Of a stretch of DNA of 64,000 nt, positions 1-64,000 are shown piece by piece. The translations under genes were made by a program, and so were the position numbers. The notes under the pieces are model-generated. The model ran no database searches, was not told where the DNA came from, and saw only the letters and a list, made by a program, of their open reading frames with translations. Each line of letters opens with the position of its first letter. The stretch's first letter is position 1. Origin of the DNA: Flammeovirgaceae bacterium UBA1842. GTDB taxonomy: Bacteria; Bacteroidota; Bacteroidia; Cytophagales; Cyclobacteriaceae. Location of the stretch: NCBI GenBank assembly GCA_002338655.1, contig DDIU01000049.1, positions 2,830 through 66,829 of the forward strand, read 5' to 3'.

Positions 1-35
1 TCAAGAACACATGTGAATCGTATACTATGAATCAT
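1..35 (-). CDS. 5' end of a PIN-domain (VapC-like) toxin, truncated by the window edge
   Basis: Hand translation from ATG at 35 gives MIHSIRFTCVLD. This resembles the N-terminal strand and first catalytic Asp of PIN proteins that follow excisionase-HTH genes. It overlaps the upstream stop codon by 11 nt. Confidence 0.7.
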   Translation of the reverse strand, partial: MIHSIRFTCVL

Positions 36-480
36 ATAGCCCTAACTCTTCGTCAGACTTCATAATATCAATCAGAAGTTGTTCTCGCTTCAATTTCATC
101 TTTTTCTTATAATTCATTACGTCTTCGAATTTAACTCTACGATGCCTTCCTACCATAGTGAAAGGAATGTCTCCTTTCTCAAGCAATTTTACAATATGAG
201 GCCTTGAACAACCTAATAATTCAGCTGCCGCTTGAGTAGTCATTTCAGTTGCAATGGGCACTAAAGAAATTGGCTTACCTTGACTGGTTGCTTTTAATAT
301 TTTTGCCAAAAGTTTAAGCGCTTTTAGAGGAATTTTGATTTTTTCAGCAGTTTCCTCAATTTCGATAGCTGGATTTTCTGAACGTAAATCTTCTAAGGTG
401 GCTGCAAGAGCATTATATGATTCCATTGCTGCAATCTGTTCTTTTTTAGAAGGTTTCTTTAAGTCGTTAAAGTATTCCAT
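25..480 (-). CDS. Excisionase-family (HTH_17/MerR-like) DNA-binding protein, probable antitoxin
   Basis: EMTTQAAAELLGCSRPHIVKLLEKGDIPFTMVGRHRRV is a typical excisionase-type HTH. It is coupled to the PIN start. Confidence 0.8.
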   Translation of the reverse strand: MEYFNDLKKPSKKEQIAAMESYNALAATLEDLRSENPAIEIEETAEKIKIPLKALKLLAKILKATSQGKPISLVPIATEMTTQAAAELLGCSRPHIVKLLEKGDIPFTMVGRHRRVKFEDVMNYKKKMKLKREQLLIDIMKSDEELGLYDS

Positions 481-502
481 TTAGTTTAAATTTTCATCCA
501 TT

Positions 503-540
503 ATACAAGTATAAACGAAATAAACGAAACGAAGTTGTAT
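503..540 (-). promoter_or_regulatory. Candidate autoregulatory operator of the HTH-PIN operon
   Basis: ATAAACGAA x2 (511-528) plus ACGAA, bracketed by the inverted pair ATACAA (503-508)/TTGTAT (535-540), 23-60 bp upstream of the start. Confidence 0.45.
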
Positions 541-566
541 TACAAAATAATTTTAATAAAAACCCC

Positions 567-672
567 TATTCGACATTTGTAATGTCGAATAATTAAACCA
601 GAAATTATATTCCACTTCTAGATCTGGATTAAAAATCCATGGGTACTTCTTCAGGATTGCAAATCCTGAAGA
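567..672. repeat. Cluster of three REP-like hairpins
   Basis: TATTCGACATT-tgt-AATGTCGAATA (567-591), TGGATT-aaa-AATCCA (625-639) and TCTTCAGGATT-gca-AATCCTGAAGA (648-672). All have an ATT-nnn-AAT loop closure. Confidence 0.65.
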
Positions 673-713
673 GGTTCATGAGATTATGAGGTTCTTCCTT
701 TGGCACTTTGCGC

Positions 714-745
714 AAAAAAGAGGCTGGTTCTTTGAACCAGCCTCT
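714..745 (-). terminator. Rho-independent terminator of ilvE
   Basis: 12-bp stem AGAGGCTGGTTC/GAACCAGCCTCT (719-745). The A-run at 714-719 gives a U-tract on the minus strand. Confidence 0.8.
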
Positions 746-770
746 CAAACCAAATTGTCTGTGAAACAAT

Positions 771-1835
771 CTAAACTTTACTTACCCAATTAAAACGGTC
801 ATCAATACGGCCAAGTTTTATATCATCGAGTTCTTTTAACACTTTTTGTGAAAATACCCTACCTTCTACCGGAGGAAGTTGAAAATCCTCGTCTTTATAT
901 CCTATCAAATCAATAGGCGCAATGGTGGCAGCTGTACCGGCACCGAACGCCTCTTGTAACCTTCCTTCCCTAGCAGCTGCCACTACCTCGGCTACCTCTA
1001 CTTTACGTTCTTCAACCGTCATGCCCCAATCCCTTGCCAAGGCAAGTACGCTGTCTCTGGTAATGCCATTGAGAATAGTATCGCCCAATGCTGGTGTAAT
1101 GAGTTTGCCATCAATTACAAACATCACGTTCATGGTGCCTGACTCTTCTATGTATTTGTGGTCTCTGCCATCTGTCCATACAAGTTGGTCATAGCCCTTA
1201 TCTTGTGCCAATTTTGCAGGGTAAATTGCCGGCCCATAGTTACAGCCCGTTTTGCAATAGCCGCTGCCTCCTTCCACCGCCCTTACGTAATGATCCTCTA
1301 TCTTCACTTTTACTGGTTTGGCGTAATATGCGCCTACCGGACAAGTGATAATCATAAATTTGAAACTTTCTGAAGGCCGAATGCCAATATAATCGTCATT
1401 AGAAAACATAAAAGGCCGAATGTATAGTGCCGTCCCAGGTACGTCTGGTACCCATTGATTATCTAGCTTCAAAAGTTCGTTGAGCCCTTCAAAAAATATT
1501 TGTTCTGGCAGCTGCGGCATGCACATTCTGTTTGCAGAAATATTTAGCCTTTCAAAATTTTTATCAGCACGAAATACATTGACCTGGCCTTTTTCATCTT
1601 TAAAAGCCTTCAGGCCTTCAAATATTGAAATGCCGTAGTGTAATGCAGGACTTGCAGGGCTAATGCGCATCGCCTCGTAAGGCTCTATTCTCAGGTTGTT
1701 CCATTCACCATTGCGATATTCTGCAGTAAACATGTGATCGGAATACACTTTCCCGAACTGTATATTGTTAAAATCAACTTGGTCGATTTTAGAATTGGCA
1801 GTTTTGTTAATTGATATGTTCAATGTCTCTGTCAT
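771..1835 (-). CDS. ilvE: Branched-chain amino acid aminotransferase
   Basis: LHYGISIFEGLKAF, LYIRPF, EESGTMNVMFV, ILNGITRDSV and GAGTAATIAPI are class IV PLP aminotransferase motifs. Confidence 0.95.
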   Translation of the reverse strand: MTETLNISINKTANSKIDQVDFNNIQFGKVYSDHMFTAEYRNGEWNNLRIEPYEAMRISPASPALHYGISIFEGLKAFKDEKGQVNVFRADKNFERLNISANRMCMPQLPEQIFFEGLNELLKLDNQWVPDVPGTALYIRPFMFSNDDYIGIRPSESFKFMIITCPVGAYYAKPVKVKIEDHYVRAVEGGSGYCKTGCNYGPAIYPAKLAQDKGYDQLVWTDGRDHKYIEESGTMNVMFVIDGKLITPALGDTILNGITRDSVLALARDWGMTVEERKVEVAEVVAAAREGRLQEAFGAGTAATIAPIDLIGYKDEDFQLPPVEGRVFSQKVLKELDDIKLGRIDDRFNWVSKV

Positions 1836-1918
1836 GGTGGTATTAGATGTGTTTAACGCAACTAACGTTCGTTAGGATCGCAAAATTAACAAAATTATAG
1901 TTGCAGAAAAATCTTTGG

Positions 1919-2467
1919 TTACTTTCTAGCAATCCAAGGTGTCTCGGGGGCACCCAATTCAGCTGTCATTTTACGGCTGAGCACAAACAGAAAATCTGAA
2001 AGTCGGTTTATAAATTGAATGGTTATCGGGGGCACGTCTTCATGATCCGCCAATGCAATAATCTGTCGCTCTGCTCTACGACAAACACAACGGGCAATAT
2101 GGCAAAAAGAGACAGATTGATGCCCTCCGGGAAGCACAAAATTTTTCATTGGCTCCAGTGTTTCTTCCATCTGGTCAATACTTTTTTCCAAAGCAACTAC
2201 ATCCTTCTCCGTAAGTGCGGGTACTTTTACTTTAGTATTGCCTGGCTCTGTGGCCAATATAGATCCCAGTGTGAATAACCTATCCTGAATTTCTACTAAT
2301 ATATCATGTCGGTTGCTGTTGACCGGCTGATCACGCAGTAAACCAATATGGGAATTTAATTCATCAACTGTTCCGTAGGATTCAATACGTATATGGGCTT
2401 TTGATACCCTGGCACCACCAAATAATGCGGTTGTTCCTTTATCTCCGGTTTTGGTGTATACTTTCAT
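1919..2467 (-). CDS. PduO-type ATP:cob(I)alamin adenosyltransferase
   Basis: KVYTKTGDKGTT, YGTVDELNSHIG, RRAER and NRLSDFLFVLSR motifs. Confidence 0.93.
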   Translation of the reverse strand: MKVYTKTGDKGTTALFGGARVSKAHIRIESYGTVDELNSHIGLLRDQPVNSNRHDILVEIQDRLFTLGSILATEPGNTKVKVPALTEKDVVALEKSIDQMEETLEPMKNFVLPGGHQSVSFCHIARCVCRRAERQIIALADHEDVPPITIQFINRLSDFLFVLSRKMTAELGAPETPWIARK

Positions 2468-3184
2468 TTAACTAGTATGTTCAGGCTGTCGGGTAATGTT
2501 CGTGTTAATATCATCAAATTCCACCAGTCCATCACGCATTCTTACTATACGGTGGGCATAATGGGCGATATCATCTTCGTGTGTTACCATGATTATGGTA
2601 TTTCCAGCGTCATGTAACTGCTGAAACAAGTCCATGATTTCATAAGAAGTTTTCGAATCGAGGTTTCCAGTAGGTTCATCAGCAAGGATAATACTTGGCT
2701 TATTTACCAATGCCCTTGCTATGGCCACCCTTTGTCGTTGACCTCCCGAAAGTTCGTTGGGTTTATGATGAAACCGATCACTCAAGCTTACATTTTCAAG
2801 TGCTTGCATGGCTATTTCCTCTCTTTCGGATTTGCCATAGCCTGCATAAATTAATGGCAGTGCCACATTTTCCAATGCAGAAGCCCGTGGTAAAAGATTG
2901 AAAGTTTGAAATACGAAGCCAATCTCCTTATTTCTAATTTCAGCCAGTTCATTTTCAGTAAGGTCACTTACCATTTGGTTATTCAAAACATAGGAGCCAT
3001 TGGTAGGTGTATCAAGACAACCTATGATGTTCATTAATGTGGACTTACCTGAACCTGATGGCCCCATAAAAGCCACATACTCTCCCCTGTTGATTTCCAA
3101 AGTAATGGATTTCAAAGCCTCTACCGTTTGGTTACCCATTTTGTAAATCTTCGAAATTTCACTTGTCTCTATTATCTTGCTCAT
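2468..3184 (-). CDS. ABC transporter ATP-binding protein (LolD/MacB-like)
   Basis: Walker [25 protein letters not shown] and ADEPTGNLD. The likely start is MSKIIETS at 3184 rather than 3223. Confidence 0.93.
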
Positions 3185-3294
3185 GAGTAGTAAGTTAACC
3201 TTTCCAAATTTAAACCTTATCACGAAGAACGGAAAGAGTAAACATTGATAATACCTTATTTACTTAAACGGTGAATAATACAGGCAAGTGTAAA

Positions 3295-4182
3295 TTATGG
3301 CATAGCGTGCTCATATTGAGCCGATTCATCGATGTTTTGTTTTAAATGGTCCAATGTCCTTTTGATCACAATCCCGTCCTTAAGTATTCTGGTATGTCCA
3401 AGGCCTTGTGTTTTCATATACTGTGCAGTGGGATATTTCCTAATAATTGCCTCCGGATGCTTTGAGGACACCTCTTCGTCATCCTCATCATAAATCAAGA
3501 GGAGCTCCATTGGTTTTAACTGATCGATGACATATTCGGCTGAAAATTCTTCAAAGGCCTTCCCAAATTTTTGTTCAATATAACTTTCAAAATAAGGAAC
3601 CATGCGCTCAGAAGCCCTAATCTTTTTTCTAAATTCTTTCACAATCTCACTTCCTATAGTTGGACTACTTATCATGACCAACTTATCTGTCCCTACTCCA
3701 TTGATAACAGAATGCATGGCTGACACTCCGCCCAATGAGTGACCGACAATCATTTCAAAACCTCTATATTTTTCATTTAAGAGCTCAATAATTTTAGCAA
3801 ACTCCAATATGTGGGAAGTTTTACCTTCCGACTGCCCATGACCAGTAGCATCAAACGACACTACTTTATAGCCGGCCTCATTATAGGAAGAAATAAATTT
3901 CCTGAACTGTGTACCTCGTCCCATCCAACCATGAACCATGAGAACGGGATTACCCTCTCCCCATTCATACACTTGAATTGCCTTCCCGTCAAAATCGATT
4001 TTATATTTATTCGCTTGCTCTGCGGCCTCAACTTCTCCATACGGAAGTTTATATTTTGCAGTCGAAAAAAATATGTTTACAAACCACCTTTGGGCCAACC
4101 AAGGTACTAAAAACTCAACCTTAGGAAATGTCCACGAAATTATTCTCAATGGTAATGGGGTTTTTATACTGTTTTTCTTCAT
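3295..4182 (-). CDS. Alpha/beta hydrolase
   Basis: VHGWMG, FDATGHG, GHSLGG nucleophile elbow and GLGHTRIL. Confidence 0.88.
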   Translation of the reverse strand: MKKNSIKTPLPLRIISWTFPKVEFLVPWLAQRWFVNIFFSTAKYKLPYGEVEAAEQANKYKIDFDGKAIQVYEWGEGNPVLMVHGWMGRGTQFRKFISSYNEAGYKVVSFDATGHGQSEGKTSHILEFAKIIELLNEKYRGFEMIVGHSLGGVSAMHSVINGVGTDKLVMISSPTIGSEIVKEFRKKIRASERMVPYFESYIEQKFGKAFEEFSAEYVIDQLKPMELLLIYDEDDEEVSSKHPEAIIRKYPTAQYMKTQGLGHTRILKDGIVIKRTLDHLKQNIDESAQYEHAMP

Positions 4183-4188
4183 ATTAAT

Positions 4189-4204
4189 ACAGACCGATCG
4201 GTCT
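4189..4204. promoter_or_regulatory. TetR-type operator upstream of the hydrolase
   Basis: Perfect palindrome AGACCGATCGGTCT (4191-4204). It matches the second site at 4820. Confidence 0.7.
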
Positions 4205-4222
4205 TTTTTGGTTCAAAAAATT

Positions 4223-4816
4223 TTATATTAAAATACTCTGCGTGATAAATTTTTTCATGTGTTCGGCAGTAACTTCAACACTGTCCTTGTTTCCATCTAC
4301 TCTGGATAACACAATGGCTCCTTCGAGAGTAGCGATAATTACCGTTGCCATTTGCTTTATATTGACATCGCTTTTTACTTCCCCAGCGCTTATCCCCTCT
4401 TTCAATTTTATCTCAATATAGTTTCTCAAAATAATAATCGATTCCCTCGCTTTTTCTTTGAGTGCAGGATGTGTATTGGTAGAATCTATGGCAGTATTGA
4501 ATATTGGACATCCACCACCTTGCACCATCGGGTCATCAATAAATGAAACGAACACATCAACCACGGCCAATATCTTCTCTGTTGGGGTAGATACTTTATC
4601 CAATGTTTCACGAAATCTCCTGAGTACCCTTTGGTAATTATGGTTAAAGGCCTCCACCGCTATTTCATCCTTATTTTTAAAGTGATTATAAATGCCACCT
4701 TTCTTAAGGCCAGTGGCTTCCATGATGTGGCTGAGCGAACAGGCATGGTATCCATAGGTATTGAATAGCGCAGCTGAGCTTTCAATTATACGTTCTCTTG
4801 TAGATAATTCATCCAT
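4223..4816 (-). CDS. TetR/AcrR family transcriptional regulator
   Basis: TRERIIESSAALFNTYGYHACSLSHIMEATGLKKGGIYNHFKNK HTH. Confidence 0.93.
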   Translation of the reverse strand: MDELSTRERIIESSAALFNTYGYHACSLSHIMEATGLKKGGIYNHFKNKDEIAVEAFNHNYQRVLRRFRETLDKVSTPTEKILAVVDVFVSFIDDPMVQGGGCPIFNTAIDSTNTHPALKEKARESIIILRNYIEIKLKEGISAGEVKSDVNIKQMATVIIATLEGAIVLSRVDGNKDSVEVTAEHMKKFITQSILI

Positions 4817-4819
4817 AGT

Positions 4820-4843
4820 ACCGACCGGTTGGTCTCAAAGATA
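4820..4843 (-). promoter_or_regulatory. TetR operator plus sigma-A -7 box (autoregulation)
   Basis: ACCGACCGGTTGGT (4820-4833) lies directly before the start codon. TATCTTTG on the minus strand at 4836-4843. Confidence 0.65.
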
Positions 4844-4865
4844 ATAAAAAATTATTTATTTCAAA

Positions 4866-5630
4866 TTATTTCGCCTTGAAATCGAAGCTTTTTGTTTCAT
4901 AGCTATAGTCATGTGGATTATAGGTACGTTCTGAACAGTGTACATTATTGTCATTATCCACCAATATTACTGTTGAACATCGAGAGCCATAATTTTCACT
5001 TTTTATAAACATGGGTGACAACATAGCCTCTTTTTCATATCCTACTCCAGTATCTGGAAGTTGATTGTCAGGTGCTTTCAGATCATCATAAAGTGTCGCA
5101 AAAAGATGTTCAGCCGTAATTTCATTATTGGCAATCACCTTTTCAACCTTCTCTTTTCCTTTAATTACCTTAGGCCAGGGCGTATTAAACAGGGCGTTGC
5201 TCAATCCATGGACACCTGCTTTGATTTTATGAACGCCTTTTTGGTAGTTTCCATAATATTGAAGTTCATCAACATCACCACAGATAATATTGAACCCATT
5301 GTAGTTATTGCCTTTTTGTGCAACATTTTCCAAGTATTGAGAAGCATCTATTCCCTTTTTCAAATAATCAGAAACCAAATGCCCCCGACTGGGTGCATTG
5401 GGCTTAATATTTTTCAAGTCTCTATAATTGGTCAGTAAGCTTATCTTTCCCGCAGTAGTCAAACCTAGCCATGTACCTCCAGCTTCCAAGTCCTTTCCAG
5501 CCAGGATACTCCTATCCTCCTCCCAAAAATCAAGTGGTTTAGTTGGTCGACCGTAAAATTCATCCCGGTTAGCCGCTATTATCAGCTTATAGGTGGGGTG
5601 TACTTTGTAACCAAGTAAAATCAAACACAT
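4866..5630 (-). CDS. NRDE/TANGO2 family protein
   Basis: N-terminal MCLI, ANRDEFYGRPT, GGTWLG, LTNYR and YGSRCST. Confidence 0.93.
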   Translation of the reverse strand: MCLILLGYKVHPTYKLIIAANRDEFYGRPTKPLDFWEEDRSILAGKDLEAGGTWLGLTTAGKISLLTNYRDLKNIKPNAPSRGHLVSDYLKKGIDASQYLENVAQKGNNYNGFNIICGDVDELQYYGNYQKGVHKIKAGVHGLSNALFNTPWPKVIKGKEKVEKVIANNEITAEHLFATLYDDLKAPDNQLPDTGVGYEKEAMLSPMFIKSENYGSRCSTVILVDNDNNVHCSERTYNPHDYSYETKSFDFKAK

Positions 5631-5668
5631 AAGGCAAATTTAAACATATTGAAGGTAAGTAAATGTCG

Positions 5669-6271
5669 TCAACCTTCAAATAACTCCAATTGTTCAGGTA
5701 ACTGCCGAAAAGTTTTCCGGTGATATGCAGATAACCCTATACTCCGTATAGCTTCCCGATGTATTGCAGTAGGATAGCCTTTATTTTGATGCCATTGATA
5801 ATCAGGAAATTGCTTCCCGATTTTTATCATATATTCATCACGATACGTTTTAGCTAAAATTGAAGCTGCTGCAATGGACAAGTATTTGCCATCTCCCTTT
5901 ATGATGCATTCGAAAGGAATATCATTATGGGGCTTATAGCGGTTACCGTCAATCAACAGCAACTCAGGAACCGTTTTTAATTGATCTACCGACCGATTCA
6001 TGGCCAAATAGGAAGCATTTAAAATATTTACTTTATCAATTTCATTGTTATCAACAAAGGAAACTGCCCAAGCAAGGGCATCTTTTTCAATGTCCTTTCT
6101 AAGCTGTATCCTCTTCTTTTCCGACAGTTGTTTGGAGTCATTAAGTAACTTGTGCCTGTATCTTAGAGGCAAAATAACGGCTGCGGCCACCACTGGCCCA
6201 GCTAAGCAACCTCGGCCGGCTTCATCACAACCGGCCTCAATTATTCCTTTACTAAATGAGGATTTTAACAT
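5669..6271 (-). CDS. rnhB: Ribonuclease HII
   Basis: AGCDEAGRGCLAGPVVAAAV, NDSKQL, LIDGN, KGDGK..SIAAASILAK and NKGYPT. Confidence 0.96.
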   Translation of the reverse strand: MLKSSFSKGIIEAGCDEAGRGCLAGPVVAAAVILPLRYRHKLLNDSKQLSEKKRIQLRKDIEKDALAWAVSFVDNNEIDKVNILNASYLAMNRSVDQLKTVPELLLIDGNRYKPHNDIPFECIIKGDGKYLSIAAASILAKTYRDEYMIKIGKQFPDYQWHQNKGYPTAIHREAIRSIGLSAYHRKTFRQLPEQLELFEG

Positions 6272-6330
6272 CTTTACAAAATTAGTTTTATCATATAGAC
6301 TTCAAAACATATATGAATAGCTTTGCAACC

Positions 6331-6888
6331 ATGAAAAATAATAGCAGTCCATGGCAAACGATTTCTTCAGAAACTAAATATAACAATCCGTGGATTGAGG
6401 TGGTAGAAGACCAAGTGATCAATCCGGGAGGTGGTGAAGGCATTTATGGCAAGGTTCATTTTAAGAATAAAGCCATGGGCATCATCCCAATTGATGAAGA
6501 GGGGAATACTTGGCTGGTAGGCCAACACCGATACACATTGGATGAATTTTCATGGGAAATTCCTGAAGGTGGATCTCCTATAGGTGAAGATATTTTGGAG
6601 GCAGCCAAAAGGGAATTGAAAGAAGAAACAGGGCTTGAGGCCAACCATTGGGAATTGTTTATGACATTACATACATCCAACTCTGTCACAGACGAAGTAG
6701 CTCATGTATATCTGGCGAAAGATTTAAAACATGGTTCGGCTAATTTAGAAGAATCAGAGGCCGACCTTAAAGTGAAGAAATTACCCCTCAAAGAGGCTAT
6801 ACAAATGGCCTTAGAGGGTAAAATTACCGATAGCATAAGTGTAGCAGGTTTAATGAAAGCAGCCATGCTATTGAATAAAAAGAATTGA
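6331..6888 (+). CDS. NUDIX hydrolase (ADP-ribose pyrophosphatase-like)
   Basis: Nudix box EGG...AAKRELKEETG. Start placed at 6331 because a TAGCTTTG -7 box sits at 6318-6325. Confidence 0.88.
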   Translation: MKNNSSPWQTISSETKYNNPWIEVVEDQVINPGGGEGIYGKVHFKNKAMGIIPIDEEGNTWLVGQHRYTLDEFSWEIPEGGSPIGEDILEAAKRELKEETGLEANHWELFMTLHTSNSVTDEVAHVYLAKDLKHGSANLEESEADLKVKKLPLKEAIQMALEGKITDSISVAGLMKAAMLLNKKN

Positions 6889-8246
6889 TGATCAAACAAA
6901 ACTATTTAGGCCATTTTAAAACCAATTTTCATCTTGCCGTTCCGGTGATGATGAGCCAGCTCGGGCATATGATGGTAGGCGTGGCAGATAGTATTATGGT
7001 AGGCAGGTTGGGAGCTGTGCCACTCGCAGGGGCATCACTAGCCAATGTGATCTTTAATATTACTTTGATGTTTGGCATAGGGGTATCTTATGCCATAACT
7101 CCACTTGTGGCTACTGCCGATGGTGAAGGCAATACATCAAAATCAGCCAACTTTTTAAGACATGCCATTATCATCAACATTCTTACAGGTGTATTTATGT
7201 TCTTATTGGTTTTTGTTGCCAATTCTGGAATCTATCACCTTAACCAGCCATTAGAAGCGGTAGAATTAGCTGTGCCCTATCTAAATGTCATCACCTTTTC
7301 GCTTGTTCCATTGATGATCTTTCAAACCTTTAGGCAATTTGCAGAAGGTCTCTCCGATACACGCCCAGCTATGGTAATTGTTATTATTTCCAATCTTGTG
7401 AATGTTGGTCTTAACTACATTTTAATCTATGGCAAATTTGGTTTTGACGCCATGGGTTTATTGGGAGCGGGTTATGCTTCCTTGATCTCAAGAGTAGTGT
7501 TAGCGTTATGGATGGCACTTTATATTTATTATGGGTCGCGCTATTCACCTTACCGTATGGCATTTGCTATTAAAGATTATAGTAAGGCCGTTTTTAGAAA
7601 ACTGTTATCGATAGGATTGCCATCAGGGTTTCAACTCATATTTGAAGTGGGGGCATTCGGCTTTGCCGTTATAATGATTGGGTGGATTGGGACGAAGGCA
7701 TTGGCAGCACATCAGATAGCTATTAATCTGGCTGCGGTAAGCTATATGATGGCTTCTGGGCTTTCTGCTGCTGCCACCATCAGGGTTGGCAACCAACTAG
7801 GATTAAAGGATGTCCCTACTTTGCGAGCGGCTGCCTTTACCTTATACATAATGGTAATTGTATTCATGGGCCTGACCGCCACCCTATTTATAGTAGGTAG
7901 GTATTTTTTGCCCTCACTTTATATAGCAGATGCCACTGTAATAGAAATAGCCAGTTCTTTGTTGATAATCGCTGGTTTCTTTCAGATATCAGATGGCATT
8001 CAGGTGCTTAGTCTGGGTGCGTTACGAGGCCTTCATGATGTAAAAATCCCAACTCTGCTCACATTCATTGCTTACTGGGTACTCGCTTTGCCCATAGGCT
8101 ACATACTCGGATTTGTTTTTGACATGGGGGCTACAGGCGTATGGTATGGCTTACTTATTGGCCTTACCATTGTTGCTGTGGCCATGTTGTGGCGATTTAA
8201 TGTTCTGACTAAACGGATGATGGCTAACCTAACACCTGTCAGTTAA
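6885..8246 (+). CDS. MATE family efflux transporter (NorM-like)
   Basis: About 12 hydrophobic segments, LAVPVMMSQLG, AAHQIAIN, RVGNQLG and GALRG. Confidence 0.93.
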   Translation: MMIKQNYLGHFKTNFHLAVPVMMSQLGHMMVGVADSIMVGRLGAVPLAGASLANVIFNITLMFGIGVSYAITPLVATADGEGNTSKSANFLRHAIIINILTGVFMFLLVFVANSGIYHLNQPLEAVELAVPYLNVITFSLVPLMIFQTFRQFAEGLSDTRPAMVIVIISNLVNVGLNYILIYGKFGFDAMGLLGAGYASLISRVVLALWMALYIYYGSRYSPYRMAFAIKDYSKAVFRKLLSIGLPSGFQLIFEVGAFGFAVIMIGWIGTKALAAHQIAINLAAVSYMMASGLSAAATIRVGNQLGLKDVPTLRAAAFTLYIMVIVFMGLTATLFIVGRYFLPSLYIADATVIEIASSLLIIAGFFQISDGIQVLSLGALRGLHDVKIPTLLTFIAYWVLALPIGYILGFVFDMGATGVWYGLLIGLTIVAVAMLWRFNVLTKRMMANLTPVS

Positions 8247-8273
8247 AAATTATTAGTTTATCTTTGCAGAAGA

Positions 8274-8888
8274 ATGAATCAAAGTACCACAATAGCGCTT
8301 TATCAGCCCATGATGCAAACAATAGCTCAACGTATGTTGGGTTCTATTGCTGATGCGGAAGATATTGTACAGGATACTTTACTAAAATGGTTGACAATAG
8401 ACACCGATAAAATCAGAAATACCAAAGCATATTTGATTAAATCAGTAACCAACAATTGTATAAATCATCTAAATACTCTCAAGCGAAAGAAAGATGAATG
8501 CATAGATTCTATTAAATCACATGAGCTAATAGACAAATACAAGGAAATGGAATTATTCCGTTTTGATTTTGAAAATGAGGTATCTGCGGCTCTTAATGTT
8601 ATTCATAAAAAGCTAGAGCCTTTGGAAAAAGGAATCTTTGTACTTCGTGAGTTTTTCGACTTTGAGTATGATGATTTACAAGAGGTGTTTAATAAGAAAA
8701 AAGAAAACTGTAGACAATTATTTTGTAGGGCAAAGGAGAAACTCAACCTTGAAACGTCTAAAATTAAATCTGAGTTATCTGAATCCAATTTCCTTGAATC
8801 ATTCAAAAAAGCCTGTGACATGGGCAATCCAAAGGTATTTATTGATCATATAAAAGAAGAAGTAACAGGGAGCAATGAAAAAAAGTAA
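8274..8888 (+). CDS. ECF sigma factor, ECF41/SigJ-like with a shortened C-terminus
   Basis: RMLGSIADAEDIVQD in region 2 and LEPLEKGIFVLREFF...CRQLFCRAK in region 4. A -7 box TATCTTTG at 8259-8266. Confidence 0.85.
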   Translation: MNQSTTIALYQPMMQTIAQRMLGSIADAEDIVQDTLLKWLTIDTDKIRNTKAYLIKSVTNNCINHLNTLKRKKDECIDSIKSHELIDKYKEMELFRFDFENEVSAALNVIHKKLEPLEKGIFVLREFFDFEYDDLQEVFNKKKENCRQLFCRAKEKLNLETSKIKSELSESNFLESFKKACDMGNPKVFIDHIKEEVTGSNEKK

Positions 8889-8895
8889 AGTTTTT

Positions 8896-8921
8896 TGTCA
8901 CAACATTAAACTTTCATTGTC
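8896..8921 (+). promoter_or_regulatory. Candidate ECF41-type promoter of the desaturase
   Basis: TGTCACA-N15-TGTC, close to the ECF41 consensus TGTCACA-n16-CGTC as I recall it. Confidence 0.5.
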
Positions 8922-8974
8922 CTACATAGAGAAGGTCTTCTTTTGATCTTATTAACAAGAAATAAATTAATTAA

Positions 8975-9745
8975 ATGGCTGTTATAATAACATTTTTTCT
9001 GGCGCACTGGTACTTATCATTGTTTTTCCAGACATTCTTTTTACATAGATATGCCTCGCATAAGGCATTTACTATGAGTAAATCATGGGAGAAAGTATTT
9101 TTTATACTTACCTGGTTTTTTCAAGGGTCAAACTACCTGAGCCCTTACGGATATGGGATAATGCATAGAATGCATCATGCATTTGCAGATACACCAGAAG
9201 ATCCACACTCACCTAAATATGATGAAAGTCTTTTTAAAATGATGTGGAAAACAAAAACCATCTACTCGGCAATTACCAGCAAAACAATGAAAGTAGATGC
9301 TCGCTTTACACAAGATGTACCCGAGTGGCCCGCATTTGACAAGTTTGCCAGATCTTGGGCCTCGCGCCTACTTTGGGGAGCTATCTATGTAGCTATCTAC
9401 TGGCAGTTTGCAACAGTGTGGTGGTTATGGTTATTATTACCAATTCAGTTTCTATTGTCCCCTGTTCATGGTGCCATTATCAACTGGTTTGCCCATAAGT
9501 ATGGCTATAGGAATTTTGAGGTAGGCGATACTTCTAGGAACTTTCTTCCGGTTGACTTTCTAATGATGGGTGAAAGCTATCATAACAACCATCACAAACA
9601 TGGAAGTAGGGCTAATTTTGGTGGCATCAGATGGCATGAGATTGACCCTACGTATCAAATGATAAAGCTTTTAAATAAAGTAGGGATCATAAAATTGGTA
9701 AAACAAAAAGAAGTAGCACTCTCTGATATAAAGAAAGCTGCATAA
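8975..9745 (+). CDS. Membrane acyl-CoA/acyl-lipid (delta-9-like) desaturase
   Basis: Three His boxes HRYASH, HRMHH and HNNHH, plus INWFAH. Confidence 0.92.
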   Translation: MAVIITFFLAHWYLSLFFQTFFLHRYASHKAFTMSKSWEKVFFILTWFFQGSNYLSPYGYGIMHRMHHAFADTPEDPHSPKYDESLFKMMWKTKTIYSAITSKTMKVDARFTQDVPEWPAFDKFARSWASRLLWGAIYVAIYWQFATVWWLWLLLPIQFLLSPVHGAIINWFAHKYGYRNFEVGDTSRNFLPVDFLMMGESYHNNHHKHGSRANFGGIRWHEIDPTYQMIKLLNKVGIIKLVKQKEVALSDIKKAA

Positions 9746-9783
9746 CACAATTGTCTTACTGCCGACTTTAGGCATTTAAAATT

Positions 9784-9813
9784 AAAGGCTCACAACTATT
9801 TGTGGGCCTTTTT
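9784..9813 (+). terminator. Rho-independent terminator after the desaturase
   Basis: AAGGCTCACA...TGTGGGCCTT stem followed by a T-run. Confidence 0.75.
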
Positions 9814-9846
9814 GTTGTTAATGGTATAAACTAAAACAAGAGTACA

Positions 9847-10455
9847 TTGAAAACACAAAAACAAACATTAATAGATAAGTCCCGATGGGATAATGCCATT
9901 AGTTATTCAGAATATCGTCAACTAATCGATGGTTTACTCGATCAGAAAAAGACTACTGGTGAAGACCATTCGGATAAAATGATTGAGTATACTCAGCTCA
10001 ACGTTCAGCGGATGTCTAAGTGGGATAAAATTTCCATAATCAATGATGAGCTTGCACTTGCGATTGAAAATATAACCAAAAAACAGCACTGGTTGATCAT
10101 TACTGAGGCATGGTGTGGTGATGCTGCTCAGAATATTCCAATAATCAGTAAGATGGCCGATTTAAATGAAAATATTGAGCTTAGATTTATTTTGAGAGAT
10201 GAAAATCTTGACATCATGGACAACTACCTGACCAATGGTGGGCGTTCCATTCCTAAATTAATCATCCTAGATGAAGATTTTAATGAACTAGGCACTTGGG
10301 GACCAAGGCCTGAACCCGTTCAAAAGTTACTTGCAGAGTTTAAAAGCAATCCAGAAGCCAGTTATGAAGATTTTGCTGTTATAGTACATACCTGGTATGG
10401 AAAAGATAGGAATGCGACCATACAAAAAGAATTTTTGAGTCTGTTGAGCAAGTAA
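9847..10455 (+). CDS. Thioredoxin-fold protein (Thioredoxin_9-like)
   Basis: TEAWCGDAAQ, LTNGGRSIPKLI and WGPRP. TTG start. Confidence 0.85.
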   Translation: MKTQKQTLIDKSRWDNAISYSEYRQLIDGLLDQKKTTGEDHSDKMIEYTQLNVQRMSKWDKISIINDELALAIENITKKQHWLIITEAWCGDAAQNIPIISKMADLNENIELRFILRDENLDIMDNYLTNGGRSIPKLIILDEDFNELGTWGPRPEPVQKLLAEFKSNPEASYEDFAVIVHTWYGKDRNATIQKEFLSLLSK

Positions 10456-10643
10456 TCAGGCATCAAATAAAGTACATTGATATATTAATTCATAACGTAT
10501 GTGACTTTTGTAAAATCGTGAGTCTAATAGGTTAATTAAAGTTGACCAATAGAAGCTAAAAAATTATTTAGTGAATTGAATAGATAGAATTAGAAACAAA
10601 GAAACTTATTCATATATTCATATCATCTATTGTTAGTAAAACG

Positions 10644-11249
10644 ATGATACATCCAAAAACTGAATTAAAATTCATCAATGATGAAATAGGCTACGGGGTA
10701 GTGGCTACAGATTTCATCCCTGCCGGCACCATTACTTGGGTACTGGACAAGTTGGACAAAGAGCTTACTCCTTCAGAGGTGGAGAAGCTCGACAAGCTCT
10801 ATCAAGATATTCTTGAGGTTTATTCATATCGAAACAGAGAAGGTAATTACATACTTTGTTGGGACAATGGTCGATTTGTCAATCATAGTTTCAACTCCAA
10901 TTGTTTTACTACGGCCTATGATTTTGAAATCGCCATTCGCGATATCAAACCAGGCGAGCAGTTAACTGATGACTATGGCTATTTGAATATTTCTGAACCC
11001 TTCAGGGCGGCTCCCGAAGGCACCAAGCGAAAGGTAGTATATCCTGATGACCTAGTACGCTATGCAAAGGTTTGGGACAAGAAACTGATTAGTCCATTCA
11101 AATCCATTCCTAAAAGGGATCAGCCACTCAGGGCCCTTATTGATAACCAAAAGTGGGAAATGATTGAGCAAATTTCTCAAGGAAAAATGGAGATGGATTC
11201 TTTACTTACCCTTTACTATCCTCAAGAGAATGCTAAAATGGTGGGATAA
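10644..11249 (+). CDS. Bacterial SET-domain protein
   Basis: IGYGVVATDFIPAG, RFVNHSFNSNC and IRDIKPGEQLTDDY correspond to SET motifs I, III and IV. Confidence 0.85.
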   Translation: MIHPKTELKFINDEIGYGVVATDFIPAGTITWVLDKLDKELTPSEVEKLDKLYQDILEVYSYRNREGNYILCWDNGRFVNHSFNSNCFTTAYDFEIAIRDIKPGEQLTDDYGYLNISEPFRAAPEGTKRKVVYPDDLVRYAKVWDKKLISPFKSIPKRDQPLRALIDNQKWEMIEQISQGKMEMDSLLTLYYPQENAKMVG

Positions 11250-11296
11250 AGTAAATTAAGTTGGCTTAATCCGTATGCTAATTACTATATTGGAGT

Positions 11297-11854
11297 ATGG
11301 AAGAACTCGCAGGAAGAACAGTAGAACATTCCAAAACCACCATAACTGAGTTGATGATCCCGTCATATGCCAATTTTGGGGGGAAAATTCACGGTGGTAT
11401 TCTGCTTTCCTTAATCGATAAGGTGGCTTATGCATGCGCTAGTAAGCATGCTGGCAATTATTGTGTAACCGTATCGGTAGACAGGGTGGAATTTCTGCAA
11501 CCTGTTGAGGTGGGTGATTTGGTATCCCTTCATGCTTCGGTCAATTATGTAGGCAACACCTCATTGGTCGTAGGTATAAAAATCATTGCCGAGAATGTGA
11601 AACTAGGTACCGTAAAACATACCAATACCTCTTACGTGACCATGGTAGCCAAAGGTGATGACCACCAACCAATAAAAGTACCACCACTTATTCTTGACAA
11701 ACAAATAGAGGTCAGAAGATTTGTGGAATCAATGAAGAGAAAAGAGCTCATGCAAACCTTTAATGACAAGATGGATGAAACCAAGTCTCAACTTGATACT
11801 GAAAAAGCATTGAAACTGTTAAAAAACCAACGCTGTATTATAGATTTGGATTAG
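11297..11854 (+). CDS. Hotdog-fold acyl-CoA thioesterase (YciA-like)
   Basis: ANFGGKIHGGILLSLID and VTVSVDRVEFLQPVEVG. Confidence 0.9.
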   Translation: MEELAGRTVEHSKTTITELMIPSYANFGGKIHGGILLSLIDKVAYACASKHAGNYCVTVSVDRVEFLQPVEVGDLVSLHASVNYVGNTSLVVGIKIIAENVKLGTVKHTNTSYVTMVAKGDDHQPIKVPPLILDKQIEVRRFVESMKRKELMQTFNDKMDETKSQLDTEKALKLLKNQRCIIDLD

Positions 11855-11859
11855 AAAAA

Positions 11860-14800
11860 CTACTCTATTAAGACTCTTTGAGTTAAAATTTCATAACCAC
11901 TTCCATCATAAACTTTTATTATATATTGTCCTATAGGAAGTGTTTTTACATTAATGTCCGTTTCTTTATCGAAGAATAATTTTTGCAGGTTATTGCCGCC
12001 CATATCATATAATTCCACCGATAACCCATTTCTACCTTCTTTGTCAATGATCTTGATCAATTCACTAGTGGGGTTGGGATACATCAACAAGCCACTGGTT
12101 TCTTTATCCGTGCTTAAGATTATCAACTGGCGTACAGTTATTTTACCATCCTCAACTAATGCAGCAATAGATACTTCCTTATCTTTAACTCCTTCACCTA
12201 TAGTAATATCCAAAAAGGACTCTTCATCCATCGGGTAGCCTGGATATTGAATATCGACATTATATTCACCTGGCTTTACACCAGAAATCAAAAATTCACC
12301 ATTATCATTGGTATAAACATAATAGGCCAGATCACCAGTTCCAGATGTTCTTGATGTCCTTCTGCCCCTTCTCATAGAAACCCCAACCCTTCTTACCCGC
12401 TCTCTTGCCTCTACTCTGCCACCTGTATCATCACGTTCCTCTTCCAAATATCCAGAAAAGACCCCCACATCCCCAACTGGGTTTGTGTAGATTACAGAAA
12501 CCAGATCAAGGTCAAAGTTATTGGCCAAGAACAATGTGTCCGCCTCAGCCCAGAAAGCTGTTCTTCCAGTTGTTTGATAATATGTGGGCAGTGCACCTTG
12601 ATGTTGTACCGTATCAGCAAATCCAACGATTAGATAATCAGCCAGCACCACACTACCAAAACTAAATTCCCCGATATTATTAATATCAACCACTGCAGTA
12701 GTATCATAACCATCACTCGCTGTCACTTTTAATAAAGTCATCTCGCCCTTTGTGGCTGGATCAGTATCATTAATCAAAAGTCTACCGGTAACTGATGCGG
12801 TACCAAATGCACTTTTCAAAGCGGAGGTCAGCACTAAACTAGGCACGGCACTGTTCTTTGCTTCACAGTAGTAGATCCCTTGATTTTCCCGACTGATGGA
12901 TTCAATCACTATTTGATTTCTAGTACTATCAGTTAATATATTGTCGTTTTTAAACCATTGGTAGGTATTACCGGTGCCATCTACTACAAATGACAATGTA
13001 ATAGGACTCCCAACGGGTATTTCTTCATTCTGTGGGGTATCAACAGGAGTTTGAGCCCCCACCACCAGACCTGGAATGGAACCAATAAGCTCAAAGTCTG
13101 CAAAATCCAAATTGTTATCAGATAGGTCAATACTTGTCAGTTTGGTCAACCCGGACAAATCTGCTTGTATTTCTGAGATCTTATTGCCACTTAAATCAAC
13201 GGTTAGCAATTCATTTAGCCCATTGAAAGAAGCGGGAATAACTCCTTCAAGGTTATTATTGTTGAGGTCAAGACCAGTTACCCGATCAGTAGCTACGGTT
13301 ACGCCAAACCAAGTGCTGACATCACCCGTTTTCCAATTTGTTTTATCTGTCCAAGCATCACCATTGGTCACATCATATAAATTTACCAATGCTAAGGAAT
13401 CGGCCTCCAATGAATTTGTGCCCATACCGTCATTTAAAAATATAATTGTTGGGCCGTAGGCTCCACCCATCACAAAATCATTGTTCCCATCATTATCAAA
13501 ATCACCAAAAACAGGTTTTGAATAATCATCGGAAATACTGATTAGATCATGATCAAAGGAAAAATTAGCAGACCCATCATTAATCCATACTGAGGTATTT
13601 GAAAAATACCTCGTTGTCATTAAATCCAAGTCACCATCACCATCTAAATCAGCTAAAGAATTACTATAACTTGTACCTGTGTCCACATTCTGACCACTGT
13701 CTGTAAATAAACCTGTTCCGTCATTTAAAAATACATAACTGTATACAGTACCCCCAGTTTCATAACCATTGGAGGCAAAAACGTCAAGGTCACTATCCCC
13801 ATCTAAATTTGCCAGGCTAACATCTGAAATATTAAAATTAGTACCCGATGGGACAATAAATGACCCTAATGTCATGTCACCTGAACCACCATTAAAAACA
13901 ACCCTTAAACCCGAAGTTCCATTGGCTATTATTGCATCAATGTCAGAGTCACCATCAATATCGCCTAATTCAAACTGACTTAGATCATCGGGTGAAATAT
14001 CAACATTAGATAACTCAGCAAAAGATAAACCTCCTTGATTAATAAATGTTTTAAGAAAATAAGTAAATGAGCCAGTCCTGACTAAACTAAAAATATCAAA
14101 ATCCCCATCCTTGTCCAAATCTTCCAACTTGAAGCCTCTAACATCAAATATCCCTTGGCCAATACTAGAATTATAAGTAAAGACCCCACTCGTATTCAAC
14201 CAAATTTCCAATCCTGGGTAATTGGTGCCATCGTCTATCGCTCTTACCAAATCTAAATCTCCGTCACCATCTAAATCCTTTAATTCCTGCTGGTTACTGT
14301 CCCCATCAATTTCTTGAGAAACAGTGAAGTTTTGTCCACTTCCATCATTCAGCCAAACCCTTGAACGTCCCGCTTGAACAATATCTAAGTTACCATCCTC
14401 ATCTACATCAGCAACATCAATGTCATAGCTAGTAGAAACTAAGGCTAGATCATTTGCACTTTTCACAAACGTAAAAGACCCTTGATTTTCAAATATTGAA
14501 ATATTAGTGCCAAATACTATAAAGTCAGTATCTGCATCAGCGTCAAAATCACCAGGTATTGATTGGCCAGGGAATTCATCTCTCAATGTAAACCCACCAA
14601 GACCGTCCCCTTGCATAACATAAGTAGAGTCATTTTCATTGGAAAGTACAATATCGTCAAAATTATCATTATTGATATCTGGTGTATGCACTAAATTAGG
14701 ATATTGCCCATTTAAAATAGAGATTGGCGTTTGGGGAGTAAAAACACCGTTTCCATCATTTAAAAAGGCTGTTATTTCAGAATCTGGATAAATAGAAGTT

Positions 14801-15876
14801 GCAATTACAAAATCCATATCACCATCATTATCAAAATCTGCTTCCTTAGCTTCACCTGAATTATTTGGAAAAATAATATGACTCCCTGCATCGGTAAACG
14901 TTCCTGTGCCGTTGTTAGTAAATAGCCTAATTCCATCATTAAAAGATCCATCAGGTGCCCTAAAAACAATGTCTGAATCCATATCTCCATCAAAATCAGC
15001 TACTACCAGTGCCCGATGCTGACCAGCATAATTACCCATCAATGGTGCGCCAGGTGCAGCCACAAAATCGAGATTGTTATTAATTAACACTTGTATTTCA
15101 GTACTTTCATTTTCTATTACGATGTCAGCATCACCATCGCCATCTAAATCCGCTAATATCAAATCATGGTTCAAATATTGATAACTCGTAACAGCTTGTT
15201 TAGTAAAATTACCACTGCCACCATTTAACCAAACTGCTAACTGAGTACTTGCACCGTATGGCCCATATTGTAAAAGGATATCCAAATCGCCATCGCCATC
15301 AAAATCAGCAACCGCACTTGACGATATTATATATAAGTTTTCAGTAGTAAGTTCAGTTTGGCTGAAGGATAAGCCACCCTCATTACTGAAAATAATGGGA
15401 TTGTTGATATAAGAAATATAAACGGCATCCAAATCACCATCTTTATCCATATCCCCGACATGAATATTTTGTGGATAAGGCAAGCCCAATTGTTGCACCT
15501 GTGTGAAAAATATGGTCTGTGCTTCCGTTCGGTTTGAACTGCCTGTTATGCCACTTTTCTTGTTCTCAATACGATGCTTAAATCTGTCTTTAAACTTGGT
15601 TTCCTTTTTCTCCTGTGCACTTGCCGCACTCACCACCACACCCATGGCCAATGCCAATGCCCAGTGTTTATAGCTCATTTTCAACTTCTCCCCTGTTCTA
15701 TTACTAAAACTTTGGATTTGCTTTTCTAAGCGTTTTAGTCTTTCAACTACTGTATATCTTTTGCGATTGGTTTTTTCTTGAAAGTAGCCCTCTTCAATAC
15801 CTTTTTGAAACCTTGCAGCTAACTTAGTGTGCTTGTCTTTGAGCCTTCTGAGGAGTTGTCGATTGATGTTGTTCAT
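11860..15876 (-). CDS. T9SS cargo: 14 FG-GAP/VCBS repeats, LRR, Ig-like, carboxypeptidase-regulatory-like domains and a type A CTD
   Basis: 14 D(x)DxDGDxD-type motifs counted, LDLNNNNLEG-type LRRs, YQWFKN Ig strand and a C-terminal MYPNPTSE...YIIK...LIE. The hydrophobic signal sits at aa 67-88. Confidence 0.88.
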   Translation of the reverse strand: MNNINRQLLRRLKDKHTKLAARFQKGIEEGYFQEKTNRKRYTVVERLKRLEKQIQSFSNRTGEKLKMSYKHWALALAMGVVVSAASAQEKKETKFKDRFKHRIENKKSGITGSSNRTEAQTIFFTQVQQLGLPYPQNIHVGDMDKDGDLDAVYISYINNPIIFSNEGGLSFSQTELTTENLYIISSSAVADFDGDGDLDILLQYGPYGASTQLAVWLNGGSGNFTKQAVTSYQYLNHDLILADLDGDGDADIVIENESTEIQVLINNNLDFVAAPGAPLMGNYAGQHRALVVADFDGDMDSDIVFRAPDGSFNDGIRLFTNNGTGTFTDAGSHIIFPNNSGEAKEADFDNDGDMDFVIATSIYPDSEITAFLNDGNGVFTPQTPISILNGQYPNLVHTPDINNDNFDDIVLSNENDSTYVMQGDGLGGFTLRDEFPGQSIPGDFDADADTDFIVFGTNISIFENQGSFTFVKSANDLALVSTSYDIDVADVDEDGNLDIVQAGRSRVWLNDGSGQNFTVSQEIDGDSNQQELKDLDGDGDLDLVRAIDDGTNYPGLEIWLNTSGVFTYNSSIGQGIFDVRGFKLEDLDKDGDFDIFSLVRTGSFTYFLKTFINQGGLSFAELSNVDISPDDLSQFELGDIDGDSDIDAIIANGTSGLRVVFNGGSGDMTLGSFIVPSGTNFNISDVSLANLDGDSDLDVFASNGYETGGTVYSYVFLNDGTGLFTDSGQNVDTGTSYSNSLADLDGDGDLDLMTTRYFSNTSVWINDGSANFSFDHDLISISDDYSKPVFGDFDNDGNNDFVMGGAYGPTIIFLNDGMGTNSLEADSLALVNLYDVTNGDAWTDKTNWKTGDVSTWFGVTVATDRVTGLDLNNNNLEGVIPASFNGLNELLTVDLSGNKISEIQADLSGLTKLTSIDLSDNNLDFADFELIGSIPGLVVGAQTPVDTPQNEEIPVGSPITLSFVVDGTGNTYQWFKNDNILTDSTRNQIVIESISRENQGIYYCEAKNSAVPSLVLTSALKSAFGTASVTGRLLINDTDPATKGEMTLLKVTASDGYDTTAVVDINNIGEFSFGSVVLADYLIVGFADTVQHQGALPTYYQTTGRTAFWAEADTLFLANNFDLDLVSVIYTNPVGDVGVFSGYLEEERDDTGGRVEARERVRRVGVSMRRGRRTSRTSGTGDLAYYVYTNDNGEFLISGVKPGEYNVDIQYPGYPMDEESFLDITIGEGVKDKEVSIAALVEDGKITVRQLIILSTDKETSGLLMYPNPTSELIKIIDKEGRNGLSVELYDMGGNNLQKLFFDKETDINVKTLPIGQYIIKVYDGSGYEILTQRVLIE

Positions 15877-16961
15877 GATGAAACAGTTTCATTTTCTTTT
15901 AATTCAGGATTTGACCAAAACACCTCATCTTTTGAGATCACAGAGGTTTTGTGCATTTGCTTGGCACTATTCAGAATATTGGGCCTCAATTTGCCTGGCA
16001 ACACCTTTAAATCAAATATCTCTTCTACTGATGTCTTATATAAAATATGTCCACAAGGTTGCCCTGTAGGTATGTATATCACTGTTATCCCACATACTAT
16101 AGATTTGTCTGCAATAGGTGCTTCTTTAAAAAGCGAACTGTTAGGCCTTAACTTAGATGTGGATACAAACAAATAATCCCCAATTTTATCCATCCCCCTT
16201 ACAAACCCATTGATTTGGGTAATAATGTCATATTTGCCTGTGTTCACATTCACCTTTATCACTTCGCCTGTGGCTGAAAGCAGCATCCAGAGTGAACCGT
16301 CATACAACCTTGGAGAATGTGGTACTGGTAAATTATCCAATATAATTTCATTGGAATCCAGATCAATCAGCACCCCTCCTTTCATCATATTGTCATTCCA
16401 CGATCGGGCAGCATTACCAGAACCCAATGCAGATACGTATTTTGGTTTGTGAGTAATTGGGTCAACTGCCAAACCATTCAAATGACATCGGTCTTCAGGT
16501 TTCAGATCAGTAATGAACGAAGGCCTCCAATATTCCTGAAAACTTAAGTTTTCATCAAACAATGAAAGGCAACTGAATAGGGTATTCACTCCCATCAGGC
16601 CTTCACTTGTGTAATGAATATCGTGTAAATCCAATGTACCTGTGTGGTAAGTTACCCTTGGAATAAATAGGCTGTCATATACGTTAGGGTTAGGTGGATA
16701 ATTTTTAGCCATTCCCACAGAATTAGTGGTAATAATCAATTCATCACGGGTGGCCAACGCAAAATTCTCTCCTTTGATGGTCATTCCCATGGGCTTATCA
16801 AAATTCCTGGGCAATTGAATAAGCTGATTCTCGTCCTTGGCTGAGAAAATCACCACTTTGCCTGTTTGATAGGTGCTTATGGCAAGAGAGCATTTTAGAC
16901 CAAGTAATAACTCTGGAATATTTGGTGTATACGTGTAACTAAATGGAGGAGGTGGAGTCAT
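15873..16961 (-). CDS. TIGR03032/DUF4915 family protein
   Basis: SLAISTYQTGKVV, LDLHDI, VNTLFSCL, PEDRCHLNGLA, PHSPRLY and GFVRG signature motifs. Confidence 0.92.
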   Translation of the reverse strand: MTPPPPFSYTYTPNIPELLLGLKCSLAISTYQTGKVVIFSAKDENQLIQLPRNFDKPMGMTIKGENFALATRDELIITTNSVGMAKNYPPNPNVYDSLFIPRVTYHTGTLDLHDIHYTSEGLMGVNTLFSCLSLFDENLSFQEYWRPSFITDLKPEDRCHLNGLAVDPITHKPKYVSALGSGNAARSWNDNMMKGGVLIDLDSNEIILDNLPVPHSPRLYDGSLWMLLSATGEVIKVNVNTGKYDIITQINGFVRGMDKIGDYLFVSTSKLRPNSSLFKEAPIADKSIVCGITVIYIPTGQPCGHILYKTSVEEIFDLKVLPGKLRPNILNSAKQMHKTSVISKDEVFWSNPELKENETVSS

Positions 16962-16970
16962 AAATTCTAA

Positions 16971-17456
16971 TCAATTTCTAGTCATTGTAAATACATTTTC
17001 ACCTCCCACAGCCGATTTACGACCTCCTTCGCCATAAACTGTTCCTTCCCATATAAAAGAAAAAATCAGTGAAGCTTCCGTGATTTCATCTATTGTAATG
17101 TCAACATTTGAAGTGGTTATTACCTTGGCAGTATCATCTTTAAACGACCAAGTATCGGTGTCATTAAAAACAATAGTACCGTTGGTGGAGGTGAAGCCAT
17201 TTTCAGAAAATGTAAGAGTAAACCCAGTAAATACTTCGGTATAGTCAATGTCATCTACTTTTACAGATAAAATATTCCATTGGGTGCCCGAAGTGGCGTC
17301 ACCTACTAGTAATTTTGTAACACGTTGAACTTCCGTTTCCGGGACTGGATCACTGCCACCACTTTTGCATGAAATACTTTGAAGTGTAACGGCTAAAATA
17401 AATACTGATAAGATGGTGCGCAAAATCATAACAGAAGGGTTTAGAAAATTTAACAA
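16971..17456 (-). CDS. Putative lipoprotein (lipocalin-like), unknown function
   Basis: Hydrophobic signal ending in LQSISC. The start may be at 17429. Confidence 0.65.
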   Translation of the reverse strand: MLNFLNPSVMILRTILSVFILAVTLQSISCKSGGSDPVPETEVQRVTKLLVGDATSGTQWNILSVKVDDIDYTEVFTGFTLTFSENGFTSTNGTIVFNDTDTWSFKDDTAKVITTSNVDITIDEITEASLIFSFIWEGTVYGEGGRKSAVGGENVFTMTRN

Positions 17457-17580
17457 GAAATATAGAAAAATTCTGAAAAGAATCCTAGATTAACTTATAT
17501 AATAACTATGTTTAATGTTCATTGGCCCGGCATGAGCGGTGTCTTTAATAGTTTGAAATATTAAAATAAGATCGTAACAT

Positions 17581-18321
17581 TTGCCAATGAAATTTTTTAA
17601 AGGGATTCATGTGGGCTACGCCTTTGTGGTATTCACCGTCCTATTCATTGTTCTGTTGCCCTTTTTTATGGTGCCGATTATATTTAAATCCCGATTTCAA
17701 TGGACGGGCGTATTAAATAGAATATGGGCTCGCTCATTTTTCACTTTAACTTTCTTTAAATACGACATAGAATATCGCTTTAAACCAAATAAAGATCAAC
17801 AGTATATATTTTGTCCCAATCACTTTTCCTATCTGGATATCCCCACAATGGGGCTGAATAAAATCAATGCTATTTTCGTAGGGAAGAACGATATGGAGCG
17901 GGTTCCGATTTTTGGGTTTATGTATAAAAAACTGCATATCACAGTGGATAGGAAAAGCCTGAAAAGTAAGTATTCTACTTTTGTAAGATCATTGCAGGCG
18001 TTGGATGATGGAAAAAATCTGATGATATTCCCTGAAGGGGGAATGCTTTCTCAAGAAGTACCTCGTATGGCTCGATTTAAAGATGGTGCATTCCGTGCTG
18101 CCATTGAGAAACAAATTCCAATCGTACCCGTCACTATTCCTTTTAATTGGATAATTTTGCCAGACGGAAGTTTTCAAGCCAATCAACATCTACTCAAGGT
18201 GGTTTATCATGAGCCAATTGAGACCAAGGGGATGACCTTGGATGACCTTAAAAGATTAAAGGAGAAAACGTTCGACACCATAGATTTAGAATTGAAATTT
18301 CAGTTAAATGAAAATCGATAA
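17581..18321 (+). CDS. plsC: 1-acyl-sn-glycerol-3-phosphate acyltransferase
   Basis: NHFSYLD (HxxxxD) and FPEGG motifs. Confidence 0.88.
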   Translation: MPMKFFKGIHVGYAFVVFTVLFIVLLPFFMVPIIFKSRFQWTGVLNRIWARSFFTLTFFKYDIEYRFKPNKDQQYIFCPNHFSYLDIPTMGLNKINAIFVGKNDMERVPIFGFMYKKLHITVDRKSLKSKYSTFVRSLQALDDGKNLMIFPEGGMLSQEVPRMARFKDGAFRAAIEKQIPIVPVTIPFNWIILPDGSFQANQHLLKVVYHEPIETKGMTLDDLKRLKEKTFDTIDLELKFQLNENR

Positions 18322-18595
18322 AGAATTACTAAATAAAACAGCTCATTTAGCAAGACTTGAATTTGATGATAGTGCCGCTGAAGAAATGATGTCGGATATG
18401 ACAAAAATTATCACCTGGGTTGAAAAATTAAATGAGGTCGATACTGAAAATGTAGCCCCGCTTACTACAATGTCTCACGAAATAAATGTGTTAAGAAATG
18501 ATGAGGTGAAGCCACATTTAAGTCATGAGCGTGCACTTAAAAATGCGCCTAAAAAGGATGCTGATTATTTCAGGGTCCCTAAAGTAATGGAGTAA
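18308..18595 (+). CDS. gatC: Asp/Glu-tRNA amidotransferase subunit C
   Basis: AHLARLEF, LNEVDTENV.P and LKNAP...YFRVPKV. Confidence 0.93.
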   Translation: MKIDKELLNKTAHLARLEFDDSAAEEMMSDMTKIITWVEKLNEVDTENVAPLTTMSHEINVLRNDEVKPHLSHERALKNAPKKDADYFRVPKVME

Positions 18596-18596
18596 C

Positions 18597-21500
18597 ATGC
18601 AATCGAAATATTTTTGGAACCAATGGCCTAAGGCCTACAAATATTCTTATCTACTTTTCTTGACATTATTTGTTATGGCCATGCTATGGATGGCCGTTAG
18701 CTATGTCATCGGTGTGGGCAATGTTTTAGATTGGAACATCCTCGCACAAGTGGATAAGGCAGAAATAATTGTTAAGACCTTCAAAGTTGGTCCTTTCAAC
18801 CTATCACAGTCAGTTGATAGTACCATTTTTACACAAGAATATGCCGGCACAGCCCCTGCCATAAATGTGTTTTCTTATTACTTATTCTTATTGGCGATTA
18901 CCTTAGTAGCCACCTTATTGGTGACCGTAATAAGTAACCTCACCCGATTTTGGTACTATGTAGGCATAGCCATATTTGCATTTTTTCTAGTTAGTCTAAA
19001 ACTTGAATTACTGCTGTTTTTTGGCAGTGGGCAGAAGATTGGTTTGGTCATAGCCTTGATCCTTTATTTGCCACTCTCCTTTTATTTCCAAAGTATAAAA
19101 ACCGAAACCCCGTTGATAAAACGGTTTCTTGCCTTTTTTGGTGTGGCTATCATTTTAGCTATACTTATTGGATTTGGAACAGATGTGCCACATCCTTTTT
19201 TCTATCTGAGCACCTCAATGATAGGTAGTGCTTTCTTAATTTCCCTTTTATTCATATTCGGGATAGCTCACGAAATAATTGCTTCATTTGTTTACCTACT
19301 CTATGGCAGAGTTAGTTCGCAGGGTACCAAAAATGGATTCATACATTTTATTGTCATCACCCTCTTTTATTTGGTCAATCTTACCCTAGCCTTCCTCCAC
19401 GAAACGAATATCATCGATTGGGATTTTCTATATGTAAATGTTTTCATTCTACTTATTATTTCTGCCCTTCTTGGAATTTGGGGTTTTAGGCATCGTGAGA
19501 ATCAATATGATTACATATTTAAATTTTATCCCACAGGGGCGTTGACCTTTCTTGGTCTAGGGATAGTTTGTTTTATCACTATTGCTCATCTCCAGACCAC
19601 AGGTAATGATGCAGGACTTGAGATTTTTCGTGATTTTATTCTTTATAGTCACCTTGGCTTTGGCATCATTTTCTTGCTTTACATTATTTCCAATTTTGTA
19701 TCGCTTCTCAAAAAGAACCTGCCACTATATCAGGTGCTGTATAGGCCCAATGGCATGCCATACTTTACTTTTAGGTTTGCTGGGATAATCCTTGTTGTGG
19801 CTTTTGTATTAAAATCAAACTGGCAAGTACCCGTATTTCAAGGCAAAGCCGCCTATTACAATAGTGTGGCTGATCTTCATCAATATAATGGTGAAAAACA
19901 ACTTGCCGAACGGTATTATAAGGAGGCCGCTAATTATGCCCTCTATAATCACAAATCAAACTATTCCTTGGCCGTATTGTCAGAGCGATCGGGCAATGAT
20001 GAACAAGCATTGTACAGATATAAAGAGGCCACAAAAAAATGGCCCAGTCCCCAAGCTTATGTCAACCTTTCAAATCTACATCTAAAAAATCAGCAGTTTT
20101 TTGATGCACTTTTTACCGCAAAGGAAGCGGTTAAAAAATATCCTGAAAGCCCTGAGGTATTAAACACATTAGGGTTGATATATGGGAAAACGAGCATCAT
20201 AGATTCTGCTATATACTATCTGGATAAAGCCAGTAAAATAGAGCCGGATAAAGGTGGTGCGATAAGTAATATCATGGCACTTTTAGCCAAGAATACATTT
20301 GAAATACCCGTTGACACAGTGCTTAAAGAATATCAGGTAGGAGATGATCCGATTAGCATCAATAATAAATTAGTTCTGGGTAATAAAACACAACAGTTTT
20401 TAAATATCCCCTTTAGCAAGTCCGATTCTGCACTTACCCTTGTGGATGCAAGTATTTTAGAAAATATGGCTATCAATAGTCTTTATGATAAGGATACAGC
20501 GAGTACGGAGCCAATAACCGCCTATAGTAGATACCCTTCCAATGTTGCCTTTAAAGAATCATTGGAATATGCTGCATGTCTGCAGTTATATAATAACGGG
20601 GACATCAATAATGCATTTAGAAGGCTCAACTGGCTAGCCAATACCAGTGAGCAAATGGCAGCCAAATATTTTGATGACATCGGGCTTTGGGCTCTGGAAC
20701 AAGGTGCAGCTGACGTGGCCATTGAATATTTCCAGTGGGCAAAAGATAAGGGGTATGACGATGCTGCTTTGCACCTGGCAATTGCTTTAGCTGAAAATCA
20801 AAATATCCCTCAGGCTATTCATAATTGGAATGAACTGGTTCAAGCCGATGATCCTAGCTTAAAACAAATAGCTCAAAGTATGAGCTCAGTATTGTCATTA
20901 ACCCCTTCTGAGGCCATGAGAAGGGAGGATAGCCAGTTGTATCTTTTTGAAAGATTTATGTTGAGTGCCACAGACACACTATTGTTCAATTCATTGGTAA
21001 ACCATTTTGAAGACCCGAATTATAAAGCACAGGCGATATTGGATATGGCACGAAAGCTTTGGAAACGTGATTTATCGAATTCGGCTATAGAAATATACTC
21101 CATGGCCAAAGGATTAAATATTACAGATGAGGAATTATATAATAATCTCCAGTTTTTTGAGCTTCGAATGCTTGCAGCTGATGGTAATATCAGAGGGTTA
21201 GCACAAAAAATCAATCAAGATATCGAGTTTGACACTTCACACAATCTTGAAAAGGCCTACTTTACTGGCTTAATCAATGAGGCTAATGGAGATTCAATTG
21301 CAGCTTTAATTAATTATAAATTTATATCCGATCGAAATCCATTTTATGAAGAATCAGTCATTGCTGCAGCTCGCTATTTTGGTAAGTCGGATGCATTTAA
21401 AAGCTATAATGTTTTATTAAGTGCATTGGAGATCAACCCAAGGTCTATCAAGCTATTGAAGGCTTATATTTACCAATGTGCCTTGGTTCAACAAAACACT

Positions 21501-21614
21501 TCTGCTAATATTGCCCTTGCAACATTGAAACCGTTGGTTTCCTATTCAGAATACAATATGATAGAGGCCAATTACAAAGAATTAGTAAATAAAATGAATG
21601 AAGAGTGGCCTTAA
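18597..21614 (+). CDS. Multi-pass membrane protein with C-terminal TPR repeats
   Basis: About 14 hydrophobic segments in the first ~410 aa, then helical TPR-like repeats. Confidence 0.75.
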   Translation: MQSKYFWNQWPKAYKYSYLLFLTLFVMAMLWMAVSYVIGVGNVLDWNILAQVDKAEIIVKTFKVGPFNLSQSVDSTIFTQEYAGTAPAINVFSYYLFLLAITLVATLLVTVISNLTRFWYYVGIAIFAFFLVSLKLELLLFFGSGQKIGLVIALILYLPLSFYFQSIKTETPLIKRFLAFFGVAIILAILIGFGTDVPHPFFYLSTSMIGSAFLISLLFIFGIAHEIIASFVYLLYGRVSSQGTKNGFIHFIVITLFYLVNLTLAFLHETNIIDWDFLYVNVFILLIISALLGIWGFRHRENQYDYIFKFYPTGALTFLGLGIVCFITIAHLQTTGNDAGLEIFRDFILYSHLGFGIIFLLYIISNFVSLLKKNLPLYQVLYRPNGMPYFTFRFAGIILVVAFVLKSNWQVPVFQGKAAYYNSVADLHQYNGEKQLAERYYKEAANYALYNHKSNYSLAVLSERSGNDEQALYRYKEATKKWPSPQAYVNLSNLHLKNQQFFDALFTAKEAVKKYPESPEVLNTLGLIYGKTSIIDSAIYYLDKASKIEPDKGGAISNIMALLAKNTFEIPVDTVLKEYQVGDDPISINNKLVLGNKTQQFLNIPFSKSDSALTLVDASILENMAINSLYDKDTASTEPITAYSRYPSNVAFKESLEYAACLQLYNNGDINNAFRRLNWLANTSEQMAAKYFDDIGLWALEQGAADVAIEYFQWAKDKGYDDAALHLAIALAENQNIPQAIHNWNELVQADDPSLKQIAQSMSSVLSLTPSEAMRREDSQLYLFERFMLSATDTLLFNSLVNHFEDPNYKAQAILDMARKLWKRDLSNSAIEIYSMAKGLNITDEELYNNLQFFELRMLAADGNIRGLAQKINQDIEFDTSHNLEKAYFTGLINEANGDSIAALINYKFISDRNPFYEESVIAAARYFGKSDAFKSYNVLLSALEINPRSIKLLKAYIYQCALVQQNTSANIALATLKPLVSYSEYNMIEANYKELVNKMNEEWP

Positions 21615-21674
21615 TATAGTGCCATAAATCAATGAAAATAAAATTTTAAATTTATCGCTTTAAATACTTGTCCC

Positions 21675-22757
21675 ATGGAATTAAAGAAAATAGCCCTCAA
21701 CGACCTTCATGAAAAACTCGGTGCTAAAATGGTGCCTTTTGCAGGATACAATATGCCAGTGAGATACTCCTCTGACATTGAAGAACACATGACTGTAAGG
21801 AATGGGGTAGGCATGTTTGATGTGTCACACATGGGTGAGTTTTTAATAACCGGGCCAAATGCTTTGGCATTGATCCAAAAGGTGACTTCTAATGATGCTT
21901 CGAAATTAGAGATCGGCAAGGTACAATACTCCTATTTACCCAATGACAAAGGAGGTATTGTTGACGATTTGTTGGTGTATCAGATACGGGAAGAGGAATA
22001 TATGTTGGTGGTGAATGCCTCCAATATTGATAAAGATTGGTCATGGATAGTTTCCAAAAATGACATAGGGGCCACTATGAAAAACATCTCCGATGACTTT
22101 TCCCTATTTGCCGTTCAAGGGCCAAAGGCTACTGAATCTTTGCAAAAATTGACTTCCGTTGATCTGTCTAATATTCCATTTTATACTTTCGCTATAGGTG
22201 ATTTTGCCGGTGCTGAGCATGTCATAATTTCTGCTACAGGTTATACTGGCTCAGGTGGATTTGAGATTTATCTGCACAATAGAGATGCCGAAATGATATG
22301 GAATAAAATCATGGAAGCAGGTGCTGAATTTGATCTTAAACCAATAGGCCTAGGTGCACGGGATACGTTACGCATGGAAATGGGCTTTTGCCTTTATGGC
22401 AATGATATTGATGATAACACTTCACCCTTGGAAGCAGGCCTAGGATGGATTACTAAGTTTACCAAAGAGTTTACCAACTCAGCAGCCCTTCAAAAACAGA
22501 AAGAAGCGGGCGTAACCAAGAAATTAATTGGCTTTAAGATGATCGATCGGGGTATCCCTCGTCATAATTATGAAATTCAGGATGCAAAGGGGAACACCAT
22601 TGGAAGAGTTACCTCAGGCACCCAATCGCCTGTATTGTCACAAGGTATTGGAATGGGGTATGTAAATACTGAGTTTGCCAAAGCAGATACTGAAATATAC
22701 ATAGCTGTAAGAAACAAAGCACTGAAGGCTGTGGTAAGTAAGTTGCCGTTGATTTAG
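21675..22757 (+). CDS. gcvT: Glycine cleavage system T protein
   Basis: [30 protein letters not shown] and [13 protein letters not shown]. Confidence 0.97.
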
Positions 22758-22762
22758 AAATA

Positions 22763-22829
22763 CTCTGTGTTTCTTCTCTGTGATCTCTGCGGTAAGGATA
22801 AACCACTGAGCACACAGAGCCACACAGAG
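22763..22829. repeat. Intergenic imperfect inverted repeat built from CTCTGTG/CACAGAG units
   Basis: Left arm CTCTGTG...CTCTGTGATCTCTGCGGT, right arm ACCACTGAGCACACAGAGCCACACAGAG. Confidence 0.7.
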
Positions 22830-22858
22830 AAATTATCCATATTCCCTATAATTGCAAT

Positions 22859-23560
22859 ATGAAAACTGTCGATGTTTGCTTAAGCCCAGATCTCATTCAC
22901 TTGTATGATGTTTCTGACAAGGTTGTTGTAGTAGTTGATATTCTGAGGGCAACATCTTGCATGACGGCAGGATTGGCCAACGGAGTAAAAAGTATTACTC
23001 CTTATCAAAATCTAGAGCAATGCGAATTCATGAAATACAAAGGCTATTTAATAGCTGGTGAACGGGATGGACAAAAAGTAGATGGTTTTGACCTTGGTAA
23101 TTCTCCGTTCGACTATTTGGATGAAAGTGTCAGAGGCAAAAAAGTAGCTGTAACCACTACTAATGGTACTGTCGCCATTGAAAAATCAAAACGTGCCATT
23201 GAGGTGATTATAGGTTCATTTTTGAATATCTCTGCTGTGGCTGCTCATGTTAAAAAACAACGGCAAAACGTATTGATATTATGTGCAGGTTGGAAGGGGA
23301 AAATCAATTTGGAAGACTCACTTTTTACTGGAGCGCTGGTTGATAAATTGATTGATGATTTCGCTTTTGAAAGTGATGCACCTCTTTTAGCTCAAGCCTG
23401 CTATCTTCAAATGAAAGATGATATGCTTCATCGAGTTCAAAACTCATCACATGCTAAGCGACTAAACAGACTGAATGTTCAAAAAGACATCGAATACTGT
23501 CTTAAATTAGATGAGTTTGATATAGTGCCCAGGTTAGTGGGTGAAGAACTAGTCGTCTAA
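22859..23560 (+). CDS. comB: 2-phosphosulfolactate phosphatase family protein
   Basis: VVVDILRATS, AGERDG, GNSP, TTTNGT and LEDSL. Confidence 0.88.
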   Translation: MKTVDVCLSPDLIHLYDVSDKVVVVVDILRATSCMTAGLANGVKSITPYQNLEQCEFMKYKGYLIAGERDGQKVDGFDLGNSPFDYLDESVRGKKVAVTTTNGTVAIEKSKRAIEVIIGSFLNISAVAAHVKKQRQNVLILCAGWKGKINLEDSLFTGALVDKLIDDFAFESDAPLLAQACYLQMKDDMLHRVQNSSHAKRLNRLNVQKDIEYCLKLDEFDIVPRLVGEELVV

Positions 23561-23562
23561 GT

Positions 23563-23889
23563 TTAACGCAACTTAGGGTTGTTTTTATGTCGATTTTGAT
23601 CCCGTTCTGATTTCTTTTCGAAATTTTTCTCCAAAGCTTTAGTCAGATCAACCCCTGTTTGGTTAGCCATGCAGATCAGTACCCACATTACATCGGCCAT
23701 TTCATCAGCCAAGTCCAGATTTTTATCTGATTCCTTTTCAGATTGCTCGCCATAACGTCTCGCCATAATACGCGCCAACTCACCCACTTCTTCTGTTAGT
23801 ATGGTCATGTTAGTGAGTTCGTTAAAATAACGTACTCCTGTGGTTTTGATCCAGTTATCTACTTGCTTTTGAGCTTCTTCGATGGTCAT
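23563..23889 (-). CDS. MazG-like nucleotide pyrophosphohydrolase
   Basis: LTEEVGELAR and ADEMADV motifs. Confidence 0.88.
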   Translation of the reverse strand: MTIEEAQKQVDNWIKTTGVRYFNELTNMTILTEEVGELARIMARRYGEQSEKESDKNLDLADEMADVMWVLICMANQTGVDLTKALEKNFEKKSERDQNRHKNNPKLR

Positions 23890-23905
23890 TTACTAATTGT
23901 TATTT

Positions 23906-24358
23906 TCACTGTTTGTTTTTCGAATCGATAATAATAGTTACCGGACCGTCATTGACCAGACTCACTTTCATGTCCGCACCAAATTTTCCTGTTTCAATCT
24001 TATGTCCCAATTCACCTTCTAGCTTTTCAATAAACTGCTGGTACAATGGAATGGCTATTTCTGGTTTTGCAGCTTTAATATAGGACGGTCGATTTCCCTT
24101 TTTTGTACTCGCATGAAGGGTAAACTGACTGATTAATAACAAGTTGCCATGGACATCAATCAAACTTTTGTTCATCACACCCTCCTCATCATTAAAAATT
24201 CTAAGATTGATGATCTTACGAACCAACCAGTTGATGTCTTCTTGGCCATCCGCTTCTTCTATTCCCAGAAGCACCATCAATCCATGGCCTATTTCACCTG
24301 CTACGACTCCATTTATCGTTACCGCTGCTTCAGACGCACGTTGAATTACTGCAAGCAT
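23906..24358 (-). CDS. dtd: D-aminoacyl-tRNA deacylase
   Basis: VIQRASEA, SQFTL, RPSY, FGADMKV and NDGPVT. Confidence 0.96.
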   Translation of the reverse strand: MLAVIQRASEAAVTINGVVAGEIGHGLMVLLGIEEADGQEDINWLVRKIINLRIFNDEEGVMNKSLIDVHGNLLLISQFTLHASTKKGNRPSYIKAAKPEIAIPLYQQFIEKLEGELGHKIETGKFGADMKVSLVNDGPVTIIIDSKNKQ

Positions 24359-24361
24359 AAT

Positions 24362-25015
24362 TTAAAATTGCTGAAGGCTGTCCGATTCATGGTAATACTG
24401 TCCTTTCTCATCAAGAGAAGCTTTTGCAAGCATAGCCCGCACTACTTTTATCGAGTGTATTCCTTTATATTTTTTCAATGCGCCAATAAATAAGAATCCC
24501 AAAACTGTAAATAATACCTGGCCTATCTTCTCACCAATCCGCAACTCTTTGCGGGGGCCAAGCAACAAGGAAGGCCTGAAAATATGGAATGTATCAAAAA
24601 ATAAATGGGAAATGGCGTCCTCTACCTCACCTTTCACTTTGTTATAGAAAATTTTTGAATTGGCATCTGCACCCAAAGCAGTCACAATGAGGTACTGTTT
24701 TGCGCCTTGCTCCTTGGCCAATTTGGCGGTCTCTAGTGGGTATTCATAGTCCACTTTTTTAAAAGCCTCCTGGCTACCTGCTGTTTTTATCGTTGTTCCA
24801 AGACAGCAGAACACGTCATCCACTTTAAACCATTCTGGATTACTGCCTAGCTTACTAAAATCTGCTATTTGATTGACAAACTTAGTATTCTTTTTTTCAA
24901 TAGGCTTTCGGGAAAGGGTGGTTACTTGGTCATAGCGGTCACTTTCTAGAAGTAGATCAAGTAATTGGCCTCCTATTAAGCCAGTAGACCCTATAAGCAA
25001 AGCGGTTTTACCCAT
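24362..25015 (-). CDS. NAD(P)-binding oxidoreductase (TIP30/YraR-like)
   Basis: GSTGLIG Rossmann motif, FCCLGTT, VDYEYP and FRPSLLLG. The likely start is MGKTALL at 25015. Confidence 0.85.
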   Translation of the reverse strand: MGKTALLIGSTGLIGGQLLDLLLESDRYDQVTTLSRKPIEKKNTKFVNQIADFSKLGSNPEWFKVDDVFCCLGTTIKTAGSQEAFKKVDYEYPLETAKLAKEQGAKQYLIVTALGADANSKIFYNKVKGEVEDAISHLFFDTFHIFRPSLLLGPRKELRIGEKIGQVLFTVLGFLFIGALKKYKGIHSIKVVRAMLAKASLDEKGQYYHESDSLQQF

Positions 25016-25424
25016 TTTCGATTTGTTGTTCTTGTTGCTCCCACTCAATAAACTTATAAATCTCTTGTTGGACTTTGCTATACACCCATAGGATCACTGC
25101 AAAATCATCAACAAGACCTGTAATAGGAATAAAGTCAGGGATCAAATCCAATGGAGTTACAAAATAAACCAATCCTGCTACTATCATTAAAATGGTTTGC
25201 AAATCAACATCCCGGTAATGGCCTTTTACATACGCTTTTACCAATCTTATAAGCACCTTGATCTGACTGACTACGGTAGTATTATTGATATTTTCTACCT
25301 TTAATTCCGAAAGCTTCTCACTCGAAACATTGAAAAGATGTTTTAATTTCCCTTTATTTTTTAGAATGTTTGAAGCACGTTTTTTGGCGTTTTTAAAAAA
25401 TTTATTTCCTTCAATATTCTTCAT
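25008..25424 (-). CDS. YkvA/DUF1232 family protein
   Basis: LVYFVTPLDLIPDFIPITGLVDD motif. Confidence 0.88.
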   Translation of the reverse strand: MKNIEGNKFFKNAKKRASNILKNKGKLKHLFNVSSEKLSELKVENINNTTVVSQIKVLIRLVKAYVKGHYRDVDLQTILMIVAGLVYFVTPLDLIPDFIPITGLVDDFAVILWVYSKVQQEIYKFIEWEQQEQQIENG

Positions 25425-25433
25425 AATAATTGT

Positions 25434-25955
25434 TTAAAAGGTCTCCCAAATCTCTTTCTTCACCGTAAGTAAAGCATGTTGTATCGGGTCATGTTCTTTT
25501 TGCAGTGTTCTTTCAAATATCAGTTTTGATAAATCAACGCCTGTAGATTCTGCCGATAAATTACCCATGGCATCATTTATAGTTACTATCAGGTCTTCTT
25601 TGCATGATTTTACCAATTCCCAAGCCTGCTCACTCATATATAACTGCTGTGAAACATTATGGTTATATTCTTCACGGATTTCATTGAGCAATATTTGCTG
25701 AAATTCCTTGGCGGTATAGTTACCATTATTCAGTCTTACAATAAGATTATTTGGGCTGATTCTTTCTAAAAACAGGCATACACGCTCATAGGCATGCAGC
25801 CTATTGGGCAATACAGTCTCTATACTTTTACCCCGTACTTCAATTCGCTTCTTATCAATCTCACCATTAATAAACGACTTTACGATTAAGTACATTGCAT
25901 AAAGTACCAATCCTGCAGGGATTATTAATTTTCCAAACTCAATTATTGCGTCCAT
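25434..25955 (-). CDS. Conserved hypothetical protein with an N-terminal membrane anchor
   Basis: Long clean ORF. RLHAYER..LFLERISP and EYNHNVSQQLYMS look like a conserved Bacteroidota family. Confidence 0.7.
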   Translation of the reverse strand: MDAIIEFGKLIIPAGLVLYAMYLIVKSFINGEIDKKRIEVRGKSIETVLPNRLHAYERVCLFLERISPNNLIVRLNNGNYTAKEFQQILLNEIREEYNHNVSQQLYMSEQAWELVKSCKEDLIVTINDAMGNLSAESTGVDLSKLIFERTLQKEHDPIQHALLTVKKEIWETF

Positions 25956-26116
25956 ATATTTTTATTGTGTTTATATTCAAAATTGGCCAAACCAATATTA
26001 TTTACCATGTGTTTTACTAAAAACAACCATAAATTGGCTCCGACTAAACAATATCCTTGTTCTAATAATAGGTTAAATTAGCAAAGTCAGTGTAATTATA
26101 AGCAACAGACCGAAAA

Positions 26117-26431
26117 ATGCAGACAATAATTCCCGTTTCACTTACAGAAAGTGCCGTAGAAGAGGTTAAGAACATCATGCAAAATAAAAATATTCCTGAA
26201 GGATATAAACTAAGGGTAGGAATAAAGGGAAGTGGTGGCTGCCTCGGATTTGCGTTTATGCTAGGGTTCGACAAAAAAAAGGATAATGATATTGAATTTG
26301 AGACCAATGGCGTTCAGGTACTTGTAGAGAAAAAACATGCCATGTACCTGCTAGACATGGAAGTTGACTTCCATGATGGTGACGATGCCAGAGGGTTTAC
26401 TTTTGCTAAGAAGAGCAAGGTGGATGTATAA
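26117..26431 (+). CDS. HesB/IscA family Fe-S assembly accessory protein
   Basis: VSLTESAV, LRVGIKGSGGC and VDF...RGFTF. The C-terminal CxC is absent. Confidence 0.8.
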   Translation: MQTIIPVSLTESAVEEVKNIMQNKNIPEGYKLRVGIKGSGGCLGFAFMLGFDKKKDNDIEFETNGVQVLVEKKHAMYLLDMEVDFHDGDDARGFTFAKKSKVDV

Positions 26432-26437
26432 AGGAAT

Positions 26438-26843
26438 TTAATGGCTAAAGCCAATTATCATGCGGTTCAGCCCGTGGTAAGCATTGAGCATTTTATTATA
26501 TTAGGGAAAGGGGGTGAGTAAAATTAGCTAAAATGCTATGTTTAGTTTTGAAAGCCCAAAACCTATCGAATCCGAACTTTCATTTATGGTATTTCAATGA
26601 AGGTTAGTGGCTAAAGCCATATTGTTTATTCCTGATAAACACGCCTTAAAAGGCGTGGAAAGTGATCTAAAATCAAGTTATTTTTATTAATCATACAATA
26701 AAATGACCAATCAAATACCCTGAATTTAATATCCTAATTGTTAATTAGACCATAGTTTACTAATCCGTAAAGGTCACATCAAATTTTACCACGTGGCTTC
26801 AGCCCGTGGTAATTATAAATGACATAAAAGGGCTTTAGCCCTT
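26438..26843. repeat. REP/REPIN-like array on the 3' side of the transposase
   Basis: TGGCTAAAGCCA at 26442 and 26608, CACGCCTTAAAAGGCGTG at 26640, ACCACGTGGCTTCAGCCCGTGGT at 26788 and AAGGGCTTTAGCCCTT at 26828. Confidence 0.85.
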
Positions 26844-27269
26844 AAGCTTCTCAAACCCATACTTGTCAATAAACAATTTGTATTCTTGATCGAAAGAATT
26901 TTTTTGATGATGCACTTCTTGGTTTTTAATATAATTTCTAACTTTTTCAACTTGTGATTCACTTACAGATATAGCGAAATACTCATCCTGCCATCCGAAT
27001 TTCGTTTTAGTAAGCTTTTGTTTGTTGATCCAAAATGCCGACTCCCCCTTTATAAGTTGCATTACCTTGGCAATGGTCTGATCCGATTTCAATGAGACAA
27101 GACAATGGACATGGTCAACATATCCATTTATAAAATCAATATAAATTCCTTTGTCTTTAGCATTGGTTCTTATGTGGTCAAAAACAGGTTTTCTGATTTC
27201 CCTTTCTAGAAATGGAGCTCGGTTTTTAGTAGTCCAAACCAAATGAATCCAAACTTTTACAAATGGCAT
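26835..27269 (-). mobile_element. tnpA: HUH/Y1 transposase (IS200/IS605 TnpA-like, RAYT-like), no tnpB
   Basis: IHLVWTTKNR, HUH motif DHVH, WQDEY and catalytic Tyr in YIKNQ. Flanked by REP-like hairpins. Confidence 0.9.
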
Positions 27270-27280
27270 TTCAATTAATG

Positions 27281-27693
27281 TTAGTGGCTAAAGCCAGTTG
27301 AATCTGTTTTAGCAACACGCCTTAAAAGGCGTGGTATTTAATTAGCGAATTAAGTTTAAGTACAATCATAATCCAAGTAAAAGGCAAGGTTATTACTGGG
27401 TTGAACATGGTGGTAATAGCATTTAATAAAAATTTTTGAACTCTTATGTTCACGCTATAAAAAAGAAAGCCGTTCATATTGAAAGTTAATGGCTAAAGCC
27501 GATAAAATTTGTCTCTGATAGCCACGCCTTAAAAGGCATGGCAAATGACCCTCCCGTTAGGCAGGGCACTCAAATATTGAATTAATATTAAGAATTACGC
27601 AAGGTGATCCCCTGATTATAAAGCATACACCTAAAGATTACCACGTGGCTTTAGCCCGTGGTTATTACCCGTGACAAACAAGGGCTTTGGCTC
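27281..27693. repeat. REP/REPIN-like array on the 5' side of the transposase
   Basis: TGGCTAAAGCC at 27285 and 27490, CACGCCTTAAAAGGC(G/A)TG at 27316 and 27523, ACCACGTGGCTTTAGCCCGTGGT at 27640, and degenerate copies at ~27391 and ~27680. Confidence 0.85.
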
Positions 27694-27703
27694 AATAACT
27701 TAC

Positions 27704-28057
27704 TTAACGTTCAAGCTTCAACGACACAGTAGCTCTTTTACAATCACCAGCAATAGGGGGGTTCTCTTTTGAAAGGCTTACTTCTACACTTTCTACTTCC
27801 AATTCTTTGAGGATTCGCTGGCAGATTTGTATTACAACATGCTCCAATAATTTTGAAGGGACGGCCATAACCTCAGCAGCTATGGCATAAATTTTTTCGT
27901 AATCAACCGTTTTAGTTAGATCATCATTTGTAGCAGCAGATGAAAAATCAGCCTCTACAGTTATATTGAGTAAAAATGTATTTCCATTTTTACGTTCATG
28001 TTCATAAAATCCATGATAGGCATAAAATGAAAGCCCTTCTAAACTGATTTTACCCAT
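27704..28057 (-). CDS. folB: Dihydroneopterin aldolase
   Basis: FYAYHG, DDLTKTVDYE, SKLLEHV and KENPP. Confidence 0.93.
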   Translation of the reverse strand: MGKISLEGLSFYAYHGFYEHERKNGNTFLLNITVEADFSSAATNDDLTKTVDYEKIYAIAAEVMAVPSKLLEHVVIQICQRILKELEVESVEVSLSKENPPIAGDCKRATVSLKLER

Positions 28058-28779
28058 TAGTCTAGGTCATCAAAAAAAGAGCCTTTACTTTCCTCAACTA
28101 CCTTTTCAACAGGTTGCTCAGCCTTTATTTCCTTAGGTGGGGTAACTGGCTCCTCAGGCACTTCCTGTTCCAATTTTAAATCCTTTTCTAATTGGTTTGC
28201 TTTCTTGACTGATGCATTTTCCCTTTTTATTTTCAAAAGTTCTTCATCAATGTTCACTTTGCTAATCTGAGACTTCACACGATTCACTTTTTCCAACGCA
28301 TCATTTGTAAATGATTTTATGTCAGACAACAGATCTTCACGAATATTTTCAAGGTTCCTATACACCTGAGCCATTGACCTTAATTTATCTTCCATGTCTT
28401 CAATGGCATTTCGTGATCGCATTTCTGCCTCTTCCAACATGTCTTTAGCCTTTGACTTAGCTTCGTTCATAATACCCTCCGCCTTCATCTCCGTTTCACG
28501 CATGTGTAACTGAGCTGTCTTAGTGGCCTGGTCTATCATATTAGCACCAGTATCTTCAGCGGTTTTAAGGGTCTTAAACAATGAGTTTTCCACTTCCCTA
28601 AGCTTTTCCACCTCTCGTTCAGAAGATTCTAACTTAATCCTCAACTCCTTATTTTCATCCTGAAGTTTTTCCCACTCCGAGGACATGGTCGTTAAAAATG
28701 CATCTACCTCGTCTTTATCCAACCCACGAAAAGCCTTTTCAAAAGTCTTTTGTCTGATTTCTAATGGCGTAATTTTCAT
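28057..28779 (-). CDS. DivIVA domain protein
   Basis: ITPLEIRQKTFEKAFRGLDKDEVDAFL followed by coiled coil. Confidence 0.9.
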   Translation of the reverse strand: MKITPLEIRQKTFEKAFRGLDKDEVDAFLTTMSSEWEKLQDENKELRIKLESSEREVEKLREVENSLFKTLKTAEDTGANMIDQATKTAQLHMRETEMKAEGIMNEAKSKAKDMLEEAEMRSRNAIEDMEDKLRSMAQVYRNLENIREDLLSDIKSFTNDALEKVNRVKSQISKVNIDEELLKIKRENASVKKANQLEKDLKLEQEVPEEPVTPPKEIKAEQPVEKVVEESKGSFFDDLD

Positions 28780-28806
28780 ATCAAAATTTATACTATACCA
28801 ACTATC

Positions 28807-29724
28807 TCAATTATTTAACTCAATATCCCATATGGAAATTGTCCTATCGTCACTTGCACTTGCCAATAAGTTATTATACTCACTCCACAATAATTTGTTT
28901 ACCGAAGTGCCATGCCCTGCATGACGGGCTTTGTCTATTACCTTCAACAACTTAAATCGCTCAACATTCCATACTTTGATCGATTTGTCCATGCTACAAG
29001 TTACAAAATGTTTGCCATCTGGACTAAATGCAATGTTATTTATGGCGTACATATGAGCCACTATATCTTCCAATAATACATATCCCCCCTTTACATCCCA
29101 AATTTTGAGATGGGCATCACGCCCACCACTTAAAAGTAGCTGACTGTCAGGCGAGTAACGTATGGTGAAAACAGAGTTTTTATGATCAGCCAATGTGTAT
29201 TTTAAACTTAAATCCGATAGATTCATAATTAAAATCGTGTTATCACTTGTGCCAATAGCCAGTTCATTACTTACTTCATTAACAGCCAAACACCGAACAC
29301 TTTTCTCAGCTACTTTAATTTTATCCAGTGCTTTAAGCGGATTTAATCCTATTACATGTAAAATACCCTTTCCATCACCAACATACATTTTGTCCCTAAA
29401 AGTTGTGATATCAAAAATAGCAGCATCGGTAAAATTCAATGAACTAACCTCCTTTTTCTTATCACAATCTAGGAAATGAAGCCCATCATAGTTATGCCCC
29501 ACTGCCAATAGATTGACTTTTTCAAGAAAGTGTAAACCATAAATTGAATTGGGTAATTTGGCAATCAATTGTCCTTTATCAGGGTTTTTCAAATCCCATT
29601 GTACTACCATACCATCACCTGCACCTGAATAAAATATGTGTGGATATTGTGACCTCTCAAGTGTATAAATACAATCATTGTGGCCGGTGTAAGTTTCTTT
29701 TTTACTTACTATAACCTTAGTCAT
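28807..29724 (-). CDS. WD40-repeat protein
   Basis: Canonical repeats such as HKNSVFTIRYSPD...SGGRDAHLKIWD and SMDKSIKVWN. The likely start is MTKVIV at 29724. Confidence 0.9.
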   Translation of the reverse strand: MTKVIVSKKETYTGHNDCIYTLERSQYPHIFYSGAGDGMVVQWDLKNPDKGQLIAKLPNSIYGLHFLEKVNLLAVGHNYDGLHFLDCDKKKEVSSLNFTDAAIFDITTFRDKMYVGDGKGILHVIGLNPLKALDKIKVAEKSVRCLAVNEVSNELAIGTSDNTILIMNLSDLSLKYTLADHKNSVFTIRYSPDSQLLLSGGRDAHLKIWDVKGGYVLLEDIVAHMYAINNIAFSPDGKHFVTCSMDKSIKVWNVERFKLLKVIDKARHAGHGTSVNKLLWSEYNNLLASASDDRTISIWDIELNN

Positions 29725-29790
29725 GGAGAAGTGGTTAGATTTAATTTTTAAATTTAGGACAAAAGAAGCAAGTAATAGACTAGTAATCAA

Positions 29791-30426
29791 ATGCCTTTAA
29801 TCAAAATAGAACAAATAAAACCTGAACGATATATTGGTATTTGGCATATCACAGAGCACTTGGAAGACTTGCTCACTCAATTAAACCCCAATCAAAAGTA
29901 TTTACCAGAACTGGAAGGGTTTAGGATAATGTCTAAAAAACTTGAGTGGGCAGCCGCCAGACTCACAGTAAAAATGCTGGCCGCTAAAATGAAAATTGAT
30001 TATAAGGGTATTGATAAAAATACAGATGGCAAACCAGTATTGGCCCATAGTAATGTTGAAATCTCATTGACGCACTCCTATCCTTTTGTGGCAGCCATCA
30101 TTGATAGAAATATAAATGTGGGCATAGATTTAGAGCAACCCAAGGAGAAACTCAAAGCCATTGCACATAAATTTCTCTCAGAAAAAGAACTTCTTTTTAC
30201 AAATAATGATGTGGTAAAACTATGTATTGCATGGTGTGCTAAAGAGACTTTGTATAAAATGCACAGCAAGCGTGGGTTGTTATTTAAAGAAAATTTACTG
30301 CTGGAACCCTATGAACCAAAAAGCCGCGGCATCATAACTGGCAGTATAATTGCAAATGATTCCATAAAAAGCTATAATTTGGAATATAGAGTGGAAAAAG
30401 ACTATATTTTAACTTTTACTGGCTAA
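29791..30426 (-). CDS. placeholder
   Basis: Strand entry error: disregard this entry; the plus-strand entry with the same coordinates is the real call. Confidence 0.
29791..30426 (+). CDS. Sfp-type 4'-phosphopantetheinyl transferase
   Basis: GKP, ISLTHS, VGIDLE and WCAKETLYK motifs. Confidence 0.9.
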   Translation: MPLIKIEQIKPERYIGIWHITEHLEDLLTQLNPNQKYLPELEGFRIMSKKLEWAAARLTVKMLAAKMKIDYKGIDKNTDGKPVLAHSNVEISLTHSYPFVAAIIDRNINVGIDLEQPKEKLKAIAHKFLSEKELLFTNNDVVKLCIAWCAKETLYKMHSKRGLLFKENLLLEPYEPKSRGIITGSIIANDSIKSYNLEYRVEKDYILTFTG

Positions 30427-30427
30427 T

Positions 30428-31003
30428 TTGATTAATATCATGAAAATATTTATCTCTTCGTTAATTGTACTTTTAGTAAGTAGTAGCTTGCATTCGCAAA
30501 ATATTGCTGATTTTACGCTTACTGATGCGAAAAGCAAAAGTGAGGTCTCCCTTAATAATTTTAATAATAAAAAGGGCGTTGCCGTGATTTTCACAAGTAA
30601 TGTCTGCCCCTACTCAGTATATTATGAAGGTAGAATCACACAATTAGTAGCTGATTATCCTGATGATATTCAATTTCTGTTAGTCAACAGCTTTACGGAT
30701 GACAAAGAAACAGTAGATCAAATGCGAAGTAAGATTGTGGCCTGGGGTATTAACGCGCCTTACTTAGCTGATAAAGATGGTGGTGTAAAGAAAGCATTTG
30801 GTGCACGCAAAAGCCCTGAGGTCTTCTTATTAAAAAACAATGGCGGAAAGTTTTCCATTTTTTACAAAGGTGCCATTGATAATAATCCTCAGGTAGCAAC
30901 TGATGTAAAGGAACGATACTTGAAAAACAATATTGAAAACTTGCTTAATGGCAGAAGTGCAACGAACCTAGGCACACGACCAATTGGATGTATGATTAAA
31001 TAA
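30428..31003 (+). CDS. Exported redoxin (AhpC/TSA-like thioredoxin fold)
   Basis: Signal peptide, ADFTL, CPYS, PYLAD and YKGAID. Confidence 0.8.
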   Translation: MINIMKIFISSLIVLLVSSSLHSQNIADFTLTDAKSKSEVSLNNFNNKKGVAVIFTSNVCPYSVYYEGRITQLVADYPDDIQFLLVNSFTDDKETVDQMRSKIVAWGINAPYLADKDGGVKKAFGARKSPEVFLLKNNGGKFSIFYKGAIDNNPQVATDVKERYLKNNIENLLNGRSATNLGTRPIGCMIK

Positions 31004-31861
31004 TTACTCTAGGTCCTCGTACTCTCCCGCAGATAGGCATTGTAACAGTACCTTTACTTCATCTGCCTTAATATGATCCCCTATCTTCTCAAATGAGTTC
31101 ATGAGATTTCTCAATGACCTTCTGATAATCTCTGCATTGCTACAGGGCTGAAAATAGCTGTCTTGTGGGTTCAACCTCAATTCTGCTACATAATTATTAA
31201 TATCATCCATGGAGAATATCAATCCACGGTTAAAGGCATTAATGTAGAATTGTTGATGGTTTTTATCTTTATAAGTAAGAATAAAAAGGTTGGGTAGATT
31301 TACTCCACTTATTGGCATTTTCAGCCTTTGGGCAACAAGCATGTACACAGCGCATAATGAAATTGGATTGCCTTTTTTAGAATCCAAAACAATATTAATC
31401 ATTGAATTGCTGGGGGAATGAAAGTTCTTAGTGTTTGCGCTGAATTTCAACTTTCCAAATAGTACACTGTTCAATAATTTCACTTGATCAAACGGATGTG
31501 CTTCGGGCTTAAACTCAAGCCATGCCTCATAATAGATTTGTTCGAGATCCTGCTTGAGTTTAACCAATTCTAAATCTGGATATTGATAGGTAGCTACTAG
31601 CCACATCCCTTTCAATAAATCATCTTCTTCATTGTCAAGCCAAAATTCGAGACGCTCTTGGAGGAGCTCAAACTGCAGTAAATGTATTAAATCCTCAATT
31701 CTCCTCTGAACATCGGGATTGAGGTTACTTTCCCACTCGGTTTCCAATAATGGAATTATATTCTGGCCAATAGACTTTATTTTATCCTCTACATGAGTGA
31801 TTATTTGATGGTCATCGTCATCAAGGAGGGATATTAGGGCTTTAAGCTCGCTGTTTTTCAA
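31004..31861 (-). CDS. SirB1/transglutaminase-like family protein
   Basis: KGNPISLCAVYMLVAQRL, GVNLPNLFIL and YINAFNRG. Confidence 0.8.
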   Translation of the reverse strand: MKNSELKALISLLDDDDHQIITHVEDKIKSIGQNIIPLLETEWESNLNPDVQRRIEDLIHLLQFELLQERLEFWLDNEEDDLLKGMWLVATYQYPDLELVKLKQDLEQIYYEAWLEFKPEAHPFDQVKLLNSVLFGKLKFSANTKNFHSPSNSMINIVLDSKKGNPISLCAVYMLVAQRLKMPISGVNLPNLFILTYKDKNHQQFYINAFNRGLIFSMDDINNYVAELRLNPQDSYFQPCSNAEIIRRSLRNLMNSFEKIGDHIKADEVKVLLQCLSAGEYEDLE

Positions 31862-31930
31862 AAGAAAAAATTTATTCGTTATCTAATAGCTGTCTGAAAA
31901 ATAGCTGACTTCATTTAACTTTCAAAATAT

Positions 31931-33556
31931 TTAGGTTTGAATTACCCCAACATTAAACTTTTCCACTGGAGCATGATTAGCAGCTTCTATTCCCATGGAG
32001 ATCACCTTTCGGGTCTCTAAAGGATCAATAATACCATCTACCCAAAGTCTTGAAGCTGCGTAATAAGGGCTTAATTCCTCATTATATTTATCGGTAATAT
32101 CCTTTAATATTTTTTCTTCTGCTTCAGGTGTTGTTTCCTCACCTTTGGCTTTTAATGTGGCCACCTGTATCTGCAAGAGCGTTTTTGCTGCTGCCGCACC
32201 GCTCATTACGGCTATCTGAGCTGTGGGCCAGGCGTATATTAACCTAGGATCGTATGCCTTTCCACACATGGCATAATTTCCCGCACCATACGAGTTGCCC
32301 ATGATAATGGTAAATTTTGGCACTGTGGAGTTAGCCATGGCATTCACCATTTTTGCTCCATCCTTAATTATACCTCCGTGTTCTGCTTTACTGCCCACCA
32401 TAAAACCACTTACTTCCTGAAGGAATACAAGAGGAATTTTCCGTTGGTTGCAGTTCATGATAAATCGGGCAGCCTTATCTGCTGAGTCAGAGTAAATCAC
32501 CCCGCCCATTTGCATTTCACCCTTCTTGTTTTTCACAACTTTCCGTTGATTGGCCACAATTCCTACAGCCCACCCGTCAATTCTACCATATCCACATATT
32601 ATTGTCTTGCCATAAAGTGCCTTGTATTCATCAAATTCAGATTTATCTACCAGTCGTTTAATAACGTCCATTGTATCATAAGGCTTTACCCGATCTTCTG
32701 GAAATATGCCATACAATTCTTTGGGGTTTAGCTTAGGTGCCGCTGACTTGATCCTATCAAACCCAGCCTTTTCAAAAGCACCAATTTTATTGAAAATTGA
32801 TTTTATGTAATCGAGGCAGGCCTCATCATTATCAAATTTATTATCGGTTACACCTGAAATTTCACAATGGGTGGTGGCTCCACCTAATGTTTCATTGTCA
32901 ATAGATTCGCCTATGGCCGCCTTTACCAAATAGGAGCCTGCCAAAAATATGGAGCCCGTTTTGTCCACGATCATGGCCTCATCAGACATAATGGGCAAAT
33001 AAGCACCACCTGCCACACAACTGCCCATGATAGCAGCAATTTGTATAATGCCCATTGAGGACATCTTGGCGTTATTCCTAAACTGCCGGCCAAAGTGCTC
33101 CTTATCAGGAAATATTTCATTCTGCATGGGTAGAAAAACACCAGCGCTATCGACTAAATAAATTATTGGCAGACGATTTTCCATTGCTATCTCCTGAGCC
33201 CTTAGATTTTTCTTTGCTGTGATAGGAAACCAAGCACCGGCCTTTACAGTTGCGTCATTGGCCACGATCATGCACTGTCGGCCTTGCACATATCCAATGC
33301 CCGTAACCACTCCACCAGATGGACAACCTCCAACATCGGTATACATTCCATCACCAGCAAATAAACCCACTTCCAAAAATTCTGACTTGTCATCAGTAAG
33401 GTAATCTATCCTTTCCCTTGCTGTTAACTTGCCCTTTTTGTGTTGGGATTCAATTTTCTTTTCACCGCCACCCAATTTTACCTTTTCACTCTTACCCTTA
33501 AGTTTATAGATGAGTTGTTTGAGATGATCTTCGTTTTTATTGAATTCGATATCCAT
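31931..33556 (-). CDS. Acyl-CoA carboxylase beta subunit (methylcrotonyl-CoA carboxylase-like)
   Basis: GKLTARERI, ANDATVKAGA, VDSAG..LP.Q, GSCVAGGAY and GNSYGAGNYAMCG. Confidence 0.92.
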   Translation of the reverse strand: MDIEFNKNEDHLKQLIYKLKGKSEKVKLGGGEKKIESQHKKGKLTARERIDYLTDDKSEFLEVGLFAGDGMYTDVGGCPSGGVVTGIGYVQGRQCMIVANDATVKAGAWFPITAKKNLRAQEIAMENRLPIIYLVDSAGVFLPMQNEIFPDKEHFGRQFRNNAKMSSMGIIQIAAIMGSCVAGGAYLPIMSDEAMIVDKTGSIFLAGSYLVKAAIGESIDNETLGGATTHCEISGVTDNKFDNDEACLDYIKSIFNKIGAFEKAGFDRIKSAAPKLNPKELYGIFPEDRVKPYDTMDVIKRLVDKSEFDEYKALYGKTIICGYGRIDGWAVGIVANQRKVVKNKKGEMQMGGVIYSDSADKAARFIMNCNQRKIPLVFLQEVSGFMVGSKAEHGGIIKDGAKMVNAMANSTVPKFTIIMGNSYGAGNYAMCGKAYDPRLIYAWPTAQIAVMSGAAAAKTLLQIQVATLKAKGEETTPEAEEKILKDITDKYNEELSPYYAASRLWVDGIIDPLETRKVISMGIEAANHAPVEKFNVGVIQT

Positions 33557-33690
33557 GCTGATGATTAAGTTAGAATTTGTGCATGCAATTGATTAGTACA
33601 TTGCTGCCACAATTTTAAAGATATTGAAAGTAAATATGGAGGAAATGTCAGTCTAAAATAAGAAGTGACCCCTAAAACATTGTAGAACCA

Positions 33691-34644
33691 TTAATTATTG
33701 TCGGCCTCTTTTCGTCTGTCCCGCTCAATTTTTTTCTGGCTTTTTCCCAAAGGTGCCAAAAAGTGCTTTGGGTTAGTATCTATATGAATCAAGAGCCTGT
33801 CCAAACTTTCCACGGCATTATTCAGGTTGACATATAGTGAGTCGCTATTGATTAGCTTTCCGAGGGTTCCATCATTGTTTGTAAAATGCTCAATGGCCTT
33901 ATTCAAACTTGCCACGGCCCTATTCACTTCACTTAATGTTTGGTTTAAATTCAAACTTTTTAACGAATCGGTAAATTGGGTTAAATTTTTTGCCGCAGGC
34001 CGCACATCCCTAATTGTCCCTTTTAATTCCAACCCTAGGTCATTATATGTCTCAGATAATGAAGCAATCTTTCCTTTTACTTCATAAAGCGTTGAATTGA
34101 GTATTACTGGAGTCTTAGACCACCCGTCAATAATCTGATTGATTTTATCTTCATTATTAGCAAGGTTTTCCAATATGACATTGATTTTTTTAATGGTTGC
34201 ATCTAAGCTAGTGGCTACTGGCTGCGCACTTTCAAGAAAGTCCGAAATCCCCTTGTCCAATAGAGCAATTAAGGTGTCCCCTTTAGTTAAGGGTTTTGAG
34301 ATGTCACCTGTACTAAGCGATATAGACTTGTTACCAAGAAAATCACTACTAAGCGTGGCCACTGATGAATCGCCAAGAACAATTTCACCATTAATGTCCA
34401 GTTCAACCAAAACTTCGTCAGTCTTATTTTGTAATAATTGAATACGACTGACACGACCTACTGTAAATCCATTAATTAAAATTGGATTAGAGACATTTAG
34501 CCCATCTACATTCGAATAGATAGCATAATATTTATCGTTTGACGAGAAAAAATCTACCCCTTTCAAATAATTGAACCCTAAGTATAGGAGGGTTATTCCC
34601 GATACCATAAACAGACCCACTTTAAATTCCTTTGACAGTTTCAC
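33691..34644 (-). CDS. MlaD/Mce family protein
   Basis: N-terminal TM helix, VDGLNVSNPILINGFTVGRV, and LIHIDTNPKHF at the C-terminus. Confidence 0.88.
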   Translation of the reverse strand: MKLSKEFKVGLFMVSGITLLYLGFNYLKGVDFFSSNDKYYAIYSNVDGLNVSNPILINGFTVGRVSRIQLLQNKTDEVLVELDINGEIVLGDSSVATLSSDFLGNKSISLSTGDISKPLTKGDTLIALLDKGISDFLESAQPVATSLDATIKKINVILENLANNEDKINQIIDGWSKTPVILNSTLYEVKGKIASLSETYNDLGLELKGTIRDVRPAAKNLTQFTDSLKSLNLNQTLSEVNRAVASLNKAIEHFTNNDGTLGKLINSDSLYVNLNNAVESLDRLLIHIDTNPKHFLAPLGKSQKKIERDRRKEADNN

Positions 34645-34646
34645 TC

Positions 34647-35468
34647 CTATTTATTTAAAGATTCAATTTCATTTTTATAATCCCGGAAAGCCCTGAATAT
34701 TCCTGAGGCTATATTCGCCTGAATAGAACTGTTATTCAATTCCATTTCTTCCTTTGGATTAGAAAGATAGCCTATTTCCACCAAAACACTAGGCATTGAG
34801 GTGCTCCACATCAAATATAAACTAGATTGTTTAACTCCATAACTCCTCCTCCCTGCACGATTGGAAAATTGGTGTTCTATCATATTTGCCAGGTATATGC
34901 TTTTTTCTTGAAATGCTGATTGTGTTAAAGAAAATAATATGAGGGATTCTGGCGATTTAGGGTCGAAATCATACTTCTTTTCATAATCTTCCTCTAGGAG
35001 TATCACCGAATTTTCACGTTTGGCTACTTCCAGGTTTCTTTCACTATTTTGAACGCCCATTACATAGGTTTCTGTACCATATACTGAGGCTTTTCGATCG
35101 TCAGAAGTGTTTGTTGGCAATGAATTGGCATGGACAGAAATAAATACGTCTGCCTCATTTTTATTGGCAATGTTGGCACGAACATTCAATTCAACGAATT
35201 TATCTTCTTGTCGGGTATAAATGACCTTGACATCCGGCAAATATTCTTCAATATAGCTTCCCACTTGTAAGGCCACCTTAAGCACGATGTCTTTTTCCTT
35301 ACTCATGGCGCCATGTGTACCTGGGTCATGTCCACCATGGCCGGCATCAATGACAACTGTTTTTACCTTAAAATCAGATTTTCTCAGGGAGGTAGAAGAA
35401 TTTAGCAAGGTAATTGCTAGGAGACCGATTACAATGGCAATATTCTTTACAATTTTTCGCTTCTTCAC
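34647..35468 (-). CDS. N-acetylmuramoyl-L-alanine amidase (Amidase_3)
   Basis: VVIDAGHGGHDPG, FISVHAN and PSVLVEIGYLSN. The likely start is GTG at 35468. Confidence 0.92.
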   Translation of the reverse strand: MKKRKIVKNIAIVIGLLAITLLNSSTSLRKSDFKVKTVVIDAGHGGHDPGTHGAMSKEKDIVLKVALQVGSYIEEYLPDVKVIYTRQEDKFVELNVRANIANKNEADVFISVHANSLPTNTSDDRKASVYGTETYVMGVQNSERNLEVAKRENSVILLEEDYEKKYDFDPKSPESLILFSLTQSAFQEKSIYLANMIEHQFSNRAGRRSYGVKQSSLYLMWSTSMPSVLVEIGYLSNPKEEMELNNSSIQANIASGIFRAFRDYKNEIESLNK

Positions 35469-35535
35469 AGTTAATCCAATAACTTTGAACAAAGTTGTAA
35501 TTTTTTCTCTTAATCCGAAAAATACGCCTAACAAA

Positions 35536-38268
35536 TTGAACAAGCACACCTCTGTGAAATACAGTTTTCTATTCCTTTTTGGCTCTTTTTTCATAAATCA
35601 ACTTTATGCACAAAATCCTGAAAATAATCTCCAAGTTACAAATGAAATACTTGGTGACAATACAACCCCTCCCGATAGTATCCCTCCTTTGAATGTTGTT
35701 CAAAATATGAGCGACTCCACTGTTTCCAACCCAGCGGATAGCGCCAAAGTAGAAACTAAAAAAGGAGATATTAAAACTACAATCAACTATTCTGCCAGAG
35801 ATTCAATTAATTTTTCTGTCGACTCAAAAATTGTCAAATTATATGGCAACGCTAAAATCAAATATGGGCAAATAGAACTCGAAGCTGACTTTATTACGAT
35901 CGATTACGCCAATAATGTGCTCAGTGCCAGTGGGAAAAGAGACTCATTGGGCCAAAGGATAGGTTACCCTATTTTTAAGAATGGCCCGGAGGTCTACGAA
36001 ACAAAAGACATTACGTACAACTTCAAAACCGGACGTGCACGGATCACCGAAGTAGTAACCAAGCAAGGCGAGGGTTTCTTGCATGGTGAAACAGTTTATA
36101 AAAATTCAAAAAATGAATTGTTTAGCATTGATAACTCCTATACCACCTGTAGTTTAGAACATCCACATTATCGGATTAGGGCAAAAAAAACCAAGGCCAT
36201 TCCTAATGACAAAGTGATATCTGGTCCGGCAAATTTGGAAATAAATGATGTCCCCACCCCACTATGGCTACCCTTTGCCATGTTTCCAGCCAAAAATGAG
36301 GCTTCCTCTGGGGTAATTATCCCATCCTATGGCGAGGAAAGTAGAAGGGGCTTCTTTATGCGTGGAGCAGGCTATTTCTTTGATGTAAGTGATTATTTTA
36401 AAACTGCTGTTACTGGTGATCTATATTCTAAGGGTGGTCATGGGATCAACATAAATTCAGCCTACAAAAAACGTTACGCCTATAATGGGAACATGAATTT
36501 TAGTTACACTCAAATCCGATTGAGTGACTTGGTTGAAGACCAATCAACTCAAAACGATTTTAGATTGACGCTTAACCATAGCCCGGAAAGCAAAGGAAAC
36601 AGTCGTTTTAGTGCCAGTATCAATGCCGCTACATCTACCTATAATCAAAATAATTTTATTGGTGTAAATGGAGATCCCAATAATTCCAGATTTGATAACA
36701 CCACCAGACAATTAAGTTCATCAGTAAATTATTCTAAGAGTTTCGGAACAAGCCCATTTACTTTAGGGGTGAGTGCCCGTCATAACCAAGACGTTCGTAC
36801 CCGGAAAGTGGATTTATTGCTCCCCTCTGTTTCATTGAATATGGGTAACATCTATCCATTAAAAGGATTGGTTGGTACATCAGGTGGATGGACAGATAAG
36901 CTTAATTTAAAGTATAGTCTCACTGGAACAAATCAGGTGACCAACAATCTTGGAAAAATCAGTAAAGCAGACATCACTCAGGATAGTATTGCCCCTTTTG
37001 ATTTTGATAATCTTGGTACATTTTTCAAAAATTCCAAAAAGGGTATCAAACATTCCTTGCCATTAAGTACTTCATTTAAAATGTTGAAGCACTTTACCGC
37101 AACACCCTCTGTCAGTTATGAAGAACTCTGGTATTTCGAAAAACTAATATGGGATCTTGACTCAACTGGTAGAAAGGCCATAATAGTGGATACTTTAGAT
37201 GGGTTTAATCGAGTATCTACCTACAGTGTTGGAACAAGCTTGAGCACCAGGGTATATGGCACGTATTTTTTTAAGAAAGGAAATATTCAGGCCATACGTC
37301 ATGTTATGAACCCCAACATCTCCTTTAATTATACACCTGACTTCAGTGCTGAAAAATTTGGCTATTACCAACACCTAATTACAGAAGAGGGCACCGAAAT
37401 CCTAAAATCGCGACATGAAGGCTTTGTTTATGGCGGTCCCGGACAAGGGGAAAGTGCCTCAATCGGTCTCTCATTAAATAACACGCTGGAAATGAAAGTA
37501 AAGTCTAAGAATGACTCAACCAATCAATCCACAAAGGTTCCTTTACTCAATAATTTTGGGGTAAGCACAAGTTATAACCTCGTAGCCGATGCATTCAAGC
37601 TCTCCAATATTAACCTACGGGCCAGCACTTCACTCTTTAAGAATAAATTGAACGTCAATTTTAGCAGTACGATTGATCCGTATGTGTATGTACTGGATAG
37701 TATTACTAAAAATTCTAAAAATGAAAATGTAATTCATCAAAGACGTATTGATCGCTATGCTTGGGACAATGGTGATGGGCTTGGGCAAATAACTTCTGCC
37801 ACACTTTCTTTGAACACCAATTTAAATCCAAAAGGTCGGAACAAGGATAATACTACCAATAAAGTAATCCAAGGATCCAATCTCAATGATGCTGACAAAG
37901 ATTATCTGCTCAATAACCCTGATAGCTATGTTGATTTTAACATCCCTTGGAGTATTAGGCTTGGGTACAATTTTAATATTTCAAGAGTAGGGTTTAATGA
38001 GTCGGAGATCAAACAAACACTAACATTTTCCGGGGATTTATCATTAACTGAAAAATGGAAAATTACCTATAGGTCGGGGTACGATTTTGATAAAAACGAT
38101 TTCACTACCACCCGTTTAGGTCTCACACGCGATCTTCATTGTTGGCAAATGGATTTTAACTGGACACCTTTCGGTACGTTTCAAAGCTATGGATTCTCCA
38201 TTCACGTTAAATCGTCATTGCTGCAAGACCTGAAAATAGATAGGAATAGAAGCTTTAATGATTTATAA
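35536..38268 (+). CDS. lptD: Bacteroidota LptD-like LPS assembly outer membrane protein
   Basis: YSARDSI, LYGNAKIKY, YTTC..EHPHY, IPSYGE, C-terminal RDLHCWQM and SSLLQDLK. Start likely TTG at 35536 or GTG at 35554, not 35287. Confidence 0.8.
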   Translation: MNKHTSVKYSFLFLFGSFFINQLYAQNPENNLQVTNEILGDNTTPPDSIPPLNVVQNMSDSTVSNPADSAKVETKKGDIKTTINYSARDSINFSVDSKIVKLYGNAKIKYGQIELEADFITIDYANNVLSASGKRDSLGQRIGYPIFKNGPEVYETKDITYNFKTGRARITEVVTKQGEGFLHGETVYKNSKNELFSIDNSYTTCSLEHPHYRIRAKKTKAIPNDKVISGPANLEINDVPTPLWLPFAMFPAKNEASSGVIIPSYGEESRRGFFMRGAGYFFDVSDYFKTAVTGDLYSKGGHGININSAYKKRYAYNGNMNFSYTQIRLSDLVEDQSTQNDFRLTLNHSPESKGNSRFSASINAATSTYNQNNFIGVNGDPNNSRFDNTTRQLSSSVNYSKSFGTSPFTLGVSARHNQDVRTRKVDLLLPSVSLNMGNIYPLKGLVGTSGGWTDKLNLKYSLTGTNQVTNNLGKISKADITQDSIAPFDFDNLGTFFKNSKKGIKHSLPLSTSFKMLKHFTATPSVSYEELWYFEKLIWDLDSTGRKAIIVDTLDGFNRVSTYSVGTSLSTRVYGTYFFKKGNIQAIRHVMNPNISFNYTPDFSAEKFGYYQHLITEEGTEILKSRHEGFVYGGPGQGESASIGLSLNNTLEMKVKSKNDSTNQSTKVPLLNNFGVSTSYNLVADAFKLSNINLRASTSLFKNKLNVNFSSTIDPYVYVLDSITKNSKNENVIHQRRIDRYAWDNGDGLGQITSATLSLNTNLNPKGRNKDNTTNKVIQGSNLNDADKDYLLNNPDSYVDFNIPWSIRLGYNFNISRVGFNESEIKQTLTFSGDLSLTEKWKITYRSGYDFDKNDFTTTRLGLTRDLHCWQMDFNWTPFGTFQSYGFSIHVKSSLLQDLKIDRNRSFNDL

Positions 38269-38271
38269 TTT

Positions 38272-40011
38272 TTAGCTTTCTATCCAGTTTTTCACCTCTT
38301 CAATATCGGGGTTTTTCACCTCCAATTTCATTTTTTTACGCATCCCACACACATCATTGAAGAGCTTATTGGCATTTGCCTCCTTAAGTTGTTGAAGGGT
38401 AGTAATCCCAATTTTTTGAATAATAGGCACTAACTCCTCCCTAACTCCCTGCTTAACAAAATCGGCTACCGTAGCAACTTTAGGTTTGTTTTCAGGCTTC
38501 ATTTGCGGAAAAAACAAGACATCCTGAATGGAGTTGGAGTTGGTCATAATCATACTCAATCGGTCAATACCGATCCCTAATCCAGCAGTTGGTGGCATAC
38601 CATATTCCAAGGCACGCAAGAAGTCCTCATCTAAGGTCATAGCTTCTTCATCACCTCTTTTTCCCAATTCCAATTGTTCCTGAAATCTTTGTCTTTGGTC
38701 AATTGGGTCGTTAAGCTCAGAAAATGCATTACAAATTTCTTTCCCATTGGCGATAGCCTCAAACCGCTCCACCAAACCTTCTTTGCTTCGGTGCTTCTTT
38801 GCAAGCGGTGACATTTCTACTGGGTAATCTGTAATGAAAGTAGGCTGGATAAGTTTCCCCTCACAGTTTTCTCCAAATATTTCATCGATCAACTTTCCTT
38901 TACCCATGGTTTCATCAATAGGCACATGAAGTTCCTTAGCTGTTTTTCTGAGTTCCTCTTCTTCCATTTTTGAAATATCGATTCCAGTAAAATGCTCAAT
39001 AGCTTCAAACATGGTATACCGTTTCCACGGACGTTTGAAGTCAAGTACATTTTCACCTACTTGAACTTTTGTAGTTCCATGTAAATCCAAAGCCACTTTT
39101 TCTATCATTTCTTCCACCAAATCCATCATCCAATTGTAGTCTTTATAAGCAACATAAAGTTCTACCTGTGTAAATTCAGGGTTATGGAATCGGGACATCC
39201 CTTCATTTCTGAAATCCTTAGAAAACTCGTAAACCCCCTCAAATCCACCAACAATAAGCCTTTTCAGATATAGTTCATTGGCAATACGCAGATATAATGT
39301 CATATCAAGCGTATTATGGTGAGTCTTAAATGGTTTGGCTGCTGCCCCTCCATAAAGAGGTTGAAGTATCGGTGTTTCTACTTCGAGGTACTCCTTATTA
39401 TTAAGATATTCCCTCATAGAATTCACCAATTTAGTTCTTTTAATGAAGGTCTCTTTAATATTTGGATTTACGATAAGATCAACATAACGCTGTCTATATC
39501 TCATTTCTGGATCAGAAAAGGCATCATGCTTTACGGTATTTCCGTGTTCATCCTCTGTTTCCTTTACAATAGGCAGTGGCTTCAACGACTTGGATAGTAT
39601 TTTGAAATCGGTAACGTGAATCGAAATTTCCCCTGTTTGTGTAGTAAAAACGAACCCTTTAATACCAATTATATCACCAATATCACAAAGCTTCTTAAAA
39701 ACGGTGTTGTATAAAGTCTTGTCTTCTTCGGGACAAATATCGTCTCTCCTAATATAAATTTGAATTCGGCCAGAAGCATCCTGAATCTCTGCAAATGAAG
39801 CAGAGCCCATTATACGCCTACTCATTAATCTTCCTGCAATTGAAATATCCTGATATTTATCCTTGTTTTTTTCGAAATTATCCTGGATATCACTAGTGGT
39901 AGCATTAACATCAAAGATCTCTGATGGGTACGGGTTAATACCTAACTCTTCTAGTTTAGTTTTCGCTTCCCTGCGTACAATCTCCTGTTCGCTCAATTGC
40001 ATAGACGTCAT
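38272..40011 (-). CDS. lysS: Lysine--tRNA ligase (class II) with a C-terminal extension
   Basis: [32 protein letters not shown] and [15 protein letters not shown]. Confidence 0.97.
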
Positions 40012-40240
40012 TTTTAAAATTAGTGTGCAAAGATAGTTTAATCTGTCTTTTTTTTGTCAATGATTATATCAACAATAAAAATTTAGAATATAACATCCCT
40101 ACATGTAAGATTTGGGTTACTTGTTACTCGATTTCATAATAAATACTCTCTAATCACATATAATTAGAACAAAAAGCAATTAAATTTGTACTTTTATAAC
40201 TGAACTCAATGTAAGGTTTAAATACTTTAATCCCGAAAAA

Positions 40241-43200
40241 ATGAAAACTGTTGGCTTTTACAGGCTCTTGTTTCTACTACTGGTAATTAATATTACTAAT
40301 ACAGTAGATATTCTCGCCAAAAATGGACCCCAAAATAAGGATAAGATAATTATCTGCCATATACCCCCAGGTAATCCTGGAAACCGGCATACTATAGAGA
40401 TTTCTGCCTCTGCATGGCCAGCTCACCTAGCACATGGAGATACTATGGGATCATGTGATAATGATGATGACGGGGATCATGATGATGATGGAGATCATGA
40501 TGACAATGATAATGACCATAAAATAACAATTTGTCATATACCTCCGGGTAATCCAAATAACCCCCAAACCATAGAAATTGATGAGTCTGCATGGCCAGCT
40601 CACCTAGCACATGGAGATACTATGGGATCATGTGATAATGATGATGACGGGGATCATGATGATGATGGGGATCATGATGACAATGATAATGACCATAAAA
40701 TAACAATTTGTCATATACCTCCGGGTAATCCAAATAACCCCCAAACCATAGAAATTGATGAGTCTGCTTGGCCAGCTCACCTAGCACATGGAGATACTAT
40801 GGGATCATGTGATAATGATGATGACGGGGATCATGATGATGATGGAGATGATGATGACAACAATAATGATCATAAAATAACAATTTGTCATATACCTCCG
40901 GGTAATCCAAATAACCCCCAAACCATAGAAATTGATGAGTCTGCTTGGCCTGCACATGAAGCACACGGTGATAGCATGGGAGCTTGTTTTAATTATGAGG
41001 AAACATGCTCGCAATCGTCAATACAAGGTGGAAGTATCAACTTCACTGGCCCTTACAATCCAAGTGGTTCAAATATCATTACCAATACAAACTTACCAAG
41101 TAGTCCATTCGCTAGTTTAGGTTTCGAATATGTGTGGCTACAAAGTGAAGTGAATACGCCTAACGTAGTGGGGAATTCTAACTGGAGTTTAGTAACTGGT
41201 TCTGAAAACCTAACTGAGCTTTCCGTTTCTGGTCTGACCCGGAACATGTATTATATCCGTTGCGCTAGAGTTGCAGGTTGTGACATGTATTGGGGAGAGA
41301 CCAATATCGTAGAAGTGGCCGTTGATCCTTGTAAGGCTTCTTACATCGATGGTGGAAGCATCGCGTTCACTGGCCCTTACAATCCAAGTGGTTCAAATAT
41401 CATTACCAATACCAACTTACCAAGTAGTCCATTCGCTAGCTTAGGTTTCGAATATGTGTGGCTGCAAAGTGAAGTGAATACGCCAAACGTAGTGGGGAAT
41501 TCTAACTGGAGTTTGGTTGCTGGTTCTGAAAACCTAACTGAACTTTCTGTTTCTGGTCTGACCCGGAACATGTATTATATCCGTTGCGCTAGAGTCGTGG
41601 GCTGTGACATGTATTGGGGAGAGACCAATATCGTAGAAGTGGCCGTTGATCCTTGTAAGGCTTCTTACATCGATGGTGGAAGCATCGCCTTTACTGGTCC
41701 TTACAATCCAAGTGGTTCAAATATCATTACCAATACAAACTTACCAAGTAGTCCATTCTCTAGCTTAGGTTTCGAATATGTGTGGCTACAAAGTGAAGTG
41801 AATACGCCTAACGTAGTGGGGAATTCTAACTGGAGTTTGGTTGCTGGTTCTGAAAACCTGACTGAACTTTCTGTTTCTGGATTGACCCAGACCATGTATT
41901 ATATCCGTTGCGCCCGTGTTGTGGGTTGTGACATGTATTGGGGTGAAACCAATATCGTAGAAGTGGCCGTTGATCCTTGTAAGGCTTCTTACATCGATGG
42001 TGGAAGCATCGCGTTCACTGGTCCTTATAATCCTAATGGCTCGAACATCATTAATAATACAACATTGCCAAGTAGTCCATTCGCTAGCTTAGGTTTCGAA
42101 TATGTATGGCTACAAAGTGAAGTGAATACGCCTAACGTAGTGGGGAATTCTAACTGGAGTTTAGTAACTGGTTCTGAAAACCTAACTGAACTTGCCGTTT
42201 CTGGTTTGACCCAGACCATGTATTATATCCGTTGCGCTAGAGTCGTGGGCTGTGACATGTATTGGGGAGAGACCAATATCGTGGAAGTGGCCGTTGATCC
42301 TTGTAAGGCTTCTTACATCGATGGTGGAAGCATCGCTTTCACTGGTCCTTATAATCCAAGTGGCTCGAACATCATTAATAATACAACATTGCCAAGTAGT
42401 CCATTCGCCAGCTTAGGCTTCGAATATGTATGGCTGCAAAGTGAAGTAAATACGCCAAACGTAGTGGGCAACACTAACTGGAGCTTAGTAACTGGTTCTG
42501 AAAACCTAACTGAGCTTTCTGTTTCTGGATTGACCCAGACCATGTATTATATCCGTTGCGCCCGTGTTGTGGGCTGTGATATGTATTGGGGAGAGACCAA
42601 TATTGTTGAGGTGGCCGTTGATCCTTGTAAGGCTTCTTACATCGATGGTGGAAGCATCGCGTTCACTGGCCCTTACAATCCAAGTGGTTCAAATATCATT
42701 ACTAATACCAACTTACCAAGTAGTCCATTCGCCAGCTTAGGCTTCGAATATGTGTGGCTGCAAAGTGAAGTGAATACGCCAAACGTAGTGGGCAACACTA
42801 ACTGGAGCTTAGTCTCTGGTTCTGAAAACCTAACTGAACTTGCCGTTTCTGGTCTGACCCAGACCATGTATTATATCCGTTGCGCTAGAGTCGCAGGTTG
42901 TGATATGTATTGGGGAGAGACCAATATCGTGGAAGTGGCCGTTGATCCTTGTAAGGCTTCTTACATTGATGGTGGAAGCATTGCTTTTACTGGTCCTTAT
43001 AATCCTAATGGCTCGAACATCATTAATAATACAACTTTACCAAGTAGTCCATTCGCTAGCTTAGGTTTCGAGTATGTGTGGCTACAAAGTGAAGTAAATA
43101 CGCCAAACGTAGTGGGGAACACTAGCTGGAGCTTAGTAACTGGTTCTGAAAACCTAACTGAGCTTTCTGTTTCTGGATTGACCCAGACCATGTATTATAT

Positions 43201-46200
43201 CCGTTGCGCTAGAGTCGCAGGTTGTGACATGTATTGGGGTGAAACTAACATAGTTGAGGTGGCCGTTGATCCTTGTAAGGCTTCTTACATCGATGGTGGA
43301 AGCATCGCATTCACTGGCCCTTACAATCCAAGTGGTTCAAATATCATTACCAATACCAACTTACCAAGTAGCCCATTCGCTAGCTTAGGTTTCGAATATG
43401 TATGGCTTCAAAGTGAAGTGAATACGCCAAACGTAGTGGGCAACACTAATTGGAGTTTAGTTGCTGGTTCTGAAAACCTAACTGAACTTTCTGTTTCTGG
43501 ATTGACCCAGACTATGTATTATATCCGTTGCGCTAGAGTTGTGGGCTGTGACATGTATTGGGGAGAGACCAATATCGTAGAAGTGGCTGTTGATCCTTGT
43601 AAGGCTTCTTACATTGATGGTGGAAGCATCGCATTCACTGGCCCTTACAATCCAAGTGGTTCAAACATCATTACCAATACCAACTTGCCAAGTAGTCCAT
43701 TCGCCAGCTTAGGCTTCGAATATGTGTGGCTGCAAAGTGATGTGAATACGCCAAACGTAGTGGGCAACACTAACTGGAGCTTAGTCTCTGGTTCTGAAAA
43801 CCTAACTGAACTTGCCGTTTCTGGTCTGACCCAGACCATGTATTATATCCGTTGCGCCAGAGTTGCAGGTTGTGACATGTATTGGGGAGAGACCAATATC
43901 GTGGAAGTAGAGGTATTTGATATTCCTACTGCAACGATATCAGGTGGTGGTCAGGTTTGCGGATCAAGTACTATTCCTATTAATATAGTTTTAACTGGTG
44001 CTGCCCCATTCGACCTAACCTATACCAACGGTACTGAAAATACGACAATCGTTGTGGACGATACCAACTATTCATTTGAGGCTTCGGCAGGTACATATTC
44101 GCTGATTTCTGTTCATGATATTCATTACCAAGGAACAGTTTCAGGTGAAGCTATCGTTACATCTTCTGAAGCACCTACTGCCACTTTATCTGGCAATGAA
44201 ATTGTTTGTGGTCAGGGTACAGTGCCTTTGGAGATTGCACTTACCGGATCAGGCCCATTTAATCTGACTTATTCCAATGGAATAGCAAATACTGAGGTAG
44301 TTGTGAATGGAAATACTTACACCTTCGATGCGCCAGTAGGTACATATAGTTTAGTATCTGTATCTGATGCCAATTGCCAAGGAACAGTAGAAGGTCAAGC
44401 TACTGTAACTCCAGCTGTGTTGCCTACCGCTACCCTTTCAGGCAATCAGGTTGTTTGTGGTCAGGGTACAATGCCTCTAGAAATTGCACTTACCGGATCA
44501 GGCCCATTTAATCTGACCTATTCCAATGGAATTGAAAATACTGAGGTAGTTGTGAATGGAAATACTTACACCTTTGATGCACCAGTAGGTACATATAGTT
44601 TAGTCTCTGTATCTGATGCCAATTGCCAAGGAACAGTGGAAGGGCAAGCTATTGTAACTCCAGCTGTGTTGCCTACCGCTACCCTTTCAGGCAATCAGGT
44701 TGTTTGTGGTCAGGGTACAGTGCCTTTGGAGATTTCACTTACCGGGTCAGGCCCATTTAATTTGACCTATTCCAATGGAATTGATAATACTGAGGTGGTT
44801 GTTAATGGAAATACTTACACTTTTGAAGCCACCGCTGGTAGCTACTCCTTAGTAAGTGTTTCCGATGTAAATTGTAATGGTACTGTTAGTGGCCAAGCAA
44901 TTGTAGGGGTGCATGATCAGCCAATAGCAACAATTTCAGGAAACACAGAAATTTGTGCAGGTCAGTTAGGATCGTTTAATATTTCACTTACTGGAACTGG
45001 GCCTTGGGATGTTCAATACACAGATGGATCTAATACCACAAGCCTTTATTTGGTTGATAATTCCAATACCATAGAAGCTCCTAGCGGGACATACACCCTT
45101 TTAAGTGTTAACGATGCCAATTGTAATGGTGCCGTTCAAGGATCTGCAACAATAACAACAGGTGCTTCTCCAACAGCCTTTATATCCACTGACGAAGTGG
45201 TTTGCGAAGGTGAGCCTGCATTAATCTCAATTGCCTTGACAGGCAATGGCCCTTGGAATGTCGAATATACTGATGGTGTAAATACAACCCAAGTGACTTC
45301 AGCATCAAATTTATATACATTCGAAGCCACCGCTGGAACGTTTGAGCTACTAAGTGTAAGTGATCAGCTTTGTACCGGTACAGTATCTGGAACTGCCACC
45401 ATAACAACAATTGAAAAACCTACCGCAGTAATTTCTGGTGGTGGAATTGTTTGTGGAAAAAACAGAGCAACCATACGAATTGACCTGACGGGTCAAGCAC
45501 CATGGACAGTTGTTTATCAAATTGGAAATAGTCAGGTCTCCACAACGACAAGTAATCCAAGTATTACTTTTACTTCAGGCACAAAAGGTGATTATACAAT
45601 CGCATCCGTTATGGACGCTAATTGTAATGGTACAGGAACAGGCGTGGCAACAATTGAAGGATATCCCACACCTGTTGGACAAATTTATCTTGATGCAAAT
45701 AATTGTGTAGGCACTGAAGTGGTTCTTAACAATAATTTTGAAGAAGGGAATAATTTCTTCAATTGGGTGACCAATGGTTCTGGCAATCTTATGAATGCCA
45801 ATAGCAGAATTGCTAAGTATGTGGCTGTAGAACCAGAAAATGACGTGCAGTTTACCCTTTCGGTATTCAATGGATGTTCTAACTATGAATTCAGAGTGTC
45901 AACTAACTTTGTTGGTGTCAGTGCTGCATTTACAATTATTCCGGAGCCAACAGATGGCAATTTGATCTCTAATGTTGATTACACATTTTCCGCCACTGAT
46001 TTAAACGCCACTTCTTATAGTTGGGATTTCGGTGATGGCAATGGGTCTTCCAACAACACGGAAACGTATGCTTACCCTAACATTGGTAGTTATCAAATTA
46101 GTTTAACTGCTACCAATAGAATATGTACTGATACCCAATTCAGAAATGTAGCTGTAATTGACAATCAAAATCTATTTGTACCTAATGTATTTAGCCCCAA

Positions 46201-46459
46201 TTCTTCCAATCCAGAGAACAATGTACTTAAAGTATATGGGGAGGATCTTTCTCCAGAAGGATTTGAGTTTTATGTGTATAATCGTTGGGGACAGCCGGTA
46301 TACCATACTAGTAATTTGACAAAGGCACTTACTGAAGGTTGGAATGGATTGACCAATAATAATGAAAAGGAAAATAATGTATTCACTTATACACTGCGTG
46401 GGAAGTTTAATAATGGAAAATCATTTGAAAAAACTGGAACAGTAACATTGGTAAAGTAA
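40241..46459 (+). CDS. Giant repetitive T9SS adhesin with PKD and type B (gliding-motility-associated, CHU_C-like) CTD
   Basis: Signal peptide, tandem repeats, YSWDFGDG PKD motif and a C-terminal LFVPNVFSPN...YNRWG..VY...GWNG...GTVTLVK. Confidence 0.9.
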   Translation: MKTVGFYRLLFLLLVINITNTVDILAKNGPQNKDKIIICHIPPGNPGNRHTIEISASAWPAHLAHGDTMGSCDNDDDGDHDDDGDHDDNDNDHKITICHIPPGNPNNPQTIEIDESAWPAHLAHGDTMGSCDNDDDGDHDDDGDHDDNDNDHKITICHIPPGNPNNPQTIEIDESAWPAHLAHGDTMGSCDNDDDGDHDDDGDDDDNNNDHKITICHIPPGNPNNPQTIEIDESAWPAHEAHGDSMGACFNYEETCSQSSIQGGSINFTGPYNPSGSNIITNTNLPSSPFASLGFEYVWLQSEVNTPNVVGNSNWSLVTGSENLTELSVSGLTRNMYYIRCARVAGCDMYWGETNIVEVAVDPCKASYIDGGSIAFTGPYNPSGSNIITNTNLPSSPFASLGFEYVWLQSEVNTPNVVGNSNWSLVAGSENLTELSVSGLTRNMYYIRCARVVGCDMYWGETNIVEVAVDPCKASYIDGGSIAFTGPYNPSGSNIITNTNLPSSPFSSLGFEYVWLQSEVNTPNVVGNSNWSLVAGSENLTELSVSGLTQTMYYIRCARVVGCDMYWGETNIVEVAVDPCKASYIDGGSIAFTGPYNPNGSNIINNTTLPSSPFASLGFEYVWLQSEVNTPNVVGNSNWSLVTGSENLTELAVSGLTQTMYYIRCARVVGCDMYWGETNIVEVAVDPCKASYIDGGSIAFTGPYNPSGSNIINNTTLPSSPFASLGFEYVWLQSEVNTPNVVGNTNWSLVTGSENLTELSVSGLTQTMYYIRCARVVGCDMYWGETNIVEVAVDPCKASYIDGGSIAFTGPYNPSGSNIITNTNLPSSPFASLGFEYVWLQSEVNTPNVVGNTNWSLVSGSENLTELAVSGLTQTMYYIRCARVAGCDMYWGETNIVEVAVDPCKASYIDGGSIAFTGPYNPNGSNIINNTTLPSSPFASLGFEYVWLQSEVNTPNVVGNTSWSLVTGSENLTELSVSGLTQTMYYIRCARVAGCDMYWGETNIVEVAVDPCKASYIDGGSIAFTGPYNPSGSNIITNTNLPSSPFASLGFEYVWLQSEVNTPNVVGNTNWSLVAGSENLTELSVSGLTQTMYYIRCARVVGCDMYWGETNIVEVAVDPCKASYIDGGSIAFTGPYNPSGSNIITNTNLPSSPFASLGFEYVWLQSDVNTPNVVGNTNWSLVSGSENLTELAVSGLTQTMYYIRCARVAGCDMYWGETNIVEVEVFDIPTATISGGGQVCGSSTIPINIVLTGAAPFDLTYTNGTENTTIVVDDTNYSFEASAGTYSLISVHDIHYQGTVSGEAIVTSSEAPTATLSGNEIVCGQGTVPLEIALTGSGPFNLTYSNGIANTEVVVNGNTYTFDAPVGTYSLVSVSDANCQGTVEGQATVTPAVLPTATLSGNQVVCGQGTMPLEIALTGSGPFNLTYSNGIENTEVVVNGNTYTFDAPVGTYSLVSVSDANCQGTVEGQAIVTPAVLPTATLSGNQVVCGQGTVPLEISLTGSGPFNLTYSNGIDNTEVVVNGNTYTFEATAGSYSLVSVSDVNCNGTVSGQAIVGVHDQPIATISGNTEICAGQLGSFNISLTGTGPWDVQYTDGSNTTSLYLVDNSNTIEAPSGTYTLLSVNDANCNGAVQGSATITTGASPTAFISTDEVVCEGEPALISIALTGNGPWNVEYTDGVNTTQVTSASNLYTFEATAGTFELLSVSDQLCTGTVSGTATITTIEKPTAVISGGGIVCGKNRATIRIDLTGQAPWTVVYQIGNSQVSTTTSNPSITFTSGTKGDYTIASVMDANCNGTGTGVATIEGYPTPVGQIYLDANNCVGTEVVLNNNFEEGNNFFNWVTNGSGNLMNANSRIAKYVAVEPENDVQFTLSVFNGCSNYEFRVSTNFVGVSAAFTIIPEPTDGNLISNVDYTFSATDLNATSYSWDFGDGNGSSNNTETYAYPNIGSYQISLTATNRICTDTQFRNVAVIDNQNLFVPNVFSPNSSNPENNVLKVYGEDLSPEGFEFYVYNRWGQPVYHTSNLTKALTEGWNGLTNNNEKENNVFTYTLRGKFNNGKSFEKTGTVTLVK
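40343..40987 (+). repeat. Four ICHIPPGNP...AHxAHGDxxGxC motifs with poly-Asp linkers, 180-bp period
   Basis: Directly visible in both DNA and protein. Confidence 0.95.
41006..43921 (+). repeat. Nine near-identical 324-bp (108-aa) tandem coding repeats
   Basis: 2916 bp = 9 x 324. Shadow ORFs on the minus strand recur at the same period. Confidence 0.97.
43925..45664 (+). repeat. Seven ~83-aa PTA..SG...C.G...LTG..P(F/W) repeats
   Basis: Copies start at 44174, 44423 and 44672 (249-bp period); the outer copies are more diverged. Confidence 0.9.
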
Positions 46460-46460
46460 A

Positions 46461-47510
46461 ATGAACCATTGTAGACTCAAGTTATTTATCGTAGGTATGC
46501 TGTTTTGTGGTCTGCATTCAATACAATTGAAAGCACAAGACGCTGTATTTTCCCAGTTTTTCAATAATACCCTATATCTGAACCCTGCACAGGCAGGGAT
46601 TGAGGAAGATTTTACTATTAGTTTCGGGCATCGTTCCCAGTGGCAAAGCCTACAGTTTCCCTATACAACCAGTCAGTTTTCAGCTATTATGCCTTTTTAT
46701 AAGTCAAAGCACACTAAACCATTGGGGCATATAGGGGCATTTGGCCTTTCTGTATATAAAGATGTGGCTGGTGAAAATAATAATTTCAAAACAACCGGAG
46801 TTAATGGAACAGCCGCTTATAACCTTCCTCTGGACAGGAAATATGTTAATTTGATCACATTTGGTTTGCAGTTAGGATTAATAAATAAGAGAATTGATCC
46901 AGATGGCCTGCAATGGGGAGAACAGTATGACCCTTATGTTGGTTTCAACTCCAGTATAACAGCTTCTGAAGCAAGTAATTTGCAAGGAAGAACCTTTATA
47001 GACATCAATGCAGGTGCTTTTTGGTGGTATACTCCTATCCAAATTGGATCAAAACTGATCAATAGTGCAAATTCAGGATTTAGTGTATCACATTTAAACA
47101 ATCCCAATGAGTCACTTTTAGAGCAAGATCACCAGCAGTTACCCTTACTTTATAAGTATCATGGAGGAATTGTTTTTAACGTTGCTAAAAAAGCGACCAT
47201 TTCCGCCAATTTACTCACAGCATTTCAAGATGATAGCTATCAGAATAACATCGGCACCTATTTGAGCTATAAAGTCACCTCCTATTCACAAGGTAATATT
47301 AAGTACGCCATTGCCAGATTAGGTGGGTGGTACAGGGTTCAGGATTCTTTCATTATTCTTACAGAAGTTGAGACTGCCCTTTTTAAAGTGGCCTTTAGTT
47401 ATGATTGGAATACTTCGTCTCTTAGATATAACGATCGGGGCATAGGTACTTATGAAATTAATTTGTCTTATCGGTTTGCCAATAAAGCGCCAGCTAAATC
47501 TCGTTATTGA
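46461..47510 (+). CDS. PorP/SprF family T9SS outer membrane protein
   Basis: QDAVFSQFFNNTLYLNPAQAG, HRSQW, FSYDWNTSSL and GTYEINLSY. Confidence 0.92.
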   Translation: MNHCRLKLFIVGMLFCGLHSIQLKAQDAVFSQFFNNTLYLNPAQAGIEEDFTISFGHRSQWQSLQFPYTTSQFSAIMPFYKSKHTKPLGHIGAFGLSVYKDVAGENNNFKTTGVNGTAAYNLPLDRKYVNLITFGLQLGLINKRIDPDGLQWGEQYDPYVGFNSSITASEASNLQGRTFIDINAGAFWWYTPIQIGSKLINSANSGFSVSHLNNPNESLLEQDHQQLPLLYKYHGGIVFNVAKKATISANLLTAFQDDSYQNNIGTYLSYKVTSYSQGNIKYAIARLGGWYRVQDSFIILTEVETALFKVAFSYDWNTSSLRYNDRGIGTYEINLSYRFANKAPAKSRY

Positions 47511-47513
47511 CCT

Positions 47514-49538
47514 ATGAGGTGCATTATACTAATTTTCTTCAGTCTTTTATCCCCATTAGCAAATGCACAAAAGGTGCTATGGGCTACAGAACTTCTGGAA
47601 GTTTCTTCCGAATGGAGGGTTCCAAGACATTTGATGCAAATTGGTGACGATTCCTTTAAAGCTTTGCAGGCATTGGGAGAACCCAATATATATCCTGGTA
47701 GTAAAGGGTCCACACGTGCTTGGACACCCAGGAAAGACGACACAGAAGATTTTATTAAAGTTGGTTTTGAGGAGCCATTAAAAATTAAACAGATAGCTAT
47801 TGCCGAGGCATTAAACCCAACGGCCATTTCAAAAGTATATGCCTATGATATTGATGGCAATGAATATTTAATCAATGTATTCAAACCCAAGCCCATTCCG
47901 ATCAATGGTCGCCTTCTCAATATCTTTATGGAGGAAACCCCTTATAAAGTGGTGGCTGTTAAAGTGGTTATTGATGGTTCAAAAGTCCCTGGGTTTAATG
48001 GGATAGACGCAATAGCCATTTCTGACTCTGACATTCCTATAAAAATAGATATCAAATTCGCCAAAGGGGTATATGCTGAAGTTAAGCCTGAGAAGTTGAG
48101 CAATAACATCAATAGCCCATATAAAGACTTAAAGCCTCTTATTACCCCCGATGCACAGGCCATGTTTTTTAGTAGGGTTCAGGATCCCGAAAATGTTGGC
48201 GGCAAAAAAGATTTGGAAGATATCTGGTATGCAAAAAAAGACAAGAATGGTGAGTGGCAAAAAGCTTATAATATCGGTGCGCCATTGAACAATGAAGGAC
48301 CTAATTTTATTTCATCAATAGTCCCTTATAAAACAGGCTACGTTCTATTATTGGGCAATCAGTACAAAAAGAAAAAAATGTATGAAGGTTTGTCCATTGC
48401 ATATATTCTGGATAGCACTGTTTCCGAAATTAAAAGTATTGATATTGAAAACAGGGAAAATTATTCGCCCTATGCCAATTATTTTTTAAGTCAGGATCAG
48501 CGGGCCATACTTATGTCTGTACAGCGGAGGGATACTTATGGTAATAGGGACTTATATGTATCCTTTATCCAGGAAAATCAAAACTGGTCAACTCCAAAAA
48601 ACTTGGGAAGTGTTGTCAATACTTCTGACGAAGAATCTTCCCCATTTTTGGCACCTGATGGTAAAACACTTTATTTCTCATCAAAGGGACATTTGGGATT
48701 TGGTGGGAGTGATATATTTGTTACTCATCGGTTGGACGATACCTGGACCAACTGGTCAAAACCAGAAAATCTGGGAGCCACTCTAAATGATGAAAACGAT
48801 CAGATTTTCTTCCATTTAGCCTACGACTCGAAATACGCATATTACACTACTGGAACTGGGACTGATGCCGACATATACCGTATTGAGCTACCCGCAATGT
48901 ACCTCCCTGAGCCAGTGGTAACACTTTATGGGCACGTACTGAATAGCAACACATTGGAGCCCATATCCGAAGCTGAACTAACATTGTACAATACGGGTGG
49001 CAACTTTATAATTAGCCAACAAACAACCACTGCCAGTGGTTATTACAGCTTTGTTTTACCCATAGGCATAGTCTATGAAATAGATGCCAAGAAAGAAAAA
49101 TTTGTGACTGTTGAACATGAACCGATTGATTTATTTACGGTGTATGAAAGCGATAGTGTAAAACGTGATATCCTCCTTAATCCCATTGAAGTGGGGCAGC
49201 GGGTACCTTTAAATAACATCTATTTTGATTTTGACAAGGCAACATTGCGTAGTGAATCCATACCACAACTCGATAATATAGTTGAATTCCTCAAGGAAAA
49301 TAAAAAGGTGAAAATTGAACTAGATGGTCACACTTGCTCTATAGGTAAAGAGGATTATAACCAAAAATTATCTGAAGATCGCGCCAGAGCGGTATTACAA
49401 TATCTGTTGGATAATGGTATTAAAGAAAAACGGTTGACCTCCTTTGGCTTTGGCGAAACAAAACCAGTCGAATCCAATGTTCAGGAATCAGGGCGTGAGA
49501 AAAACAGACGAGTGGAGTTTGTGATTTTAGAGAAGTGA
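47514..49538 (+). CDS. OmpA-domain protein with PD40 propeller (PorE-like)
   Basis: PD40-like DEESSPFLAPDGKTLYFSS, C-terminal NIYFDFDKATL, IELDGHT and NRRVEF. Confidence 0.88.
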   Translation: MRCIILIFFSLLSPLANAQKVLWATELLEVSSEWRVPRHLMQIGDDSFKALQALGEPNIYPGSKGSTRAWTPRKDDTEDFIKVGFEEPLKIKQIAIAEALNPTAISKVYAYDIDGNEYLINVFKPKPIPINGRLLNIFMEETPYKVVAVKVVIDGSKVPGFNGIDAIAISDSDIPIKIDIKFAKGVYAEVKPEKLSNNINSPYKDLKPLITPDAQAMFFSRVQDPENVGGKKDLEDIWYAKKDKNGEWQKAYNIGAPLNNEGPNFISSIVPYKTGYVLLLGNQYKKKKMYEGLSIAYILDSTVSEIKSIDIENRENYSPYANYFLSQDQRAILMSVQRRDTYGNRDLYVSFIQENQNWSTPKNLGSVVNTSDEESSPFLAPDGKTLYFSSKGHLGFGGSDIFVTHRLDDTWTNWSKPENLGATLNDENDQIFFHLAYDSKYAYYTTGTGTDADIYRIELPAMYLPEPVVTLYGHVLNSNTLEPISEAELTLYNTGGNFIISQQTTTASGYYSFVLPIGIVYEIDAKKEKFVTVEHEPIDLFTVYESDSVKRDILLNPIEVGQRVPLNNIYFDFDKATLRSESIPQLDNIVEFLKENKKVKIELDGHTCSIGKEDYNQKLSEDRARAVLQYLLDNGIKEKRLTSFGFGETKPVESNVQESGREKNRRVEFVILEK

Positions 49539-50711
49539 TTTCCTTCTTTTTAACTCCTTTCTAATCTGTGACAGCTCCCTGCTACTTTGCCCAGCTACAG
49601 AAGTATTTTCACTAGCTCTACGAAGTAAATAGGGCATCACCGATTTTACGGGTCCATAGGGCACGTATTTCGCAACATTGTAACCAGCCTTTGCCATATT
49701 AAATGATATGCTATCGCTCATCCCATAAAGTTGAGCAAACCAAACTCTGCTATCATCATTTTTAAGGCTGTGTTTTTCCATCAATAAAGCTAGGTAATAG
49801 TTACTATATTCATTGTGTGAACCACAAACCATGTAAATTCTTTGTTTGTTGTCCATGCAATAGGATAAGGCTTTATTGAAATTTTCATCCGTGGCCTCCT
49901 TGTTGGGTTGTATTGGGCTGGTATAACCCATTTCTTCAGCTCTTTCACGCTCCTTTTCCATATACGCCCCTCTAACCAATTTTACTCCCATATAATAACT
50001 GTCCATCACTGCATCCTTAAAAGCCTTTTTCAAATTTGGCAATGTATCAGTTCTATACATTTGAAAAGTATTATAAACAATGCACTTTTCCTGATTATAC
50101 TTTTTCATCATTTGATAAGCCAGTGAGTCAATTGGATCTTGCAACCAGGTTTCCTCAGCATCAATTAATATCGGCACATCACTTTCAAATGCTTTTCTAC
50201 AAATTGTATCCACCCGATCTCTAATCTTCTCGAAAGCAGCTTCTTCACTTTGATTTAGTGTTTTCCCTTCTTGTATCTTTATTAACAGTTCACTACTTGC
50301 CAATCCTGTCGTTTTAAAAACACTGAATGGTATAGTTGAAGATTTGGCAGCCTCCTCTATTGTTCGAATTATTTCATCCCTTGTTTGATCGAAAGAAACC
50401 TCGTCATTTCCACCTTCTACCGAATAATCGAGTATTGTCCCAATATTATATTTCCCAAGCTCCTCTATCGTTGCTTTACTTTTTGCAATGGTCTCACCCC
50501 CACAAAAATGCTCAAATACAGTATTTTTGATTATCCATTTAATGGGTAGCCTAAGGGCCAATGCGAATTTTACCGAGCCAGTAGAAATACCTGACATTAA
50601 TGGATTATTAACCACTGTAAATAAAATGTTGGCCTTTTTTAATGCCCAGTCCGACTTGGCTTCAAAGGCAATGGAAGTATCTTCAAAATTGACGTTCGAT
50701 TTCAGTTGCAT
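49527..50711 (-). CDS. Monofunctional proline dehydrogenase
   Basis: ILDYSVE, LIDAEE, KLVRGAYME, GSHN, AQLYGMSD and KYVPYGP. Confidence 0.93.
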   Translation of the reverse strand: MQLKSNVNFEDTSIAFEAKSDWALKKANILFTVVNNPLMSGISTGSVKFALALRLPIKWIIKNTVFEHFCGGETIAKSKATIEELGKYNIGTILDYSVEGGNDEVSFDQTRDEIIRTIEEAAKSSTIPFSVFKTTGLASSELLIKIQEGKTLNQSEEAAFEKIRDRVDTICRKAFESDVPILIDAEETWLQDPIDSLAYQMMKKYNQEKCIVYNTFQMYRTDTLPNLKKAFKDAVMDSYYMGVKLVRGAYMEKERERAEEMGYTSPIQPNKEATDENFNKALSYCMDNKQRIYMVCGSHNEYSNYYLALLMEKHSLKNDDSRVWFAQLYGMSDSISFNMAKAGYNVAKYVPYGPVKSVMPYLLRRASENTSVAGQSSRELSQIRKELKRRKSLL

Positions 50712-50787
50712 AGATGTATTTTAAAACAATATCAAAGATATAAAATAACCTATAATGACCTGATTTGTTTTAATTTAATATCTTTAA

Positions 50788-51867
50788 ATGCTTATGGAAA
50801 AAGAATTGTCAATAGAGCAGGCGAGAACAAAAATTGATTCAATCGATCATCAGCTACTCATTTTGCTGAATGAAAGGATGGAAATAGTAAAGGCCATTGG
50901 TGACCTTAAGAAGACAACAAAGGCTGCTGTTTACCGACCCGAACGTGAACAGGCCATTCTCAGCCGTTTATCCGAACTAAGTACAGGCAGGCTGAATGCC
51001 AAAGCTATTGATGCTATATTTTTAGAAATATTTGCTGTAAGCAGGAACATAGAATTGCCAGAGAAAGTGGCCTTTCTAGGCCCAGAGGGTAGCTTTACCC
51101 ATCAGGCAGCCGAGAGCCGGTTTGGCGCAATGAGTGAATATATAGCATTAAAAACCATACGAAGTGTGTTTGAGTCGGTAGCTACGGGCAGGGTCAGGTT
51201 TGGGATGGTACCGGTAGAGAATAATCAGGAGGGAATTGTCACAGACACAGTAAACCTCCTAAGCAACCTTGATATAAATATAGTTGCGGAGATTCCAATG
51301 CCCATCCACTTTACTTTTTGCTCAGTTAATGACAGTGTTAATTCTATCAAAAAGATTTATTCAAAAGATATCGCCTTTGGGCAATGCCGGGAGTTTATCG
51401 ATAATTATTTTGATGAAAATATTGAATTGGTACCAGTTGAATCAACCAGTCGAGCCGCCCTATTGGCCAGTGAAGATGAATCTAGTGCGGCAATTTGTTC
51501 CAACATAGCGGCTAAAATGTATAATCTACCCATGTTGTTTGAAAATATTGAAGATAGTGCTAATAATTATACGCGGTTTTTAATAATCTCTGATGATTTT
51601 AAAAACCAACAAAGTGGAAATGATAAAACTACGATCTTAGCTAAATTGTCTGCTGAACCGGGCAGTCTGGCGAAATTCCTTCAAAATTTCTATCAAGCTG
51701 GTATCAATCTGACAAAAATAGAAAGCTATCCCGCTAAAGTGGGCAAAACCTTTAACTATCAATTTTTATTGGAGTTTGAAGGGCACTATTTAGATGAAAA
51801 CATTGATAAAATTTTTAAGAAGCATAAAGAAATAAAGTGGTTGGGTAGTTATCCTAAATTGTGTTGA
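50788..51867 (+). CDS. pheA: Bifunctional chorismate mutase/prephenate dehydratase (P-protein)
   Basis: CM IDSIDHQLL...YRPERE, PDT FLGPEGSFTH, PVEN, NYTRF and ACT LTKIESYP. Confidence 0.93.
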   Translation: MLMEKELSIEQARTKIDSIDHQLLILLNERMEIVKAIGDLKKTTKAAVYRPEREQAILSRLSELSTGRLNAKAIDAIFLEIFAVSRNIELPEKVAFLGPEGSFTHQAAESRFGAMSEYIALKTIRSVFESVATGRVRFGMVPVENNQEGIVTDTVNLLSNLDINIVAEIPMPIHFTFCSVNDSVNSIKKIYSKDIAFGQCREFIDNYFDENIELVPVESTSRAALLASEDESSAAICSNIAAKMYNLPMLFENIEDSANNYTRFLIISDDFKNQQSGNDKTTILAKLSAEPGSLAKFLQNFYQAGINLTKIESYPAKVGKTFNYQFLLEFEGHYLDENIDKIFKKHKEIKWLGSYPKLC

Positions 51868-51868
51868 T

Positions 51869-52954
51869 ATGAAAGAAAAAATAGAATCGTTGTGGGCTAA
51901 AAACAAAGGACATGTTTTAATTGCAGGCCCATGTAGCGCGGAGACTGAGGAGCAGCTAATGGCTTCGGTAAAAGCCATTGCCGCTGAAGGGATTAAAGTG
52001 GCGAGGGCTGGTGTTTGGAAGCCCCGAACAAGGCCAAATACATTTGAGGGGATTGGAGTACCCGCACTTGAATGGATTCAAAATATTAAAAAAGAAATCG
52101 ATATTCAGTTTGCTATTGAGGTGGCAACCGCACAACATGTTGAATTAGCATTAAAACATGACATAGATGTGTTGTGGATCGGTGCCCGAACTACCGTGAA
52201 TCCATTTACCGTGCAGGAGATTGCAGATGCATTAAAAGGGGTTGATATTCCCATTTTAATCAAAAACCCAATCAACCCTGATCTGGCCCTGTGGATTGGT
52301 GCCTTTGAAAGAATAGCCAATTCGGGAATAACAAAATTAGGGGCTATCCATCGTGGGTTTTCATCGCATAGGAAAACAAAATACAGAAATGAGCCGCTAT
52401 GGCATATACCAATCGATTTAAAGAGAACATTCCCCGATATTCCAATGATCGGTGACCCCAGCCATATTGGAGGAACGCGTGATCTTATCGAAAGCATCTC
52501 ACAAAAAGCACTTGATCTAAATTATGATGGCTTGATGATTGAGGTACATCCTGATCCCGATAAAGCATGGAGTGATGCAAAACAACAAATAACACCCGCC
52601 AGGTTAAAGGAGCTGTTGGAGGTGCTACAAATTAGGTCTGCTACATCTGACAATGTCCTGTTCATATCTAAGTTGGAACAACTAAGAAACAAAATAGATG
52701 AAAGTGACCACGAATTAATTGATGTGATCAGAAACAGAATGGACATTGTTGAAGAAATCGGTCTTTATAAAAAGGAGAATAACGTTGCCATACTCCAATT
52801 GGATCGTTGGAATGAGATTATAAAATCGAGAGGAATGTGGGGTAAAGAGGTCAATCTCAATAGTGAATTCATTGAAGATATTTATAAATTGATTCATGCA
52901 GAATCCATCAAAAAACAAACTACAATTTCTAACGGCCACAAATTATCCGAGTGA
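51869..52954 (+). CDS. DAHP synthase (type I-beta-like) fused to a C-terminal chorismate mutase
   Basis: IAGPCSAE, WKPRTRP, WIGART, KNP, DPSHIGG and GLMIEVH, plus an AroQ domain LRNKIDESD. Confidence 0.9.
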   Translation: MKEKIESLWAKNKGHVLIAGPCSAETEEQLMASVKAIAAEGIKVARAGVWKPRTRPNTFEGIGVPALEWIQNIKKEIDIQFAIEVATAQHVELALKHDIDVLWIGARTTVNPFTVQEIADALKGVDIPILIKNPINPDLALWIGAFERIANSGITKLGAIHRGFSSHRKTKYRNEPLWHIPIDLKRTFPDIPMIGDPSHIGGTRDLIESISQKALDLNYDGLMIEVHPDPDKAWSDAKQQITPARLKELLEVLQIRSATSDNVLFISKLEQLRNKIDESDHELIDVIRNRMDIVEEIGLYKKENNVAILQLDRWNEIIKSRGMWGKEVNLNSEFIEDIYKLIHAESIKKQTTISNGHKLSE

Positions 52955-53979
52955 ATAAAATAGACAACACCACAAATGTAAATGAATCATTACATTCATT
53001 TTTAGCATCGAAAGAGTACACTCATATTGCCATTTTGGTTGATAAAAATACATTAAAACATTGCTATCCATTATTAAAAAACCTGCCAGAACATGATTTG
53101 ATGATCATTGAATCGGGTGAAGATCAAAAAACGATTTCCACTTGTATTGATGTTTGGCAGGGTCTTACTGACAATCAGTTTGATAGAAATGGGTTAATGA
53201 TCAATCTGGGAGGCGGTGTGATTGGTGATCTAGGGGGTTTTTGTGCACGTACGTTTAAAAGAGGTATGGATTTCATTAATATTCCCACCACGCTGTTGGC
53301 TCAGGTCGATGCAAGTATTGGTGGGAAATTAGGGGTGGATTTTAACGGTTTCAAGAATCATGTTGGTATTTTTAGCGAACCAGACTTAGTCATTATTGAT
53401 ACAGTTTTTCTTAAAACACTTCCCAAATCTGAGTTGAAATCCGGTTTTGCCGAAATTATTAAGCACCATTTAATTGCTGATGACAAAGCCTGGTCAAAAC
53501 TCTTAAGTACAAAATGGGATGCAATGAATTGGCCTTCACTGGTTAAACATTCCATAAATATAAAAAAGGCGGTGGTTAAAAAAGATCCTAATGAAAAAGG
53601 ATTGAGGAAAACGTTAAACTTTGGCCATACCCTTGGTCATGCTATTGAAAGTCATTATTTACCCTCCCCTTCGCCACTTTTACATGGTGAGGCCATAGCC
53701 ATTGGAATGATAGGTGAGAGTTACTTATCCTATAAAAAAATGATGATCACCAAAGAAGAATTGGATCAGATTACAAACTACATCAATTCGGTTTATACGA
53801 AAATAAATATTGCAGACTCAGATTTGGGAGTCATCATGAAAAACATACGGCAAGACAAAAAAAATAAAGGCAATATAATATTGGCCGCACTACTCAATGG
53901 GATTGGCACTGCGGTGTGGGATTGTCAAATCAATGACGAAGATATAGCTGAAGCTTTAATGTACTATAATCAAACATAA
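52951..53979 (+). CDS. aroB: 3-dehydroquinate synthase
   Basis: GGGVIGDLGGF, PTTLLAQVDASIGGK and LNFGHTLGHAIE. Confidence 0.96.
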   Translation: MNKIDNTTNVNESLHSFLASKEYTHIAILVDKNTLKHCYPLLKNLPEHDLMIIESGEDQKTISTCIDVWQGLTDNQFDRNGLMINLGGGVIGDLGGFCARTFKRGMDFINIPTTLLAQVDASIGGKLGVDFNGFKNHVGIFSEPDLVIIDTVFLKTLPKSELKSGFAEIIKHHLIADDKAWSKLLSTKWDAMNWPSLVKHSINIKKAVVKKDPNEKGLRKTLNFGHTLGHAIESHYLPSPSPLLHGEAIAIGMIGESYLSYKKMMITKEELDQITNYINSVYTKINIADSDLGVIMKNIRQDKKNKGNIILAALLNGIGTAVWDCQINDEDIAEALMYYNQT

Positions 53980-54149
53980 TTGATATCGGAGTCATCATAT
54001 TGATTTATGCCTTTGGCATTTTCAACTTGTGACATCTTCTTTGCAAATAAGCTCCTTGCCCTTTTACCGGTTCTGCCAACGGTCATTGCCGTAACAATAG
54101 CCCCAGTAGCAACTCCCAGTAATAAGACCAATGTTTTACCTGTTTTCAT
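53970..54149 (-). CDS. 59-aa small membrane protein (YtxH-like), missed by the ORF track
   Basis: Hand translation gives MKTGKTLVLLLGVATGAIVTAMTVGRTGKRARSLFAKKMSQVENAKGINQYDDSDINYV*. Confidence 0.65.
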   Translation of the reverse strand: MKTGKTLVLLLGVATGAIVTAMTVGRTGKRARSLFAKKMSQVENAKGINQYDDSDINYV

Positions 54150-54243
54150 TATTTCTTTTTATCCAACTACTGACACAAACTATGCCAATATGGTTATAAA
54201 CGAAATATGAGCTATAATTGTTCATGACATAATTTAAATATTA

Positions 54244-55470
54244 GTGACTCATAAAAATATCTTTATAAAAAGGAAAAATGATTTTCAAAATCTGATCATT
54301 AGCCTTCCTGCTTCGAAGAGCATATCCAATCGTGCATTGATCATTGAAGCTTTGAGCAAGGGTGACTCTGAGCTGTTCAATTTATCCAGTGCCAGGGACA
54401 CGCAGACCATGTTGCGGCTATTAAAAAGCACTGAACAAGTGTTGGATGTGCTGGATGCCGGGACCACCATGCGATTTCTCACGGCCTTTTTTACAATAAA
54501 TGGTCATAACAAAACCCTCACGGGATCCAATAGAATGAAACAAAGGCCCATTGGTATATTGGTTGATGCATTGCGTGCAATTGGTGGGGATATAGATTAT
54601 TTAGAAAATGAAAATTATCCACCTATAGCCATCAATGGATTTAGCGATCTCAACCTGAAAAGCTTATCGATAAAAGGAGATGTAAGTAGTCAGTATATTT
54701 CTGCCTTAATGATGATTGCTCCACTTTTGAGCAATGGACTCATTATACATCTGGAAGGCAAAATAGGAAGTAGGCCTTATTTGGAAATGACCGCATCGGT
54801 AATGTCATCATTTGGAGTGAATGTGAGCTTCTTAGGACAAACAATGGACATTAGACCACAATCGTACAAGGGTTGTGAATATGTTATTGAGCCAGACTGG
54901 TCAGCGGCTAGCTATTGGTATTCATTCGTTGCTTTAAGTAACAGTTCGTCCATCACAATCAAGGGGCTTAGATTACCTTCCATTCAAGGTGATTGTGTAT
55001 TGGTAGAAATGATGAAGTCTTTAGGTGTGGACACCACATTTACTGATAAAGGAGCTATATTAAGCAAGACTACTTTTGTGAAAGATTTCTCATTTGATTT
55101 TACTGATTGTCCTGATCTGGCGCAAACTGTAGCTGTAATCTGTGCGGTAAAGGGCATTCGGATAAAGATGACTGGTTTAGAAAGTTTAAGGATAAAAGAA
55201 ACAGATAGGATCAGCGCACTTCAACAGGAGTTAAAAAAAATTGGGGCGGAATTAATACAACATAGTAACTTCTGGAGTGTAAGCCCCACAAATAATATTC
55301 CCAAAGAAGTATTTATAAATACCTACGATGACCACAGGATGGCCATGGCTTTTGCACCGCTTGCCATGCTTATGGATGTAAATATTGAAGATCCAGACGT
55401 GGTTAATAAATCTTATCCCGGATTTTGGGAAGACCTGAAATTGGTTGGAATCACTTCAGTTCGAAGTTGA
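54244..55470 (+). CDS. aroA: EPSP synthase
   Basis: LPASKSISNR, AGTTMRF, SSQYISAL, DCPDL, KETDRI and DDHRMAM. Confidence 0.96.
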   Translation: MTHKNIFIKRKNDFQNLIISLPASKSISNRALIIEALSKGDSELFNLSSARDTQTMLRLLKSTEQVLDVLDAGTTMRFLTAFFTINGHNKTLTGSNRMKQRPIGILVDALRAIGGDIDYLENENYPPIAINGFSDLNLKSLSIKGDVSSQYISALMMIAPLLSNGLIIHLEGKIGSRPYLEMTASVMSSFGVNVSFLGQTMDIRPQSYKGCEYVIEPDWSAASYWYSFVALSNSSSITIKGLRLPSIQGDCVLVEMMKSLGVDTTFTDKGAILSKTTFVKDFSFDFTDCPDLAQTVAVICAVKGIRIKMTGLESLRIKETDRISALQQELKKIGAELIQHSNFWSVSPTNNIPKEVFINTYDDHRMAMAFAPLAMLMDVNIEDPDVVNKSYPGFWEDLKLVGITSVRS

Positions 55471-56231
55471 TGAAGGTAATTAGCTGATTTCAATAACCGG
55501 CTACCATACCAAGAGAACATTTCACCATCCACAAGGTACACCTGGGATTTTTTAAATTCCTGCTGAAAATTTCTCAAATGTTTCTCACGGAAAGGAAAAG
55601 GCTCTGATGAAAGCAATATAATATCGGGATCGATTGTGCGAATCCCTTCAGCAGTGACTTCAGGGTATCTTTGATGATGTATAGCATTGACCAACCCAGC
55701 CTTTTTGAGCATTTCGTCTATAAAAGTATCCTTGCCTACTACCATTATCGGATCATTCCAAATTAAATATAGTACAGAGAGTGGTTGATAAGTTGGTAGT
55801 TGCTCAAAAGAGAGTTTGATATTTTTACTAAGTGCTTTTGCTTTCTTTTCACAATTAATAAGGCGACCTACCTCATTGATCATTTCTAATGAATCAATCA
55901 AATTAGAGATATCACTCATCCACACAGGGTATTTTTTCTTCAATTGGTCGATACCTTCTTTATAATTTTCTTCCTTGTTGCCAATGATCAAATCTGGTCT
56001 GAGTTGATCAATCATATCAAAATTAAAATTTTTTGTTCCTCCGATTATCTCCACCTTTTTTACCTTATCAGCTGGATGGACACAGAATTTTGTTAAGCCC
56101 ACTATGTTGCTTTCAAAACCAAGATCAAAAAGAAGTTCCGTTTGGGAAGGGACGAGGGAAATGACCCGTATGGGAGTTTGAGGCACCCCTACCTCAAACC
56201 CCATTTGGTCAATAAATATTCTTGCCGCCAT
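55413..56231 (-). CDS. Helical-backbone metal receptor (BtuF-like periplasmic-binding fold)
   Basis: RVISLVPSQTELL, VGLTKFCVHP, GGTK, KEEN and DGEMFSWYG. Confidence 0.85.
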   Translation of the reverse strand: MAARIFIDQMGFEVGVPQTPIRVISLVPSQTELLFDLGFESNIVGLTKFCVHPADKVKKVEIIGGTKNFNFDMIDQLRPDLIIGNKEENYKEGIDQLKKKYPVWMSDISNLIDSLEMINEVGRLINCEKKAKALSKNIKLSFEQLPTYQPLSVLYLIWNDPIMVVGKDTFIDEMLKKAGLVNAIHHQRYPEVTAEGIRTIDPDIILLSSEPFPFREKHLRNFQQEFKKSQVYLVDGEMFSWYGSRLLKSANYLHQLRTEVIPTNFRSSQNPG

Positions 56232-56266
56232 TGGACAAATCTAAAATAGGCGGTAGAAATAAAAAA

Positions 56267-57416
56267 TTAATTATTCAAAAGTAAAACTCCCGTTGAAGGA
56301 ATTTTTGAGTTTAAAAAATTAGGTATCGTTATGGTAAAGGTTGTCCCTTTACCATACTCAGACTGCACCTGAATTTGTCCACCAAGTCTATCAACTGTAT
56401 CTTTTACAATGTACAAGCCCAAACCAGAACCTTTAGCATTTTCATCTGCTCTGTAAAAGATATCGAAGATATTAGACAGGTATTGCTGTCTGATTCCGAT
56501 ACCATTATCTTCCACTTTAATCACACACTCGTCAGGCGTAACCTGCACTTTCATGTTAATAAATTGATTAGACTTCGTCTTATCACTGTATTTTAACGCG
56601 TTGGAAATTACGTTTGTTAGAATCGTTTTAATTCTGACAGAATCTGAATACAAATCAGAAATCCTGTTTAGTGTATAATCTATTTTAATATGTTGAGAAT
56701 TATGGAAATTTGTGAGCTGCCTTAATTCACCTTTTATTATATCGTCTAGATTTATTACTTCATTTTTCACCGCCAGCTTCTCATTTCGATAAAATGCTGT
56801 TTATATCTTCAATGAAATTATCAAGTTGACCAAGGCTACATTTGATCATCTTTAAATAATCATGTTTGCCTTTATCGGGATCAATTTCCGCCAACTCCAC
56901 AAGTCCCAAAGCCGATAGCAATGGTGCCCTTAAATCGTGGGATATCTTATAAATAAATTGATCCAACTCATTATTGGCTTTAAGCAATTTTTGCTCAGCA
57001 AGCTTTCTGTCAGTTATATCATGGAGGTTAATAACCAGTCCACTTACTTCCTCGTTGCTTAGTAGATTTGAAATTGTAACATCGAAGTATACCGTTCTGT
57101 TATTCTTTGAATGAATACAGATTTCAGTGAATTTATCTTCTGATGAGCCAGTATTGTGTTCAACGAATCTTCTTAGGGATGTTTCCTTTGCAGGATCAAT
57201 AAATTCAAATAAACTTTTGCCAATTGCTGTTTTTGGCATCATCCCCAAAACCTTAATTACCGAGTGCGTGATATACTTTATTGTATAATCCGCACCGGTA
57301 ATTAATATTATGTCATTTGATTTTTCAACAATAGATTTAAACATTTCACCTTCAATATCCCCCACTCCAAATTCATCTAAACCGCAAAAATCAAAATCAC
57401 TTTTAAATCCAACCAT
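56267..57416 (-). pseudogene. PAS-HisKA-HATPase histidine kinase split by a 1-nt frameshift
   Basis: ORF 56781-57416 has PAS and the H-box SHDLRAP. ORF 56267-56770 has N/G boxes. Removing one A at 56800-56802 fuses them as EDITAFYRNEKLAVKNE. Confidence 0.8.
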
Positions 57417-57450
57417 TCCGTTGATTTACTATTTTTGATTTGATTTTTGA

Positions 57451-57972
57451 CTATATAAGTATTGCCATAGCTGACAACTGACCACTTACCTTCAAGTTTG
57501 ATTGGTCAATAGTTTTTTGATTTAACTCAAAAGCTAATTTGTTGTTTACAGTTTTAAAATTAATGGCACTACCTTTAAGGCCTAACCCGGGATAATCAGT
57601 AATAGTTAATGCTGAATAGGATTTTACCTTACTGTTGATGGCATCAAATGATTTTCCTTGATCCTTACCAATGTATATGATATGGCATTTTGAAATAGCA
57701 GCCACAGATTCAAATTTCTTAACAACAAATTTCTTATCTCCCCTCAATTTACCATCATACCATGTCTTTAAGGTATTGTAAACTTCATCTTCACCTATAA
57801 CCCCTATCACGAAATCTTGAGAAGGATCATAATCTGGCCACTGGATGTACTTTACAAAATTGTAAATCATCATTGAATGGATCTCATAAATTGAACGTTC
57901 ATTACCTGCTGTACCGACAAAAGAAACGAACATTGCTAATGTTAATGCTAAGCTTGAAATAATTTTTTTCAT
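57451..57972 (-). CDS. YfiR/HmsC (DUF4154) family exported protein, copy 1
   Basis: Signal peptide, MIYNFVKYIQWP, CHIIYI, LTITD, INF and LKVSGQLSAMA. Confidence 0.88.
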   Translation of the reverse strand: MKKIISSLALTLAMFVSFVGTAGNERSIYEIHSMMIYNFVKYIQWPDYDPSQDFVIGVIGEDEVYNTLKTWYDGKLRGDKKFVVKKFESVAAISKCHIIYIGKDQGKSFDAINSKVKSYSALTITDYPGLGLKGSAINFKTVNNKLAFELNQKTIDQSNLKVSGQLSAMAILI

Positions 57973-58015
57973 GTTATAATTTGTTAATAAACTTTTTGGA
58001 CAATACGTGTTGGCT

Positions 58016-58032
58016 TACAAACGGAGTGCCAA
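58016..58032 (-). promoter_or_regulatory. Sigma54 -24/-12 promoter
   Basis: Minus strand reads TTGGCAC-TCCGT-TTGTA, with canonical spacing and GT instead of GC at -12. Confidence 0.6.
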
Positions 58033-58114
58033 AAAATATTCATCAATCAAATCGCTTATTTAACGCATTAAATGGCCTTTTTGAAACATTTAGGTGGTTT
58101 CTATTAATTGATAT

Positions 58115-58154
58115 AATTCACGATATATCGTGAATTCCCAATATATCGTGAATT
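58115..58154. promoter_or_regulatory. Tandem enhancer (UAS) palindromes
   Basis: Perfect 22-bp palindrome AATTCACGATATATCGTGAATT (58115-58136) and an overlapping copy with 2 mismatches (58133-58154). Confidence 0.65.
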
Positions 58155-61100
58155 ATGGACGTTGGATTTCCAGTTTTTTCATCCGGCTTTCAAGGGTCGT
58201 GGGTTTAAGGCCGAGGATTTGTGCAGCACCGTTCTCTCCACTTATTTTCCAGTTTGTTTTTTGCAACACTTTTATAATATAGTTGCGCTCTACTTTACTC
58301 AGGCTTTCAAGCTTCTCGTCAGAAGGCAAGGCTTTTTGGTTGGTCATGAACCAGTCCCCGAGCTTAAGCTGATTTGAGGGGCTAATTATTAGTGCCCTTT
58401 CTATGATATTTTCCAATTCACGCACATTACCCGGCCAGTTATATTTTTCCAGTTGGTTGATAATGCTTTGAGGTATTTTATTGATCTGTTTACCAAGTTT
58501 CAAATTATATTTTTGCACAAAGTGGTTAACCAATAATCTAATATCATCTTTCCTGTTTCTAAGTGGTGGCACATTTATAGGAAAGACATTTAACCTGTAA
58601 TAGAGATCAGAGCGGAATGTGCCTTCTTCAACCGCCTTCCCAAGGTCTTTGTTAGTAGCTGCTATCAGCCTTACATCAACATTAATGGTCTTAGTGCCCC
58701 CCAACCGTTCGAACTCCCCTTCCTGCAACGCACGAAGTAGCTTGGGCTGAAGTTCCAAGGGCATTTCGCCTACTTCATCAAGAAAAAGTGTCCCACCGTT
58801 GGCCAATTCAAATCGTCCCTGCTTCATGCCAGTAGCCCCTGTGAAGGCTCCTTTTTCATACCCAAACAGCTCACTTTCAATTAACGTTGCCGGTAGTGCA
58901 GCACAATTAATCTTAATTAATGGCTTGTCTTTTCTCAAGCTCAAATTATGAATGGCCTTTGAGATTACTTCCTTACCAGTTCCAGTTTCACCCAAAATAA
59001 GTACTGTGGATGCGGTTTTGGCCACATGTTCCATCTCAATCAATACTTTCTTGAAGTTCTTATCCTGACTGATGATATTTTCAAAATTATCTCCGGATTC
59101 AATTTCTTCCTTCAAATAAATATTTTCCGCCTCAAGCTTATCCTTAAGATTCTCTACTTCTTCGAGTGCATCCTGCAACTCAATGTTAGTCTTTGAAAGC
59201 TCCATGGTCCTGTCTTTAACCTGTTTTTCAAGACTGTCATTCATCTGTTTAAGACTAGTTTCAAAATTTACCCTTTCAATAGTATTGATGATTACCTCTG
59301 CCACCAATTTCAGTAGCACTATGTCATTGATCGACCAATTTTTGGTCTGTTCAGAGTCAAACCCAAGAAATCCATAGGTCCTATTTTGAACGACCATGGG
59401 TACATTAAGCATAGATTTTATGCCATGATGATGAAAAACATCTTTGAATGTAGCTATATCCTCCTCTGTATCATCTATATCTGGAATAAGTAATAATTTT
59501 TTACTGTCCAGCAACTCAAATGGCCATGGGTAATCTATTCGCAGAACGTTTTGAAAATCGGATTTCAGCGGAATTATGTTTTCAGCCACCCATTCATGTG
59601 TGGTAGAAGCAGATTTACCATCATCGCTTAATTTAAAAATATAGCTTCTATCAGCAATAACATGCTGACCTATTTTTGAAAGAGCCCAGTCAATATTTTC
59701 AGAAAGATTAGCTGCACTGGCGTTGATAAATCTGGACGAAATATCAGATACCAACCCTTCTAGCTCAAGCCGGATTTTTAATTCACTTTCTATTCTCTTT
59801 CTTTCCAGTTCCAACCCTATACGATTGGCACTGATTTTCAGCAATGATTCCACCCAAGGTCTCTTTTCCATAGGTTTATCATCAATCACAAAAAAATGTC
59901 CGATTAACCTTTTTCCAGAATCATGAACCGGTACACCCAAATATCCCTCTGCTTTTATATGCTGAAGAAAACTGTCTCCGGGAAACTTTGATGCCACTCC
60001 CTCCCTATAATAGGTCAACCCTTCTTTAAATACCCTTTCACTAGGAACTCCATCTACCTTTATCCGAAATGGAGCCTCAAAATGACCCTTGTCCCACAAG
60101 GTTATAATCTCTATTTCCTCCTGACTGTGATCTAATATTTGAGAGATACCTACACACCTAGCATTCAATATAGAGGCCGTTTGCTCTATAAAATTTGGAA
60201 TGAAATCCATGTGAGACTTGGAAAGTGCCCCCTCAAGCATCTGGCTTAATGTTTTTTCAATATGCTTTTCTTCAGAAATAAGCTGAATAATGACAAATAT
60301 TCCTTCCTCCTGATCCATTGAAAAATACGAAGCTGATACTTCAGCGGCCATCGATTCCCCCCTGCTGTTGCTGAAAATCAAATGGTCGGTCAGTCCCATT
60401 TTGTTTTTCATTACAGCATTGAGCAATTCATCTATTACTTCGTGCTGACCTGGCAAAAATGATGATATTTTATCCCCGATCAATTCCTGTTCACTTACAC
60501 CAAGTAGTTCTGCTGTTTTAGCATTTGTCTCAGCTATGGTCTGTCCCTTAGATTCAAGAACAATAATGGCATCATTTGAAAATTTCAGAATGTTTTGAAA
60601 TTTTACCTGACTATAAGCAAGTGCTTGCTTCGATTGCTCTACAAAATCTTTATGGATTTTTTTATTACGATTTTCAGCTTCGATCCTATCCGTGATGTCT
60701 AGGCTGCTGCCTATCATTCTGGTTGCCTTTCCTTTATCATTTCTTGATAGCACAATGCCTCGGTCTTTAAACCATCTATATTCACCTGATTTTAGTTTCA
60801 ATCGGTGCTCTGACTCATATTTTTCTGTTAGCCCTTTCAAATGATCCTGTAACCTTATTCTATATTTGTCAATGTCATCGGGATGAATGATATCCTCTAG
60901 CCGATCAAGGAAATGGAGCAATTCCTTCTGCTGATAACCTAGATTATCGGCAAACTGTTGGCTAAAAACAGTATTGCCAGAGCTAATATCCCAATCCCAA
61001 ACACCTTCATTTAAAATTTCAAGACCCAGCTTCCACCTTTCATGGTTCAAGCGGATTTCCTGTTCCATTTGCCTTTTGGAACTTATATCCGTGATAAAAG

Positions 61101-61437
61101 AGCAGGCAAATTTATTTCCTTCGAAGTCAATGATATAGGAGATGATTTCAACAGGGATTTCATTGCCGTCTTTTGTTAGCTGAGTAGTCTCAAGTACCAA
61201 TTTTTCTTTTTCGACTAGCTCATCAAAATGCAGCTTAAAGCTCTTAATGGAAAATTCAGGGTTTATTTCAGGCACTTTACTGCCCACGAGCTCTTTATTG
61301 GTATACCCCAGCATACTACAAGCAGCCTTATTGACATGGGTGATTTGGGCGTGTGAATTCACCCAATATATTGCAATGGGGGCACTTTCTATTGTAAAAT
61401 GAGCCAGACGTTCGGAAATGGCGTTGGCTATATTCAT
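58153..61437 (-). CDS. Sigma54-dependent enhancer-binding protein (3 PAS, 2 GAF, AAA+, Fis HTH; FhlA-like)
   Basis: GETGTGKE, intact [24 protein letters not shown] and [19 protein letters not shown]. Confidence 0.93.
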
Positions 61438-61521
61438 AATATTAATTATCGCTCGTAATGAAATTAGGAGATAATCTCCAATAAACTACAATATAAACAT
61501 CGTTTACAAAAGTAAAACAAG

Positions 61522-61547
61522 AAAGGCCACCTAAATAGGTGGCCTCT
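61522..61547 (-). terminator. Terminator after yfiR copy 2
   Basis: AGGCCACCTA-aa-TAGGTGGCCT stem, followed by a U-rich tail on the minus strand. Confidence 0.75.
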
Positions 61548-61570
61548 CAATTTATTGTGATTTTTATTTT

Positions 61571-62092
61571 CTATATCAGAATAGCCATCGCTGCCAATTG
61601 ACTGGAGGTTTTCAGCCCAGCTTTATCCATTGCGGCTTGATTGAGCTCAAACTTCAGCCTTCCATCAATGACTTTAAAATTAATACAGCTGCCTTTTTCC
61701 CCTAAACCTCTTTTATTGGATACCGTAAGCGTGGCATTTGACTGTATTTTTGCCAATACTTCTTCAAATTGATTGCTGGCACTTGCACCTACATACAATA
61801 ATTGGCAATCAGTAACCTCTGAGGCTGAATTGAACTTTTTAATTATAAATTTCTTCCCTCCACGTTCTTTGTTGCCATACCAAGTGTTCAATGTATTATA
61901 AACATCATCGTCCTTTAGAACACCTATTACAAAATCTCCAGAGTTCTTATCTCCGGGCCATTGGATATACTTCAAAAAGTTATATATCATCATGGAGTGA
62001 AGCTCATGTTCCGCACGACTTTGAGCATGTAATGTATTGTTGATAAACAATACTGAAAAGACTAGTAAAAAACTGATTCTGATAGATTTCAT
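61571..62092 (-). CDS. YfiR/HmsC (DUF4154) family exported protein, copy 2
   Basis: Signal peptide, MIYNFLKYIQWP, CQLLYV, INF and LKFELNQ. Confidence 0.88.
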   Translation of the reverse strand: MKSIRISFLLVFSVLFINNTLHAQSRAEHELHSMMIYNFLKYIQWPGDKNSGDFVIGVLKDDDVYNTLNTWYGNKERGGKKFIIKKFNSASEVTDCQLLYVGASASNQFEEVLAKIQSNATLTVSNKRGLGEKGSCINFKVIDGRLKFELNQAAMDKAGLKTSSQLAAMAILI

Positions 62093-62100
62093 CCTAATAA

Positions 62101-62132
62101 CAAATTTAAAAGACTAAACACAAAACTACAAA
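62101..62132 (-). promoter_or_regulatory. Bacteroidota sigma-A promoter of yfiR copy 2
   Basis: TTTG-N20-TAAATTTG on the minus strand. Confidence 0.55.
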
Positions 62133-62196
62133 ACTCTCATTCATTCTGCGATTGTAAATTGCTGTATGTAAGTTAATTAGCAATTTAACTAAGGAT

Positions 62197-63267
62197 TTAT
62201 TTCATATAACTAAAATCATGCCCATTTTTCAATTCTAATAGAAATGAATTTATTAATTTTATCACATTATCAACATCATCTACGTGTACTGTTTCAACCG
62301 TAGTATGCATGTATTTTAATGGCAGGCTTATCAAAACGGAAGCTACCCCTTGATTTGAATACGCAAAGGCATCCGTATCAGTACCGGTAGCCCTTGAAGC
62401 CGCAGCCCGTTGAAAAGGAATTTTTCTTTTCTCTGCAACATCAATGACCATATTTAACACATTATTATGAACCGCTGGGCCATAAGTTAACACTGGTCCG
62501 CTACCTGCTTTCTGATGACCACTTTCGATCTTATTATACATAGGAGAGGTAGTCTCATGGCATACATCTGTTACAATAGCTAGATTGGGCTTAATCCTTT
62601 CGGCAATCATCTGCGCACCCCTCAAGCCAACCTCTTCCTGCACGGAATTCACAATATATAAGCCAAAATCCAGTTTATTCTTGTTTTCAAAAAGTAATCG
62701 TGCCACTTCTGCAATCATAAAACCTCCCATTCGATTATCAAGGGCACGGCCTACTAGGAACTTCTTGTTCAGCTCTATCAATTCATCATCGAAGGTCATT
62801 ACACAGCCTACATGTACTCCCAACTTCTCCACTTCGTCTTTGGTAGTGCATCCAACATCAACAAAGATATTCTTCAATGAGGGTTGTTCTTCCGTTTTTG
62901 CATTCCGGACATGTATTGCTGGCCACCCAAAAATGCCTTTTACAATTCCTTTTTTTGTAAAAATATTGACCCTTTTTGATGGTGCTATTTGATGGTCTGA
63001 ACCCCCATTCCTTCTCACATAGATATATCCATCATCTGTAATATAATTTACAAACCAAGATATTTCGTCAGCGTGAGCTTCGATTACTACTTTATATTCC
63101 GCCTTGGGGTTTACAACTCCAACAACAGTCCCATAAGTATCTGTAAAATATTCATCAATGTAAGGTCTTATATAATCGAGCCATATCTGCTGGCCTGATT
63201 TTTCGAACCCTGTGGGCGATGAGTTATTTAGGTATTTCTCAAGAAAGCTCTTACTTTTTTTATTCAT
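62197..63267 (-). CDS. M42 family metallopeptidase
   Basis: AHADEI, RALDNRMG, VQEEVGLRGA, TGTDTDA and YMHTTVE. Confidence 0.93.
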   Translation of the reverse strand: MNKKSKSFLEKYLNNSSPTGFEKSGQQIWLDYIRPYIDEYFTDTYGTVVGVVNPKAEYKVVIEAHADEISWFVNYITDDGYIYVRRNGGSDHQIAPSKRVNIFTKKGIVKGIFGWPAIHVRNAKTEEQPSLKNIFVDVGCTTKDEVEKLGVHVGCVMTFDDELIELNKKFLVGRALDNRMGGFMIAEVARLLFENKNKLDFGLYIVNSVQEEVGLRGAQMIAERIKPNLAIVTDVCHETTSPMYNKIESGHQKAGSGPVLTYGPAVHNNVLNMVIDVAEKRKIPFQRAAASRATGTDTDAFAYSNQGVASVLISLPLKYMHTTVETVHVDDVDNVIKLINSFLLELKNGHDFSYMK

Positions 63268-63288
63268 GTTAAGGTTTGACTTTGATAA

Positions 63289-64000
63289 TTATAGTGGAAT
63301 ATTTCCGTGTTTCTTTTTAGGTAATGACGCCACTTTATTTTCAAGCATTTTAAAGGCTTTTATTAATTTAATCCTAGTATTATCAGGGGTTATTACTTCA
63401 TCGATGTAGCCCCTATGTGCTGCCCGATAAGGATTGGCGAACTTTTTAGTGTACTCATCCACTTTTTCCTGAAGTTTGGCTTCTGGGTCGTTAGCTTCAG
63501 CTATTTCCTTCTTGAAGATAATTTCGGCTGCCCCTTTTGCTCCCATTACCGCAATTTCTGCCGTAGGCCAGGCATAGTTCATGTCAGCACCAATATGTTT
63601 GGAATTCATCACATCATAGGCTCCGCCATAAGCTTTACGGGTAATTACTGTTATTCGAGGTACGGTGGCTTCGCTAAATGCATATAACAATTTAGCTCCG
63701 TTGGTGATAATGGCATTCCATTCCTGATCGGTTCCTGGTAAAAATCCTGGAACATCTTCCAAAACTAAAAGGGGTATATTAAAGCAATCACAAAATCTTA
63801 CAAACCTTGCCCCTTTAGTACTTGCATCAATGTCCAGCACACCCGCTAATGAGGCCGGCTGGTTACCAACTATACCTATACTCCGCCCTGCCAATCGAGC
63901 AAAACCTACTACAATATTATCTGCAAAGTTTTTATGGACTTCCAAAAAAGAATCGGCATCTACTATCCCTTCTATAACCTCCCTCATATCATAAGGCTGG
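63289..64000 (-). CDS. Propionyl-CoA carboxylase-type beta subunit, 3' part (5' end beyond the window)
   Basis: [36 protein letters not shown] and KKHGNIPL. Confidence 0.92.

Follow-up and report, generated by a model that had tools for sequence, protein, structure and literature searches.

Background

Why a protein that looks cytoplasmic is encoded directly ahead of a very large secreted one is the question raised by an operon of Flammeovirgaceae bacterium UBA1842, located in a 64,000-nucleotide stretch of contig DDIU01000049.1 (the window). The preliminary description of this locus assigned the former protein to DUF4915/TIGR03032 and proposed it to modify, fold or chaperone the latter prior to export. 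The family is large, with some 2,600 matching clusters at the 50 % identity level (E ≤ 0.001), and members named by their sources span several phyla. As stated in that description, it is uncharacterised; it is unmentioned by any paper in the literature searched. The present analysis places DUF4915/TIGR03032 in a precise and testable context, as the cytoplasmic counterpart of Ca-binding repeat proteins destined for export.

Results and discussion

Organization of the locus

The operon (11860–17456) harbours three genes on the minus strand in the order small lipoprotein, DUF4915/TIGR03032 protein and 1338-aa FG-GAP T9SS cargo (Table 1). Co-orientation, the 9-bp gap between the first two genes (16962–16970) and the ATGA stop/start overlap between the last two were all found as previously described. 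The translational coupling deduced from this overlap, however, did not hold across related loci, since gaps between DUF4915 and its partner genes range from -8 to +256 bp and overlap occurs in just 4 of 32 pairs; the ATGA overlap is not conserved. Likewise, the lipoprotein, originally counted as an operon member, is no core component. The likelier of its two starts, an ATG, yields MILRTILSVFILAVTLQSISC, a lipoprotein-type signal, and the protein matched no family in Pfam or NCBIfam. Because a homologue among the fetched loci is confined to the closest relative (L034), it represents a lineage-specific neighbour outside the conserved unit. The latter consists of two genes, one for the DUF4915 propeller, which would stay in the cytoplasm, and one for a surface protein exported via Sec/T9SS. 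In syntenic L034, the positions flanking the operon are occupied by housekeeping genes.

Table 1 Features of the operon in window coordinates (slash, predicted cleavage)
Feature	Position	Strand	Basis or remarks
T9SS cargo, 1338 aa	11860..15876	-	Leader, signal peptide, two FG-GAP propellers, LRR, Ig, CarboxypepD_reg-like domain, type-A C-terminal sorting domain
T9SS type-A C-terminal sorting domain, residues 1265-1336	11869..12084	-	PF18962 6.6e-09; TIGR04183 37.4 bits vs. cut-off 23
Ig-like domain, residues 947-1011	12844..13038	-	Pfam
Leucine-rich repeats, residues 866-923	13108..13281	-	Pfam
14 FG-GAP blades with Asp-rich DxDxDG-type loops, residues about 140-800	13477..15459	-	Pfam and loop spacing
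Signal-peptide core and cleavage site, residues 67-87, MSYKHWALALAMGVVVSAASA/Q	15616..15678	-	Read from sequence; A-Q conserved in alignment A2
Pre-signal-peptide leader, cargo residues 1-66	15679..15876	-	Alignment of partner proteins, coding signature, leader HMM
ATGA stop/start overlap, DUF4915/cargo	15873..15876	-	Read from sequence
DUF4915/TIGR03032 protein, 362 aa	15873..16961	-	Pfam and NCBIfam matches above cut-offs; predicted six-bladed beta-propeller
Small lipoprotein gene, 161 aa from TTG	16971..17456	-	9 bp upstream of DUF4915; likelier start 17429

The exported cargo

Matches of the cargo to Pfam and NCBIfam comprise ten FG-GAP_3 stretches, LRR_8, Ig_2, a CarboxypepD_reg-like domain and Por_Secre_tail/TIGR04183. 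Between residues 142 and 800, 14 Asp-rich loops recur at a spacing of about 50 residues, which fits two seven-bladed propellers. These loops and the T9SS sorting domain bear out the earlier view of a secreted protein rich in Asp-based Ca-binding loops, and judged from its sequence the cargo is a putative secreted, integrin-like surface protein. T9SS machinery in the genome includes two PorP/SprF genes on another contig (C25).

The hydrophobic core and predicted ASA/Q signal-peptidase site of the cargo (residues 67–88) are preceded by a leader of 66 residues. Leader-type sequences could be aligned in 45 partner ORFs, 32 of which make up alignment A2; here, the A-Q pair at the predicted cleavage site is conserved to at least 90 %. 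The AxA/Q site of leader cargoes agrees with the Bacteroidetes Q-rule (PMC5837995). N-terminal extension and hydrophobic segment could alternatively form an uncleaved signal anchor, in which case an integrin-like membrane protein would signal via its cytoplasmic tail through DUF4915. While the integrin-alpha-like passenger and a basic N-terminal domain that would face the cytoplasm accord with such a topology, it is highly improbable in view of the short hydrophobic core (about 16 residues), the near-invariant signal-peptidase site following it and the C-terminal T9SS sorting domain, which requires periplasmic release.

The pre-signal-peptide leader

With cleavage at ASA/Q as the preferred reading, the leader can exist only during the cytoplasmic or inner-membrane stage of the cargo. 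It contains 19 K+R against 7 D+E, lacks Pro, shows a conserved G-x-F at mid-leader, is basic and probably helical, and matched no model in Pfam or NCBIfam. Although the most informative feature of the locus, it had escaped the preliminary description. Differences from the L034 orthologue amount to 22, 13 and 40 at the first, second and third codon position, respectively, the excess at third positions being a coding signature. A leader of about 60 residues ahead of the export signal is a previously undescribed and uncatalogued element, and its presence on a T9SS cargo lies outside the current description of T9SS substrates (N-terminal signal peptide plus C-terminal sorting domain). Jointly with the coupled DUF4915 it suggests that the cargo passes through a dedicated step of handling or modification ahead of export.

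Searching this genome with the leader HMM retrieved two ORFs only, and just two of its six FG-GAP ORFs carry the leader. Passengers behind the leader are mostly of FG-GAP type. Since three loci with the leader beside DUF4915 (L038, L042 and L044) possess He_PIG/Big_9 or cadherin-type cargo instead, the leader is not tied to FG-GAP and rather follows DUF4915 across passengers.

The DUF4915/TIGR03032 protein

Assignment of the 362-aa protein follows from a full-length match to Pfam DUF4915 (PF16261; E = 1.6e-101, 340 bits at a cut-off of 35, model positions 2–316 of 316) and 327 bits for TIGR03032 (cut-off 251.5). Both perfectly conserved motifs of the family are present (EDRCHLNG, residues 156–163; PHSPR, residues 214–218), and the 27 residues invariant across 72 DUF4915 sequences include C159, H160, N162, G163, P214, H215 and P217. 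The AlphaFold2 model displays a six-bladed propeller (pLDDT 94.6, pTM 0.92), to one face of which 24 of the 27 invariant residues locate by topological assignment. This single face clusters H113, C159, H160, H215, D96, E314 and several Arg across sequences that are only 31 % identical. Members of the main clade named for several different phyla share 61–67 % identity. In agreement with the preliminary description, a signal peptide is absent; the conserved N-terminus belongs to the modelled fold, and the protein looks cytoplasmic. Comparison of the model with known folds yielded peptide-binding Kelch and YWTD propellers as closest, generic matches only (TM about 0.5). Sequence comparison with the PDB found no solved relative (best match E = 0.28), a relaxed Pfam scan no match to other families, and no cofactor motif was recognised in the protein.

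Linkage of DUF4915 to leader cargo

Adjacency of DUF4915 and leader cargo is far beyond chance. The genome (about 4.1 Mb) has a single gene for DUF4915 and two genes carrying the leader, and the pairing is repeated in dozens of loci whose flanks are unrelated; e.g., an FG-GAP T9SS gene comes next after DUF4915 in loci of Ekhidna, Marinoscillum and Cesiribacter, whose flanks are unrelated. The neighbourhood survey supports the earlier statement that DUF4915 often occurs near FG-GAP proteins: 47 of the 61 Bacteroidia-type DUF4915 loci that could be judged possess a leader ORF (directly downstream in 32), and each of the 50 leader ORFs resides on the strand of DUF4915. Among 301 genomes of the order, DUF4915 was detected in 44, the leader in 29 and both in 28 (Fisher 5e-27, without phylogenetic correction). 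In the sample of the phylum, the leader occurred in all four Bacteroidia-class genomes with DUF4915 and in one other genome.

Co-travelling of functionally unrelated genes on one horizontally moving island would agree with the patchy distribution of DUF4915, which is absent from every one of the roughly 20 other genomes sampled in the same family. This explanation is already disfavoured and of very low probability, as flanks differ from locus to locus, the strand is shared throughout, both genes are retained though unlinked in 8 of the 28 genomes having both, and only 1 of 29 genomes contains the leader without DUF4915. The converse limits of the association are illustrated by genome G143, which has a leader FG-GAP protein and no DUF4915, and by Cyanobacteria, where DUF4915 partners are RTX-type proteins devoid of the leader, so that the leader is not a universal DUF4915 ligand.

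Modifying enzymes associated with DUF4915

In other lineages, TPR-GT41 and GNAT genes neighbour DUF4915; GT41 genes are present in related loci L025–L029, L038, L042, L044 and L055, and none was found among the ORFs flanking the present operon. A cassette of ACP, P450 and GNAT-fold genes adjoins DUF4915 in eight loci, seven of which also have leader cargo (none seen in L050). A further copy, lacking DUF4915, is found on contig C25 of this genome, next to its second leader cargo, and comprises two ACP genes, a P450 gene and genes for two small GNAT-fold proteins. The 161-aa GNAT-fold family of the cassette gave no HlyC/TAAT match and only a weak GNAT match in Pfam (best E = 0.0011); its fold is generic GNAT, with protein N-terminal acetyltransferases as best matches. 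All ten long DUF4915 proteins scanned are fusions, three with GNAT, two with GT2, three with TPR-GT41 and two with Asp/Asn hydroxylase plus sulfotransferase. The proximity to modifying enzymes such as sulfotransferases and Asp/Asn hydroxylases, named in the preliminary description, is supported, and extended to GT41, GNAT and ACP plus P450.

These associations may be read in two further ways. DUF4915 could itself be the modifying enzyme, altering cargo residues before export (e.g., Asp/Asn of the Ca-binding loops) at a metal- or Cys/His-dependent site on the central face, with fused or adjoining GT, GNAT and sulfotransferase decorating further. The cluster of invariant residues on one face, the very high cross-phylum identity and the composition of most Bacteroidia loci including the present one (DUF4915 plus cargo, no adjoining modifying enzyme) argue in this direction. 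In addition, 27 invariant residues versus none in the leader, combined with the 61–67 % identity, fit an enzyme or small-ligand binder better than a reader of variable peptides. An enzymatic function of DUF4915 nevertheless appears rather unlikely, considering that structure and sequence searches revealed no similarity to known enzymes, that no cofactor motif was recognised, and that its fusion partners represent four catalytic classes and may stand on either side of it, a pattern more usual for recruitment domains.

Alternatively, DUF4915 might act on a small molecule (sugar nucleotide, acyl carrier or sulfated precursor) for envelope or glycan decoration, its linkage to the cargo then reflecting a shared surface-decoration island. 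GT2, GT41, sulfotransferase and ACP/P450 genes beside or fused to DUF4915 would agree with this role. It is improbable, as the cargo gene is the sole conserved neighbour in the window, as it is in roughly half of the Bacteroidia loci, on the same strand and usually directly downstream, with sugar and lipid genes absent; moreover, co-occurrence with a cleaved, cytoplasm-only leader would make no obvious sense.

A possible route of pre-export handling

A pre-export role is the most economical reading of a cytoplasmic-looking protein that is non-randomly linked to secreted FG-GAP proteins and modifying enzymes. Thus, linkage supports this part of the original proposal, while modification, folding and chaperoning remain alternatives to each other. 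Specifically, we infer, with confidence evenly balanced for and against, that DUF4915 is a cytoplasmic factor capturing the cargo before export and holding or presenting it for modification. The leader would delay Sec entry and/or dock the nascent cargo, upon which the invariant Arg/His/Cys-rich face of DUF4915 may capture the unfolded Asp-rich propeller repeats, keeping them export-competent and reachable by tailoring enzymes. Candidates for the latter are encoded in this genome by the ACP, P450 and GNAT-fold genes on C25, and are represented by GT41, GT2, GNAT or hydroxylase-sulfotransferase, adjoining or fused to DUF4915, in other lineages. Leader and signal peptide would subsequently be cut off together at ASA/Q, and the C-terminal domain would route the cargo through T9SS. 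Speaking against this reading are the much stronger conservation of DUF4915 than of the leader, the lack of an adjoining modifying enzyme in most Bacteroidia loci, the leaderless cyanobacterial partners and genome G143. If this model holds, a cytoplasmic quality-control or tailoring step is added to the T9SS pathway, and four classes of protein-modifying enzymes become linked to one substrate-handling domain.

More tentatively, a leader-guided tailoring route may operate in Bacteroidota, in which the ~60-residue leader marks T9SS cargoes for capture by DUF4915 and interchangeable enzymes (acyl, glycosyl, sulfo and hydroxyl transfer) decorate them before joint removal of leader and signal peptide. 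This would amount to RiPP-like logic on large adhesins and would place a new checkpoint ahead of Sec and T9SS. The route resembles RiPP leader-guided tailoring and the signal-peptide-binding Tat chaperones TorD/DmsD in a cleaved N-terminal leader that exists only until export, the dedicated cytoplasmic partner and the variable tailoring enzymes. It differs from RiPP systems in substrates of 400 to over 2000 residues rather than peptides and in the absence of a PqqD-like recognition element. The Tat motif S/T-R-R-x-F-L-K is absent before the hydrophobic core of the cargo, where the sequence reads EKLKMSYKHWALALAM and RR does not adjoin the core.

Comparison with known systems

In layout, the locus resembles HMW1C/NGT (GT41) and the HMW1 adhesin of Haemophilus influenzae (PMC3983070), where a dedicated cytoplasmic protein encoded beside a large secreted adhesin acts before export; moreover, in other lineages GT41 enzymes do occur next to DUF4915 or fused to it. 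In contrast, the window is devoid of GT41, DUF4915 is a propeller rather than a GT-B enzyme, and export proceeds via Sec and T9SS instead of two-partner secretion.

The extended signal peptide region (ESPR) of type V secreted proteins (PF13018; reviewed in PMC8151025) likewise represents an extra conserved segment ahead of an otherwise normal Sec signal peptide, is carried by surface proteins of very large size, and has a presumed role in slowing or controlling their passage across the inner membrane. PF13018 was not matched in the Pfam scan of the cargo (E ≤ 0.01). Compared to the about 25 residues of the ESPR, the leader, at about 60 residues, is longer; it is also basic and probably helical, and it occurs on T9SS cargo together with a specific cytoplasmic partner, which the ESPR is not known to have.

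The ACP, P450 and GNAT-fold genes beside the second leader cargo recall activation of RTX protoxins by HlyC-type acyltransferases via acyl-ACP, and by analogy their arrangement would suit cytoplasmic acylation of this cargo before export. Differences are the missing HlyC/TAAT match, the N-terminal acetyltransferases as best fold matches and the absence of cassette genes from the locus in the window.

Kelch substrate-adaptor propellers (Keap1, KLHL3) share the six-bladed architecture with DUF4915 and are among its best fold matches, even if the match is only generic (TM about 0.5, at most 12 % identity) and the sequences show no recognisable relationship. Their Arg-rich faces bind short acidic peptide motifs, offering an analogy for a possible binding mode of DUF4915.

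Organization of the operon

Three co-oriented ORFs were located at 11860-17456 on the minus strand of the window, and the 9-bp gap and the ATGA stop/start overlap at 15873-15876 reported in the preliminary description were both found as stated. A promoter and terminator scan of 11500-17800 returned counts at shuffle level.

Genes of the DUF4915 operon in the window
Product	Position	Strand	Remarks
Small lipoprotein	16971-17456	-	ATG at 17429 gives MILRTILSVFILAVTLQSISC
DUF4915/TIGR03032 protein, 362 aa	15873-16961	-	Full-length family member
T9SS cargo, 1338 aa	11860-15876	-	FG-GAP, LRR, Ig and CarboxypepD_reg-like domains, type-A T9SS sorting domain

The 362-aa protein matches PF16261 (E=1.6e-101) and scores 327 bits against TIGR03032 (cut-off 251.5). 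In the cargo, 10 FG-GAP_3 stretches were detected by Pfam scan, and 14 Asp-rich loops recur at a spacing of ~50 residues, a number that would fit two seven-bladed propellers. The lipoprotein has no family match in Pfam or NCBIfam. It had been proposed as a member of the same unit; among the loci fetched, jackhmmer retrieved a homologue only from the syntenic closest relative (L034), and due to this limited recurrence the lipoprotein is placed outside the conserved unit.

Small lipoproteins (~115-156 aa) also precede, at a distance of 41-51 bp, a divergent DUF4915 gene in four loci of Crocinitomicaceae/Cryomorphaceae type (L103, L104, L109, L118), two of them in tandem in L118; these loci are devoid of an FG-GAP partner downstream of DUF4915. 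Relatedness of the window lipoprotein to the Crocinitomicaceae-type proteins was not significant (hhalign probability 0.85%).

Distribution of DUF4915 and linkage to FG-GAP proteins

A single DUF4915 gene is present in the genome, the nearest homologues of which (identity up to 78%) belong by name to Fulvivirga, Ekhidna, Marinoscillum and other marine Cytophagales. The family is large, comprising 2,604 clusters (50% identity) at E<=0.001 and 654 at E<=1e-30 in an exhaustive search, and patchily distributed: matches were obtained in 24 of 401 genomes of the phylum sample (E<=0.001; full-length hit in 10 of the 24) and in 44 of 301 genomes of the order sample, and none in ~20 other sampled genomes of the window's own family. 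No mention of DUF4915, TIGR03032 or PF16261 was found in the literature searched.

Among homologues on long contigs, the gene after DUF4915 encodes an FG-GAP T9SS protein in the syntenic L034 as well as in loci of Ekhidna (L035), Marinoscillum (L036) and Cesiribacter (L037), the flanks being unrelated in the latter three. A further 80 DUF4915 loci came from a scan with one genome per species and were annotated locally. The usual downstream gene encodes an FG-GAP protein with T9SS tail (Cytophagales, Saprospiraceae, Chitinophagales, Flavobacteriales, Crocinitomicaceae), the minimal version having ~435 aa and a single propeller.

A conserved leader ahead of the signal peptide

Each partner protein starts with a basic segment of ~55-75 residues, after which come a hydrophobic core, which is short, and the AxA|Q site. 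In the window cargo this leader spans residues 1-66 (MNNINRQLLRRLKDKHTKLAARFQKGIEEGYFQEKTNRKRYTVVERLKRLEKQIQSFSNRTGEKLK) and is succeeded by MSYKHWALALAMGVVVSAASA|Q. The leader consensus reads x-Y-x-K-L-x-x-R-L-x-K-x(4)-G-x-F-x(6)-K-x(3)-L-x-x-R-L-x-R-L, and A and Q of the cleavage site are each at least 90% conserved in the leader alignment. The segment is covered by neither Pfam nor NCBIfam, the ESPR model gave no match, and a word-based search for homologues of the leader region by itself retrieved solely a 93%-identical orthologue. Its composition (no Pro, 19 K+R, central G-x-F) suggests a helical hairpin.

The leader is translated, since it is preserved at the protein level in dozens of diverged loci, differs from a 78%-identical relative in a coding pattern (22/13/40 differences by codon position) and has 23 synonymous changes among 47 changed codons in the same comparison. 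It follows that the cargo does start at the ATGA overlap, and the same conservation of the 66 upstream codons together with the substitution pattern rules out M67 as the true start. The Gln at +1 accords with the Q-rule of Bacteroidetes for proteins cleaved by signal peptidase I (PMC5837995, PMC10653852), so that leader and signal peptide would be expected to come off together, confining the leader to the time before or during Sec export. That the cargo N-terminus instead forms an uncleaved signal anchor is less likely.

A different pre-signal-peptide leader of ~75 residues was observed in the FG-GAP T9SS proteins (~1030-1060 aa) of the loci L025-L028, the genes of which sit in operons with TPR-GT41 and DUF4915. 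Its motif, R-S-L-(F/Y)-x-W-x-S-(K/R)-V-T-G-x-x-A-C-W-(V/I)-E-G, includes a conserved Cys-Trp. Homology of such Balneolales-type leaders (SLYxWxSRVTGxxACWVEG) to the Bacteroidia leader was rejected (hhalign probability 2.6%).

Co-occurrence of leader and DUF4915

Leader ORFs were counted with an HMM of the leader in the 61 Bacteroidia-type DUF4915 loci having at least 1.5 kb downstream. A leader ORF was present in 47 of the 61 loci and immediately downstream of DUF4915 in 32; all leader ORFs (50/50) share the strand of DUF4915, and the distance between both genes varies from -8 to +256 bp. The window's genome contains exactly two leader ORFs among six FG-GAP ORFs. Across the 301 order genomes, in which the leader spans 17 genera, 28 possess both leader and DUF4915, 16 DUF4915 only, one the leader only and 256 neither (Fisher p=5e-27, without phylogenetic correction). 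The leader match of the lone leader-only genome lies at a contig end. In 10 of the 16 DUF4915-only genomes, which all come from family f58, a higher-scoring type is found in open frames 500-1038 aa long. Pure hitch-hiking of the two genes is a less likely explanation of this association, as both are present yet unlinked in 8 genomes of the order sample.

All four Bacteroidia-class genomes of the phylum sample that have DUF4915 also yielded the leader, as did one further genome (G143) in which DUF4915 was not detected. The leader protein of the latter (L127 8306-9715) is an FG-GAP protein with a hydrophobic C-terminal tail (PTMGQWGLIILNLLFVIFG) and without T9SS domain, its gene adjoining a convergent 387-aa GNAT gene (9725-10888). 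In L038, L042 and L044, the leader resides on He_PIG/Big_9 or cadherin-type cargo adjoining DUF4915; hence the leader tracks DUF4915 on passengers besides FG-GAP.

Predicted structure of DUF4915

The AlphaFold2 model of DUF4915 is all-beta and confident (pLDDT 94.6, pTM 0.92), with 24 core strands that were provisionally assigned to six four-stranded blades. Foldseek returned only generic six-bladed propellers (Kelch, YWTD) at TM ~0.5 and identity <=12%, and a fold search against viral models likewise yielded generic propellers only. The DUF4915 profile gave nothing significant against PDB sequences (best E 0.28), and 72 members scanned against Pfam at relaxed settings produced only sporadic PQQ_2/BamB-like noise. 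An alignment of 72 sequences with identities down to 31% contains 27 invariant residues, including H113, C159, H160, H215, D96, E314 and several Arg. Based on strand topology rather than coordinates, 24 of the 27 would locate in A-B or C-D loops and thus probably on one face. Such extreme conservation favours the main rival to the role proposed below, namely that DUF4915 is itself a modifying enzyme; a small-molecule role is less likely.

Enzymes associated with DUF4915

GNAT genes or domains occur in L029, L032, L053 and L071. A cassette of DUF4915, ACP, P450, two 161-aa proteins and a second ACP recurs in eight loci, seven of which have a leader cargo (none shown in L050). The 161-aa family was modelled with a GNAT fold (pLDDT 89.5) best matching protein N-terminal acetyltransferases; an HlyC-like assignment was discarded, the fold being generic GNAT. 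On another contig of the window's genome (C25; L126 5832-13718), the same cassette without DUF4915 (ACP, P450, GNAT-fold proteins of 164 and 161 aa, second ACP) precedes the second leader cargo, an FG-GAP protein of 1388 aa that also has Big_9 and a type-B CHU_C tail and is followed by a PorP/SprF gene. This locus is syntenic with L039 and others having DUF4915 at the cassette head. Each of the ten long DUF4915 proteins scanned is a fusion, DUF4915 lying at one end or the other and the partner being GNAT (three), GT2 (two), TPR-GT41 (three) or Asp/Asn hydroxylase plus sulfotransferase (two).

Balneolales-like operons have the order FG-GAP T9SS protein, mini-protein, TPR-GT41, DUF4915. The mini-proteins between the FG-GAP T9SS and GT41 genes (L026 12614-12886, L027 6901-7368, L028 5236-5487) have a signal peptide and a tail (PGLPGAPDQAPIDGGLG...) that is hydrophobic, Lys-rich and similar to a PID-CTERM-type sorting peptide.

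Proposed role

Cyanobacterial DUF4915 genes neighbour RTX-type repeat proteins that lack both a signal peptide and a leader. Constant across phyla and export routes is the location of DUF4915 beside an exported, Asp-rich, Ca-binding repeat protein; what varies is the set of tailoring enzymes and the kind of N-terminal leader. The Sec-exported partners examined bear a leader and the RTX-type partners do not, which fits a device that would let Sec substrates dwell in the cytoplasm or dock there. On these grounds the window locus is interpreted as a module that handles cargo before export, in which nascent cargo would be captured by DUF4915 and held in an unfolded, accessible state. As candidate enzymes, this genome offers only those of the C25 locus.

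Further observations

A repeat, E-F-x-V-N-T-Y-T-x(3)-Q-x-x-P-x-V-A-x-D-x-x-G-D-F-V-x-x-W, was noted in proteins encoded downstream of DUF4915 in Nostoc (L111, L113, L114, L116). It is shared by giant cyanobacterial RTX-type proteins and, in Cytophagales, by leader-bearing T9SS proteins as their passenger (L038, L042), and received only a weak GH43-like hit in Pfam. In the window, a 1005-aa ORF (18597-21614, plus strand) has GatC-like and glycine-cleavage-T-like genes at its flanks; its 1000-aa counterpart in L034 has no Pfam family on record.

Follow-up and report, generated by a model that had tools for sequence, protein, structure and literature searches.

The 1272-bp insert between the iscA-like and folB genes of Flammeovirgaceae bacterium UBA1842 probably represents an IS200-like element that was inserted long ago; its TnpA, a transposase of TnpAY1 subclass 1.2, would act on cognate single-stranded DNA hairpin ends, with behaviour resembling that of a REPtron. 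The insert occupies positions 26432-27703 of the window (the whole stretch of 64,000 nucleotides that was analysed) and is bounded by the stop codons of two convergent genes. The left flank is an iscA/HesB-like Fe-S assembly gene (26117-26431, plus strand; Pfam Fe-S_biosyn 2.5e-13, TIGR00049 above cut-off), and the right flank is folB, encoding dihydroneopterin aldolase (27704-28057, minus strand; Pfam FolB 3.1e-33, TIGR00525 above cut-off). Between them lies one intact gene for a 144-residue Y1/HUH transposase, together with hairpins of four types, no fewer than nine in all. The transposase gene, tnpA (26835-27269, minus strand), is the only noteworthy open reading frame of the insert, and no tnpB-like frame was found among those examined around the locus, in agreement with the original prediction, which had been made from the letters of the window.

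The tnpA product matches the Pfam family Y1_Tnp (PF01797; 3.8e-29, 101.7 bits), passes the NCBIfam IS200/IS605 model NF033573 (75 bits against a cut-off of 55) and fails the NCBIfam REP_Tyr_transpos model NF047646 (36.6 bits against a cut-off of 80). Its best PDB matches are the transposases of ISDra2 (E=3e-8) and IS608 and the Sulfolobus IS200 TnpA only, with no RAYT structure among them. All catalytic residues are present in an intact gene (D52-H53-V-H55, W93-Q94 and Y113-IKN-Q117-EV-H120-H121), and the catalytic motifs are invariant in the protein alignment. TnpAY1 subclass 1.2 comprises proteins of about 148 residues from Bacteroidetes and Cyanobacteria, low in copy number and characterised by the motifs DH[IV]H, WQ and Y---Q--HH (YIKNQ.EHH) (Quentin, Siguier, Chandler, Fichant 2018, BMC Genomics 19:475; PMC6006769). 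The motifs DHVH, WQ and YIKNQEVHH of the protein studied here agree with Table 1 of that paper for this subclass, and judged by them the protein belongs to subclass 1.2, that is, to class 1 and not to class 2. The RAYT identity proposed earlier was rejected, since the REP_Tyr_transpos model failed, the IS200 model passed and the Y---NP motif is missing, the tyrosine motif reading YIKNQ..HH. The copy number, which the original prediction had singled out as informative, is one: tnpA is single-copy and intact in the 4.09-Mb genome, accompanied by one 43%-identical paralogue on contig C17 (tblastn).

The forward and inverted hairpin motifs around tnpA were all recovered within a few bases of their predicted places, and their bipartite arrangement in modules of two sequence types was confirmed; the types mark left ends (LE) and right ends (RE), and all modules lie on the minus strand. 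Each left-end module joins an inner hairpin, H2, with the motif GTTA(G/A)TGGCTAAAGCC, to an outer hairpin, H1, with the motif CACGCCTTAAAAGGCGTG. LE1 (26603-26657) has H2 at 26603-26618 and H1 at 26640-26657; LE2 of the intact element (27280-27333; -12.4 kcal/mol, z -4.2) has H2 at 27280-27295, 10 nt before the tnpA ATG, and H1 at 27316-27333; LE3 (27485-27540) has H2 at 27485-27500 and H1 at 27523-27540, and no tnpA remnant follows it. The H1 motif is exact in the first two and carries one mismatch in the third. Right-end modules join an outer hairpin, H4, with the motif ACCACGTGGCTT(C/T)AGCCCGTGGT, to an inner one, H3, with the motif AAGGGCTTTAGCCC. RE1 of the intact element (26785-26841; -15.1 kcal/mol, z -4.85) has H4 at 26788-26810 and H3 at 26828-26841, the latter overlapping the tnpA stop codon as had been noticed before, with the stop in the hairpin loop; RE3 (27640-27693), 10 nt from the folB stop, has H4 at 27640-27662 and a degenerate H3 at 27680-27693. 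Folded as single-stranded DNA, the modules form predicted hairpins with z-scores from -2.7 to -4.9, in which H1 has a 7-bp stem, H4 a stem of 10-11 bp with one bulge, and H2 and H3 are small GGC-TWWA-GCC hairpins. Terminator-like matches at the locus number 4 against 1.6 expected, one hairpin being followed by a T-rich tail, and Rfam gave no relevant match for the locus.

Further features extend the array towards iscA. Its outermost feature is a solo inner-type hairpin, TTTAATGGCTAAAGCC on the plus strand (feature at 26437-26452, minus strand), 6 nt past the iscA stop; next to it lies RE0 (26456-26478, minus strand), a degenerate long outer hairpin of the H4 type, ACCACGGGCTGAACCGCATGAT on the minus strand, which now folds poorly and is better kept in the orthologue of the sister species. 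This H2-like hairpin and the degenerate long hairpin (together 26437-26478) were missing from the original prediction, as was a 58-nt remnant of the tnpA 5' UTR and roughly the first 16 codons (26545-26602, minus strand), which is interrupted by a stop at codon 7 and forms the cargo of a decayed copy (E_B). Local alignment of the remnant to the 5' end of the intact tnpA scores 37, compared with 18.3+/-2.4 for shuffles (z=7.8), and it belongs to repeat family D3 (82%); over the block 26482-26600, identity to the sister species is likewise 82%. One further candidate, a possible very degenerate H4 at 27391-27418 (ATTACCACCATGTTCAACCCAGTAAT on the minus strand), which had been predicted as a degenerate copy at about 27391, was dismissed: it is an 8-mer match without statistical support (z=0.8), and the stretch is missing from the sister species.

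Read on the tnpA strand, the left end of the intact element runs ATTACC, H1 (CACGCCTTTTAAGGCGTG), 19 nt, H2 (TGGCTTTAGCCACTAAC), 10 nt, ATG, and its right end has TAA inside H3 (GGGCTAAAGCCC), then 20 nt and H4 (ACCACGGGCTGAAGCCACGTGGTAAT). The copies cease to resemble each other immediately beyond ATTACC at the left and GGTAAT at the right. The unit is therefore an outer hairpin and the inner hairpin GGCTTTAGCC, then tnpA, then the inner hairpin GGCTAAAGCC and an outer hairpin, because three lines of evidence agree on LE-(tnpA)-RE: a mini-element on contig C24, the tnpA remnant beside LE1, and 80 loci of relatives. The mini-element, H1-H2-33 nt-H3-H4, lacks tnpA, and its inner hairpins face each other; when it is folded as single-stranded DNA, H2 pairs with H3 to give one long stem. 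The two ends of the unit mirror each other (outer hairpin, linker, inner GGCT-WWA-GCC hairpin) and differ in the tip of the outer hairpin. Along the minus strand the array reads folB, RE3, 93 nt, LE3, about 150 nt, LE2-tnpA-RE1, 124 nt, LE1-remnant-RE0, the solo H2-like hairpin and iscA; the locus is a head-to-tail row, in one orientation, of one intact element and decayed or tnpA-less derivatives. The forward and reverse units had previously been paired around spacers of 60-130 nt. Since the mini-element, the LE1 remnant and the relatives all have the GGCT-WWA-GCC hairpins innermost, this was the wrong parse, and the supposed pairs straddle the junctions of successive units. End orientation was set by loop polarity and hairpin order; aligning the flanks in direct versus inverted orientation is uninformative because the hairpins are palindromic. 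No target duplication was seen around the C24 mini-element or the array, where each LE has just a short A/T-rich (A)TT in front of it. The sites of a solo LE in the sister species and of the mini-element yielded no clean filled/empty pair fixing the exact ends of the unit, because their flanks are rearranged or orthologous.

In the 4.09-Mb genome, the 18- and 23-nt motifs are confined to the array and to C24:155746-155892, and chance is therefore excluded. The original prediction had read them as a REP family, with absence of the motifs elsewhere counting against that reading; the genome-wide count shows that they are not dispersed, with one further locus (C24), and this partly bears out that objection. 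The genome holds 12 other matches to GGCTAAAGCC, all in coding sequence. The 19-21-nt linkers within modules had been taken for possible captured DNA, an idea we reject: they form two related types and are homologous between copies and between both species. The spacers between units have no match elsewhere in the genome by similarity search, and they resemble neither each other (z <= 1.7) nor tnpA. Among these is the unique spacer at the junction of the RE1 and LE1 units (26658-26784), at 58% aligned identity to the sister species. An apparent enrichment of TGGCTAAAGCC in Flavobacterium genomes proved to be coding sequence for Leu-Ala-Lys-Ala and not elements. By GC skew, the sense strand of tnpA looks like the G-rich lagging-template strand, an observation given little weight because it concerns one locus and is confounded by gene orientation.

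Comparison within the genus indicates that the insertion has long been retained and shows which of its parts are constrained. A sister species (G019) carries an orthologous array, identical in order and in location, together with an orthologous mini-element and one extra solo LE, and each of the two genomes has one intact tnpA copy. As the original prediction had proposed to check, synteny holds in relatives: in 13 other Fulvivirga species the two genes abut, with iscA and folB stops 3-50 nt apart, and the site is empty; in four further species these stops are about 300 nt apart. The hairpins of the array are absent at the iscA-folB site in all these other Fulvivirga species. The tnpA orthologue occurs in 2/25 genomes of the genus, the others having empty sites or 65%-identical variants elsewhere; between the two sister species the locus has been inherited vertically at one site, with the gene missing there in the 13 others and patchy overall. 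The H1 hairpin was found in only 3/41 related genomes, all carrying a close tnpA, and the third of these belongs to another family, where a 62%-identical gene has the same hairpin. Between the source genome and its sister, dS is 0.57-0.95 in four neighbouring genes and 0.60 in tnpA, whose dN/dS of 0.044 lies among the 0.009-0.067 of the housekeeping neighbours. Hairpin cores are 85% identical (91% without two degenerate ones) and whole modules 75-88%, with RE1 at 88%, whereas the inter-unit spacers reach 42-58%, no better than unconstrained sequence. Some modules are eroding, namely LE2-H1 in the sister species (5/18 changes), RE0, and the H3 of RE3. To judge from these identities, tnpA and the hairpins are constrained, the hairpins of gene-less units included; alternatively, the latter may be homogenised against a constrained master copy.

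The same layout recurs across the family. At the level of clusters, TnpA has over 5000 relatives, of which the best 120 share 64-76% identity with it, and 80 loci of relatives from Bacteroidota, Acidobacteriota and Calditrichia were fetched. GGCTAAAGCC, with at most one mismatch, lies no more than 150 nt past the stop in 58 of 79 loci, mostly between -6 and +11 nt from it, and in many relatives the stop codon falls in the loop of the downstream hairpin. Upstream, 41 of the 80 loci have GGCTTTAGCC, its median distance to the ATG being 24 nt. Within flanks of 300 nt, composition-matched control octamers turn up 0-1 times, compared with 39-91 for GCTTTAGC and GCTAAAGC. An outer hairpin of 8-10 bp with a CT(A/G)AAG tip and a CAATTC flank is present 10-60 nt further out in 49 loci, most outer hairpins of the family having no T tail. 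Between lineages the outer stems differ by compensated changes, 8 of 9 stem pairs showing double changes; as the sequences had been selected for forming hairpins, the information lies solely in how varied the compensated stems are, the percentage of paired positions being circular. The loops read CTTTAG upstream and CTAAAG downstream, a TTT versus AAA polarity, and the termini are ATTACCACG / CGTGGTAAT at the locus and GAATTGCC / GGCAATTC in relatives. The two ends are therefore mirror images of each other, as seen from loop polarity, from the order of the hairpins and from the termini GAATTGCC / GGCAATTC.

Copy numbers in the family are low. A close tnpA is usually present once per genome among the relatives, and the outer hairpin, searched with a degenerate pattern, 0-3 times, except in one Cyclobacterium, whose 14 copies lie among ordinary genes and form two same-orientation clusters. 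One Bacteroidales genome (G044) has four copies of the family at 84-89% identity, and there the whole hairpin-gene-hairpin unit sits inside a shell of 22-bp terminal inverted repeats (TIR) with 8-bp target duplications (ATAAAATT, AAATAAAA). Such a shell is the signature of a different, DDE-type mobilisation, and another transposase, not the Y1 enzyme, may have moved these copies; this multi-copy spread alone is therefore no evidence that the Y1 enzyme moves the unit. No comparable TIR shell was found by eye around the Fulvivirga units.

In its protein the locus conforms to subclass 1.2: it shares the tnpA motifs, a similar length (144 against about 148 residues), low copy number, occurrence in Bacteroidota and the lack of tnpB. 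In its DNA it departs from the published description, in which subclass 1.2 has no REP and no typical terminal secondary structures (PMC6006769), whereas conserved mirrored bipartite hairpins are present here and in most of the 80 relatives, tnpA-less copies too. What it departs from is that description and not the protein clade. The automatic REP search of the same study demanded a GT[AG]G foot (PMC6006769), which the hairpins of the locus do not have. Published full texts yielded nothing relevant on these hairpin sequences or on later work on subclass 1.2. TnpAY1 class 3 and subclass 2.6 offer a parallel, with 'atypical secondary structures' regarded as intermediates between IS and REPtron and, in class 3, hairpins in up to about 600 copies per genome (PMC6006769). 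Their Y1 genes are likewise flanked by non-canonical hairpins missed by a GTAG-based search, while their protein clades and hairpin sequences differ from those of the locus.

The IS200 group of the IS200/IS605 family (IS200, IS608, ISDra2) shares with the locus the Y1/HUH fold family, a small element, subterminal hairpins and hairpin-bounded ends without an obvious target duplication. The left end of IS200 itself also carries two hairpins. In the group, left and right hairpins resemble each other and share one orientation on a single (top) strand, and terminal inverted repeats are lacking, whereas the ends of the locus are mirrored, with two hairpins at each, and their terminal 9 nt form the inverted repeat ATTACCACG / CGTGGTAAT. 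Members of the group have several near-identical copies per genome; the gene at the locus, in contrast, is single-copy, at a fixed site and under strong purifying selection. Group members also insert 3' of a fixed tetra- or pentanucleotide without duplicating the target; at the locus, the (A)TT stands before each LE.

RAYT, REPtron and REPIN systems, reportedly the subject of work by Nunvar in 2010, Bertels and Rainey in 2011 and Ton-Hoang in 2012, likewise consist of a single-copy Y1 gene flanked by inverted palindromic repeats, gene and repeats co-occurring, and their gene-less repeat doublets can fold into one long hairpin, as can the C24 mini-element. The layout that the original prediction had recognised as REPtron-like, a solitary intact tnpA flanked by mirrored bipartite hairpin modules, is indeed present. 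The locus differs in that its protein is of class 1, lacks Y---NP and fails NF047646, its repeats have no GTAG foot, and they are confined to their own locus and one further site, whereas REPs are dispersed in tens to hundreds. Membership of the RAYT/REPtron group fails on the protein model, the foot and the dispersal, and is partly supported in the sense that the locus may work like one.

Taken together, the locus is a clear instance of a previously undescribed DNA partner, a candidate substrate, for a described transposase subclass. For the probable IS200-like element we infer hairpin binding, the cleavage positions and the origin of the row as follows. A Y1/HUH dimer would bind the hairpins in single-stranded DNA, probably that of the lagging-strand template, and would cut and rejoin close to the foot of the outer hairpin (ATTACC... 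/ ...GGTAAT). LE-x-RE units, with or without the gene, would rarely be mobilised, the C24 mini-element being one product, and the row would have arisen by repeated local reinsertion or old tandem duplication, between which the spacers are too diverged to distinguish. Several observations sit uneasily with an IS200-like element. The ends are mirrored and not in the same orientation as in IS608 and ISDra2; they would present the same substrate on opposite strands, and the one-strand peel-and-paste of IS608 therefore cannot simply be assumed. The unique 60-130-nt spacers fit neither precise reinsertion nor a recognisable duplication, and the only clearly multi-copy genome has its copies in a separate TIR shell. 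Moreover, tnpA is present once, and strong purifying selection has kept it in one place ever since the two species diverged, as would be expected of a domesticated gene more than of a selfish IS; selection of this kind favours some benefit, which may be at the level of the host or of the element.

Domestication as a REPtron-like system is the alternative with most in its favour, and we hold it possible but doubtful. The host would keep the Y1 enzyme, and the hairpin modules, tnpA-less ones included, would be maintained substrates that help in termination or in stabilising mRNA between the convergent genes, or that act as signals for replication or recombination; the row would be a small REPIN-like population in cis. 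Vertical inheritance of the single-copy gene with its locus, at a dN/dS as low as that of folB and iscA, speaks for such a function, as do the hairpin cores of decayed copies, whose conservation greatly exceeds neutral expectation, the single close copy that is the rule for genomes with this family, and an array that fills the gap between convergent genes, with a T-rich tail after one hairpin. Subclass 1.2 has also been said not to 'share IS properties' (Quentin et al., PMC6006769). Against it stand the patchy occurrence in the genus, which speaks for acquisition by transfer, the lack of hairpin dispersal (most genomes have 1-3 copies), the decay of several modules in one or other of the lineages (LE2-H1 in the sister species, RE0, the H3 of RE3), and the failure of TnpA in the RAYT model. 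A broader version, which we offer tentatively and think rather unlikely, is that class 1 Y1 transposases of subclass 1.2 turned REPtron-like separately from RAYTs: the single-copy enzyme would serve a few local two-hairpin modules that the host keeps for its own ends and that stay under purifying selection after gene decay, and the units may also be carried in a TIR shell.

It is very improbable that bidirectional terminators, RNA elements or other ordinary intergenic structures account for the hairpins, with no functional link to the transposase of a dead-end IS200 copy beside them. The position between convergent genes and the excess of terminator-like matches would suit such structures, but the same hairpin types recur at fixed distances from the start and stop of the gene in 80 loci from several phyla, H1 occurs only in genomes having the gene, other Fulvivirga species lack such hairpins at the site, Rfam gave no match, and most outer hairpins of the family have no T tail. 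Hardly any credence can be given to a spacer-acquiring or cassette array of the CRISPR or integron attC kind holding captured foreign DNA, which its order, single orientation and unique spacers might recall, as the linkers are homologous between copies and species, both species have the same order with no unit gained, the spacers of 60-130 nt show neutral divergence and have no counterpart elsewhere in the genome, and the units are too few and irregular in length.

Subclass 1.2 is a large and very conserved family of Y1 enzymes for which the only systematic study lists no DNA partner (PMC6006769). The locus described here supplies a defined candidate substrate, with two hairpin types per end and their exact sequences, as well as a natural mini-element and a species pair in which selection is seen on the gene and on the hairpins alike. 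Activity on such short hairpins would also make the enzyme a new sequence-specific single-stranded DNA HUH tag or nuclease. The locus also makes testable the role of solitary IS200-like genes and the way in which an IS becomes a REPtron.

The decayed copy within the array, in which a 5' remnant of tnpA lies between LE1 and RE0, carries a cargo (window 26482-26600) that is conserved between species. Between the source genome and the orthologous array of its sister species (G019), this cargo shows 82% identity, far above the 42%–58% of the inter-unit spacers. About 65 nt within it bear no similarity to tnpA, and no conserved open reading frame was found in this interval, which in the source genome is interrupted by a stop at codon 7. 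This conservation could stem from gene conversion or reflect the presence of a promoter or a small RNA.

The source genome also encodes a second TnpAY1 subclass 1.2 protein outside the window (contig C17:56285-57340), which is 43% identical to the array's transposase, has the motif YIRNQKAHH, and is accompanied by a different hairpin set (ATGGTTGAAACCAT, CCCACGGTTTTC...GAAAACCGTGGG, ACCGTTTTAACGGT). Its upstream module of ~150 nt recurs in direct orientation 3' of the gene, with an N-terminal remnant of tnpA after this second copy, and the result is another head-to-tail arrangement. Elsewhere in this genome, also outside the window, two direct repeats of ~110 nt (ATGGCRTGGCGGTGTGTGACGG...TTTTTTGGCCTCAAAAAATGAAG; contig C24:155930-156200), next to runs of N, adjoin the tnpA-less mini-element (C24:155746-155892).

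In four other Fulvivirga species (L019, L022, L025, and L026), the iscA-folB gap is also enlarged, to ~300 nt versus 3-50 nt. These gaps contain unrelated sequence with none of the array's hairpins, indicating that the gap between these convergent genes has been filled more than once.

In many relatives, the outer half-stem and its flank, and no more of the module, are repeated as two to four tandem copies (e.g., GGAGGCAATTCA or AAAGCTGGAGGCAATTCA), either downstream (L052, L073, L103, L110, and L121) or upstream of tnpA (L063, L070, and L071). The repeats start inside the hairpin loop or adjoining it and could have been left by successive cut-and-rejoin events or by hairpin-associated slippage. 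Cyclobacterium sp. SYSU L10401 (G049; L143 and L144) has 14 outer and ~40 inner hairpins in two clusters, one around tnpA and the other between tandem paralogous lipoprotein-like genes (369-403 aa), with all hairpins in a cluster sharing the same orientation. A Bacteroidales MAG chromosome (G044) contains four units of 640-652 bp (L145, L146, L147, and L148), each composed of tnpA between hairpins and 84%–89% identical to one another. Three of the four are bounded by terminal inverted repeats of ~22 bp (GGGTCATCACAGAAATGCGTAC / GTACGCATTATTGTGATGAACC), with target direct repeats of 8 bp at two and a 7-bp match at the third; in L147, no match was found for the left repeat, and this copy contains an in-frame TGA.

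Finally, a locus from another family of the same order (L005, genome G031) encodes a transposase 62% identical to that of the array, and the exact 18-nt outer hairpin H1 (CACGCCTTAAAAGGCGTG) is present twice downstream of this gene. The presence of the same H1 beside this tnpA suggests either that the element was transferred between families or that the enzyme imposes a tight constraint on its hairpin.

Follow-up and report, generated by a model that had tools for sequence, protein, structure and literature searches.

A probable single-target sigma-54 regulatory module in the genus Fulvivirga

The locus described here, from the genus Fulvivirga, is likely to be a sigma-54 regulatory module with a single target, a reading to which we assign a probability of about 0.8. 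It lies within a window of 64,000 nucleotides (the whole stretch of DNA that was analysed) and comprises the gene of a sigma-54 activator (bEBP), two tandem inverted repeats at its stop codon, a -24/-12 promoter, and a yfiR-like gene followed by a histidine kinase gene, all of which read on the minus strand (Table 1). The parts are all present and, with the exception of the kinase, intact, and both their sequence and their spacing are conserved. The cis-regulatory logic, in which a putative tandem enhancer links the activator to the promoter of the yfiR-like gene and the kinase, is strongly supported by comparison, because the sites, the promoter and the 95-97 bp between them are kept in 11 loci while the spacer itself is not conserved. 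From this arrangement we infer that the activator binds the sites and that transcription depends on sigma-54; where transcription starts and how far the operon extends are likewise predictions.

Table 1. Elements and genes of the locus, with positions counted from the first letter of the window.
Feature	Position	Strand	Remarks
yfiR-A, second DUF4154 paralogue	61571-62092	minus	Pfam DUF4154 8e-35; upstream of activator
Intrinsic terminator after yfiR-A	61521-61548	minus	12-bp stem, 7 GC pairs, then T run
Sigma-54 activator (bEBP) gene	58153-61437	minus	ORF 1094 aa
Distal enhancer site (putative) TTCACGATATATTGGGAA	58152-58135	minus	18 bp, abuts TAA stop; right arm degenerate
Proximal enhancer site (putative) TTCACGATATATCGTGAA	58134-58117	minus	18 bp, core of perfect 22-bp palindrome
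Sigma-54 promoter (predicted) TGGCAC-tccgt-TTGTA	58031-58016	minus	predicted transcription start near 58005
Conserved box TTGTCCAA-N3-AGTTTA	57988-58003	minus	about +4 to +18 of predicted transcript
yfiR-B, DUF4154 (YfiR/HmsC-like)	57451-57972	minus	Pfam DUF4154 5e-34
PAS histidine kinase	56267-57416	minus	Pfam; PAS-HisKA 56781-57416, HATPase_c 56267-56770
TroA-like / Peripla_BP_2 substrate-binding protein	55413-56231	minus	Pfam 1.4e-21

The activator, its putative enhancer and the predicted promoter

The activator combines an AAA+ domain (Pfam Sigma54_activat, PF00158, 7.3e-73, residues 788-954), in which the GAFTGA loop is intact and reads EKGAFTGA in the translation, with a C-terminal Fis-type HTH (Pfam HTH_8, 2.7e-8, residues 1046-1089). 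The recognition helix is near-invariant among four aligned orthologue sequences, with at most one change of the R/K or I/M type. The sensor domains assigned by Pfam are PAS_9, PAS_3, a third PAS-like region and one GAF domain (5e-13). A sequence-only reading of this DNA had described a 3PAS-2GAF protein; three PAS domains and one GAF domain stand, whereas the second GAF-like region (about residues 416-540) stayed below the cut-off with E = 0.014. The architecture is devoid of a receiver domain, and the N-terminus leads straight into the first PAS domain with no membrane segment, as judged by eye from the translation. The best NCBIfam matches were FhlA (414 bits, cut-off 830), NifA (388 bits, cut-off 529) and NorR (354 bits, cut-off 476), every one under its equivalog cut-off. 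Nothing in our analysis points to the redox or metabolite cue that had been proposed for this protein. The genome carries a single copy of rpoN, an intact ORF of 477 aa with region I and the RpoN box, and it yielded one Sigma54_DBD match (185.6 bits).

Two tandem sites are positioned directly at the activator stop codon (TAA, 58155-58153). The perfect 22-bp palindrome AATTCACGATATATCGTGAATT spans 58136-58115, and a near-copy that differs by two bases precedes it, so that the distal and the proximal site are offset by 18 bp. This centre-to-centre offset does not equal a whole number of helical turns. Perfect palindromes of at least 22 bp occur only 19 times in the 4.09-Mb genome, and both the 22-mer and its 14-mer core occur once each. 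A second tandem site was not found when the whole genome was scanned with the 22-mer, the 14-mer, the half-sites, ACGA-WATW-TCGT and CACGA-N4-TCGTG; the only other matches in these scans were isolated single sites at C1:261976, C1:215120 and C32:29214. The right arm of the distal site is degenerate (TTGGGAA), and in the relative at 94% identity the right arm is degenerate in both sites. These degenerate arms suggest either that strict palindromy is not required or that the sites are weakening in this lineage.

The predicted promoter begins 83-84 bp beyond the end of the palindrome, with the -24 GG and the -12 element at canonical spacing. The centres of the proximal and the distal site lie 96 bp and 114 bp upstream of the -24 G, which places them at about -120 and -138 relative to the predicted start; sigma-54 enhancers are typically located 70-150 bp upstream (PMC3844500). 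The canonical TGC at -12 is replaced by TGT here and by TGT, TGG or TGA in the orthologues. As the proven sigma-54 promoters of Salmonella pspA and pspG have TTGTA at -12 and hence also use TGT (PMC3844500), we regard this as a variant that is compatible with membership in the sigma-54 promoters. The pattern TGGCAY-N5-TTG(T/G) gave 12 oriented intergenic sites in the genome, several of them beside other bEBP genes, and these 12 candidate promoters likewise have no C at -12.

Promoters recognized by the sigma-A of Bacteroidota follow the consensus TTTG at -33 and TAnnTTTG at -7. By inspection, an overlapping promoter of this type is unlikely, since the two boxes of the sole possible pair are about 23 nt apart and the -7 box is a poor match. 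A scan for sigma-70 promoters is uninformative for this phylum.

Much of this arrangement had been anticipated by the sequence-only reading. The palindrome with its near-copy at an 18-bp offset, a -24/-12 string about 85 bp further on and the intact GAFTGA loop were all confirmed, and the putative enhancer sites lie within the 80-150 bp that it gave for tandem palindromes upstream of sigma-54 promoters. It had further proposed to look for rpoN, which is present as described above, and to scan the genome and the orthologous loci for the motif, which turned out to be unique in the genome and conserved at 11 Fulvivirga loci.

Conservation among Fulvivirga loci and other explanations of the repeats

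The layout of tandem sites at the stop codon, promoter and yfiR-like gene is kept in 11 Fulvivirga loci from 11 genomes. Eight of these encode full-length activator orthologues that are 64-94% identical; the other three encode variants of 919-922 aa, in which the sensor part is 38-40% and the C-terminal half 65-70% identical. Two ACGA-WATW-TCGT sites, 18-19 bp apart, are found at the stop codon in every locus, and in two of the three short variants (G003 and G001) the stop codon falls within the distal site. TGGCAY-N5-TTG also occurs in all 11, with TGGCA and TTG invariant and their spacing fixed, and the distance from the centre of the proximal site to the -24 G is always 95-97 bp. Between the -12 G and the ATG, the leader measures 41-54 nt, depending on the locus. 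The sites (core ACGA-WATW-TCGT) reach a mean pairwise identity of 0.83 and the -24/-12 elements one of 0.75, compared to 0.43 for the spacer and 0.41 for the stretch from -11 to +3.

The layout recurs at other Fulvivirga activators that have other recognition helices and other palindromes, for example TTTCTGATATATCAGAAA in G017, CACGGCATTTCGTG in the paralogues of G018 and G023, and ATGGGTATATTATACCCAT at C24 of the present genome. A scan of 400 other Cytophagales genomes for the tandem-site pattern returned one match, although the pattern demanded a perfect first site and also missed this genome's own locus. We consider the single match unrelated, as neither an activator gene nor a sigma-54 motif neighbours it.

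A further conserved element is located just downstream of the predicted promoter. This box, at about +4 to +18, has a mean pairwise identity of 0.83, equal to that of the putative enhancer sites, is unique in the genome, and keeps a fixed position with respect to the promoter, not to the ATG. RNAalifold returned a consensus with zero pairs and thus no conserved RNA structure in the 5' leader, which is why an explanation of the box by RNA structure was dropped. Given this box, the promoter region must be subject to at least one additional factor or constraint. This would fit the idea that the palindromes, too, are the operator of another transcription factor, a repressor or a sigma-A-dependent activator, with the adjacent activator acting or binding elsewhere. 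We regard this as improbable: the sites travel with the AAA+-HTH half of the activator even where the sensor halves are as divergent as in the short variants, the genome offers no second copy of the motif as a target for the activator, and position and tandem layout match those of known enhancers (PMC3844500).

The tandem repeats can also fold as an 18-bp RNA stem at the 3' end of the activator mRNA (-22.7 kcal/mol, z = -5.3), and in every locus they stand precisely where the coding region ends. Both points would be consistent with a role mainly at the level of RNA, as a hairpin that terminates or stabilizes the activator transcript. However, no U tract follows the repeats here, inspection by eye showed none in the orthologous loci, and the terminator scan made no call at this position. 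In addition, what is conserved is base identity, with ACGA and TCGT invariant, rather than pairing, and the relative at 94% identity has an A-G mismatch in both copies. A role in RNA would leave unexplained why the distance to the sigma-54 promoter is fixed and why different palindromes occupy the same place behind other activators. Taken together, a hairpin in place of an enhancer appears quite improbable, while the palindromes may have a dual role in RNA and as enhancer. Finally, one could imagine that an AT-rich palindrome and a TGGCAC-like string came together by chance, without function, in a genome of 38% G+C, in which about one to two perfect 22-bp palindromes are expected by chance (composition estimate) and TGGCAY-N5-TTGN matches 72 times in total, but the comparative data effectively refute this, as elements and fixed spacing are kept in 11 genomes despite the low spacer identity.

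The presumed target genes and a model of their activation

The first gene of the sigma-54 transcription unit is predicted to be yfiR-B, whose product starts with a signal-like segment, as judged by eye from the translation. The sequence-only reading had expected yfiR and a PAS kinase after the promoter, with the activator switching on a YfiR. The gene order holds, but neither the name of the first gene nor the integrity of the second does. In NCBIfam, yfiR-B reached 35.3 bits and its paralogue yfiR-A 38.3 bits with the model for true YfiR ('regulatory sequestration protein YfiR'; cut-off 85). For both, the TOL_0243 YfiR-like family is the closer one (100.8 and 104.5 bits, respectively), although neither attains the cut-off of 125. 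A sequence search with the yfiR-like protein did not find YfiR in the PDB. The genome, which is 99.99% complete, has zero matches to GGDEF proteins, and the locus contains no OmpA-like gene of the YfiB partner type. A function of the YfiBNR type is excluded because the genome has no GGDEF protein. None of the papers available to the analysis connects DUF4154 or YfiR-like proteins with either sigma-54 or Bacteroidota.

A 1-nt insertion (an additional A at 56795) divides the kinase gene between two reading frames, as revealed by alignment with the intact 382-aa orthologue of the relative at 94% identity; in three other loci examined the kinase is intact at 374-385 aa. By eye, it has no membrane segment and is apparently cytoplasmic. 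The gene for the TroA-like protein (NCBIfam TroA_like, 146 bits, over the cut-off) starts 35 bp past the kinase with no terminator called in the gap; it is syntenic in the relatives and may be the last gene of the unit.

On the other side of the activator gene lies yfiR-A, which the sequence-only reading had left unmentioned together with its own terminator. It is 48% identical to yfiR-B, its position upstream of the activator is conserved in the relatives, and the terminator separates it from the activator gene, with equivalent hairpins in the relatives. No sigma-54 motif was found upstream of yfiR-A, nor at a third DUF4154 gene of this genome (C2:221503-221922).

According to the model that we favour, a soluble PAS/GAF activator would use the Fis-type HTH at its C-terminus to bind a pair of neighbouring 18-bp inverted repeats just past its own stop codon, each carrying the core ACGA-WATW-TCGT. 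A signal perceived by the sensor domains would cause the AAA+ domain to assemble on this enhancer and to contact, by looping of the DNA across the fixed spacer of about 96 bp, the sigma-54 holoenzyme at TGGCAC-N5-TTGTA. ATP hydrolysis through the GAFTGA loop would then open the promoter, and the transcript would start near 58005 and cover yfiR-B, the PAS histidine kinase gene and probably also the gene for the TroA-like protein.

A more speculative and rather unlikely extension is that, in this bacterium devoid of c-di-GMP synthesis, the two YfiR-like paralogues form a pair, in which yfiR-B is produced only upon activation, with the soluble PAS kinase, and that they modulate some partner other than a diguanylate cyclase, in the periplasm or the membrane. 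In that case, the box at +4 to +18 would serve as the operator of a second regulator, and the promoter would integrate two signals. If true, this would imply a function of the DUF4154 family outside the YfiBNR paradigm.

Very few sigma-54 regulons and enhancer sites have been mapped in Cytophagales or in Bacteroidota as a whole. The locus brings together one activator, two copies of a candidate operator (ACGA-WATW-TCGT), one promoter and a single predicted target operon, and the constraint on spacing across the 11 genomes can be read like a mutagenesis experiment carried out by nature. It may serve as a ready-made expression module, signal-dependent and probably orthogonal, for a group with little developed genetics, and as a starting point on DUF4154 function in organisms without c-di-GMP. 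With its layout conserved in 11 genomes, the predicted module is well supported but ordinary; the mechanism is textbook, and the value of the locus therefore lies in annotation and practical use rather than in a new concept.

Comparison with known systems

YfiBNR of Pseudomonas aeruginosa and HmsCDE of Yersinia share the YfiR/HmsC family with the locus, where the first gene of the predicted unit belongs to Pfam DUF4154 and encodes a signal-like N-terminus. They differ in that the product here scores only 35 bits against the true-YfiR cut-off of 85, in a genome with no GGDEF protein, and in that the adjacent partner is apparently a soluble PAS histidine kinase and not a membrane diguanylate cyclase. 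With pspA and pspG of Salmonella and E. coli the promoter shares its -12 variant (TGGCACGCAAATTGTATT and TGGCATGATTTTTGTAAG compared to TGGCACTCCGTTTGTAAG here; PMC3844500). Those promoters belong to another phylum, and their activator PspF lacks a sensor domain and is under the control of PspA.

The order of GAF, AAA+ and Fis-type HTH is that of the FhlA and NifA types, and by analogy the activator may sense a cytoplasmic ligand directly, with no phosphorylation. The FhlA model aligns over residues 753-1093 at 1.4e-123. In contrast to FhlA and NifA, the protein has three additional N-terminal PAS domains and scores far under the cut-offs, and its presumed targets are unrelated to formate or nitrogen fixation.

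In the atoSC-atoDAEB system of E. coli, AtoC acts through tandem 20-bp enhancer repeats on the sigma-54 promoter of atoD. The Fulvivirga sites bear no relation to these repeats in sequence, and the two systems have different target genes; as a response regulator, AtoC has a receiver domain and is paired with a cognate kinase, whereas the Fulvivirga activator has PAS and GAF sensors instead of a receiver. In both, the activator gene directly precedes the target operon on the same strand, a pair of neighbouring sites of about 20 bp each lies slightly more than 100 bp upstream of a -24/-12 promoter, and the regulon, in Fulvivirga as predicted here, consists of a single operon.

Architecture of the activator locus

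The gene at the centre of the locus encodes a 1094-aa PAS/GAF sigma-54 activator. Its sensor part carries three PAS regions and a GAF domain in Pfam; the other matches are to the sigma-54 interaction domain (7e-73), an AAA lid and a Fis-type HTH. The GAFTGA motif is intact, as proposed earlier, with 'EKGAFTGA' read in the translation. The sequence-only reading had also described the sensor as three PAS and two GAF domains; the three PAS regions were recovered, but only one GAF domain exceeds the Pfam threshold, the residues at about 416-540 being an end-to-end GAF match that falls short of it (E = 0.014). Eleven proteins in the genome carry a full sigma-54 interaction domain; the activator is the sole large sensor-type member, and the other sigma-54 interaction proteins span 389-484 aa. 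A strong intrinsic terminator behind the upstream DUF4154 gene (yfiR-A) lies ahead of the activator, which therefore has a promoter of its own.

Features of the activator locus in window coordinates
Feature	Position	Strand	Basis or remark
yfiR-A, second DUF4154 gene, upstream of activator	61571-62092	minus	48% identity to yfiR-B
Strong intrinsic terminator 3' of yfiR-A	61548-61521	minus	terminator scan
Activator, 1094 aa, stop TAA 58155-58153	58153-61437	minus	ORF and Pfam
Distal site TTCACGATATATTGGGAA, contiguous with activator TAA	58152-58135	minus	sequence
Perfect 22-bp palindrome AATTCACGATATATCGTGAATT, core is the proximal site	58136-58115	minus	sequence
Proximal site TTCACGATATATCGTGAA, directly after distal site	58134-58117	minus	sequence
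Predicted sigma-54 promoter TGGCAC-tccgt-TTGTA	58031-58016	minus	sequence
Conserved box TTGTCCAA-N3-AGTTTA, about +4 to +18 of predicted transcript	57988-58003	minus	11-locus alignment
First ATG after promoter (yfiR-B)	57972	minus	sequence
Kinase part PAS-HisKA	56781-57416	minus	frame differs from HATPase_c
Kinase part HATPase_c	56267-56770	minus	frame differs from PAS-HisKA
TroA-like binding-protein gene, 35 bp after kinase	55413-56231	minus	no terminator called between

The 22-bp palindrome, its near-copy offset by 18 bp and the promoter about 85 bp further on had been described accurately, and the coordinates agree. The near-copy differs from the 22-mer at two bases. Both the 22-mer and its 14-mer core occur once in the 4.09-Mb genome, which holds 19 perfect palindromes of at least 22 bp in all. 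The rpoN gene, whose presence was to be confirmed, exists as one copy with an intact 477-aa ORF and an RpoN box. At the predicted promoter the -12 element reads TTGT, as opposed to the canonical TTGC. Among the 12 oriented intergenic TGGCAY-N5-TTGN sites of the genome, three of which lie upstream of other activator genes (one on contig C30, two on C32), the element is TTGT in seven, TTGG in four, TTGA in one and TTGC in none; a further candidate promoter in this genome has CTGCA at -12. A -12 preference particular to this lineage may account for the missing C. In Salmonella, the pspA and pspG promoters, both proven sigma-54 promoters, likewise have TTGTA at -12 (PMC3844500).

Comparison of the locus across Fulvivirga

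We compared the locus with 26 other genomes of the genus Fulvivirga. Seven carry a full-length activator orthologue (64-94% identity), and three a variant of 919-922 aa with 38-40% identity in the sensor half and 65-70% in the C-terminal half. Including this genome, all 11 loci share the order yfiR-A with terminator, activator, tandem sites at the stop, TGGCAY-N5-TTG, yfiR-B, kinase and TroA-like gene; scanning the orthologous loci for the motif returned both tandem sites and promoter in every case. Mean pairwise identity over the aligned intergenic regions was 0.83 for the tandem sites, 0.43 for the spacer, 0.75 for the -24/-12 element and 0.41 from -11 to +3. The two sites are 18-19 bp apart, centre to centre, and the distance from the proximal centre to the -24 G is 95-97 bp in 11/11 loci. 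A spacer free in sequence and fixed in length is what a looping enhancer-promoter pair predicts, and is the best single argument for the predicted cis-regulatory function. In two of the three short variants (genomes G003 and G001), the stop TGA lies within the distal site (5340-5357 of locus extract L038; about 5040-5057 of L039), and coding sequence and putative operator therefore overlap.

In genomes G019, G015 and G004, the tandem sites are identical within a genome and different between genomes (equivalent to window 58117-58152; 1463-1498 in locus extract L003, corresponding positions in L004 and L005): G015 has TTCACGATATTTCGTGAA twice, G004 its reverse complement TTCACGAAATATCGTGAA twice and G019 the degenerate TTCACGATATATTGGGAA twice. 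This within-genome identity suggests that the 18-bp repeat has been homogenised repeatedly, e.g. by slippage or conversion.

The tandem repeats might instead act as terminator of the activator transcript, since they can fold into an 18-bp hairpin (-22.7 kcal/mol). However, the terminator scan made no call at the hairpin, and no U tract follows it in this genome, nor was one apparent on visual inspection of the orthologues. Base identity rather than pairing is conserved, and the 94%-identical relative has a degenerate right arm, TTGGGAA, in both copies. The hairpin could still serve secondarily as a 3' stabiliser.

Mean pairwise identity in the box at +4 to +18 of the predicted transcript equals that of the tandem sites (0.83), and the box is single-copy in the genome. 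Its distance to the promoter is kept and that to the ATG is not, the leader between the -12 G and the ATG being 41-54 nt long among the loci. No conserved RNA structure was found at the box, which could be the operator of a second regulator. In the middle of the otherwise unconserved spacer, a semi-conserved element of A-run, G/C and T-run (e.g. AAAAAGGCCATTTAA) occurs at window positions of about 58065-58080 (columns 100-113 of the intergenic alignment), which might bend the DNA intrinsically or bind an architectural protein.

Probable assignment of the predicted sites to the activator

On three grounds, the adjacent activator is the likely protein to bind the predicted sites. The sites accompany its AAA+-HTH half, also in the variants with a diverged sensor half; the genome-wide motif scan that had been proposed gave no second occurrence; and at other Fulvivirga activators the stop codon is followed by one or more different palindromes and, further on, a co-oriented sigma-54 promoter. 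Such loci include TTTCTGATATATCAGAAA with a half-degenerate copy before TGGCAC-N5-TTGGG (about 1370-1490 of locus extract L014), CACGGCATTTCGTG with a second site before TGGCAC-N5-TTGGT at another activator, and, downstream of an activator on contig C24 of this genome (about 85105-85605), ATGGGTATATTATACCCAT before TGGCAC-N5-CTGCA. The palindromes differ between activators and the recognition helices differ accordingly, those of two other activators (NPKTLFSKMEKL and KPSTLRDKMKKF) being distinct from the helix of the orthologues. These loci are further candidate activator-site pairs.

Full-length activator orthologues were found within the genus only. In 400 other Cytophagales genomes, a tandem-site pattern that required a perfect first site, and missed this genome's own locus, matched once, in an unrelated context.

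Predicted target genes and comparison with known systems

The target had been named YfiR. The yfiR-B product belongs to Pfam DUF4154, scores 35 bits with the true-YfiR model (cut-off 85) and is closer to the uncharacterised TOL_0243 YfiR-like family; no solved structure matching it by sequence was found. This 99.99%-complete genome contains no GGDEF protein, which rules out a c-di-GMP circuit of the YfiBNR type. The genome has three DUF4154/YfiR-like genes; the third (C2:221503-221922) precedes a gene whose product has a membrane-segment-like N-terminus, with no sigma-54 motif upstream.

The PAS kinase does follow yfiR-B as described but is not intact: alignment to the single 382-aa ORF of the 94% relative places one extra A at 56795, which splits HisKA from HATPase_c. 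It is intact (374-385 aa) in three other loci examined, and the split is either a true pseudogene or an assembly error. No membrane segment was seen in the kinase by inspection, and no response regulator gene was found among the scanned ORFs of the locus.

Altogether, the cis-regulatory part of the sequence-only reading, a predicted enhancer and sigma-54 promoter, is strongly supported by the comparison, and its physiological part is unsupported; the idea of a redox or metabolite cue sensed by the PAS/GAF domains is conjecture. In a 2025 survey of sigma-54 regulons, Bacteroidota are covered at the level of COG enrichment only (PMC12316311). Our literature search returned nothing tying DUF4154 to sigma-54 or Bacteroidota. 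The mechanism itself is the textbook arrangement of enhancer and sigma-54 promoter. The C-terminal half of the activator (GAF-AAA+-HTH) most resembles FhlA and NifA, and the layout of the module is nearest to that of atoC-atoDAEB.
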